Assembly: GCA_047651235.1 (NCBI GenBank)
Contig: CP178758.1
Location: forward strand, 1-32,000
DNA length: 32,000 nt
Source of the DNA: Candidatus Electrothrix yaqonensis
GTDB taxonomy: Bacteria > Desulfobacterota > Desulfobulbia > Desulfobulbales > Desulfobulbaceae
Direction of reading: 5' to 3'
The position numbers were made by a program, and so were the translations under genes. Positions 1 to 32,000 of the stretch are shown here, in pieces. Within the stretch, counting starts at the first letter, position 1, and the number at the start of each line of letters is the position of its first letter. The notes below the pieces were generated by a model. The model was given only the letters and a program-made list of their open reading frames with translations. It ran no database searches and was not told where the DNA came from.

Positions 1-1332
1 ATGTTGTGGGACACCGTCAAACATTCCTTATCCTGTTCACTTCCTGAGAGTGAGTACACGCTGTGGATCAAGCCTCTCCTCTGCATCAGGGAAAATAGCA
101 GGACGCTGGAACTTGCCTGTCCTGACCGTTTTTTTTGTGCCTGGGTGAAAGACCGTTATCTGGACCGTATTCAGGCCAATCTGGCCGAATTGAGTGGTAT
201 GCCTCCGTCGGTCTCGCTCACTGTTTCCGGACAACAGCCTGCACCTCAGCAGGAAAACAACGGTTCCGGCCAGCTCCGCCTGCCCGGCATGAACAGGTTC
301 AAATCCGCCATCAGGTCGCTGCATCCGGCCTATACTTTTGACCAGTTCATGGTCGGCGAATCAAACATCCTGGCCCGTTCGGCCTGCAACGCCATTGCCT
401 CAGCCGATGCTACCTTCGGCAACAACCTGTTTATGAGTTCCGCCACAGGCCTCGGTAAAAGCCATCTGACCCAGGCTGTTGTCCATCAGGTTATGCAAAG
501 CGCCCCCGGCACCCGCATGCATTATCTGACTGCTCAGCAGTTTTCTGCTGAAATGGTCAAAAGCATCCGCAGTAACAGTATGGACCAGTTTTCCAATCGC
601 TTTATTCATGACTGCGACCTGCTGCTGCTCGAGGATGTGCATATTCTGACCGGAAAAACAAAAACCCAGCAGGAGCTGAATACTGTTCTGGATTACCTGA
701 TCAAATCCGGAAAACGGGTCATTCTGACTTCAGCAGTGGCGGCACGGAAAATCAAGGGGATTGATGAGGATTTCCGTTCCCGGATGACCTCCGGCCTGAT
801 CACGGATATCGAAGCACCTGAATTCAGGACCAGGGCTTCCATTATCCGGCACAAGGCTGCCTGCAGCAATCTGCAGCTTTCCGAGGAGCAGATTTATTTT
901 CTGGCGGACAAACTGCAGGGCGACATCCGCCGGATTGAGAGCGCGGTTATCGGTGTCAGAGCACAGGCATCCATGTATAATGCCCCGCCGGATATGGATA
1001 TGCTGCATTCCGTGCTGCAAGGAATTATCGGAAACAATCCGTCAATGCCGCTCAGCGGTAAAGTTATCCGGGATATGATCTGCAGCCAGTACAAACTTTC
1101 TGTTGAGGAGATGATCTCCCGCTCCCGCAAACGGGCCATCTCCTTTCCCCGCCAGATTGCCATGTATCTGACCAGAAAGTACACGGAAGAATCGCTGGCC
1201 GATATCGGCAGACTCTACAACCGGGATCATTCCACTGTGCTGTATGCCATTAAGGTGATCAATCGGGATATTGTGCAGAAAAACACCGTCCGCCATCAGG
1301 TGGAGCTGCTCACGGATAAGCTGAAAAAATAA
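1..1332 (+). CDS. dnaA: Chromosomal replication initiator DnaA (complete, 443 aa)
   Basis: The N-terminus LWDTVKHSL..EYTLWIKPL is typical of DnaA domain I. Walker A is GLGKSHL and Walker B-like is LLLEDVH. The C-terminal DNA-binding signature is RDHSTVLYAIKVI. The ATG is window base 1. Confidence 0.95.
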   Translation: MLWDTVKHSLSCSLPESEYTLWIKPLLCIRENSRTLELACPDRFFCAWVKDRYLDRIQANLAELSGMPPSVSLTVSGQQPAPQQENNGSGQLRLPGMNRFKSAIRSLHPAYTFDQFMVGESNILARSACNAIASADATFGNNLFMSSATGLGKSHLTQAVVHQVMQSAPGTRMHYLTAQQFSAEMVKSIRSNSMDQFSNRFIHDCDLLLLEDVHILTGKTKTQQELNTVLDYLIKSGKRVILTSAVAARKIKGIDEDFRSRMTSGLITDIEAPEFRTRASIIRHKAACSNLQLSEEQIYFLADKLQGDIRRIESAVIGVRAQASMYNAPPDMDMLHSVLQGIIGNNPSMPLSGKVIRDMICSQYKLSVEEMISRSRKRAISFPRQIAMYLTRKYTEESLADIGRLYNRDHSTVLYAIKVINRDIVQKNTVRHQVELLTDKLKK

Positions 1333-1337
1333 ACAGC

Positions 1338-1357
1338 GCGACCGGCAGCGACCGGCA
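1338..1357. repeat. Perfect tandem duplication GCGACCGGCA x2 immediately after the dnaA stop
   Basis: Read directly: GCGACCGGCA at 1338-1347 and again at 1348-1357. Confidence 0.9.
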
Positions 1358-1450
1358 GGTCCGATCTCCCTGAACAGGAAAAAATTCGAGGCCCGGCACA
1401 ACTTCAGCGTAAAATTCTCCTTTCTCTCTTGTCTGTCCCTTTCCCTGTTC

Positions 1451-1535
1451 TTCGGTGCTTTCCGGTAGTTCGGTATTATTCGGTATTATTCGGTATTGTT
1501 CGGTATTGTTTCCTGTTCCGTTGTCGGGTATTATT
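1451..1535. repeat. Helically phased 10-bp tandem repeat array with core CGGTATTRTT
   Basis: Four head-to-tail units lie at 1471-1510 (CGGTATTATT, CGGTATTATT, CGGTATTGTT, CGGTATTGTT). Degenerate units TTCGGTGCTT and TCCGGTAGTT (1451-1470) precede them, and TCGGGTATTATT (1524-1535) follows. Confidence 0.9.
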
Positions 1536-1616
1536 TCCAAAAATTTTCTATTTTCCGGAAGCTGCGGAGCTGCTCAGATTCCCACAGCCCGGATGTACCG
1601 GTTCTTATTTTTCTAT

Positions 1617-1638
1617 GTACGGAATACGTACGGTATCG
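1617..1638. repeat. 11-bp tandem GTACGGAATAC / GTACGGTATCG abutting the permease start codon
   Basis: Read directly. It shares the CGG(T/A)AT core with the upstream 10-bp array and occupies the position where a Shine-Dalgarno would be expected. Confidence 0.8.
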
Positions 1639-1640
1639 CT

Positions 1641-2771
1641 ATGGAACAAAACGTTATTCAACACAATCAACATAAAGAACCTGATAATTCTTCGCAGCAT
1701 GTTGTGCAGGCAAGGTATTTTACCGCAGTTTTTCTGCTTTCCGTCCTGCTGCTCGGCTTTGTGCTCTGGCCGTTCTGGCAGCTACTGATCCTTGCCTTTC
1801 TCCTGGCCGGAATTTTTCGGCCGGTCTATACCTGGCTGCGAAAGTGGGTGTCCCCGTGGATGGCCTCCTGCCTGACCTGCGCACTGATCGCTCTGATTAT
1901 CTTTATTCCTCTGACCTTCTGCATCGGTGCCCTGTCATCCGAGGCCCTGAATGTCTATCAGCTAGGCAAAAGCTCCAATCTGCTGCTGAAACTGCAGCAG
2001 ACCATTCAGGACAGCCCCCGGATCGCCCATGCCAGAGAGGCCCTGTCAGGATTTGGTATCGACTTTCAGCCCTCTAATCTTACGGAAATATTTTCAGGTC
2101 TCAGTAAGGATGCCGGGTTGTTTCTGTACAACAAAGCATCTGCTTGGGCAGCAAATATTATGAGCTTTGTGCTCCAGTTCTGTTTTCTGATCCTGATGAT
2201 CTATTTCCTGCTTATCGAGATAGACCGTCTGGTCCGCTTTCTCACCCGGCTATCCCCGCTGCCGGAAGAACAGGACAAGCTGCTGCTGCATAAATTTCTC
2301 GAAATATCAGGCGCTATCCTGGTGGGTAACGGGATCAGCGGGGTATTCCAGGGCGTTATGGGAGGAATCCTGTTTGCACTGCTGGGCATCAGCTCACCGA
2401 TTCTCTGGGGAGGCGTTATGGGTATTCTGGCTTTTCTGCCGATTTTCGGTATCGGGCTGGTTCTGATTCCCGCCTCTGCCATCCTGTTGTTCAGCGGTGC
2501 GTCAGGACAGGCTATGATTACCTTTATTTTCTATATCGTGCTGTCCTTTACTGTGGAATATCTGCTCAAACCGAAATTTGTCGGAGACCAGGTGAAGATG
2601 CATACCCTGCTGGTTTTTCTGGCTATTCTCGGAGGAATGTCTGTATTCGGTGTACTCGGGATCATTTACGGCCCCTTGGTTGTTACTGCGTTTCAGACCC
2701 TGTCGGATATTTATCTGAAAGAGTATGTACCGAAATTTGAAGAAAAACCAGAAACAGTACCTCTCGCCTGA
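1641..2771 (+). CDS. AI-2E family (PerM/YhhT-like) membrane transporter
   Basis: A polytopic hydrophobic protein with the family-typical glycine-rich stretch GGILFALLGISSPILWGGVMGILAFLPIFG. I chose the ATG at 1641 (MEQNVIQ..). The ORF is open from 1455, but that upstream part runs through the repeat array. An ATG at 1593 is an alternative start. Confidence 0.8.
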   Translation: MEQNVIQHNQHKEPDNSSQHVVQARYFTAVFLLSVLLLGFVLWPFWQLLILAFLLAGIFRPVYTWLRKWVSPWMASCLTCALIALIIFIPLTFCIGALSSEALNVYQLGKSSNLLLKLQQTIQDSPRIAHAREALSGFGIDFQPSNLTEIFSGLSKDAGLFLYNKASAWAANIMSFVLQFCFLILMIYFLLIEIDRLVRFLTRLSPLPEEQDKLLLHKFLEISGAILVGNGISGVFQGVMGGILFALLGISSPILWGGVMGILAFLPIFGIGLVLIPASAILLFSGASGQAMITFIFYIVLSFTVEYLLKPKFVGDQVKMHTLLVFLAILGGMSVFGVLGIIYGPLVVTAFQTLSDIYLKEYVPKFEEKPETVPLA

Positions 2772-2780
2772 TGAAAAACT

Positions 2781-3614
2781 ATGGACACCTTTCTTCTGGA
2801 TGAACAGCTCCGCAGTTTCCTGCGGGAAGACCTGGAGCACGGCGACATCACCACGGACGCTATCTTTTCTGATCAGGAAACCGCCCTGGTCACGCTCAGG
2901 GCCAGAGAATCCCTGATTGCTGCGGGGATAGATCGAGTTGCAGCCCGGGTTTTCCACCTGCTCGATAACCGGCTGCACTTTGATCAGATTATCCCGGACG
3001 GAGAAAAAGCAGGTTTCGGCCAAGTGCTGATGACCATCAGCGGCCCGGTACGCAGTCTGCTGCGGGGCGAGCGGGTGGCTCTGAATCTGGTGCAGCGGCT
3101 CTGCGGCATTGCCACGCTGACCCGGCAATACGTGGACGCTGTCCAGGGGCTTGCCGTCGATATTGCGGATACCCGCAAAACTACGCCGGGTCTGCGGCTG
3201 CTGGAAAAGTATGCGGTCCGGGTGGGCGGCGGCAGAAATCACCGCTACAGCCTCAGCGACGGAGTGCTGATCAAGGATAATCATATTGCCGCCTGCGGTT
3301 CCATTACCGAGGCAGTCCGGAAGGCACGGGCAGCCGTGCCGCACACCATTGCCGTGGAGGTGGAGACCGAAACTCTGACGCAGGTGGAGGAATGTCTCGG
3401 CTGCAGGGTGCAGATTATTATGCTGGACAATATGGATACAGACACCATGCGCCGGGCCGTTGAGATGATTCAGGGCAGGGCCCTGGTGGAGGCCTCCGGC
3501 AGGGTGAATCTGAACACAGTACGAACCATTGCCGAAACCGGGGTGGATATCATTTCAGTCGGTGCCCTGACCCACTCGGCTCCGGCCTGTGACATCGGGC
3601 TGGACTGGGAATAA
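2781..3614 (+). CDS. nadC: Nicotinate-nucleotide pyrophosphorylase (carboxylating) / quinolinate phosphoribosyltransferase
   Basis: The length (277 aa), the N-terminus L..FL.EDL..GDITTDAIF, the RKTTPGLR and HRYSLSD..LIKDNHI motifs and the C-terminal ISVGALTHS are all typical of NadC. Confidence 0.9.
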   Translation: MDTFLLDEQLRSFLREDLEHGDITTDAIFSDQETALVTLRARESLIAAGIDRVAARVFHLLDNRLHFDQIIPDGEKAGFGQVLMTISGPVRSLLRGERVALNLVQRLCGIATLTRQYVDAVQGLAVDIADTRKTTPGLRLLEKYAVRVGGGRNHRYSLSDGVLIKDNHIAACGSITEAVRKARAAVPHTIAVEVETETLTQVEECLGCRVQIIMLDNMDTDTMRRAVEMIQGRALVEASGRVNLNTVRTIAETGVDIISVGALTHSAPACDIGLDWE

Positions 3615-3934
3615 GAAGAAGAGGATAATCCAAGTTTTGACTGATGAGGAGATAGTAAAAAAAATCAGAAGGTTACACTCAGAATCTTTTCAAATTGAGC
3701 TTTTATCAACCCGGCAATACAATATCGCCCCCTCTCTCTTTCCTGCCTGATCCTGCGGATAGTTTTTGACTCACTGTCAGGAACCGACTATCATATTTCT
3801 GTATTCTGCATATTCGATCCCGGTGCAGTTTGTCCGGTTATATTCTGTTCCGTGCTGTCTCTGGCGGAATCCTTATAAAACAAACATCAAGTTACTGTAA
3901 ATACACTGCAAATTAACAACTGTATTTAATATTA

Positions 3935-5371
3935 ATGTGCCCTGTCAGTTCATCGCCGCCTTCAGAGGAAGATGTGTTATCTTCCGGCATTCCGGCTCTT
4001 TCCGTGACGGACGTCAGCAAAGTCTATAAATTATATTCCCGTCCGATCCATCGGGTTATCGAAGCCCTGCTGCCGGGTTCAGGCCGCAGATACCATCACA
4101 TGTTTCATGCTCTTTCCGATGTTTCATTCACGGTGGCGCGGGGAGAAACTGTGGGGATTATCGGCCGGAACGGGAGCGGCAAGTCAACTCTGCTGCAGAT
4201 TATCTGCGGGATTCTGCAGCCCACGGTCGGGCAGGTAACGGTGAACGGACGGATTGCCGCCCTGCTGGAGCTCGGAGCAGGATTTAATCCGGAATTCACC
4301 GGTCGGGAGAATGTCTATCTCAACGGCTCCATTCTGGGGGTAGATCGAAAAGAAATGGATGCCTGTTTTGCCGATATTGTCCGCTTTGCTGATATCGGCG
4401 ACTATATTGAGCAGCCGGTCAGGACCTATTCAAGCGGTATGTATGTCCGTCTGGCCTTTGCTGTGGCCATTCATGTCCGACCGGATATCCTGATTGTGGA
4501 TGAAGCCCTCTCTGTCGGCGACACAGCCTTTCAGGCCAAATGTTTTGCCAAATTCAAAGAATTTCAGCAACGCGGCGTCACCATTTTGTTTGTCACCCAT
4601 TCCATGGATCTGGTGACCCGTTACTGCAGTGCGGCATTATTATTGGAACAGGGACGGGTTATTACGTCAGGTCCGGCCAAGGATGTGGTTGACGAATACA
4701 ACCGCAGAATTGTCAACTGTGCGGAATGCGAATCTGATCCGGCTTCCTCCGACGGGGAGCAGGAATCTGAGGCCGTCCCTGAAATGCAGAAGACGCAGAT
4801 CGGGTCCGGCGCTCCGGATCAACCGGATCAACCGGAGAAAAATACTGCTGACGAGACTGCTGCTGACCGGGTCTCCGCCCATATGCGGGAAAGTGAGCTG
4901 GCCTACCAGCTGAATCCCGATGAAAACCGGTACGGCAACGGAAAAGCCGAGATCATTGAGATAGGCATAGATTCGCTCAGCGACAAGGTCAAATATTCTT
5001 TTGTGCATGGAGAATGGTACCGTTTCCGCTTTACAACCCTTTTTCATGAAGCGCTGGACGACCCGATTACCGCCTATACGATTAAAGACGTGAAAGGATT
5101 TGATCTTACCGGCACGAATACCCTGTTTAAAGAAGCCAAAATAGGCAGGGTGGAAAAAGGAGAGATTGTGCTGACAGAGTTTGAGCAGCGCATGATGCTC
5201 AACCCCGGAGGCTATCTCCTTTCCTTCGGCTGCGCCGGTTTTGAAGACGGTGAATATGTTGTCTATGACCGCCGCTATGATGTCATCACCTTTGAAGTGA
5301 TTGCAGACCGTCCCAGTGTAGGATTTTTTGATCTGGATTCCGCAGTCAGAATCAGCCGCGTGAAGAGGTAA
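3935..5371 (+). CDS. wzt: Polysaccharide/O-antigen ABC exporter ATP-binding protein (Wzt/TagH type) with a C-terminal glycan-binding-like domain
   Basis: Walker A is GRNGSGKST, the signature is YSSGMYVRLAFA, Walker B is ILIVDEAL and the H-loop is VTHS. An acidic low-complexity linker follows, then a ~150-aa beta-rich C-terminal domain (ENRYGNGKAEI..VITFEV) resembling the Wzt C-terminal carbohydrate-binding module. The start could instead be the GTG at 3974, which has GAGGAA just upstream. Confidence 0.8.
   Translation: MCPVSSSPPSEEDVLSSGIPALSVTDVSKVYKLYSRPIHRVIEALLPGSGRRYHHMFHALSDVSFTVARGETVGIIGRNGSGKSTLLQIICGILQPTVGQVTVNGRIAALLELGAGFNPEFTGRENVYLNGSILGVDRKEMDACFADIVRFADIGDYIEQPVRTYSSGMYVRLAFAVAIHVRPDILIVDEALSVGDTAFQAKCFAKFKEFQQRGVTILFVTHSMDLVTRYCSAALLLEQGRVITSGPAKDVVDEYNRRIVNCAECESDPASSDGEQESEAVPEMQKTQIGSGAPDQPDQPEKNTADETAADRVSAHMRESELAYQLNPDENRYGNGKAEIIEIGIDSLSDKVKYSFVHGEWYRFRFTTLFHEALDDPITAYTIKDVKGFDLTGTNTLFKEAKIGRVEKGEIVLTEFEQRMMLNPGGYLLSFGCAGFEDGEYVVYDRRYDVITFEVIADRPSVGFFDLDSAVRISRVKR
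4814..4836 (+). repeat. Tandem 9-bp repeat CCGGATCAA x2 (+CCGGA) inside the wzt linker
   Basis: Read directly. It encodes PDQPDQP in the acidic linker between the ATPase and the C-terminal domain. Confidence 0.85.
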
Positions 5372-5384
5372 CTGAGGAAATCTT

Positions 5385-7367
5385 ATGCCCTTGTCAAAAT
5401 ATACAAAATCTTCTGCCGGGGTATGGACGCGGGCGGAAAATTCTGCTTTCAACTACTGCGATGGTGTTGAAATTGAGGAGCGCCTGCTGCAGCAGATACA
5501 GGAAGCTGCTGATGTTTCGGTGGCCTCTGATGAGCTGCAGCGCCTGATGGTGGACTGGCCCAGTGAATACCATTTCTCTCCGTTGCGGGCAAATCTGCTC
5601 TCTTCTTTTCAGCTGCATCAGTTTCCGGATATCCTCGAAGTCGGATCCGGCTGCGGCGCCATTACCAGGGCGCTTGGTGAACAATGCCCGGATTCTGGCA
5701 TTATCGCCCTTGAAGGGAGCAGGCGCCGGGCGGAAATCACCAAGGCCCGCTGCCGTGACCTTGCCAACGTGGAAGTTTATCAGGATGCCTTTGCAGACTT
5801 TGCCCCCAGTTATGCCTTTGACCTGATCACTATGATCGGGGTTCTGGAGTACAGTCCGTCCTTTTTTGCAGGTGACGACCCCATCGTGGATGCCCTGCAG
5901 CACGCCCGGAATTTATTAAGCGATAATGGCGTACTGGTTATTGCCATTGAAAATCAGCTCGGCCTGAAATACTTCAACGGTTGCGGGGAGGATCATAACG
6001 GCCAGCCTTTTTTCGGACTTAATGATTGGTACCGCCCAGGAACCTCCCGTACTTTCGGGAGAAGGGAGCTGCAGCAGCTGTTCAGCCGTGCCGGTTTTGA
6101 CCGGCTGGAATTCGTCTATCCGTTCCCTGATTATAAATTGCCGCAGCTTCTGGTGCGTGAAGAAGCGATACAGGGCAATGAATTGGACTGTTCCCGCTTA
6201 GTGGCACAATATCCCTCCAGAGATTACAGCCGCAATGTGGACAAAATGTTCATAGAAGCCAGAATCTGGAAGACACTGTCCTGCAACGGATTGCTTCGGG
6301 ATTTGGCCAATTCTTTTCTGGTATTTGCCTTTCCCGATGAGAAAGCCCTGGCTGACATCACCGATCCTTGGCTGGTCAAGGCATTCAGCTGCAGACGAAA
6401 AAAAAGGCATCTTGTCGAGACGGTTTTCCGGAAAGAAGAGAATGAGATCATTGTTGAAAAAAGGCTTTCTTATTCTTCAACCTCTGATCAGACTGAGGCA
6501 CCGGAGGGCATACGTCATCATGTCGGCCAGACTGAGTATATTGACGGCATCCCCTATGTGTTCGGTTTTTTGGGTCAGGCTGTGCTCAAGGACACTCTGG
6601 CATATTTTGTCAGCTATCTGACGCCTTGGGTGGATTGGCTGCGTAAACATGTCTGCTCTCAGACAACAACAGCACAAGGGGAAATTCTCCTGGTTCCCGG
6701 TTCGCTCTATGACGGTATTCCTGCCAACTTTCTGATCAACAGAGAAAAGCAACTCTGCCTGATTGATCAGGAATGGGAGTACAGGGAACCGTTGGAACTC
6801 GGTTTTGTCCTCTTCAGGGGAGTATACCGTGAACTGAGTACCAATCTGGATTTTCTCGAACAAACTGATCTTATTGCTGATGGAACTTTTTTTGATGTGC
6901 TGGTCAGGATATATGATGCCTTTGGCCTGCTGTTTGACCGGGATGTTTTTGCTGCTTATATCGAACGTGAAGTTGATTTTCAACTGGAACTTTGCTCCTA
7001 TAGTGCAGACAGAGACAGTCTGGTTCAATATCTGAACGATTTTTTCACAAAAACAAGGCTGCAGAAATCGGGGATTGCCGGACTGCTTGTCTCCGGCGGA
7101 ACCGCCGGTTATGCCCTGCTGAAAGAGCGGGAGAAAACGCTTCGTCAGACAGTGGCTGAACGTGATGAGCAGATAGATGTGTTGAACCAACAGGTGCGGC
7201 AACGTGATGAAAAATTATCCGAAATTTTCCGGAGCCAATCATGGCGTCTGATGGCACCGTTACGTTTTGCTGGCTATCTTATACGGGGTGATTTTGCAAA
7301 GGCTTCTGCAGCGGTAAAAAAGATGAAGCTGTGGATAAGCACTGAAAAAAATGATCTGCAGGAATAA
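5385..7367 (+). CDS. WbdD-like glycan chain-terminating protein: class I SAM methyltransferase + kinase-like domain + C-terminal coiled coil
   Basis: SAM motif I is ILEVGSGCGAITRAL. The mid-domain has APH/protein-kinase-like catalytic-loop features: DGIPANFLI (DxxxxN) followed by LIDQEWEY. The C-terminus is heptad-rich (LKEREKTLRQTVAERDEQIDVLNQQVRQRDEKLSEI). GAGGA lies 8 nt upstream of the ATG. Confidence 0.65.
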   Translation: MPLSKYTKSSAGVWTRAENSAFNYCDGVEIEERLLQQIQEAADVSVASDELQRLMVDWPSEYHFSPLRANLLSSFQLHQFPDILEVGSGCGAITRALGEQCPDSGIIALEGSRRRAEITKARCRDLANVEVYQDAFADFAPSYAFDLITMIGVLEYSPSFFAGDDPIVDALQHARNLLSDNGVLVIAIENQLGLKYFNGCGEDHNGQPFFGLNDWYRPGTSRTFGRRELQQLFSRAGFDRLEFVYPFPDYKLPQLLVREEAIQGNELDCSRLVAQYPSRDYSRNVDKMFIEARIWKTLSCNGLLRDLANSFLVFAFPDEKALADITDPWLVKAFSCRRKKRHLVETVFRKEENEIIVEKRLSYSSTSDQTEAPEGIRHHVGQTEYIDGIPYVFGFLGQAVLKDTLAYFVSYLTPWVDWLRKHVCSQTTTAQGEILLVPGSLYDGIPANFLINREKQLCLIDQEWEYREPLELGFVLFRGVYRELSTNLDFLEQTDLIADGTFFDVLVRIYDAFGLLFDRDVFAAYIEREVDFQLELCSYSADRDSLVQYLNDFFTKTRLQKSGIAGLLVSGGTAGYALLKEREKTLRQTVAERDEQIDVLNQQVRQRDEKLSEIFRSQSWRLMAPLRFAGYLIRGDFAKASAAVKKMKLWISTEKNDLQE

Positions 7368-8170
7368 TGCGTCATCGTTTTCGTCAGCTGCTCAACAGAA
7401 TTCGGGTATACCTGATTGAACGGAAGATCAGGCGGCTCAATACAGACATCGGATTTTCATTCCCGTATTTTTCTGTTGTGCTGCCGATTTATGACCGGAC
7501 AGCAAAACTGCGCGAAGCGATTGATTCCATCCTGCAGCAATCATTTGTGAATTTTGAACTGTTGCTGATCTGTGACGGTTCTCCGCTGGCAACCAGAGCA
7601 GTCGTGGAGTCATATCTTGATCATCCGAAAGTACGGACCTTTTTTTTTCAGGACAACAGCGGCAATCCTTGCCGGGGCAGAAATAAAGGGATAGAAATGG
7701 CTAAGGGGCGCTTTGTCGCCTTTCTTGACAGCGATGATATCGCCATGCCGGACCGGCTGAAGAGAACGCTCTATCATATCCTCGCCAGAAAAGCTGATGT
7801 GATCGGCGGGGCGATTGAATATATGACCGAAGGCGAGCACGGCAGAGGAATCCGGAACGGTCAGATCGGTTTTACTTCGGAAGACTGTACCTATGATCTG
7901 CTGCTGCAGGGCAACCGGCTGTCGATCTGCACGGTGGCAGTCCGCAAAGAATGCCTGCAGCGTTTCGGAGTCTTTCGGGAAGAAATGCGCTACCGGGAGG
8001 ATCATGAGTTGTGGCTCCGGCTGGCCTATCATGGCTGCTCCTTTTATAACTCTCCTGAAGTTTTTGCCCGCTACAGAGTACATGAGCGCAATGCTGAGCT
8101 TTCGTATTTGGGTGATGATAAGAAATGGCTGGAAAAGACGCTGGAACTGTACCGGCAGCCTTTCTTCTGA
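7367..8170 (+). CDS. Family 2 glycosyltransferase
   Basis: GT2 features: FSVVLPIYDR.., ..LLLICDGS and the DxD motif FLDSDD. The start overlaps the upstream stop (TAATG), which implies translational coupling. Confidence 0.85.
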   Translation: MRHRFRQLLNRIRVYLIERKIRRLNTDIGFSFPYFSVVLPIYDRTAKLREAIDSILQQSFVNFELLLICDGSPLATRAVVESYLDHPKVRTFFFQDNSGNPCRGRNKGIEMAKGRFVAFLDSDDIAMPDRLKRTLYHILARKADVIGGAIEYMTEGEHGRGIRNGQIGFTSEDCTYDLLLQGNRLSICTVAVRKECLQRFGVFREEMRYREDHELWLRLAYHGCSFYNSPEVFARYRVHERNAELSYLGDDKKWLEKTLELYRQPFF

Positions 8171-8190
8171 GACCCTTGTAAAAGGAAAAA

Positions 8191-8213
8191 CAGCGGATAG
8201 GATGAACCCGCTG
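8191..8213 (+). terminator. Weak hairpin downstream of the GT2 gene (possible intrinsic terminator)
   Basis: CAGCGG (8191-8196) pairs with CCGCTG (8208-8213) across an 11-nt loop and is followed by GTGATTTTCC. The stem is short and the U-tract poor. Confidence 0.25.
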
Positions 8214-8405
8214 GTGATTTTCCGCCGGTCAGCTGCTGAGTTTGAAAAAACCTATACAAGGAACCGGCCAGGAAACGGTAATTCAGCCGGGAAAGCAGAA
8301 AAATCAAAAAAGATGTTTTTTCTACCTGCACATGCTATATAGGAGACAAAAAAAAAGGACAAAAACAGGATAGGCGACAAAGATCAGATTGCATCCGGGG
8401 CATAA

Positions 8406-9605
8406 ATGGAGCGGGAATCACAGAAAAAAAAACGTCAGCTCGGTGTGCTTATCGGCGGTTCCGGCCTTATCGGTGGTACCCTTGTTCATTATTTCAAAAC
8501 CAAAACGCCTGAAGAGTTTGATATCCGGGCGCCGAGCTCCAAGAAACTTTCTATCAGAAACGCCCAGGACATTATTGTCTATCTGCAGCGGATCCGGCCT
8601 GACTTTGTCATCAATGCGGCTATGGCTGCTCTGGATTCGGATGCCCAGCTGGCCTTTGAGACCAACTATCTCGGCAGTGTCAATCTTGCCAGGGCCTGCT
8701 GTGCTCTGGGCATCACCTATATTCATATGAGCTCCGCAGCCACCCTGCCTGCCGGGGAAGGACTGACTGAGGAAGATCGGCTGCCCCTGACAGCGAGGAT
8801 GAATAACTATGCCAAGTCCAAGCTTATGGCCGAACTCACTCTGGAGCATATGGGAAAGACGCAGGGGCTTGATTATACTATTGTCCGGGTGGCTATCGTC
8901 TACGGAGAACATGACCATAAAACCCAGGGCTTCCATCGTCTGCTGTATTCCATTGCCGATGAATCCATGCCCTTTCTGTTCACCCGAAAAAAGGTCAGGC
9001 ACTCCTACACCAGTGCCAATAAACTGCCGTATTTTGTTCACCATGTTCTGAAGCACCGGGAGGAGTTCTCCCAAGAGGTCTATCATTTTGCCGACAGGGA
9101 ACCGGTCGAACTGGACGATCTTATTCTGACAGTCAGAGCCTATCTTGAGCTGAAAACACCGAGGGAGATTTATATCCCATACCCGATAGTCAGAATCGGA
9201 AGATTTTTTCTGGAGTATCTGGTCGGATTCCTCAACTGGTTCGGCATTACAGCCCGTGTGCCGCCGGAATTTATGTTCCTGAAAGATATTTACCTGCCGC
9301 AGGTGCTGTCCACGGAAAAACTGCAGAAGTCAAGTTTTATTGATCCGGCTCCGGATGAAACCGTGTATACCCGGCTGCCCAGCCTGATAGTCTACTATCT
9401 GACCCGCTGGGGGCATCTGAATATGATTACCCGGTTTAATAATCAGTTTTTCGGCAGTTCCCGCAAATCCCTGGAAGAGGACTTTCTTCATCATCCTGAA
9501 GAGCTGCTCAACAGCGTTCACGCCGACTCCACTGCGCCCTTTGCGGAATTGCGGAACTGTGGAAACAGCTGTTGTATGGAGAATGAAAAAATGAACGCAG
9601 GATGA
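8406..9605 (+). CDS. NAD-dependent epimerase/dehydratase family (extended SDR) protein with a ~130-aa C-terminal extension
   Basis: The Rossmann motif is GGSGLIGG near the N-terminus and the catalytic YxxxK is YAKSK. Confidence 0.75.
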   Translation: MERESQKKKRQLGVLIGGSGLIGGTLVHYFKTKTPEEFDIRAPSSKKLSIRNAQDIIVYLQRIRPDFVINAAMAALDSDAQLAFETNYLGSVNLARACCALGITYIHMSSAATLPAGEGLTEEDRLPLTARMNNYAKSKLMAELTLEHMGKTQGLDYTIVRVAIVYGEHDHKTQGFHRLLYSIADESMPFLFTRKKVRHSYTSANKLPYFVHHVLKHREEFSQEVYHFADREPVELDDLILTVRAYLELKTPREIYIPYPIVRIGRFFLEYLVGFLNWFGITARVPPEFMFLKDIYLPQVLSTEKLQKSSFIDPAPDETVYTRLPSLIVYYLTRWGHLNMITRFNNQFFGSSRKSLEEDFLHHPEELLNSVHADSTAPFAELRNCGNSCCMENEKMNAG

Positions 9606-11426
9606 ATGATTTATAATAACCTGATATACTTTCTGGCGGTCATTTTTGTCCTCTCCACTTCTGCCGTGCCGGACCAGCCCCTGCCTGCTCCCTGGTTCGG
9701 CCTGCCTCTGTTCTTTCTGCTCCTGTACTCCTTTTATCGTCTTGCAGGCCAAGTATTCAACCGTCCTCCTCCGCTGACCTCTGGTGCATACTTTGCCAAA
9801 GAAAAAAAACTCTCCATTCTGGCAACCATTCTCTTTATCTCCTCATTTCTTGCGCTTGATCTGAAGTATTATCTGCACCCGCTCTCGTTCGGCGGCACTG
9901 TTCCGGTTCTGGAAAATTCGTTCGGGGTGCTGCTGTTTTTTGCTTTTCTTGCTCTGATCTGGCTGCAGGCTCTGCCGAGTTACCGGCGCATTTTCAGGAG
10001 CTCTGCTTCCCCGGGCGGGTTTGTGGTGACCAATATCAGAATCAACCTGACCATTATCCTGCCCTGGTTTCTTCTCTCCCTGTTGTTCGATCTGCTCAAC
10101 CTTGTCCCGATCTCCGGCCTGGACCGCCTGCTGGAATCTTTCTTGGGAGAAACTTTTCTTTTTCTTCTCTTTATCCTGGTGGTTACCCTGATTTTCCCTC
10201 CGGCAGTCCGCAGGCTCTGGGGCTGTGTGCCTATGGAACCGGGACCGCAGCGCAGAGCGATAGAGGAATTCTGCCGGAGCCGGAATTTTTCCGCAGAGAT
10301 ACTTTACTGGCCTCTTTTTGAAGGAAAGATGATAACAGCAGGAATCATGGGGTTTGTGCCCGGATTCCGGTATCTGCTACTGACCCCGGCTTTGCTGACA
10401 ACCATGGGTAAGGAGGAGCTGGAAGCTGTACTGGCTCATGAGATCGGCCATGTCAAAAGGTATCATCTGGTCCTGTATATTGTGCTTTTTTTCGGATTCA
10501 GTCTGGTTATCGATGCGTTATACGGACATCTGCCTCTTTTGCTGCTCAACAGCAACTGGTTTTACTGGGTTCTTCTCCGGTCGCATGTTGCCGGAGACCA
10601 GCTGCTTTCCTTTATAGCGGCAGCAGCAGGTTTTCTTTTTATGCTCCTTTATTTCCGTTTTTTATTCGGGTATTTTATAAGAAACTTTGAACGGCAGGCG
10701 GATCTTTATGCCTTCAGAGTGCAGAACAGCAGTTTTCCTCTGATCCGTTCTTTTGAAAAAATTGCTGCCCTGAGCGGCAATATTCGTGATAAGAAAAACT
10801 GGCATCATTTCGGTATAGGTGAACGGATTGCCTGTTTGGAAAAATGCGAAAAAGAACGACGGTATGTTACACTGCATGATTACAAGGTATACCTGAGCCT
10901 TGCTGTATATTTTCTTCTGGTTGCCCTGAGCTGCGGGTTTCTGTATCAGCTGGATACGGACAGCCTGCGCAGCAGTTCAGAAGCACGGTATTTCAGGGCC
11001 GTACTCAGGAAAAAGCTCAAAGAAGAGCCGGACAACAGAGAGTTGCTCAGACTGTTCGGTGATGTACTGTTTAAAGGCGGCGAGGAGGCGGAAGCATTGC
11101 AGGTATATGAAAAAGCAAGCAAAGAGGAGCCTGTTCAGGTGGAACTGGCCAATAATCTTGCCTGGCTCTTACTGACAGCGGAAGACAGAAGTCTGCAGGA
11201 TTCTGTCAGGGCACTGGAGCTTGCCCAGTCAGCTACCCGGTTTTCCGAAAAAGGATATGTTCTGGATACCCTGGCCACTGCGCAGTGGGCCAACGGCGCT
11301 ATCCGGGAAGCTGTCAGCACGGAACTGCAGGCAATCAGGATTGATCCGGAAAACCGTGCATATTATCAGGAGCAGATCGACAGATTCCGCCGGGAATCCT
11401 GGGACCAGCAGGAGTTAAAGGAGTAA
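9606..11426 (+). CDS. Polytopic membrane M48-family zinc metalloprotease with a C-terminal TPR-like domain
   Basis: HExxH is present as LAHEIGHVKRYH. Several long hydrophobic segments flank it. The C-terminal part is helical-repeat-like (LANNLAWLLL..ALELAQSA..LDTLATAQWANG). The start codon directly abuts the SDR stop (TGAATG). Confidence 0.8.
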   Translation: MIYNNLIYFLAVIFVLSTSAVPDQPLPAPWFGLPLFFLLLYSFYRLAGQVFNRPPPLTSGAYFAKEKKLSILATILFISSFLALDLKYYLHPLSFGGTVPVLENSFGVLLFFAFLALIWLQALPSYRRIFRSSASPGGFVVTNIRINLTIILPWFLLSLLFDLLNLVPISGLDRLLESFLGETFLFLLFILVVTLIFPPAVRRLWGCVPMEPGPQRRAIEEFCRSRNFSAEILYWPLFEGKMITAGIMGFVPGFRYLLLTPALLTTMGKEELEAVLAHEIGHVKRYHLVLYIVLFFGFSLVIDALYGHLPLLLLNSNWFYWVLLRSHVAGDQLLSFIAAAAGFLFMLLYFRFLFGYFIRNFERQADLYAFRVQNSSFPLIRSFEKIAALSGNIRDKKNWHHFGIGERIACLEKCEKERRYVTLHDYKVYLSLAVYFLLVALSCGFLYQLDTDSLRSSSEARYFRAVLRKKLKEEPDNRELLRLFGDVLFKGGEEAEALQVYEKASKEEPVQVELANNLAWLLLTAEDRSLQDSVRALELAQSATRFSEKGYVLDTLATAQWANGAIREAVSTELQAIRIDPENRAYYQEQIDRFRRESWDQQELKE

Positions 11427-11501
11427 CTTTTTCAGGTTCAGGCAGCAGGTCATTGTTCATTTTCAACTCATTGTATTACTTCAGTTACTTTTCGGTCAGT
11501 T

Positions 11502-12446
11502 ATGTTGCAGATAATTCAGTGGAATATTCAGCGAAAGAATGTTCGGGGTGCAGCAGCATTGTGTCTCATCCTGGTGCTCCTGTTCTGCGGTGCAGGAGCT
11601 GTCCGGTCACAGCCCGATGCATCGGATCGATCAGAACTGGTGATCGGCAGCGGCCCGTATTATTCTACAGATGCAATGCAGAAAGGATTTGCGCCTCTTG
11701 TCGAGTATCTTTCCGGAAAATTAAACAGAAAAGTCACCTTTGTCGTTACGGAAACCTACGGAGAACTGGCGGAAAAGGTGGAGAGCGGAGCCATTGATAT
11801 CGGTTTCTTCGGCGCAGTCCTGTATGTGCAGATAAAACAGAAAAATCCGCACCTGAAATACCTGGTGACCTCCCAATCCTTTCTTGGCGGCAAGAAGACA
11901 TCATACTGTTACAGCTGGTTATTGTCGAAGAAAGATTCCGGTATCATCAAGGTGAAGCATCTGCGGGGGAAGAGCTTTGCCTTTACCGACAGCCATTCAA
12001 CTTCCGGATATATTTATCCCTTGGGATACTTGAAAAAACGCCGCCTCCGACCGCAGGATTTTTTCGCTCAGGTTATCTTTGCCGGGAGCCATGCAAAAGT
12101 AACTGATATGATTGCGCAGGAAGAGGTTGAGAGCGGGGTAAGCTCTGAGGTCAATCTGCAGACTGCGGAAGAAAAATACGGAAGGATATTCAGGCGGATA
12201 CGGAAAGTCGGCCCTATGCTCAATCCCAGCTTTGCAGCTGGTGCACAGGTTGACCTGACTGTCTGTGAACAGATTATTTCCGCCCTGGAAAATCTGCCGC
12301 GTCGTGTTCTGAACAACGATTTCCCCTACATGGGCTTTCAGCGGCTTTCGGAAACAAATTTCGCCCCGGTTGCCGAGCTGCTGAAAACGCTTGAGGGGGC
12401 AGCCGTTTCAGCAGACGGGCAAGCCGTAAACAGGGAAGCCCTGTAA
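11502..12446 (+). CDS. PhnD-like (phosphonate/phosphite-type) periplasmic substrate-binding protein
   Basis: It has a signal-peptide-like N-terminus (AAALCLILVLLFCGAGA). The family-typical block is LVIGSGPYYS..FAPLVEYLSGKLNRKVTFVVTETYGELAEKVESGAIDIGFFGAVLYV. Confidence 0.75.
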   Translation: MLQIIQWNIQRKNVRGAAALCLILVLLFCGAGAVRSQPDASDRSELVIGSGPYYSTDAMQKGFAPLVEYLSGKLNRKVTFVVTETYGELAEKVESGAIDIGFFGAVLYVQIKQKNPHLKYLVTSQSFLGGKKTSYCYSWLLSKKDSGIIKVKHLRGKSFAFTDSHSTSGYIYPLGYLKKRRLRPQDFFAQVIFAGSHAKVTDMIAQEEVESGVSSEVNLQTAEEKYGRIFRRIRKVGPMLNPSFAAGAQVDLTVCEQIISALENLPRRVLNNDFPYMGFQRLSETNFAPVAELLKTLEGAAVSADGQAVNREAL

Positions 12447-12477
12447 ACGGCACCTGCACAGAAACCGGAAATACGGT

Positions 12478-15400
12478 ATGAAGGAAACAGAACACAGCGC
12501 CCCGAAACAGCGAATCTCTGTAGGGCTTGGCCGGACACTTTTTCTGACCTTTCTCCTGCTGGCTCTGGGGCCGTTGTCGGTTGTCAGTTATATCAGCTAT
12601 CAGAACGCAACGGAAAGTCTGCGCAGAAAGACGATGGATTCCCTGGTTGCGGCTATGGCATATAAAAAGGATTTTATTGAAAGGTATTTTACAGAGATAA
12701 AAGCAGATATCGAAATACAGGCAGAGCTTTCCGGCAATGTGTCTATGCTGAAAAAGCTGATCACCGCGTTTGACCGGAGCGGCCTGTCCGTCAAGGAGTT
12801 TGTCACCTCGATTGATTGGGAGCTCATTAATACGGAAGACGGGAATGCGCTGCGCGCCTATCAGCATGCCTATCAATATCGGGATATTTACCTTGTTGAT
12901 ATTAATCAAAATATTCTATACAGCGCTTCTGAAAGGAATGTAGGGGAAAATATACAGAGTGAAGAATATGAAAGCTGCAGGTTGGGCCAGGCCTACCGGG
13001 ATGCTGTGGGCACTGGCAGGGCTGTTCTTTCGGATTACGGCTATTACGAAGCAGGCAAAGAATCGGACACGGACAATACGACGCTGTCTCTTTTTCTGGC
13101 CAAGGCTGTTGAAGATGATGAAACCGGCAGAAAAATCGGCGCCTTGATTTTTGAAATTCCGTATACCCAGCTTGATCCCTTTATGCGGACCAACTTCGGA
13201 CTCGGAAAGTCCGGTGAAACCTATCTGGTGGGTGCAGATCTGCTGATCCGTTCAACCCTGCGTTTTATCGAGGACTCGAAAATCCTCGGTACCAGAGTGG
13301 ATACAGAGCTGGTCAGAAAATGGCAGCAGGAACATGCCCAGTGGCATCAGCTGCAGGAACAGGCACCCGACGTATCCCTGCCTGCTCCGTATTCCACAGA
13401 GGAAATGATCTATGCGGATTATCGGGGAGTTTCTGTCCTTGGGATGTACAGTTCCTTGGACTTTGTCGGGCAACTTGGGCAATGGGGCATTCACTGGGTC
13501 CTTGTCGCTGAGGTGGATGAAGAGGAAGCTTTTGCCTCGACAACCACACTGAAATATGTCGTTGTCGCCCTGCTGCTGGCCACGGCCGTGGTTGTCCTGC
13601 TGCTCTCATGGCTGATCACGGCCCGTCTTGTTGCTCCTGTGCGCAGCCTGACCCTCTGGGCCAGACAGGTTGCCGAGGGTGACCTCAGTATGCTCGATAT
13701 TTCCGCCCCAGCCAATGAGATCGGCGAGCTGAACAGAAGTTTCCAGGAAACAGTCAGGTCGCTGCGCAAAGCAGAGGAGGAGAATGAACGGTATACTTGG
13801 CTGCAGACCGGTCAGCTGGAACTTGATGATCAGCTGCGGGGAAATCCTCCGCTGAACGAGCTGTGTAAAAAGCTCCTGACCTATCTTGCCGGGTATCTCG
13901 GAGCGCAAGTCGGGACATTATATGTCAATGAACAGGACGTGCTCTGTCTGCAGGCCAGTTATGCCTACAAGGTCAGAAAGCATCTTGCCGACCGGTTCTG
14001 CATCGGGGAAGGCATGGTCGGTCAGGCCGCACTTGAGCAGCAGACCATTATCCTTACTCAAGTACCGGACGATTATATCCGGGTGACCTCCGGTCTGGGG
14101 GAAAAGCCCCCGAACACGCTGCTCCTGGTCCCGTTTGTCTATAATGACACGGTCCAGGCGGTCTTGGAACTCGGTTCTTTTCTGCCCTTTACTGAACAGG
14201 AGATGGCTTTTCTCGAAGGCATCAGCTCCAAACTTGCTGTGGCCATCAACGGTGCGCTGGCCCGGAAGAAATTACAGGAAACCCTGGCCGTAACCACGGA
14301 GCAGGCCAATGTTCTTCAGTCGCAGCAGGAGGAACTCAAGGCAGCCAATCAGGAGCTGGAAGAGCAGACCCAGCGTCTGCGGGCCTCGGAGGAAGAACTG
14401 CAGGCCAATCAGGACCAGCTGATGGCCACCAATGAACAACTTGCGGAAAAAAACAGATCGCTCCGGCGGCGCAAGGAGGAGATCGAACAGACCAACAAAG
14501 AGCTGCAGCTCTCCAGAAAGGAGCTTGAACGCAAGGCCGAGGAGGTAGCCAGGGCCAGTCAGTATAAATCTGAATTTCTCGCCAATATGTCGCACGAGCT
14601 GCGCACCCCGCTGAACAGTCTGCTTCTGCTTGCCCGAACCCTGGAAGAAAACAAAGCAGGCAATCTGACAGAAGACGATATCGAATCTGTCGGGGTCATC
14701 CGCAACAGCGGCAATGAACTGCTGGTTCTGATCAATGATATTCTGGATCTTTCCAAAATTGAGGCCGGGCAGATGGTTCTGGTCCGGGAGCGGGTTTATT
14801 TTGCTGATGTTCTCAAGGATCTGGAGGCGATGTTCAGGCATCTGGCCGAGGAAAAGGGCCTGGAACTCCGTTTTGTTCTTGCCGAAAACACGCCGGAATA
14901 CATTGACTCGGATAGAAACCGGCTGGAGCAGATCCTGAAAAATCTGCTCTCCAATGCCCTGAAATTTACTGAGCATGGGACGGTAGCCGTGTCCGTGTCT
15001 CCGGTTGTTTCGGCTGCCTCCCAGGCTGCAGACATCATTGACACCGTTGACACCATTTCCCTGGCAGTTCAGGACACTGGTGTGGGCATTCCACCTGACA
15101 AGCAGGAGATCATTTTCGAGGCATTTCAGCAGGCCAGCGGCGGTACAGCGCGCAAATACGGGGGAACGGGATTGGGGCTGTCCATTTCCAGAAAGCTGGT
15201 CAAGCTGCTCGGAGGCGAAATCCGGCTGCAGAGCAGGGAGGGTGAAGGAACGACGTTTACGGTATATTTACCCGTTTCCTCATCCTCTTCGGCATTTTCT
15301 CCTGCAAGGGGGAACCGGCCTGATACGCAGGAAAACGGAGATGCACCGCAGCAGCCTGTTCAATCTGTTTTCGATGTTGCTCCGGCTGCAGAGACCAATA

Positions 15401-16614
15401 CCACCTCGCTTGAGGATGACCGCCATGATCTGCAGGAAAATGACCGGATTGTTCTGGTGATCGAGGATGATTCCCGTTTTGCTGCCCTGCTTGTCCGGCA
15501 GTGCCGCGAAAAGGGCCTGAAAGCTCTTACTGCTGCTTCCGGTGAGGAAGGACTGCGGCTGGCCGAGTCCTATCAGCCTACAGCGGTTATTCTTGACCTG
15601 AAACTGCCCGGCATGTCCGGCTGGGAAGTCCTTGCAGCGCTGAAGGCACAGATCGAAACCCGCCATATCCCCGTGCATATTATCTCGGCGGACGAGGTCG
15701 GTGCACTGGATGCCCGGCGCAGAGGCGCCGTGGAAGCCCTGCAGAAGCCGGTGAACAAAGAGCAGCTGGAGGCCGCTCTCTGCAACATAGAAGAAACTGC
15801 CCAGCAGAATATCAGGGCACTCCTTGTCGCTGACCGGAATGCGGAACAGCGGAAGACGGTTATCCGGCTGATCGGCAACGGTGATGTGCAGAGTACCGAA
15901 GCCGGATCAGGCCGGGAGATCCTCGACAGCCTGCAGACCGGCCATTATGACTGTCTGATCATGGGACTTGATTTTCCGGATATGAGCGGCCTGTCTCTGC
16001 TGCAGCAGCTGAAAGCTGACAGGAAGGAGAGTCTGCCGATTATTATCTATACGGCCAGAGAACTCTCGCGGGCCGAAAATGCCGAACTCAGGCAGTATGC
16101 CGGTTCAGTCATCATTAAAGGTGTCATGTCGGAGGAACGTCTGCTGGATGAATCTGCATTTTTTCTCCATCGGATGATCTCCGGTCTGCCGGAGCGTCAG
16201 CAGCGGATGATCAGAAATCTCCATGAAGATGATGCGGTGTTTCAGGGAAAACGTATCCTGCTGGTTGATGACGATATGCGGAACATCTTCGCCCTGGCCA
16301 AGGTCCTGCAGGAGAAGGGCATGGGAACGGTCAAGGCCGAGGACGGCGCCAGAGCCCTGGCCGTGCTTGAAGAAGACGATGAGTTTGACCTCGTGCTGAT
16401 GGACATCATGATGCCGGTTATGGACGGCTATGAAACCATCCGGAAAATCCGGGAGCAGCCGCGCTGGAAAACCCTGCCCATCATTGCCCTGACCGCCAAG
16501 GCCATGAAGGACGACCGGAGCCGCTGCATCACTGCAGGAGCAAATGATTATCTGGCAAAACCGGTTGATACGGAGCGGCTGCTGGCGCTGCTGCGGCTCT
16601 GGCTGTACTCCTGA
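12478..16614 (+). CDS. Hybrid sensor histidine kinase: TM - dCache-like periplasmic domain - TM - HAMP - GAF - long E/Q-rich coiled coil - HisKA - HATPase - three receiver domains
   Basis: The H-box is FLANMSHELRTPLN, the N-box LLSNALKFT, G1 DTGVGI and G2 GGTGLGLSI. Receiver signatures are VLVIEDD..ILDLKLPGMSG, LLVADRN..IMGLDFPDMSG and ILLVDDD..LMDIMMPVMDG..AKP. Two hydrophobic segments bracket a Cache-like region (YRDIYLVD.., ETYLVGAD..). Confidence 0.9.
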   Translation: MKETEHSAPKQRISVGLGRTLFLTFLLLALGPLSVVSYISYQNATESLRRKTMDSLVAAMAYKKDFIERYFTEIKADIEIQAELSGNVSMLKKLITAFDRSGLSVKEFVTSIDWELINTEDGNALRAYQHAYQYRDIYLVDINQNILYSASERNVGENIQSEEYESCRLGQAYRDAVGTGRAVLSDYGYYEAGKESDTDNTTLSLFLAKAVEDDETGRKIGALIFEIPYTQLDPFMRTNFGLGKSGETYLVGADLLIRSTLRFIEDSKILGTRVDTELVRKWQQEHAQWHQLQEQAPDVSLPAPYSTEEMIYADYRGVSVLGMYSSLDFVGQLGQWGIHWVLVAEVDEEEAFASTTTLKYVVVALLLATAVVVLLLSWLITARLVAPVRSLTLWARQVAEGDLSMLDISAPANEIGELNRSFQETVRSLRKAEEENERYTWLQTGQLELDDQLRGNPPLNELCKKLLTYLAGYLGAQVGTLYVNEQDVLCLQASYAYKVRKHLADRFCIGEGMVGQAALEQQTIILTQVPDDYIRVTSGLGEKPPNTLLLVPFVYNDTVQAVLELGSFLPFTEQEMAFLEGISSKLAVAINGALARKKLQETLAVTTEQANVLQSQQEELKAANQELEEQTQRLRASEEELQANQDQLMATNEQLAEKNRSLRRRKEEIEQTNKELQLSRKELERKAEEVARASQYKSEFLANMSHELRTPLNSLLLLARTLEENKAGNLTEDDIESVGVIRNSGNELLVLINDILDLSKIEAGQMVLVRERVYFADVLKDLEAMFRHLAEEKGLELRFVLAENTPEYIDSDRNRLEQILKNLLSNALKFTEHGTVAVSVSPVVSAASQAADIIDTVDTISLAVQDTGVGIPPDKQEIIFEAFQQASGGTARKYGGTGLGLSISRKLVKLLGGEIRLQSREGEGTTFTVYLPVSSSSSAFSPARGNRPDTQENGDAPQQPVQSVFDVAPAAETNTTSLEDDRHDLQENDRIVLVIEDDSRFAALLVRQCREKGLKALTAASGEEGLRLAESYQPTAVILDLKLPGMSGWEVLAALKAQIETRHIPVHIISADEVGALDARRRGAVEALQKPVNKEQLEAALCNIEETAQQNIRALLVADRNAEQRKTVIRLIGNGDVQSTEAGSGREILDSLQTGHYDCLIMGLDFPDMSGLSLLQQLKADRKESLPIIIYTARELSRAENAELRQYAGSVIIKGVMSEERLLDESAFFLHRMISGLPERQQRMIRNLHEDDAVFQGKRILLVDDDMRNIFALAKVLQEKGMGTVKAEDGARALAVLEEDDEFDLVLMDIMMPVMDGYETIRKIREQPRWKTLPIIALTAKAMKDDRSRCITAGANDYLAKPVDTERLLALLRLWLYS

Positions 16615-16627
16615 CCCATGCTGACCA

Positions 16628-17455
16628 ATGCATGAGCGGGATATTGAGCAGATAGAGATCAATCTGCTGCTGGAGGCTGTGCAGCAGCGCTACGGCTATG
16701 ATTTCCGGAATTACGCGCGGGCCTCGATTGAACGACGGGTCCGCAGTCTCTGGAAAAGGACGGGCTGCCGTTATCTTTCCGACATGCTGCCGCAGCTGCT
16801 CCGTGATCCCTCGTTTCTGGAAAAGGTCATCAGGGAATTTTCCATCACAGTCACGGATATGTTCCGTGATCCCTTTGTCTACCGCCGCATCCGGGAGCAG
16901 GTTGTGCCGATGCTGCGCACCTATCCGTACATCAAGGTCTGGGTTGCTGGCTGCGCCACCGGCAAGGAAGCCTACTCCATTGCCATTCTGCTCATGGAAG
17001 AGGGCTTATATGAGCGCGCCATTATCTACGGGACCGATTTCAACGATATCGCCCTGGAAGAGGCGGAACGAGGCGTGTATCCTGCAGACAAAATGGAGGA
17101 ATTCAGCGAAAACTACGAAGAGGCTGGCGGGTGCGGGCTGCTGAGCGATTATTTTAATCTGTCCGGGAAAAGCTGCGCTGTAAAAGAGCAAGTGCGGGAG
17201 AATATCACCTTTGCCAATCATAATCTGGTGACCGATAATGTGTTCGGAGAAATGCATCTGATTCTCTGCCGCAATGTGCTGATCTACTTTGACAGGACAT
17301 TACAGAACCGGGTGCTGCAGCTTTTTCTGGACAGCTTGATTTTCGGCGGTTTTTTCTGCCTCGGCAGCAAGGAGAGTCTCCGTTTTTCCGATATGGAAAA
17401 GGAGATGAAGGTGATCAATGAAAAGGCAAGGATCTATCGGAAAAAAACGTTCTGA
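16628..17455 (+). CDS. cheR: CheR-type protein-glutamate O-methyltransferase
   Basis: The N-terminal helical domain (LLLEAVQQRYGYDF.NY) and the SAM-binding block IKVWVAGCATGKEAYSIAILL, plus ..ILCRNVLIYF.., are typical of CheR. Confidence 0.88.
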   Translation: MHERDIEQIEINLLLEAVQQRYGYDFRNYARASIERRVRSLWKRTGCRYLSDMLPQLLRDPSFLEKVIREFSITVTDMFRDPFVYRRIREQVVPMLRTYPYIKVWVAGCATGKEAYSIAILLMEEGLYERAIIYGTDFNDIALEEAERGVYPADKMEEFSENYEEAGGCGLLSDYFNLSGKSCAVKEQVRENITFANHNLVTDNVFGEMHLILCRNVLIYFDRTLQNRVLQLFLDSLIFGGFFCLGSKESLRFSDMEKEMKVINEKARIYRKKTF

Positions 17456-17591
17456 GCCGATGTTGCCTGTTTGCGTTGTCCGGTTCTTCTGATCAGTGTT
17501 CGGACTCTGCACCGCTGTCAGCAACCTCATTACGGTCAATGCGCCGCCCTCTGGGAGATGATCCGTTGCTGCCGGAGCGGATAAGAAAGAA

Positions 17592-18482
17592 TCAGGCGGT
17601 CAACCGCTGCTGCGCCTCTTCGTAACGGGCCACTGTTTTCTCCACGATTTCCGCAGGCAGTTGTGGTGGAGGCGGTTGCTTGTTCCAGTCCAAGGAGGAC
17701 AGGTAATCCCGCAGGAACTGCTTGTCAAAGCTGGGCTGCCCCTGGCCCGGTTTGTACTCATCCATAGGCCAGAAACGGGAGGAATCCGGGGTCAAAACTT
17801 CATCGATCAGGATCAGTTCGCCGTCCGCCATGCCCAACTCGAACTTGGTGTCAGCAATGATGATTCCCTTGCTGCGGGCGTACTCAGCAGCCTTTTCATA
17901 CAGCCGGACGCTGATCTCGGCCATCCTGTCAGCTGTCTCCTTGCCGATGATTTCCTCCATCTTCGCGACAGAGATGTTCTCGTCGTGCAGGCCCTGTTCC
18001 GCCTTGGTGGACGGGGTAAAGAGGGGCTGCGGGAATTGATCGGATTCCCGCATGCCTTCGGGCAGAGCAAAACCGCAGACCGTGGTGTCTTTCTGATAGG
18101 CTGACCAGAAGGAACCGGACAGGTAGCCCCGGACAATACACTCGATAGGCATCACTTTGGTGCGGCGCACCAGCATGGAGCGGCCTTCCAGCTGATCCCG
18201 GTACTGATGGCAGATTGCCGGATATTGCTCAACGTCGGCTGCAATCTGGTGATTGGGCACAATATCGGCCAGCAGATCAAACCAGAACAGGGAAATCTGC
18301 GTCAGCACCCTGCCCTTGCCGACAATGGGGTCATCCATCACTACATCATAGGCGGAAATCCGGTCCGTGGCGATCATGAGCAATTTGTCCTCATGGCCCG
18401 GAATTTCGTACATATCACGCACCTTGCCTCGATGGAGCAGGTTCAGTTCCGGTAGATCAGTCCGAATAACAGGAGTCGTCAT
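17592..18482 (-). CDS. purC: Phosphoribosylaminoimidazole-succinocarboxamide (SAICAR) synthase
   Basis: LLHRGKVRDMYEI, ATDRISAYD and IIADTKFELG are hallmark PurC blocks. Length is 296 aa. Confidence 0.92.
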   Translation of the reverse strand: MTTPVIRTDLPELNLLHRGKVRDMYEIPGHEDKLLMIATDRISAYDVVMDDPIVGKGRVLTQISLFWFDLLADIVPNHQIAADVEQYPAICHQYRDQLEGRSMLVRRTKVMPIECIVRGYLSGSFWSAYQKDTTVCGFALPEGMRESDQFPQPLFTPSTKAEQGLHDENISVAKMEEIIGKETADRMAEISVRLYEKAAEYARSKGIIIADTKFELGMADGELILIDEVLTPDSSRFWPMDEYKPGQGQPSFDKQFLRDYLSSLDWNKQPPPPQLPAEIVEKTVARYEEAQQRLTA

Positions 18483-18558
18483 TGGTATATACTCGGTGGT
18501 GGTTACAGGGGCAAGCCTGTGTGTTTGTCCGAAAATTTTGCAGGATGCCGTGCATGTC

Positions 18559-19206
18559 TTACAGACTCAGCTCTTTTTTCACCGCATCAATTACCGCATC
18601 GCTGCTGGTGGCTTCAACGCTAAGCAGCAGACCCTCTTTCTCGTAAAAGCCGATCAGGGGCGCGGTCTTCTCGTTGTAGGTGGCCAGCCGGTGGCTGATA
18701 GCCTCTTCGGTCTCATCTTCGCGCTGCACAACCTTGGCACCGCATTTATCGCAGATGCCTTCCTGTTTGGGCGGATTGGACTTCACGTTGTAGATGGCCT
18801 GGCAGTCGCTGTTTTCGCAGGTGCGGCGGGTGCAGAGGCGATCCAGAATAATGTCCTTGGGTACGTCGATGTTCACGGCCTTGTCCAGGGTGATATCCAG
18901 TTTGACAAGCAGCTCTTTCAGGGCCTCGGCCTGGGGAATGGTGCGGGGAAAACCGTCCAGCAGAAAACCGTTGGCGCAGTCGTCCTCCTGCAGGCGTTTC
19001 TCCATGATCCCCATGATTAGGGAGTCAGGCACCAGATCACCGCGTTTCATATAGCCTTCAGCTTCTTTACCGAGCTCGGTTCCGGCCTGCACAGCCCCGC
19101 GCAGGATGTCACCGGTGGAAATCTGAACAGAACCGTCAATGGCGGTCAGCAGCTTGGCGACCGTGCCTTTGCCCGCACCGGGCGCACCGAGAAGGATGAG
19201 TTTCAT
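18559..19206 (-). CDS. adk: Adenylate kinase (long form with Cys-rich lid)
   Basis: The P-loop is LLGAPGAGKGT. The lid segment has paired cysteines (CTRRTCENSDC..CDKCG). A strong AAGGAG lies 8 nt upstream of the ATG on the minus strand. Confidence 0.93.
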   Translation of the reverse strand: MKLILLGAPGAGKGTVAKLLTAIDGSVQISTGDILRGAVQAGTELGKEAEGYMKRGDLVPDSLIMGIMEKRLQEDDCANGFLLDGFPRTIPQAEALKELLVKLDITLDKAVNIDVPKDIILDRLCTRRTCENSDCQAIYNVKSNPPKQEGICDKCGAKVVQREDETEEAISHRLATYNEKTAPLIGFYEKEGLLLSVEATSSDAVIDAVKKELSL

Positions 19207-19327
19207 TGTACTTACTCCTTATGCAATATTTTTTAATGAGGTATAAAATCGAACGGCATTACACGGGAAAAAACGGATAACATACACCATATTTGTATTT
19301 GATGGTAGGGCAAAAAGGACGGGCAGG

Positions 19328-19672
19328 ATGAAAAACACCGTTCACTGCTCGACCGTCCGTGAGGTGGAAGCCGATGACGGTGTGCTGATATTCGACGACA
19401 CTGTTCAGGAAAAGCCGTGGAAGGACGAAAATGATCTGATTACGGCATTACGACCATTGCAGAGGACACATCACATCGAATGGTCCGAGCAGGGAACCAT
19501 CACCGGGTGGCTGAACGGACTGAAGTTTCCTGTTCGCCTCGTCACAGAAGCAGAGACAGTTATGCACCGGATATACTGCCCATCGGAACAAAATGAGTCT
19601 TTTCTCCCGGCGTTAAAACGCCGGAACCCGAAGCCGGAAAACCTGATTTATTCCAGTGGCAAGTATAGCTAA
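19328..19672 (+). pseudogene. Internally deleted remnant of an IS4/IS701-like DDE transposase
   Basis: DDGVLIFDDTVQEKPWKDENDLI matches, from memory, the first-Asp block of this transposase family (..VLIFDDT..EK.. DENE..). A later fragment, LNGLKFPVRLV, resembles a block normally several hundred residues downstream. The ORF has only 114 codons and I saw no flanking terminal inverted repeats. Confidence 0.45.
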
Positions 19673-19699
19673 GAAAACCGCACTTTTAACGCACCTGAT

Positions 19700-20029
19700 T
19701 CAGATAGAGCACATTGAAGCATCACATTTTTTCGATTCAGCTGCGTCAGCTGTCTTCGGTAAAACCACGTCACATATCTTCTGATGGTGCACAGAATAGA
19801 CAATAGCTACAAAAAAACCTTTTTCTTTTTTGGGCAGCAGATGAATCTGCATGTCTTCCTTTATCCGGCCCTCAGCATCGATATCCGCTTCTGCAAGCTG
19901 TTCAGCTCCTGCCTGAAATGCCTTTTCCGGGGTAGTGCCGTATACCTTGAGGCACATATTTCCGGCATACACTGAACTTACAGAGAGAACCGGGAGAGAG
20001 AGGAGTATTGTGAAGATGAATTTCCGCAT
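19700..20029 (-). CDS. Small secreted hypothetical protein (109 aa) with a C-terminal Cys cluster
   Basis: I chose the start MRKFIFTILLSLPVLSVSSVYAG (signal-peptide-like), which has AGGAGG 9 nt upstream. Cysteines lie at ..NMCLK.., ..QKICD.. and ..KKCDASMCSI. I recognise no family. Confidence 0.55.
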   Translation of the reverse strand: MRKFIFTILLSLPVLSVSSVYAGNMCLKVYGTTPEKAFQAGAEQLAEADIDAEGRIKEDMQIHLLPKKEKGFFVAIVYSVHHQKICDVVLPKTADAAESKKCDASMCSI

Positions 20030-20331
20030 GAGTGTGATCCTCCTGTAGGATAATTGCAAAGTTGGAACTATATTTTTTATATCGATGATAGACAGCAATA
20101 AGCGCTCCGATGTGATTGAATATCAATACCCCTGATACTCTCAATAAAAATCATTGTTGAGCTATTGTCAATTTTTTTTTGCTTTTTTGACCGGATGACC
20201 TGTATTTTTTTTGTATAAAATTTATCCATATTAAGATGTTGCAATTATTTTTCCGGCATTTTCGATCTGACCGAAAAGGATATCTGTGGTATACGGATTA
20301 GCAGCCTCTGACTTACCTGTTTACGTTTTTG

Positions 20332-20364
20332 AATAATCGGACAGCAGTCTCCTGTCCGATTATT
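20332..20364 (+). terminator. Perfect 13-bp stem-loop with a U-rich tail, in the leader of the CYTH/CHAD gene (intrinsic terminator or attenuator-like)
   Basis: AATAATCGGACAG (20332-20344) pairs perfectly with CTGTCCGATTATT (20352-20364) across the 7-nt loop CAGTCTC. TCTTGCTT follows, with TTTTTTCTTTT nearby. The minus-strand tail is A-rich, so plus-strand function is more likely. Confidence 0.5.
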
Positions 20365-20479
20365 TCTTGCTTCACCGGCCTTTTTTCTTTTATACTGAAA
20401 GCTGTTTTTTCAGGCTCATCCGACAACAGCGTTATTCTCTTTCATCTCCACGAAATCTACAAAGTACTATTTATCCTCT

Positions 20480-22033
20480 ATGAAACTTCCTGCCCAACTC
20501 GCCCGAAAACTGGCCGATGCATCTGCTCTCCGGGAGATAGCGGACAAGCTCGGTAAAAAATATTCTCTTAAGGAACAGCTCTCGAAAACTGAGGCTGTCT
20601 CGTTTTTTGACAGCTTTGACTGGCGTCTGTATGCAGGCGGTCTCCTCTGTTTTCTCCGCAACGATATGCTGCATCTGACAGATTATGCCGACCGGGAGGT
20701 CACCGCGCCGATCCCCATGCAGGGACAACCGCCGGGCTTCCCGCACCAGCTGCCGGAGTCCGAGCTGAGACAGAAACTGACCGGTCTTCTGGAGATGCGC
20801 ACCCTGCTCCGGCAGGGCGGTTTTTCCAGAACAGTGACCGAGCTGCGTGTGCTGAACAAGGACGAAAAGACCGTTGCTGTGCTTGTTCTGACTGAATTTT
20901 CTCCGGAAAACGGTGAATCGGTCTTTTCCGTACAGCTGTACGAGGTTCGCGGCTATCAGAAGTGGTTTCTCAAGCTCAGTCGTGATCTGGAAAAATTCGG
21001 CACGCCGCAGCCCTGCACAAACAGGCACCTCCTGAAAATCGTACTGGCGGCTACTGGCCGCGTCCCGCAGGATTACAGCTCCAAATTTTCCGTTCCCTTG
21101 GAACCGGATATGGACGGCCGGACAGCAGCAAAAATTATTTACCGGCACCTACTGCAGACCATGCAGCAGAATGAACAGGGGATCATTGATGATCTGGACA
21201 GCGAATTTCTTCACGATTTCCGCGTGGCGATCCGCCGGACCCGGTCCGGGCTGGATATGATTCAAAATGTGCTGGAACCGGAGATCAGCAGACGGTTTAA
21301 AAAAGAATTCCGCTATCTCGGTCAGATCACCGGACCGGTGCGTGACCTGGACGTCTATCTGCTCATGGAGGAGGATTACAGGGCCAGACTGCCAGAGCAT
21401 CTGCAGAAGGGGCTTGGCTATTTTTTCTCGCAACTGGCCGAACAACGGAGCAAAGAGCAAAAAAAATTGGTCCGGGCCCTGTCCTCCTCACGCTACCGGA
21501 CCATTCTGCGCGACTGGCAGGATTATCTGAAACAGAAGGACACGGCAAAAAACGGAAAACAGAAAAACGGCTCAACGCTGCCTGCCATCGGCACTATCGC
21601 AGACAGGATTATCCGGAAGCGTTTTGAGCGGGTACTGAGTGATGGTCGGGCAATCGGGCCTGATTCACCGGATGCAAAACTGCATAAGTTGAGAATTCAG
21701 GGAAAGAAGCTCCGTTACGGCCTGGAGTTCTTCAGCTCGCTGTATCCGAAAAAGGAGATGAAGCAGCTGATCAGACAGCTCAAAACCCTGCAGAATAATT
21801 TGGGCCTGTTCAACGATCTGTCTGTCCAGCAGGACATGCTCAACAGCTACCTTGCCGGGCTTAAGCCGGGTTCAGGCAAGGCAAAAGAAATGAGCGCTGC
21901 CATCGGCGGCCTGCTCACCAATCTCCATCATGAGCAGCAGCAGGTGCGCGCCGAATTCGAGGCCGTTTTCAGGGAATTTTCCGCACAGGAGAATATCTCG
22001 CTGTATCGGCAGCTTTTTTATTCCGGAAAATAG
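20480..22033 (+). CDS. CYTH-like / CHAD domain protein (polyphosphate-granule-associated type)
   Basis: The C-terminal two-thirds has CHAD hallmarks: FLHDFRVAIRRTRSGL, VRDLDV and LHKLRIQGKKLRYGLEFF. The N-terminal ~190 aa has the CYTH-like block FFDSFDWRL.., but I could not find a canonical ExExK motif. Confidence 0.8.
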   Translation: MKLPAQLARKLADASALREIADKLGKKYSLKEQLSKTEAVSFFDSFDWRLYAGGLLCFLRNDMLHLTDYADREVTAPIPMQGQPPGFPHQLPESELRQKLTGLLEMRTLLRQGGFSRTVTELRVLNKDEKTVAVLVLTEFSPENGESVFSVQLYEVRGYQKWFLKLSRDLEKFGTPQPCTNRHLLKIVLAATGRVPQDYSSKFSVPLEPDMDGRTAAKIIYRHLLQTMQQNEQGIIDDLDSEFLHDFRVAIRRTRSGLDMIQNVLEPEISRRFKKEFRYLGQITGPVRDLDVYLLMEEDYRARLPEHLQKGLGYFFSQLAEQRSKEQKKLVRALSSSRYRTILRDWQDYLKQKDTAKNGKQKNGSTLPAIGTIADRIIRKRFERVLSDGRAIGPDSPDAKLHKLRIQGKKLRYGLEFFSSLYPKKEMKQLIRQLKTLQNNLGLFNDLSVQQDMLNSYLAGLKPGSGKAKEMSAAIGGLLTNLHHEQQQVRAEFEAVFREFSAQENISLYRQLFYSGK

Positions 22034-22079
22034 AAAATCACCGGCAATCTCCCCTTTCTCCAGCCTCCGAGGAATTTTC

Positions 22080-22811
22080 ATGGCCATTATTGCAGTCTAT
22101 AATATAAAGGGCGGCGTCGGCAAAACCGCCACTTCTGTTAATCTCTCCTATATGTCGGCAGCAACCGGCAATAGTACCCTGTTATGCGACCTTGATCCCC
22201 AAGGGTCGGCAAGCTATTATTTTCGGGTAAAACCGAAGAAAAAGTTTACTGCTGACCGCCTTCTGCACGGGAAAGATGTTCTGGAACGCAGCATCCGGGG
22301 AACGGATTACGAACAGCTGGATATCCTACCAGCCGACTTCTCCTACCGTCATCTGGATATCACCCTCAACCGGATGAAAAAATCAACAAAGCGGCTGGAC
22401 AAGGTGCTTGCGCCGATGACCGCTGAGTACAGGCACGTGTTTCTTGACTGCCCGCCCAATATCACCCTGCTTTCAGAAAATATTTTTTATGCTGCCGATG
22501 TCATCCTGATTCCCTTTATCCCCACCACCCTTTCTCAACTTTCTTTTTCCAAGCTGCTGGATTTTTTCAAGGAAAGCGGTATTGACCGGAAAAAGCTGCT
22601 TGTGGTGTTTTCTATGGTGGAAAAGAAGAAAAACATTCATCAGGACATACTCTCCCGTTTCAGCGGGAAAAAGGGCATCCTGAAGACGTATATTCCGTAT
22701 GTCACGGATATCGAACAGATGGGCCTGTTCCGCCAGCCGGTGCCTGTTTATGATGCAAAGGCCGGGCAGGTCTATGCCAAGCTGTGGCGCGAAGTTGAGC
22801 AGCATCTGTAA
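22080..22811 (+). CDS. Orphan ParA/MinD-family P-loop ATPase (243 aa)
   Basis: The deviant Walker A is NIKGGVGKTAT, followed by CDLDPQGS and Walker B-like VFLDCPP. I chose the start at MAIIAVYN; the ORF is open from 21930. It lies 46 bp after the CHAD gene. No ParB-like gene is adjacent. Confidence 0.85.
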   Translation: MAIIAVYNIKGGVGKTATSVNLSYMSAATGNSTLLCDLDPQGSASYYFRVKPKKKFTADRLLHGKDVLERSIRGTDYEQLDILPADFSYRHLDITLNRMKKSTKRLDKVLAPMTAEYRHVFLDCPPNITLLSENIFYAADVILIPFIPTTLSQLSFSKLLDFFKESGIDRKKLLVVFSMVEKKKNIHQDILSRFSGKKGILKTYIPYVTDIEQMGLFRQPVPVYDAKAGQVYAKLWREVEQHL

Positions 22812-22833
22812 CCTGTACTGAACTGGAAGAGAT

Positions 22834-23355
22834 ATGGAGCTTCTGCTGCATTGCGCTTCTCTGGATACTCCTGTCGGCGCTCTCCAGCTCTTTGCCGATG
22901 GTCAGGCCTTGTACCGTATCAGTTTCCCGCACAGCAGCAACCGGACAGCCCTCCCTTGCGCCGTTCCTGCAGAGAAAAATCATCCGCTGCTCAACAGGGC
23001 ACAAGCACAGCTCACCGAATACTTCGCAGGCAGCAGAAAGCAGTTTGATCTGCCGTTCTGCCCGCAGGGCACGATCTTTCAACAGGCGGTGTGGAAATAT
23101 ATGCGGACAATTCCTTATGGGAAAACCAAGACCTACGGCCAAGTCGCTGCTGCCCTCGGTAACCGCAACAAGGCAAGGGCGGTGGGCGGGGCTGCCAACA
23201 AAAATCCCCTGCCCCTCGTGATTCCCTGTCACCGGGTGATCGGCAGTTCCGGCAGGCTGACCGGCTTTGCGGGCGGTCTGGAAATTAAGCGGTTTCTGCT
23301 GGAGTTGGAAAGATGCAGGACAGCAGAACATTCATCCTCATCCGGATGCGTCTGA
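22834..23355 (+). CDS. ogt: Methylated-DNA--protein-cysteine methyltransferase
   Basis: The active site is IPCHRVIG. YGQVAAALG..ARAVGGA..NP precedes it. Length is 173 aa. Confidence 0.9.
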   Translation: MELLLHCASLDTPVGALQLFADGQALYRISFPHSSNRTALPCAVPAEKNHPLLNRAQAQLTEYFAGSRKQFDLPFCPQGTIFQQAVWKYMRTIPYGKTKTYGQVAAALGNRNKARAVGGAANKNPLPLVIPCHRVIGSSGRLTGFAGGLEIKRFLLELERCRTAEHSSSSGCV

Positions 23356-23368
23356 ATAGCCGGAAAAA

Positions 23369-24703
23369 TTATGCAGCTTTTCTGATTCGTTTTCTGACCC
23401 GCCCGGCCAGCAGGCGGACCTGGTGTAGGGCTTTGTCAAGATCAAAACTGCGTATGCTGCGGTCCTGCATGACCAGTTTTCCGTCAATCAGCACCGTCTG
23501 CACGTCTGCCCCCTGAGCAGCATACACCAGCAGGTCAAGGCCGTGCATGGGTCGGAGACGGGGGGAGTCAAGATCGATCAGGATGATATCCGCCTTTTTT
23601 CCTGCCTCCAGCACCCCTGTGTCCCGCTCCGAGCCGAGTACTGCGGCACCGCCGGATGTTGCCATTCTGAGGATATCAGAGGCCGGGACAGCCACCGGAT
23701 CAAGGCTGTGCAGCTTCTGCAGCTTGGCGCAGATATCCATTTCCCGGAACAGGTCCAGGCTGTTGTTGCTGGCCGCACCGTCCGTACCGATTCCCACCCT
23801 GATATTTCTGTCCAGCATGGCGCGCAGTGGTGCAGTACCTGAAGCCAGCTTGAGATTGCTTTGCGGGCAGACAACAACCGCTGCACCGGTCTCGGCCAGG
23901 ATATCCAGATCTTCTTCATCAGCCCAGACAGAATGAACACACACGGTTGAGGCATCAAGGAGTTCCAGGGCACGGAGATGGCGGATCGGCGAGCCCCCCT
24001 GCATGTCCGGAATCATTCCGGCTTCCTGCCGGGTTTCTGCTGTATGGATGAACAGAAGAACATCTTCAGCGCGTGCAAGTTCCTTTGCCGCCAGCAGGGT
24101 ATCCGGGCAGCAGGTGTACGGGGAATGAGCAAAAACTGCCGGACTGATCAGGGGATGCTGTTTCCAGCGGTCAAGGAAGGTTGCGGCAGTATCATCTATC
24201 TTCTTGGAGGGATCAGGCACGCCCGGTGCGGGAAAGTCGATAATTCCCTGGGCTGGTGCTGCCCGCATTCCAGCATCGGCAAAGGCACGGGCCGCTTCGT
24301 TCTCGTGAAAATAGCCGTCCGCAACCGTGGTTGTGCCGGAGAGGATCATTTCCGCAGCAGCCAGTTTGGTGCACCAGTAGACCATCTCCGGGGCAACGTA
24401 TTTCGCTTCGGCAGGAAAAATATGGTTGTTGAGCCAGTTATCCAGCCGGAGGTCGTCAGCCAGCCCCCTGAACAGGGTCATGGCCCCATGACAATGGCAG
24501 TTGATCAGACCGGATATGGCCAGCTGCCCGTGCCCGTTTATGACCGTTTTCGCCTCTTTTGTCTCAATTCCGCTGAATTCGGCTGCCGGGCCGATCCGGG
24601 AAATCAGATTGCCCTGCACGGCAATACAGCAGTCTCTGCTGAGCGGCTGGTCTTTGGAGGTGCCGGGCAGACAGATATCGGTAATCAGGATATCCGGTTT
24701 CAT
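23369..24703 (-). CDS. mtaD: Amidohydrolase, 5-methylthioadenosine/S-adenosylhomocysteine deaminase type
   Basis: The metal-binding GLINCHCHGAMTLFRGLADD, ..HTAET.. and ..GTDGAASNNSLD.. blocks are typical of the MtaD/TM0936-like deaminase group. Confidence 0.8.
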   Translation of the reverse strand: MKPDILITDICLPGTSKDQPLSRDCCIAVQGNLISRIGPAAEFSGIETKEAKTVINGHGQLAISGLINCHCHGAMTLFRGLADDLRLDNWLNNHIFPAEAKYVAPEMVYWCTKLAAAEMILSGTTTVADGYFHENEAARAFADAGMRAAPAQGIIDFPAPGVPDPSKKIDDTAATFLDRWKQHPLISPAVFAHSPYTCCPDTLLAAKELARAEDVLLFIHTAETRQEAGMIPDMQGGSPIRHLRALELLDASTVCVHSVWADEEDLDILAETGAAVVVCPQSNLKLASGTAPLRAMLDRNIRVGIGTDGAASNNSLDLFREMDICAKLQKLHSLDPVAVPASDILRMATSGGAAVLGSERDTGVLEAGKKADIILIDLDSPRLRPMHGLDLLVYAAQGADVQTVLIDGKLVMQDRSIRSFDLDKALHQVRLLAGRVRKRIRKAA

Positions 24704-24735
24704 GGAAAACGCAGGTGTCTCAAGTACTGTCTCCG

Positions 24736-25848
24736 TCAGAAGCCTTTGCGAATCGTGATTTTCACCCGGCGATTGAGGCGCCGCCCGGCAGCGGTCTTGT
24801 TGGAGGCAACCGGATGGGCATAGCCGTACCAGTAAAGGAGGATGCGTTCTCTGGAGATTCTCGGAAATCTTTTCAGCAGGTAGCGTTGCGCGCTTTCCGC
24901 CCGGCGCCTGGAAAGCCCTATATTATAGTGTTCCGTGCCGATACTGTCGCAGAAACCGGAGAGCACGGCATAATGATCAGGATGCTCAAGCAGGTAGTTG
25001 CCCAGTCTGTCCAGAATTCCCCGATACTTCCTCCTGACAGCAGATTTATCAAAGGCGAACAGGACATTGTCAAAAAGTCCGTCCGGCGTCATGTACAGCT
25101 TGCCGAACAGATGTTCCGGATGAGCTGCGACTGTATCAAAATCAACAACCTGGGAGCAGTCATTCACCATTGCAATATCATGGAGCACCTGTTCCGCCTC
25201 TTTGGTGGCGGCACTGCTGATAATGGTGAAACAGACATCGTATTTCTCCGCCAGCATCCGGGCCTGGGCTACCGGTTCAGGCTCATCGACTCCCGGAAAA
25301 CGGGCATCTTCACCGTTGGAAAAAAGAAAGATTTCTGTGCGACCGGGCAGGCCCAGCATATGCTCCATTTTCATCAGGGACATCTGCAGCATGGGTGGAC
25401 CTGAGCTGATCACGGGCAGCTCGGCAAGCGCTTTAGCGAATTTTCCCTGATCATAGTTCTGCAGCGCATAATAGGGATGAAAGCTCCCATGTGAACCGGG
25501 CAGCCACATCACGTTTTTCCAGTGCGGATACAGGCCGGTCTGCCATTTCAGATCAGGCAGGGTGGCATTGCTTTTCAGCAGAATCTGCTTTGACATCTCC
25601 AGCCTGGTCATACCGGTGTCTTTATACGGAACCGTCATGGCAGTGGACGGATCGTAAAAGACAAAAAAGTTGTCTGCCATCCGGATATATTTCGGCGGGG
25701 CTTCCGCAGATTGTGTCTTCCGGGGAAGCGGAGTCAGGCGCGGTTTGCCGGGTTTCTTTTTACCTCCGGCGGTTGCCGCAGCAGGAAGAAACGACAGTGT
25801 GACCAGAAGAAGCAGGAGAGCAGGCAGGTACGGAGTTCTGGAGATCAT
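24736..25848 (-). CDS. OmpA-family peptidoglycan-binding protein with an unassigned N-terminal/central domain
   Basis: It has a signal peptide (PALLLLLVTLSFLPAAATA). The C-terminal OmpA-like module is GFCDSIGTEHYNIGLSRRRAESAQRYLL..NRRVKITI. The central ~220 aa are unassigned. Confidence 0.8.
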   Translation of the reverse strand: MISRTPYLPALLLLLVTLSFLPAAATAGGKKKPGKPRLTPLPRKTQSAEAPPKYIRMADNFFVFYDPSTAMTVPYKDTGMTRLEMSKQILLKSNATLPDLKWQTGLYPHWKNVMWLPGSHGSFHPYYALQNYDQGKFAKALAELPVISSGPPMLQMSLMKMEHMLGLPGRTEIFLFSNGEDARFPGVDEPEPVAQARMLAEKYDVCFTIISSAATKEAEQVLHDIAMVNDCSQVVDFDTVAAHPEHLFGKLYMTPDGLFDNVLFAFDKSAVRRKYRGILDRLGNYLLEHPDHYAVLSGFCDSIGTEHYNIGLSRRRAESAQRYLLKRFPRISRERILLYWYGYAHPVASNKTAAGRRLNRRVKITIRKGF

Positions 25849-25927
25849 GAATGTATTCTTCAGTTGTTGCGGATTATTATGCTTTTTTATACGGCAGAAG
25901 ACAGCAGTGCCGAAGAAAAAAACGGAT

Positions 25928-26677
25928 TCAGAAACTCACCCGGTCACCGGCAACCGGCAGCAGGGTGCCCGGCCTTTCCTGCACCATTTGTTTGATTGTA
26001 TTGATTTCGTTTTTCCGCACACTGTGTTCAATATGGACTAGGGCCACCTGGCCCACCTCTGTCTCATCCGCCAGGTTCAGGGTGCTGGTAATGGAGCCGT
26101 GATAGGGATAGGTATCGACCATATTGAATGATTCATGGATGACAAAATCGCACCCCTGAATCAGCTTTTTTACCTGGGTATTGGCCCGCCCGTCCCCGCT
26201 GTAGTACAGCCGTTTCGGACCGTCTTCAAGCAGCAGACCGAGGTTGTACTGGGTATGCTGGGTCAGGGCGGTGGACCATTGCATCCCGGCGATGGAAGCG
26301 GTCTCACGCGGAGAAATGACATGAAATTCAATAGGGAAGTTAATTTTTCTGCTGAACGTCGGATAGGCCATTTCCAGCAGTTCCATGGTTCTTTTTTCTA
26401 TCCCTTTCTGGCTGATGATCGGCAGAGGACGGGTACGGCCCATCTGCCAGAGACGAAGGAAAAGCAGGGGAAGGCCGAAGTAATGATCACCGTGATAATG
26501 CGAAATCCAGACATAGTCCAGCAGATGCGGATCCTCGATTGTCCGGAAGAAATGATGCGGCACAGTGAAGCCGCAGTCGAGCAATATTCTGGTGCCGTTG
26601 CTTGTTGTCAGCAGAGAAGAACTGTTTCCGTTGGCGGGATCGCAGGTCTCACCGACACCGAGAAAGAAAATTTCCAC
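25928..26677 (-). CDS. MBL-fold metallo-hydrolase (RNase Z/BN-like)
   Basis: HxHxDH is present as WISHYHGDHYFG. The N-terminus FLGVGE..LLDCG and the late DFVIHES block are also present. Confidence 0.8.
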   Translation of the reverse strand: MEIFFLGVGETCDPANGNSSSLLTTSNGTRILLDCGFTVPHHFFRTIEDPHLLDYVWISHYHGDHYFGLPLLFLRLWQMGRTRPLPIISQKGIEKRTMELLEMAYPTFSRKINFPIEFHVISPRETASIAGMQWSTALTQHTQYNLGLLLEDGPKRLYYSGDGRANTQVKKLIQGCDFVIHESFNMVDTYPYHGSITSTLNLADETEVGQVALVHIEHSVRKNEINTIKQMVQERPGTLLPVAGDRVSF

Positions 26678-26747
26678 AGTTGTTACTCCGTTAGATTATC
26701 GAGTATTACGTACTGTTTCCAAAGCATATTGTAAGCATGGTTATGAT

Positions 26748-26794
26748 CATGGAATCGACGGAGCTGCCGAGTGTGTCGCAGGACCATGGAATCG
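26748..26794. repeat. Direct repeat CATGGAATCG (x2, 37 bp apart) in the HD/MBL intergenic region
   Basis: CATGGAATCG is read directly at 26748-26757 and 26785-26794. Confidence 0.8.
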
Positions 26795-26818
26795 TGCTGA
26801 CGCATTGCGGACGTCTTG

Positions 26819-26837
26819 TGTAATGCGTTTGTAATGC
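26819..26837. promoter_or_regulatory. Direct repeat TGTAATGC x2 with 11-bp periodicity (candidate regulator binding site upstream of the MBL gene)
   Basis: TGTAATGC occurs at 26819-26826 and 26830-26837. On the minus strand this is ~140-160 nt upstream of the MBL start. The function is inferred only. Confidence 0.3.
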
Positions 26838-26907
26838 TACTCTCTTCAATATACGTATTTTTTATTTCCGAGGCAAGGCGGTTGCGGAATAAATTTTTCC
26901 TGTCCCG

Positions 26908-27549
26908 TCAACCGGTAAAATCCGAACGTTTCGGAACGTCCGGAAACTCTGGGAAATCCGGGAAAAAGCTGTCTGCGGCATACCGGTCAACCTGTCTTTC
27001 CACTTCTTCCGGTGGAAAATCGAGAAAAGAAAACAGAGTTTTTTCCAGCTGTCCGCATCTGCTGAAGTTGTTCCGGATCTGCCTGTGGAGCTGTTCATCG
27101 TTTTTTCCGTACTTTTCCAGGATATATTCCAGCCGCTCCTCAAGAGGGACAATGGCATCGTGCCGCACCCTTTTGTCTGCGTAATAGACGATTTCCTGAG
27201 CCTGAAAAATACCCTGCGCATATCTGTCCGGCGCAAAATCCCGGAGCATCACATGCCTCCCTACAATTTCGGCTATTTCCGGATAACCGTGGCGCAGACA
27301 GATTGCAGCCCCGGCCTCGTCATGTCTGCAGCCTTTTTCCAGACAGGGGGTCTTGGCAATATCGTGGAGCAGGGCGCCGCTGACGCAGAGCTGCAAGTCA
27401 GGTGCAGAGGAAACGACAGAGCTGTGCTGCAGGCCGACAGCCAGCACTTCGGCAATGCGGGCAACCAGTAGAGAATGCCGCCGGATATTGGGCAGCATCG
27501 CATACTGGTCCATCAGGGCTGCGCAGGCAGCAGGGGCCGGAATCTTCAT
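26908..27549 (-). CDS. HD-domain phosphohydrolase family protein
   Basis: GALLHDIAK, HDEAG and the later GRHV..YYADKR are HD-superfamily features. I chose the start at MKIPAPAA (27549); the longer ORF from 27801 would overlap hemE. Confidence 0.75.
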   Translation of the reverse strand: MKIPAPAACAALMDQYAMLPNIRRHSLLVARIAEVLAVGLQHSSVVSSAPDLQLCVSGALLHDIAKTPCLEKGCRHDEAGAAICLRHGYPEIAEIVGRHVMLRDFAPDRYAQGIFQAQEIVYYADKRVRHDAIVPLEERLEYILEKYGKNDEQLHRQIRNNFSRCGQLEKTLFSFLDFPPEEVERQVDRYAADSFFPDFPEFPDVPKRSDFTG

Positions 27550-27577
27550 GCCGATTATGATCCCCTCTTCTTCCCTC

Positions 27578-28600
27578 TTATCTGCCGCTGAAACGATGAA
27601 CCGCGTCAACCGCAATTTTTGCCTGATCCGGATCAGTCTGCGGCAGAATGCCGTGCCCAAGATTGAAGATATGACCCTTGGCGTTCCGGGCATCATCAAG
27701 AAGAGTTTTGATGCGTTGTTCCAGCTCTTCCTTGGGCAGAAACAGGGCAATCGGGTCCAGATTGCCCTGCACCGCATGGTCGCCGACCATCTCGACCGCA
27801 TCGCCGATATTGATCCGCCAATCCAGCCCTAACACGTCGGCTCCGGCATTTTTCGTATGCCGGATTAATGTGGAACCGTTATTGGCAAAATAAATAATGG
27901 GGATATCGGTCATTTTTCGCAGATCAGCGATAATGGACTGGACATAGGGCAGAGCAAACCGTTCGTAATCGCAGGGTGCCCAGATACCGGCCCAGGAATC
28001 AAAAATCTGCAGGGCCTGAGCACCGGCGCGGGCCTGGGCCTGGAGGTAGATGCTGGTGCATTCGGTAATTTTCTGCAGCAGGGCATGATACATTGCCGGT
28101 TCCTGAAAGGCCATCCTCTTGGTTTCCAGAAAGACCTTGGAGGAACCGCCCTCAATCAGGTAGGTGGCCAAAGTGAACGGCGCACCGGAAAAACCGATCA
28201 GCGGCACCTTGAGTTCCTGTCGAAGCAGCCGGATGGTTTCCAGGACAAAAGGCATGGTTTCTTCCGGATCAGGAATACGCAGGCGGTCCACCGCAGCCTG
28301 CTCACGCACCGGATCAGGAAAAATCGGCCCCCTGCCCTCATGGAACTCCAGGGTCAGGCCCATTGCCTCCATAGGAATCAGGATATCGGAGAACAGAATG
28401 GCAGCGTCAAAGCCGAAGATATCAATGGGCTGCAGCGTGACCTCGGTGCAGAGTTCCGGGTTTTTGCACAGTTCCAGAAAAGTGCGTTTGCTGCGCACGG
28501 CCTGATACTCAGGCAGGTAGCGTCCGGCCTGCCGCATGAACCAGACCGGGGTATAGTCGGTCTGTTCGCCGCGACAGGCTTTGAGAAAGGTATCGTTCAT
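27578..28600 (-). CDS. hemE: Uroporphyrinogen decarboxylase
   Basis: The N-terminus PVWFMRQAGRYLPEY, the later blocks ILFSDIL, IGFSGAPFT, QIFDSWAG and FNLGHGI, and the length (340 aa) are all hallmarks of HemE. Confidence 0.93.
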   Translation of the reverse strand: MNDTFLKACRGEQTDYTPVWFMRQAGRYLPEYQAVRSKRTFLELCKNPELCTEVTLQPIDIFGFDAAILFSDILIPMEAMGLTLEFHEGRGPIFPDPVREQAAVDRLRIPDPEETMPFVLETIRLLRQELKVPLIGFSGAPFTLATYLIEGGSSKVFLETKRMAFQEPAMYHALLQKITECTSIYLQAQARAGAQALQIFDSWAGIWAPCDYERFALPYVQSIIADLRKMTDIPIIYFANNGSTLIRHTKNAGADVLGLDWRINIGDAVEMVGDHAVQGNLDPIALFLPKEELEQRIKTLLDDARNAKGHIFNLGHGILPQTDPDQAKIAVDAVHRFSGR

Positions 28601-29141
28601 TTAATTAACTATATATCTTCAAAAGAAATCAGGAGCCAAGGAGCTCGGCAGCTTTTCCGGCAATTGTTGAAGCAAGCGGATGATCAAGAAATTTGCGGAG
28701 GAGAGTCTTTGCTTCTTCCTTTTCCTGCGGGGTTGCATCGGCAGATTCGATAGCCTTGACTAACTCAGGAAGAGTTAATGTGTTATTGCTGCCAATAATG
28801 TTATTGACATTTGTCGAGTCGCTAATAGTTACCGTGTTGTTATTATGCTGCACAAATTTCACCTTTATATCAGGAGTTGCTACGCCTTCGACGACATCTA
28901 TGCCATAGGCGTTAATTTTCCCTAATCCGAAACTAATTTCTCCGAGTGAATCGTAATCAGTAAATTTAGATGCCGTCCACTTAAGAAGGTTATATTCACC
29001 TAACTGATCACACACTTGGAGTATGTCTTGTTCGTCAACTTCAACATCAAGATCAGCAGGTTTTGGCGCAGGCAGAGAACTTTTGCGCCGTCGATCGTAA
29101 TAGTACTGAAGAATAAGGCCTCTTAGTTCTGTATCGTTCAT
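28590..29141 (-). repeat. 11-nt direct repeat pair ATGAACGATAC: first codons of orf170 and of hemE are identical
   Basis: The plus-strand sequence GTATCGTTCAT occurs at 28590-28600 (hemE start) and 29131-29141 (orf170 start). Both proteins begin MNDT. Confidence 0.9.
28629..29141 (-). CDS. Orphan hypothetical protein (170 aa), low-GC, wedged between the radical-SAM gene and hemE
   Basis: The ORF is intact. AAGGAG lies 10 nt upstream, inside the 3' end of the radical-SAM gene. Only 6 bp and 28 bp separate it from its neighbours. I recognise no family. Composition is clearly AT-richer than its neighbours. Confidence 0.65.
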   Translation of the reverse strand: MNDTELRGLILQYYYDRRRKSSLPAPKPADLDVEVDEQDILQVCDQLGEYNLLKWTASKFTDYDSLGEISFGLGKINAYGIDVVEGVATPDIKVKFVQHNNNTVTISDSTNVNNIIGSNNTLTLPELVKAIESADATPQEKEEAKTLLRKFLDHPLASTIAGKAAELLGS

Positions 29142-29161
29142 AGGTTTTTAGCTCCTTGGCT
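28634..29161. repeat. Perfect 12-bp inverted repeat bracketing orf170
   Basis: AGCCAAGGAGCT at 28634-28645 is the reverse complement of AGCTCCTTGGCT at 29150-29161. With a 3-nt bulge the match extends by ATC/GAT. The 29150-29161 arm contains the orf170 Shine-Dalgarno on the minus strand. Confidence 0.9.
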
Positions 29162-30200
29162 GATAGGAACAAAAGGGTTCTTGGGCAAGATAATCACCGT
29201 TCATGGCATAGGCCCTGGCCCGGCAGCCGCCGCAGACATTAACGTATTCACAACGTCCGCAGTTATCTTTATACCCTTTGAAATCGCGAAGCTCCAGAAA
29301 AAGTTCGGAGTTTTCCCAGATATCCTGAAAAGACTGCTCCCGTATGTTGCCTCCGGCCTTGGGAAAATAGCTGCACGGCAGCACGTTGCCGTCCACATCG
29401 ATCAGGCAGATCAGCTGCCCGGCCAGGCAGCCCTTGGACCCGCCGGTGGAAAACTTCAGGCTTCTCCGTTTGAACTTTTCCCCCTCAGCCTTGGAGCGCT
29501 GGAGCACGATGCGGTAATACTGCGGCGCGCAGGTGGGGCGGACCAGCATATCCTGCTCCTCTTTTTCCATATCATAATGCCAGTTGAGCATGTCCTCGTA
29601 TTCCGCCTCCGGGATCAGCTCCTCCATGATCTCCTTGCCGCGTCCGGTCGGCACAATCATGAACAGGTACCAGGCGGTGGCGCCCAGCTCCTTGACCAAG
29701 GTATAAATCTTCGGTGCTTCTTCTTTATTGCGCTTGGTAAAGGAAGAATTGATCAGGAACGGGATGCCGTGTTCATTGAACAGGCGGATGGCGTTCATGG
29801 TGCCTGCAAAGGCGCCCGGCTGATTGCGGAAATTATCGTGTACCTCGGCTGTGGAACCGTCCAGGCTCAGCGACACCATCTTGATGCCTGCCTCTTTGAT
29901 CCTGCGGCAAATATCTTCGGTCACCAGGGTACCGTTGGTGGCCAGACACATGCGCAGCCCCAATTCGGTACCGTAGGAGGCGATATCAAACACATCAGAC
30001 CGCAGCAGTGGTTCCCCGCCGGAGAGCACCACCACCGGATCGGCATAGGATTTGATATCGTCCAGAACGCGCTTGGCTTCGTCAAAAGAAAAATCAGGAT
30101 GGCCTGCCGCTTCAAGCTCAGAGGAAGAACGGCAGTGGACACAGTTCAGATTGCAGCGCCGGGTGATTTCCCAGGCGATCCATTTCGGTTCAAAATCCAT
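29148..30200 (-). CDS. Radical SAM/SPASM protein, AhbD/AhbC/NirJ-like (haem-branch tetrapyrrole modification)
   Basis: The radical SAM motif is CNLNCVHC at the N-terminus ([16 protein letters not shown]). Also present are [30 protein letters not shown] and TCAPQYYR. The C-terminal SPASM cysteines are [18 protein letters not shown]. The subfamily call is from memory of family blocks, not from a search. Confidence 0.7.
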
Positions 30201-30248
30201 GTATTTTTTTGGGATGAAAAATGTTTGCGGAAACGATATAAAACCCCA

Positions 30249-30277
30249 ACTATATTCTTCCTGCAGAAAGGGGTCAA
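30249..30277 (-). promoter_or_regulatory. Sigma70-type promoter candidate for the radical-SAM/orf170/hemE/HD operon
   Basis: The minus strand reads TTGACC (30277-30272), a 17-nt spacer, then TATAGT (30254-30249). It lies ~45-50 nt upstream of the radical-SAM ATG at 30200. Confidence 0.45.
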
Positions 30278-30335
30278 CTGCTTTATTGGGGCAGCAGCTT
30301 CCCTATGTGTATCAGCGCGAGCGTACAGAGTATCC

Positions 30336-30345
30336 GGGGGGGGGG
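30336..30345. repeat. Homopolymeric G10 (C10 on the minus strand)
   Basis: Read directly. It sits between the islet gene terminators and the -35 of the predicted radical-SAM promoter. Confidence 0.95.
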
Positions 30346-30416
30346 CAGTCAGGCGGGATCAGCTGTTTTTGCAAAAAAATGGGGGTGACACGGATTCAAA
30401 TACTGTTGCCATGCAT

Positions 30417-30453
30417 CAAAAAAACCGGGTAACGCGCTAAGCACGTACCCGGT
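30417..30453 (-). terminator. Rho-independent terminator downstream of the 205-aa secreted protein gene
   Basis: On the minus strand, ACCGGGTA pairs with TACCCGGT (8 bp, plus 2 more bp across a 1-nt bulge). A run of 6-7 U follows (plus-strand A-run 30418-30424). Confidence 0.7.
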
Positions 30454-30470
30454 AGACTGGCCATAAAAAG

Positions 30471-30507
30471 AAAGAAGGGAAAGAAGGGCGCCAGGTATAA
30501 GCTGGCG
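30471..30507 (-). terminator. Second hairpin plus pyrimidine-rich tandem repeat just after the secreted-protein stop
   Basis: CGCCAG (30489-30494) pairs with CTGGCG (30502-30507) across a 7-nt loop. On the minus strand it is followed by CCCTTCTTT x2 (plus-strand AAAGAAGGG at 30471-30479 and 30480-30488) and then CTTTTTAT. Confidence 0.4.
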
Positions 30508-30533
30508 GTCCTTTTTAATCAGCAAGCCAACAT

Positions 30534-31151
30534 CTAATTACCAATAATTTTACAGCAAGTAGTGTAAAGCCATAGCTCCCCATACTCATCATTGTCTGAA
30601 GAGCACCCGTTATTGTCTTGCTGGACATCTAAATCATCGTTTGTTGTCTCAATGTCACCGTCATTCCGCTGACTGCATCCGGTATTTATCCAACCATCGT
30701 TACAGAACAATCCCCACGGATGATCATCGGCTCCCGGATTATCATATGTGGTAAAGACTTCAAAGGGATCACTTATCGAAATATTCATCTGGTTCGTAAT
30801 CTCAGGAGCATTCATAGAACCACCAATAAACATTCCTGTAACGCAGGCCAGTTGAGGCTCCGGTATACGAAGATCATCTAACCGCTTTTTAAGAGCTTCA
30901 ATCTCATCTTTGTTCTGCGCGATATCGTCTTTGTTTGCCTTGATATCACCTTCATGTCTGGCGGCTGTCTCCTCTAAAGCCTCAACACGCTTCTTAAGAC
31001 CTGGAAGGTCCCCAATCTGGGCTTTGATATCCGCAATATCAGCTATATTCTGGTCTACATCCTGTCTTACTCCAGATAACGCGTTGGAGCCCGAAAGAAT
31101 TAATACAGAGATGCCGATCAAGCCGCCTATAAAAAAATTTGCCTTTTTCAT
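30534..31151 (-). CDS. Orphan secreted or anchored protein: signal/anchor - coiled coil - Cys-rich acidic C-terminal domain (205 aa)
   Basis: I prefer the start MKKANFFIGGLIGISVLILSG (31151), which has AAAGGA 8 nt upstream; an ATG at 31160 is the alternative. The heptad-rich segment is DIADIKAQIGDLPGLKKRVEALEE..IEALKKRLDDL. The C-terminal ~110 aa has 7 Cys and many Asp/Asn. I recognise no family. Confidence 0.6.
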   Translation of the reverse strand: MKKANFFIGGLIGISVLILSGSNALSGVRQDVDQNIADIADIKAQIGDLPGLKKRVEALEETAARHEGDIKANKDDIAQNKDEIEALKKRLDDLRIPEPQLACVTGMFIGGSMNAPEITNQMNISISDPFEVFTTYDNPGADDHPWGLFCNDGWINTGCSQRNDGDIETTNDDLDVQQDNNGCSSDNDEYGELWLYTTCCKIIGN

Positions 31152-31392
31152 TTGCACCATCCTTTCTATGATAGCATTAATATTGAAGGGTTACTGACCA
31201 TTTTTAAGCAAAAAATAGGCCGGAATATAAAAAACAATACATATTGCGTTATCTTCCTGTTTTGCTGGAGAACAGGAGTGTTCTTATCTTGTTGATAACA
31301 ATAATCTTTCCTTGTAGCACAAATAGTGTGTATTTTTTTAACAACCCAACAGCCAAACTGTGAAAAAAGTAATCACGCCAGTATCATATACT

Positions 31393-31400
31393 GGGGGGGG
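31393..31400. repeat. Homopolymeric G8 fused to AGGA, upstream of (or inside) the 147-aa membrane protein ORF
   Basis: GGGGGGGGAGGA is read directly at 31393-31404. It lies 22 nt upstream of the ATG at 31422 and inside the longer GTG-initiated ORF from 31326. Confidence 0.95.
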
Positions 31401-31421
31401 AGGATATTCGAATCCAACGAG

Positions 31422-31865
31422 ATGACAACAAAGCAACCAGATGGAACTATTAGAATAATTCTCGCTGCCATCAGCATCTGCTGCGCCCTCCTCATCCTTT
31501 CCATTGCAGTCTTTCAGCGCCCGTATAATATGAATTTTATCGATCAGCTGACGGATTCCCTGCTTACAGCACCGGATGAACAACAGCTGGATCGGCTTTT
31601 ATCCTATCGACGGTACCATTCTGTTGATGCGGCCTTCTCCCTGCATTACCACGCCTGCCTCTGGGCGGTGTATACGAAATACCCCGAGTTTTTTCTCCGA
31701 TATACAAAGGGGCGATATGAAAATATCGTTCACGAAGTAATCACGCAGGGCGAGGAAATGTTTGCGGATTTTTATCCGGACGGCAGAGAGAGCAGGCAAA
31801 GGACAAAAAATATCGAGGCACAACGGCAGGAAAATGATACTCTATCTAATAGGAAAAACAGATAA
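31422..31865 (+). CDS. Orphan membrane-anchored hypothetical protein (147 aa)
   Basis: MTTKQPDGTIR is followed by one hydrophobic helix (IILAAISICCALLILSIAVF) and a ~110-aa soluble part ending in a basic tail. I recognise no family. It is divergent from the 205-aa gene. Confidence 0.5.
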   Translation: MTTKQPDGTIRIILAAISICCALLILSIAVFQRPYNMNFIDQLTDSLLTAPDEQQLDRLLSYRRYHSVDAAFSLHYHACLWAVYTKYPEFFLRYTKGRYENIVHEVITQGEEMFADFYPDGRESRQRTKNIEAQRQENDTLSNRKNR

Positions 31866-31906
31866 AATTTAATCGAAAGGAACCCGCAAACAACAGGTTG
31901 CATTAT

Positions 31907-32000
31907 ATGCTCATTGGAATTCCTCGGGAAATCAAGAAGGACGAGTACAGGGTGGCAATGCTGCCGGTCGGGGTGGAACTGCTGAAAAAGGACGGCTGCA
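31907..32000 (+). CDS. Alanine dehydrogenase / AlaDH-PNT family protein, N-terminal 31 codons only (runs off the window)
   Basis: My own translation from the ATG at 31907 gives MLIGIPREIKKDEYRVAMLPVGVELLKKDG. This matches the IG.P.E.K..E.RV...P.GV..L start typical of Ala dehydrogenase. PntA is a less likely alternative. Confidence 0.6.
   Translation, partial: MLIGIPREIKKDEYRVAMLPVGVELLKKDGC

Follow-up and report, generated by a model that had tools for sequence, protein, structure and literature searches.

An AT-rich, recombining cassette in the heme operon of cable bacteria encodes a predicted winged-helix protein from a family with a RHIM-like motif

Introduction

How does a single AT-rich gene come to lie inside the otherwise invariant heme operon of cable bacteria, and what might its product do there? 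The question is raised by orf170, an uninterrupted open reading frame of 170 codons (28629-29141, minus strand) between a radical SAM (rSAM) gene and hemE in the 32-kb window of strain YB6, the window being the whole stretch of DNA analysed (32,000 nucleotides). The first-pass annotation had drawn attention to an 11-nt identity between the starts of orf170 and hemE and to a perfect 12-bp inverted repeat around orf170. It read them as traces of an event in which a foreign segment of ~530 bp entered the first codons of hemE, duplicated an 11-nt target site, captured the hemE initiation signals and placed orf170 translation under the control of a long-range 12-nt pairing. Here, we compare the locus with its relatives and analyse the predicted protein and its family. 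The explanation that we consider the best overall, with a probability of roughly 0.6, is that orf170 forms part of a recombining cassette and encodes a winged-helix, RHIM-like amyloid-switch protein.

Results

The composition of orf170 sets it apart from its neighbours (Table 1), with a GC content of 0.429 and a GC3 of 0.374 against 0.550 and 0.639 for hemE and 0.549 and 0.684 for the rSAM gene. This contrast, already described in the first pass, is confirmed and is common to all orthologues, which are AT-rich throughout (GC3 of 0.30-0.45 vs 0.54-0.78 in the neighbours). The rSAM gene scores 443 bits against NCBIfam TIGR04545, under the 500-bit cut-off. As the region 27400-30600 holds a single sigma-70-like site, this site is the presumed promoter of an rSAM-orf170-hemE-HD operon, whose joint transcription we infer from the consensus scans. 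An Rfam scan of 27000-31000 returned just a sub-threshold archaeal snoRNA model, which we regard as noise, and a search of the window found no second copy of orf170.

Table 1. Features of the rSAM-orf170-hemE locus in the window.
Feature	Coordinates	Strand	Basis or remark
Sigma-70-like promoter candidate TTGACC-17-TATAGT, upstream of the rSAM gene	30249..30277	-	Consensus match only
AhbD-like radical SAM/SPASM gene (heme b synthase-like)	29148..30200	-	Pfam Radical_SAM and SPASM; conserved left flank of the variable slot
Upstream arm of the inverted repeat (mRNA AGCCAAGGAGCU)	29150..29161	.	Overlaps the Shine-Dalgarno sequence and the rSAM stop codon
AAGGAG, putative Shine-Dalgarno sequence of orf170	29152..29157	-	Inside the last rSAM codons CCA AGG AGC TAA, 10 nt before the ATG
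ATGAACGATAC, first 11 nt of orf170 (MNDT)	29131..29141	-
orf170 residues 1-95, predicted winged helix-turn-helix domain	28857..29141	-	AF2 and Foldseek
orf170 residues 96-124 (FVQHNNNTVTISDSTNVNNIIGSNNTLTL), diverged RHIM-like motif	28770..28856	-	Position homologous to the family motif
orf170 residues 125-170, predicted three-helix C-terminal module	28632..28769	-	pLDDT 83-95; phrog_16834 match
Downstream arm of the inverted repeat (mRNA AGCUCCUUGGCU)	28634..28645	.	Within orf170 codons E-L-L-G-S
AT-rich 28-nt spacer, orf170 to hemE	28601..28628	-	Travels with the cassette
ATGAACGATAC, first 11 nt of hemE	28590..28600	-
hemE (uroporphyrinogen decarboxylase)	27578..28600	-	TIGR01464, 441 bits, above cut-off; conserved right flank

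We compared 80 hemE loci from species-representative genomes of Desulfobulbaceae and related Desulfobulbales. An rSAM gene lies upstream of hemE in 78 of them, and in 66 of the 80 the two genes are separated by a spacer of 0-250 nt without orf170. The order ahbD-like rSAM→hemE→HD, lacking orf170, is the rule in Desulfobulbaceae and holds for the heme operon of all non-cable members examined; direct adjacency of the rSAM gene and hemE is thereby largely established as the ancestral state in this family. Among cable bacteria, genomes whose flanks are 93-96% identical differ in the presence or absence of orf170. In one such pair, a filled Electrothrix site (L174) and the empty site of Electrothrix gigas (L014), the flanks are 96% identical, and homology stops at …CCAAGGAA, within the final rSAM codons, and restarts at the hemE ATG; the same pattern of break and resumption separates Electronema V4 from JC, PJ and L028. 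Thus, the orf170-free sites expected under an insertion do exist, and the earlier proposal that orf170 is a foreign insertion between the two genes is borne out at this level. Across cable bacteria the slot holds orf170, a short spacer or one of two unrelated AT-rich genes, i.e., a 232-aa ORF in L027 and a 157-aa Cys-rich ORF in L028 (GC3 0.31 and 0.37, respectively), the latter with what we read as an N-terminal hydrophobic, signal-like segment. The Pfam, PHROG, PADLOC and NCBIfam libraries revealed no transposase domain in orf170. An integron-type cassette with an attC site was considered and rejected: no integrase is encoded nearby, and the repeat arms lie inside coding sequence and are not conserved.

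The filled sites themselves are mosaic. Identity between L172 and L174 reaches 93-100% over a tract that runs from the final ~230 nt of the rSAM gene through the first ~290 nt of orf170, with flanks at 80-85%, and, conversely, L174 and L009 share flanks of 93-97% identity around an orf170 5' half of just 61-63%. Relative to hemE, the dS of orf170 is lower in one case and higher in another (0.36 vs 1.37, and 0.85 vs 0.46), a comparison that the AT-rich codon usage of orf170 may bias. The mosaic identity tracts and the decoupling of dS from hemE argue for exchange by recombination, and a dN/dS of 0.2-0.4 marks orf170 as a real gene under purifying selection. These data bear directly on the possibility that orf170 is an old vertical resident of the cable-bacterial heme operon, repeatedly lost and acting as a winged-helix regulator of ahbD and hemE. 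Such a history would explain why orf170 occupies the same position in Electrothrix and Electronema, remains linked to hemE-HD-MBL-OmpA when a different gene lies upstream and forms a tree whose top split roughly follows that of hemE, and its product is predicted to have a DNA-binding fold. However, it sits poorly with the recombination signals, with gain or loss between near-identical flanks, with the replacement of orf170 by unrelated genes and with the operons of non-cable Desulfobulbaceae; in addition, the low GC3 persists without amelioration, and family members below ~55% identity are never found near a heme gene. We therefore consider vertical residence improbable. A heme-related role as such was rejected because the distribution of orf170 is patchy and unrelated cargo takes its place.

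The window contains just two copies of the 11-mer ATGAACGATAC, one at each gene start, so the reported identity is exact, yet its reading as a target-site duplication finds no support among the relatives. The match is perfect in YB6 only; other filled sites agree at 9-10 of 11 positions and the closest relatives, in which orf170 starts with ATGAAAGACAC, at 9 of 11. ATGAAYGAYAC (MNDTFL) is the universal hemE start in Desulfobulbaceae with or without orf170, MKD[STN]ELRG is the own N-terminus of the orf170 family even in genomes where the gene lies far from hemE, and comparison of filled with empty sites showed no duplicated junction. Where the YB6 start departs from those of its closest relatives, both substitutions run towards the hemE sequence. 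Micro gene conversion between the two starts may have produced them, although the usual mechanisms need more than an interrupted 9-nt homology and chance alone could account for two substitutions. The AAGGAG embedded in the rSAM stop region is where it had been placed, and RAGGAG or AAGGAA stands at the matching position in 9/10 orf170-bearing loci, making it a plausible Shine-Dalgarno (SD) sequence for orf170. The AGG Arg codon at the rSAM end, tried as a marker of a downstream gene, was dropped as evidence because the correlation is only partial, AGG or AGA being present there also in empty or differently filled sites (L014, L023, L027 and L028; AGG in L014, L027 and L028). The 28-nt spacer before hemE has a GC content of 14% and no SD, and empty sites of the Electrothrix clade likewise carry an A/T-rich leader without SD before hemE, which leaves the idea that orf170 captured the initiation signals of hemE without support.

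A similar distinction applies to the inverted repeat. The 12-bp repeat (AGCCAAGGAGCT / AGCTCCTTGGCT) is exact, and the long-range helix appears in both the MFE and the centroid fold of the 620-nt YB6 transcript; as a conserved SD/anti-SD gate, the pairing is not supported. It reaches 12/12 in YB6 only, relatives pairing at 9-11/12 positions when G-U is counted, usually with a central G·G mismatch, and no compensatory change was found among the orf170-bearing loci. The 3' arm is absent from one orf170-bearing relative, the Electrothrix AUS3-like allele (L174), and in 8/10 loci the SD region finds its best duplex partner outside this arm, which in YB6 also takes part in a weak local hairpin that precedes a U-rich run. 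The whole-transcript fold has a z of -0.68. Since the window contains four exact inverted repeats of at least 12 nt with arms 200-600 nt apart (I1, I3, I12, I16), the one around orf170 is not exceptional. Both arms are coding (QPRS* and LLGS*) and lie off the ends of the variable segment. At the sequence level, the 11-nt identity and the perfect inverted repeat are strain-specific coincidences, in which a few substitutions sit atop a similarity fixed by the proteins (MKDT… vs MNDT…; QPRS* vs LLGS*). The full first-pass model, from insertion into the first hemE codons to translational gating, can thus point to the two exact repeats in YB6, the folded helix and the direction of the start substitutions, but the imperfect matches and intrinsic N-termini elsewhere, the unduplicated junctions, the SD-less empty sites, the coding repeat arms, the lack of covariation and the unremarkable repeat and fold statistics leave it extremely improbable.

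We then turn to the protein. The first pass had found no family that orf170 matches; it proves to belong to a large one, with at least 1,092 clusters at 50% identity (E ≤ 1e-3), 122 of them at E ≤ 1e-30. Pfam, NCBIfam and PADLOC gave nothing significant for orf170 (0 families at E ≤ 1 among the PADLOC-DB v2 defence models), and the sole library match is phrog_16834, of unknown function (E 2.4e-8). The AF2 model has an overall pLDDT of 85, with 96-98 over most of the winged helix, ~41 at residues 100-120 and 83-95 in the C-terminal helices. Foldseek matches of the winged helix are overwhelmingly winged-helix proteins among the top 50 from the PDB (PadR, AF1382, MarR), with probabilities of 0.9-1.0 and a TM of up to 0.61 on the target but weak E-values (0.01-0.1; best 0.014). 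On this basis, the N-terminus is predicted to adopt an H-H-H-β-β winged-helix fold of the PadR/MarR type with putative DNA-binding function. Its wing loop (residues 57-73) is hypervariable, cable orthologues being 23% identical there and 71% identical over residues 1-56 and 74-95. The C-terminal module, …PQEKEEAKxLLRKFLxHPL…, ends in a Gly/Ala-rich hydrophobic helix and is common to proteins with other N-terminal domains, including a phage protein; together with the central motif, it has been recombined with different N-domains. The models thus show a predicted family architecture of a winged helix, a disordered central RHIM-like motif and a three-helix C-terminus.

The central motif, [IV]x[IV]xxSxNVQ[IV]G[DN]xNxQ in the family, falls within the most conserved stretch among cable orthologues (residues 96-124, 83% identity). 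A first AF2 model placed two short β-hairpins there, and with a deeper alignment the region became disordered in the monomer (pLDDT ~41). Such disorder in the monomer is typical of amyloid signalling motifs. Pfam RHIM (PF12721, a 22-position model with a 20-bit gathering score) is the most recurrent match in the family, with 23/71 members at E ≤ 10 and 5/71 at E ≤ 0.01 (best 5.3e-7), although most family matches stay below the gathering score, members inspected individually reaching 10-17 bits. Conversely, when a 26-position profile of the bacterial motif was searched against 177,635 PDB sequences, the top matches were RHIM cores only, namely RIPK1 (E 1.2e-4), RIPK3 (7e-4 to 1e-3) and HSV ICP6-like (0.044); a reversed control profile gave 0 matches and a column-shuffled one a best E of 0.61. 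The match to the RIPK1 and RIPK3 cores spans 18-21 positions (I-x-x-x-S-S-G/N-V-Q-I-G-N-x-N), extending beyond the tetrad. By sequence, the family motif therefore qualifies as a RHIM-like amyloid motif with the core (I/V)-Q-(I/V)-G-x-x-N and flanking similarity. The cable-bacterial version is diverged, having lost the Q and gained a 3-residue insertion: YB6 orf170 has no match to Pfam RHIM at E ≤ 10 and scores only 12.9 bits against the family motif HMM. With this HMM no second copy of the motif was found over the whole window; a loose regex misses the diverged motif of orf170 itself, so the HMM search is the informative negative.

The divergence in YB6 is one reason to take seriously that the motif may be an Asn/Gly-rich β-hairpin linker whose RHIM likeness is convergent, in a protein that is encoded on accessory DNA and acts as an ordinary small winged-helix transcription factor or nucleoid-associated protein. 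The hairpins of the first AF2 model, the position of YB6 outside the RHIM models, the many family matches under the gathering score and the lack of a partner protein with the motif (see Discussion) would all fit. A linker, however, would hardly be expected to retrieve RHIM cores specifically from the PDB with clean controls and over so long a match, to be the most conserved part of the cable orthologues, to turn disordered with a deeper alignment or to be joined, with the C-terminal module, to different N-domains. We regard the linker as possible but doubtful.

The genomic company of the family suggests a role in conflict or defence rather than in heme synthesis. Family members occur widely in metagenomes from soil and freshwater, and none below ~55% identity lies near a heme gene; neighbours of distant members include AIPR, DUF4145, DUF2971, CAP12/Pycsar TIR, ThsB TIR, SLFN/AlbA_2, GmrSD and a DEAD-helicase/MZB protein. 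In a Cronobacter prophage-type phage, the C-terminal module and the motif occupy a moron position between Q and the lysis genes. Against such a role, many members lie in non-defence contexts (dnaK/groES, isocitrate lyase, transporters), and in 7 metagenomic loci a family member fills a dnaK→X→groES/groEL junction. This second, unrelated junction, together with the sporadic distribution, the boundaries exactly at the ends of conserved genes and the predicted DNA-binding domain, is compatible with a selfish, homing-type gene that copies itself into conserved-gene junctions (ahbD|hemE, dnaK|groES) after a break. Yet no nuclease domain or motif was detected in orf170 or its family, the acceptance of unrelated cargo indicates a permissive site rather than a targeting gene, and conservation limited to the genes would by itself put the boundaries at gene ends. 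Homing is accordingly very improbable.

Discussion

The comparison favours a model in which orf170 and its 3' spacer of roughly 25 nt make up an AT-rich cassette of ~545 bp, residing in a hypervariable slot between the conserved rSAM gene and hemE and lacking a transposase, a target-site duplication or terminal repeats. Homologous recombination in the conserved flanks most probably brings the cassette into the slot, removes it and exchanges it. Transcription of orf170 probably starts at the operon promoter that precedes the rSAM gene and reads through, and translation probably starts from the AGGAG in the last rSAM codons. The spacer motif TGATYTYYYTGAAR… is kept in the Electrothrix and Electronema copies. 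In several respects the cassette resembles genomic islets and phage morons: it is a single AT-rich ORF without a mobility gene, apparently dependent on read-through from a host operon, it shows presence/absence and allele replacement between close genomes, and it has a phage homologue in a moron position. It differs in lying inside a housekeeping heme operon, with its SD in the upstream gene, and in sharing its one slot with other cargo, at least three unrelated cargos being found there in all. The resemblance to IS elements and transposons is superficial, consisting of the 11-nt direct and 12-nt inverted repeats around YB6 orf170, which lie off the ends of the variable segment and lack conservation among the other copies, and no transposase is present. 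The locus thereby carries a caution, as exact repeats that looked like transposition scars or a riboregulator turned out, across ~90 related loci, to be strain-specific coincidences over coding constraints. As a single-gene hypervariable slot with cassette gain, loss and exchange among lineages, it also offers a useful recombination marker in an uncultured, multicellular group.

The mechanism that we consider most likely is modelled on RHIM and BASS amyloid signalling (ZBP1-RIPK3, HET-S, Bab/Agp): the N-terminal domain would bind nucleic acid or another cue, the central motif would then drive cooperative self-assembly, and assembly would switch on the C-terminal module. Extended to the whole family, this would make its members unrecognised single-chain amyloid switches, each joining a sensor (winged-helix or otherwise) to a RHIM-like motif for polymerisation and a small helical effector, and would make them a prokaryotic ZBP1-type counterpart in phage defence, counter-defence or addiction, of which the cable allele is a diverged form carried as a cassette in the heme operon and given its specificity by the wing loop; taken in full, this proposal is speculative and rather unlikely. 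Of interest beyond this proposal is a large unannotated family of small proteins that combines a winged helix with a motif specifically like the RHIM core of animal necroptosis, in defence-island-like neighbourhoods and a phage moron position. Should the motif prove to assemble into signalling amyloids, a simple one-protein architecture would join the Bell/NLR and Bab/Agp systems of bacterial amyloid signalling, and the family would also inform the question of whether RHIM has a deep origin or arose by convergence.

Among known systems, ZBP1 likewise has winged-helix nucleic-acid-binding domain(s) followed by a RHIM, and the bacterial profile aligns with the RIPK1/RIPK3 amyloid cores over 18-21 residues. 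However, orf170 has no kinase and no Zα-specific similarity (its Foldseek matches are PadR, MarR and AF1382), its motif is diverged in YB6, and the likeness may reflect homology or convergence. Bab/Agp abortive infection in E. coli is a two-gene system with a common BASS11 motif (Ibarlosa et al., bioRxiv 10.1101/2024.11.07.622273). As in that system, orf170 is small and combines a helical module bearing a hydrophobic helix with a putative amyloid-type motif, here RHIM-like, and the settings are defence islands or prophage hotspots; in Bab the helix is N-terminal and the motif C-terminal, whereas orf170 has the reverse order and no PADLOC match. BASS3, which is RHIM-like, is found on effectors with a Bell domain whose partners are NLR-like receptors (Dyrka et al., bioRxiv 10.1101/2020.01.06.895854). 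Such systems have been described chiefly in filamentous or multicellular bacteria. The orf170 family shares with BASS3 a short G-Φ-Q-Φ-G-type motif related to the metazoan RHIM, carried on a small protein beside a helical domain, and cable bacteria are filamentous. In contrast to BASS3, orf170 has a winged helix at its N-terminus and no Bell (HeLo-like) domain, with just two weak Pfam HET-S matches among 71 members; its motif is central rather than terminal, and its family extends to soil and freshwater metagenomes and a phage. Furthermore, none of the adjacent genes, NLR or other, has a motif to match: the motif HMM, run on the six-frame ORFs of 170+ loci (1.24 M residues), found no partner gene, so the pairing of receptor and effector genes that marks known BASS systems is absent. 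All of its matches were family members, and some loci carry them as tandem duplicates.

orf170 occupies a hypervariable slot between the radical-SAM gene and hemE

orf170 encodes a protein recorded at NCBI with 100% identity in the MAG of Candidatus Electrothrix sp. YB6, a cable bacterium, and is markedly more AT-rich (GC 0.429, GC3 0.374) than the two genes that flank it (both GC 0.55, GC3 0.64-0.68), as the first-pass annotation had noted. For comparison, we took 80 hemE loci from genomes that represent species of Desulfobulbaceae and their relatives, and mapped the AhbD-like radical SAM/SPASM gene (rSAM), orf170, hemE, and the HD-domain gene on each. The order rSAM-hemE-HD is kept in 78 of these loci, spanning Desulfobulbus, Desulfogranum, many MAGs, Electrothrix, and Electronema, and in 66 loci the rSAM-hemE spacer measures 0-250 nt and contains no orf170. 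Among the loci examined, the gene is confined to part of the cable-bacterial clades: YB6 and the Electrothrix-like L172, L174, and L093 (L-numbers denote comparison loci), "Desulfobulbus sp. TB" (L009), Electronema V4, JM, aureum, and halotolerans, and L010. Electrothrix gigas (L014), a second Electrothrix (L013), and Electronema PJ, JC, and KV do not carry it.

Features of the locus in the window
Feature	Position	Strand	Remarks
G10 homopolymer, with a second run (G8) at 31393-31400	30336-30345		C10 on coding strand; the G10 lies ~60 nt 5' of the promoter-like site in the row after next
Sigma-70-like site	30277-30249		upstream of rSAM
Radical SAM/SPASM gene (rSAM)	29148-30200	-	AhbD-like; TIGR04545 443 bits, below the 500-bit cut-off
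12-bp inverted repeat	28634-28645 / 29150-29161		exact
orf170	28629-29141	-	between rSAM and hemE
Wing loop of orf170	28925-28975		residues 57-73
Terminator-like hairpin	28633-28646		weak; overlaps the 3' repeat arm and the orf170 end
hemE	27578-28600	-	downstream of orf170
HD-domain gene		-	after hemE
MBL-fold gene	25928-26677		downstream of hemE-HD

Near-identical flanks that differ in occupancy, together with the empty loci, bear out the earlier proposal that orf170 is an insertion between rSAM and hemE. Flank identity between the filled locus L174 and the empty one of E. gigas is 96%; it extends to …CCAAGGAA in the final codons of rSAM and sets in again at the hemE ATG, and the intervening segments are 542 bp in the former and 83 unrelated bp in the latter. 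Electronema V4 compared with JC, PJ, and L028 displays the same pattern. The slot also holds other cargo, namely an unrelated AT-rich ORF of 232 aa in L027 (2708-3406; no obvious family, GC3 0.31) and another of 157 aa in L028 (2945-3418; Cys-rich, internally repeated, GC3 0.37), the latter with an N-terminal segment that appears hydrophobic and signal-like by eye; this marks the slot as a hypervariable site where AT-rich single genes gather. In E. halotolerans, rSAM itself has been lost, yet its final ~50 nt (…TATCAGCCAAGGAGCTGA) still precede orf170, showing that the gene order in this genome used to be rSAM-orf170-hemE. P-II/Amt or panB now stands upstream in E. halotolerans and GCA_976560315, and the rSAM 3'-end relic, including AGGAG, precedes orf170 (L003:3940-4000, L010:3960-4000).

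Empty slots have features of their own. In one sub-clade of Desulfobulbaceae (L034, L038, L040, L068), the spacer consists of tandem 8-nt repeats with units GCGTTTAA, GCGTTTGA, or GCGTTCAA. GC-rich hairpins occur in empty cable-bacterial slots (L014:3430-3450; spacers of L016, L023, and L032), e.g., GGATACGGCATGCCGTGTCC right after the rSAM stop, and may act as terminators or attenuators or be REP-like elements.

Origin of the repeats and initiation signals flanking orf170

The identical 11-nt starts of orf170 and hemE are real, ATGAACGATAC being found just twice in 32 kb, both times at these gene starts. Their reading as a target-site duplication did not survive comparison with relatives. ATGAAYGAYAC (MNDTFL…) opens hemE in nearly all of the 80 loci, whether orf170 is present or not, and the orf170 family begins with MKD[STN]ELRG (M1 invariant, D3 and R7 nearly so), including soil and freshwater members far from hemE. 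Each start is thus intrinsic to its own protein family, and the two are alike for unrelated reasons. In the closest relatives of YB6, the orf170 start ATGAAAGACAC matches the hemE start ATGAATGATAC of the same locus at 9 of 11 positions; the perfect match arose from two substitutions in the YB6 lineage (AAA to AAC and GAC to GAT), and Asn at position 2 is also seen in distant family members. The single ATGAACGATAC predicted directly after the rSAM stop at empty sites is found only trivially, as the start that hemE retains, and 15-113 nt of unrelated spacer separate the two genes there. The cassette, i.e., orf170 with its 3' spacer, has neither a transposase nor a duplicated junction.

The 12-bp inverted repeat, proposed to gate orf170 translation through pairing of its Shine-Dalgarno (SD) region, is likewise present. 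In the naked-RNA fold of YB6, the 12-bp helix appears in both the MFE and centroid structures, and the whole transcript is not unusually structured (z = -0.68). Both arms are coding, specifying Q-P-R-S-stop in rSAM and E-L-L-G-S in orf170. The remaining filled sites make 9-11 of 12 pairs in this register, G-U included, usually with a G·G mismatch in mid-helix; L174, which has a different orf170 C-terminus, lacks the 3' arm. All variation in the arms is one-sided and mostly at third codon positions, no compensatory pair occurs among the filled sites, and for 8 of 10 loci the SD region has its best duplex partner at another position. The C-terminal LLG also occurs in distant family members and hence predates the insertion. 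Perfection of the YB6 repeat results from two lineage-specific changes (CTG to CTC, synonymous, at 28639-28641, and GGG to GAG), and the window contains four exact inverted repeats of at least 12 nt with arms 200-600 nt apart. The repeat is not a feature of the cassette, and the comparison does not support the gating idea; a strain-specific effect on translation in YB6 is possible. A weak terminator-like hairpin near the 3' end of orf170 (GAGC-TCCT-TGGCTC plus a trailing U-rich run) might dampen read-through to hemE.

As noted in the first-pass annotation, an AAGGAG lies within the final rSAM codons 10 nt 5' of the orf170 ATG, and the 28-nt spacer before hemE (14% GC) has no SD. RAGGAG or AAGGAA occurs in the same codons, 5-10 nt 5' of the ATG, in 9 of 10 filled sites, and probably serves as the orf170 SD. 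That orf170 captured the hemE initiation signals is contradicted by the empty sites on the Electrothrix side (L012, L014, L015, L017, L019), whose A/T-rich hemE leaders also lack an SD. The ~25-nt spacer 3' of orf170 (TGATYTYYYTGAAR…), conserved from Electrothrix to Electronema, is part of the cassette. The only sigma-70-like site in 27400-30600 is that upstream of rSAM, which suggests a single operon transcript. Upstream of it, the G10 and G8 runs are possibly slippage-prone tracts.

Exchange of orf170 among cable-bacterial lineages

Sliding-window comparisons reveal mosaic tracts that reflect recombination and exchange of the cassette. Between L172 and L174, identity is 93-100% over a tract that starts ~230 nt before the rSAM end and takes in the first ~290 nt of orf170; it is just 80-85% in the flanks and ~70% in the 3' third of orf170. 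For L174 and L009, the flanks are 93-97% identical and the 5' half of orf170 61-63%. Synonymous divergence at orf170 does not track that at hemE, deviating either way: dS for orf170 and hemE, respectively, is 0.36 and 1.37 (YB6 vs. L172), 0.26 and 0.86 (L172 vs. L174), 0.63 and 0.39 (L174 vs. L009), and 0.85 and 0.46 (L010 vs. L003), and the two gene trees are only roughly congruent. GC3 of orf170 stays low (0.30-0.45) in every host irrespective of host GC3. The dN/dS of 0.2-0.4 indicates a functional gene under purifying selection. From these sequence comparisons, orf170 alleles have probably been swapped between lineages of cable bacteria through homologous recombination in the conserved genes on either side, and recurrent loss or replacement occurs as well. 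We assign a probability of about 0.85 to this locus-level account of a cassette in a recombining hypervariable slot.

A winged helix joined to an RHIM-like central motif

orf170 had been regarded as an orphan; a word-indexed search already returns 45 relatives down to 33% identity, a metagenome scan yields 125, and profile searching across 1.84 billion representatives finds 1,092 clusters at E ≤ 1e-3, of which 122 reach E ≤ 1e-30. Almost all of the top matches listed are stand-alone proteins of 155-180 residues. An AlphaFold2 model built on a 71-sequence alignment (overall pLDDT 85) consists of a winged helix (residues 1-95, pLDDT 96-98), a disordered stretch (100-120, pLDDT ~41), and three helices (121-168, pLDDT 83-95), and its Foldseek matches in the PDB are almost all winged-helix proteins (PadR, AF1382, MarR, Fur; probabilities 0.9-1.0, E 0.01-0.1). 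Among 18 cable-bacterial orthologues, identity is 71% in the winged-helix core (residues 1-56), 23% in the wing loop, which also changes in length, 72% in segment 74-95, 83% in the central motif (96-124), and 74% in the helical module (125-153). The hypervariable wing loop could determine specificity and be subject to diversifying selection.

The central motif has the family consensus [IV]x[IV]xxSxN[VI]Q[IV]G[DN]xNxQ and resembles the RHIM, the amyloid motif of animal cell-death signalling. Pfam RHIM (PF12721) is the commonest Pfam match in the family (E ≤ 10 in 23 of 71 members and E ≤ 0.01 in 5; best 5.3e-7), with individual scores mostly under the 20-bit gathering score. A 26-position motif profile made from 36 non-cable members only and searched against 177,635 distinct PDB sequences has RHIM amyloid cores as its only top matches, i.e., RIPK1 (E 1.2e-4), RIPK3 (E 7e-4 to 1e-3), and an HSV ICP6-like chain (E 0.044), in alignments typically pairing initgSsNVqiGnnNtQn with YTIFNSSGIQIGNHNYMD and VNIYNCSGVQVGDNNYLTMQQ. 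The reversed profile gives no PDB match at E ≤ 10, and the best match of the column-shuffled profile is an unrelated protein at E 0.61. The cable-bacterial version STNVNNIIGSNNTLTL has diverged through loss of the Q and a 3-residue insertion; it scores just 12.8-15.3 bits with the family motif HMM, and orf170 of YB6 has no Pfam RHIM match. The motif and C-terminal module also occur behind other N-terminal domains. One such case is a 164-aa protein (ADZ13605; motif SNVQIGNHNQM, within residues ~95-120) of the temperate Cronobacter phage ENT39118, whose gene separates the Q antiterminator from the lysis genes and runs on the opposite strand, a classic moron position.

Genomic company and a proposed conflict function

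Copies of at least 56% identity to orf170 are all hemE-linked and cable-bacterial, and more distant copies all lie elsewhere. The neighbourhoods of the distant copies are defence-island-like, with DUF2971, DUF4145, AIPR, SLFN/AlbA_2, GmrSD, a CAP12/Pycsar-type TIR, a ThsB-type TIR, a DEAD-helicase/MZB giant, and an IS110 transposase among the immediate neighbours; housekeeping neighbours occur too. PADLOC has no model for the family. In seven metagenome loci (L113, L119, L121, L125, L126, L133, L135), a distant member lies between dnaK and groES-groEL, starting 21-27 nt downstream of dnaK, with tandem pairs in L125 and L133/L134. Mammalian Hsp70 (HSPA8) is reported to take RHIM amyloids apart (PMC10624691). 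The dnaK adjacency may be meaningful, or this may be merely another conserved-gene junction that acts as a landing site.

As a tentative mechanism, orf170 would be transcribed by read-through and translated via its SD, the winged helix would sense nucleic acid or another cue, and the RHIM-like motif would drive cooperative self-assembly, thereby activating or concentrating the helical module at the C-terminus, which ends in a hydrophobic, Gly-rich helix. A parallel is ZBP1, in which a winged-helix Zα domain is combined with an RHIM. Further parallels are the bacterial BASS3/Bell-NLR pairs (10.1101/2020.01.06.895854) and the Bab/Agp abortive-infection system (10.1101/2024.11.07.622273). orf170 falls outside both systems because it has no Bell domain, its motif is central, and no motif-bearing partner exists: with the motif HMM, no neighbouring protein carries the motif in any locus, tandem family duplicates excepted. 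We consider an amyloid switch with a conflict function doubtful for the family, and still less probable for the diverged YB6 allele. orf170 joins two known kinds, the accessory-gene islet and the bacterial protein with an RHIM-like motif, and the interest of the finding rests on the family-level motif together with the recombining slot in cable bacteria.

AhbD converts Fe-coproporphyrin to heme b. A heme-related role for orf170 is unlikely because slot occupancy is patchy and the cargo interchangeable. The AhbD-like gene shares an operon with hemE, the uroporphyrinogen decarboxylase gene, across Desulfobulbaceae, a pairing that hints at a hybrid heme pathway. In the conserved block downstream of hemE-HD, the MBL-fold gene, followed by an OmpA-family gene, matches Pfam Anti-Pycsar_Apyc1 (PF23023) and Lactamase_B, and has equivalents in L001, L003, L010, and L172.
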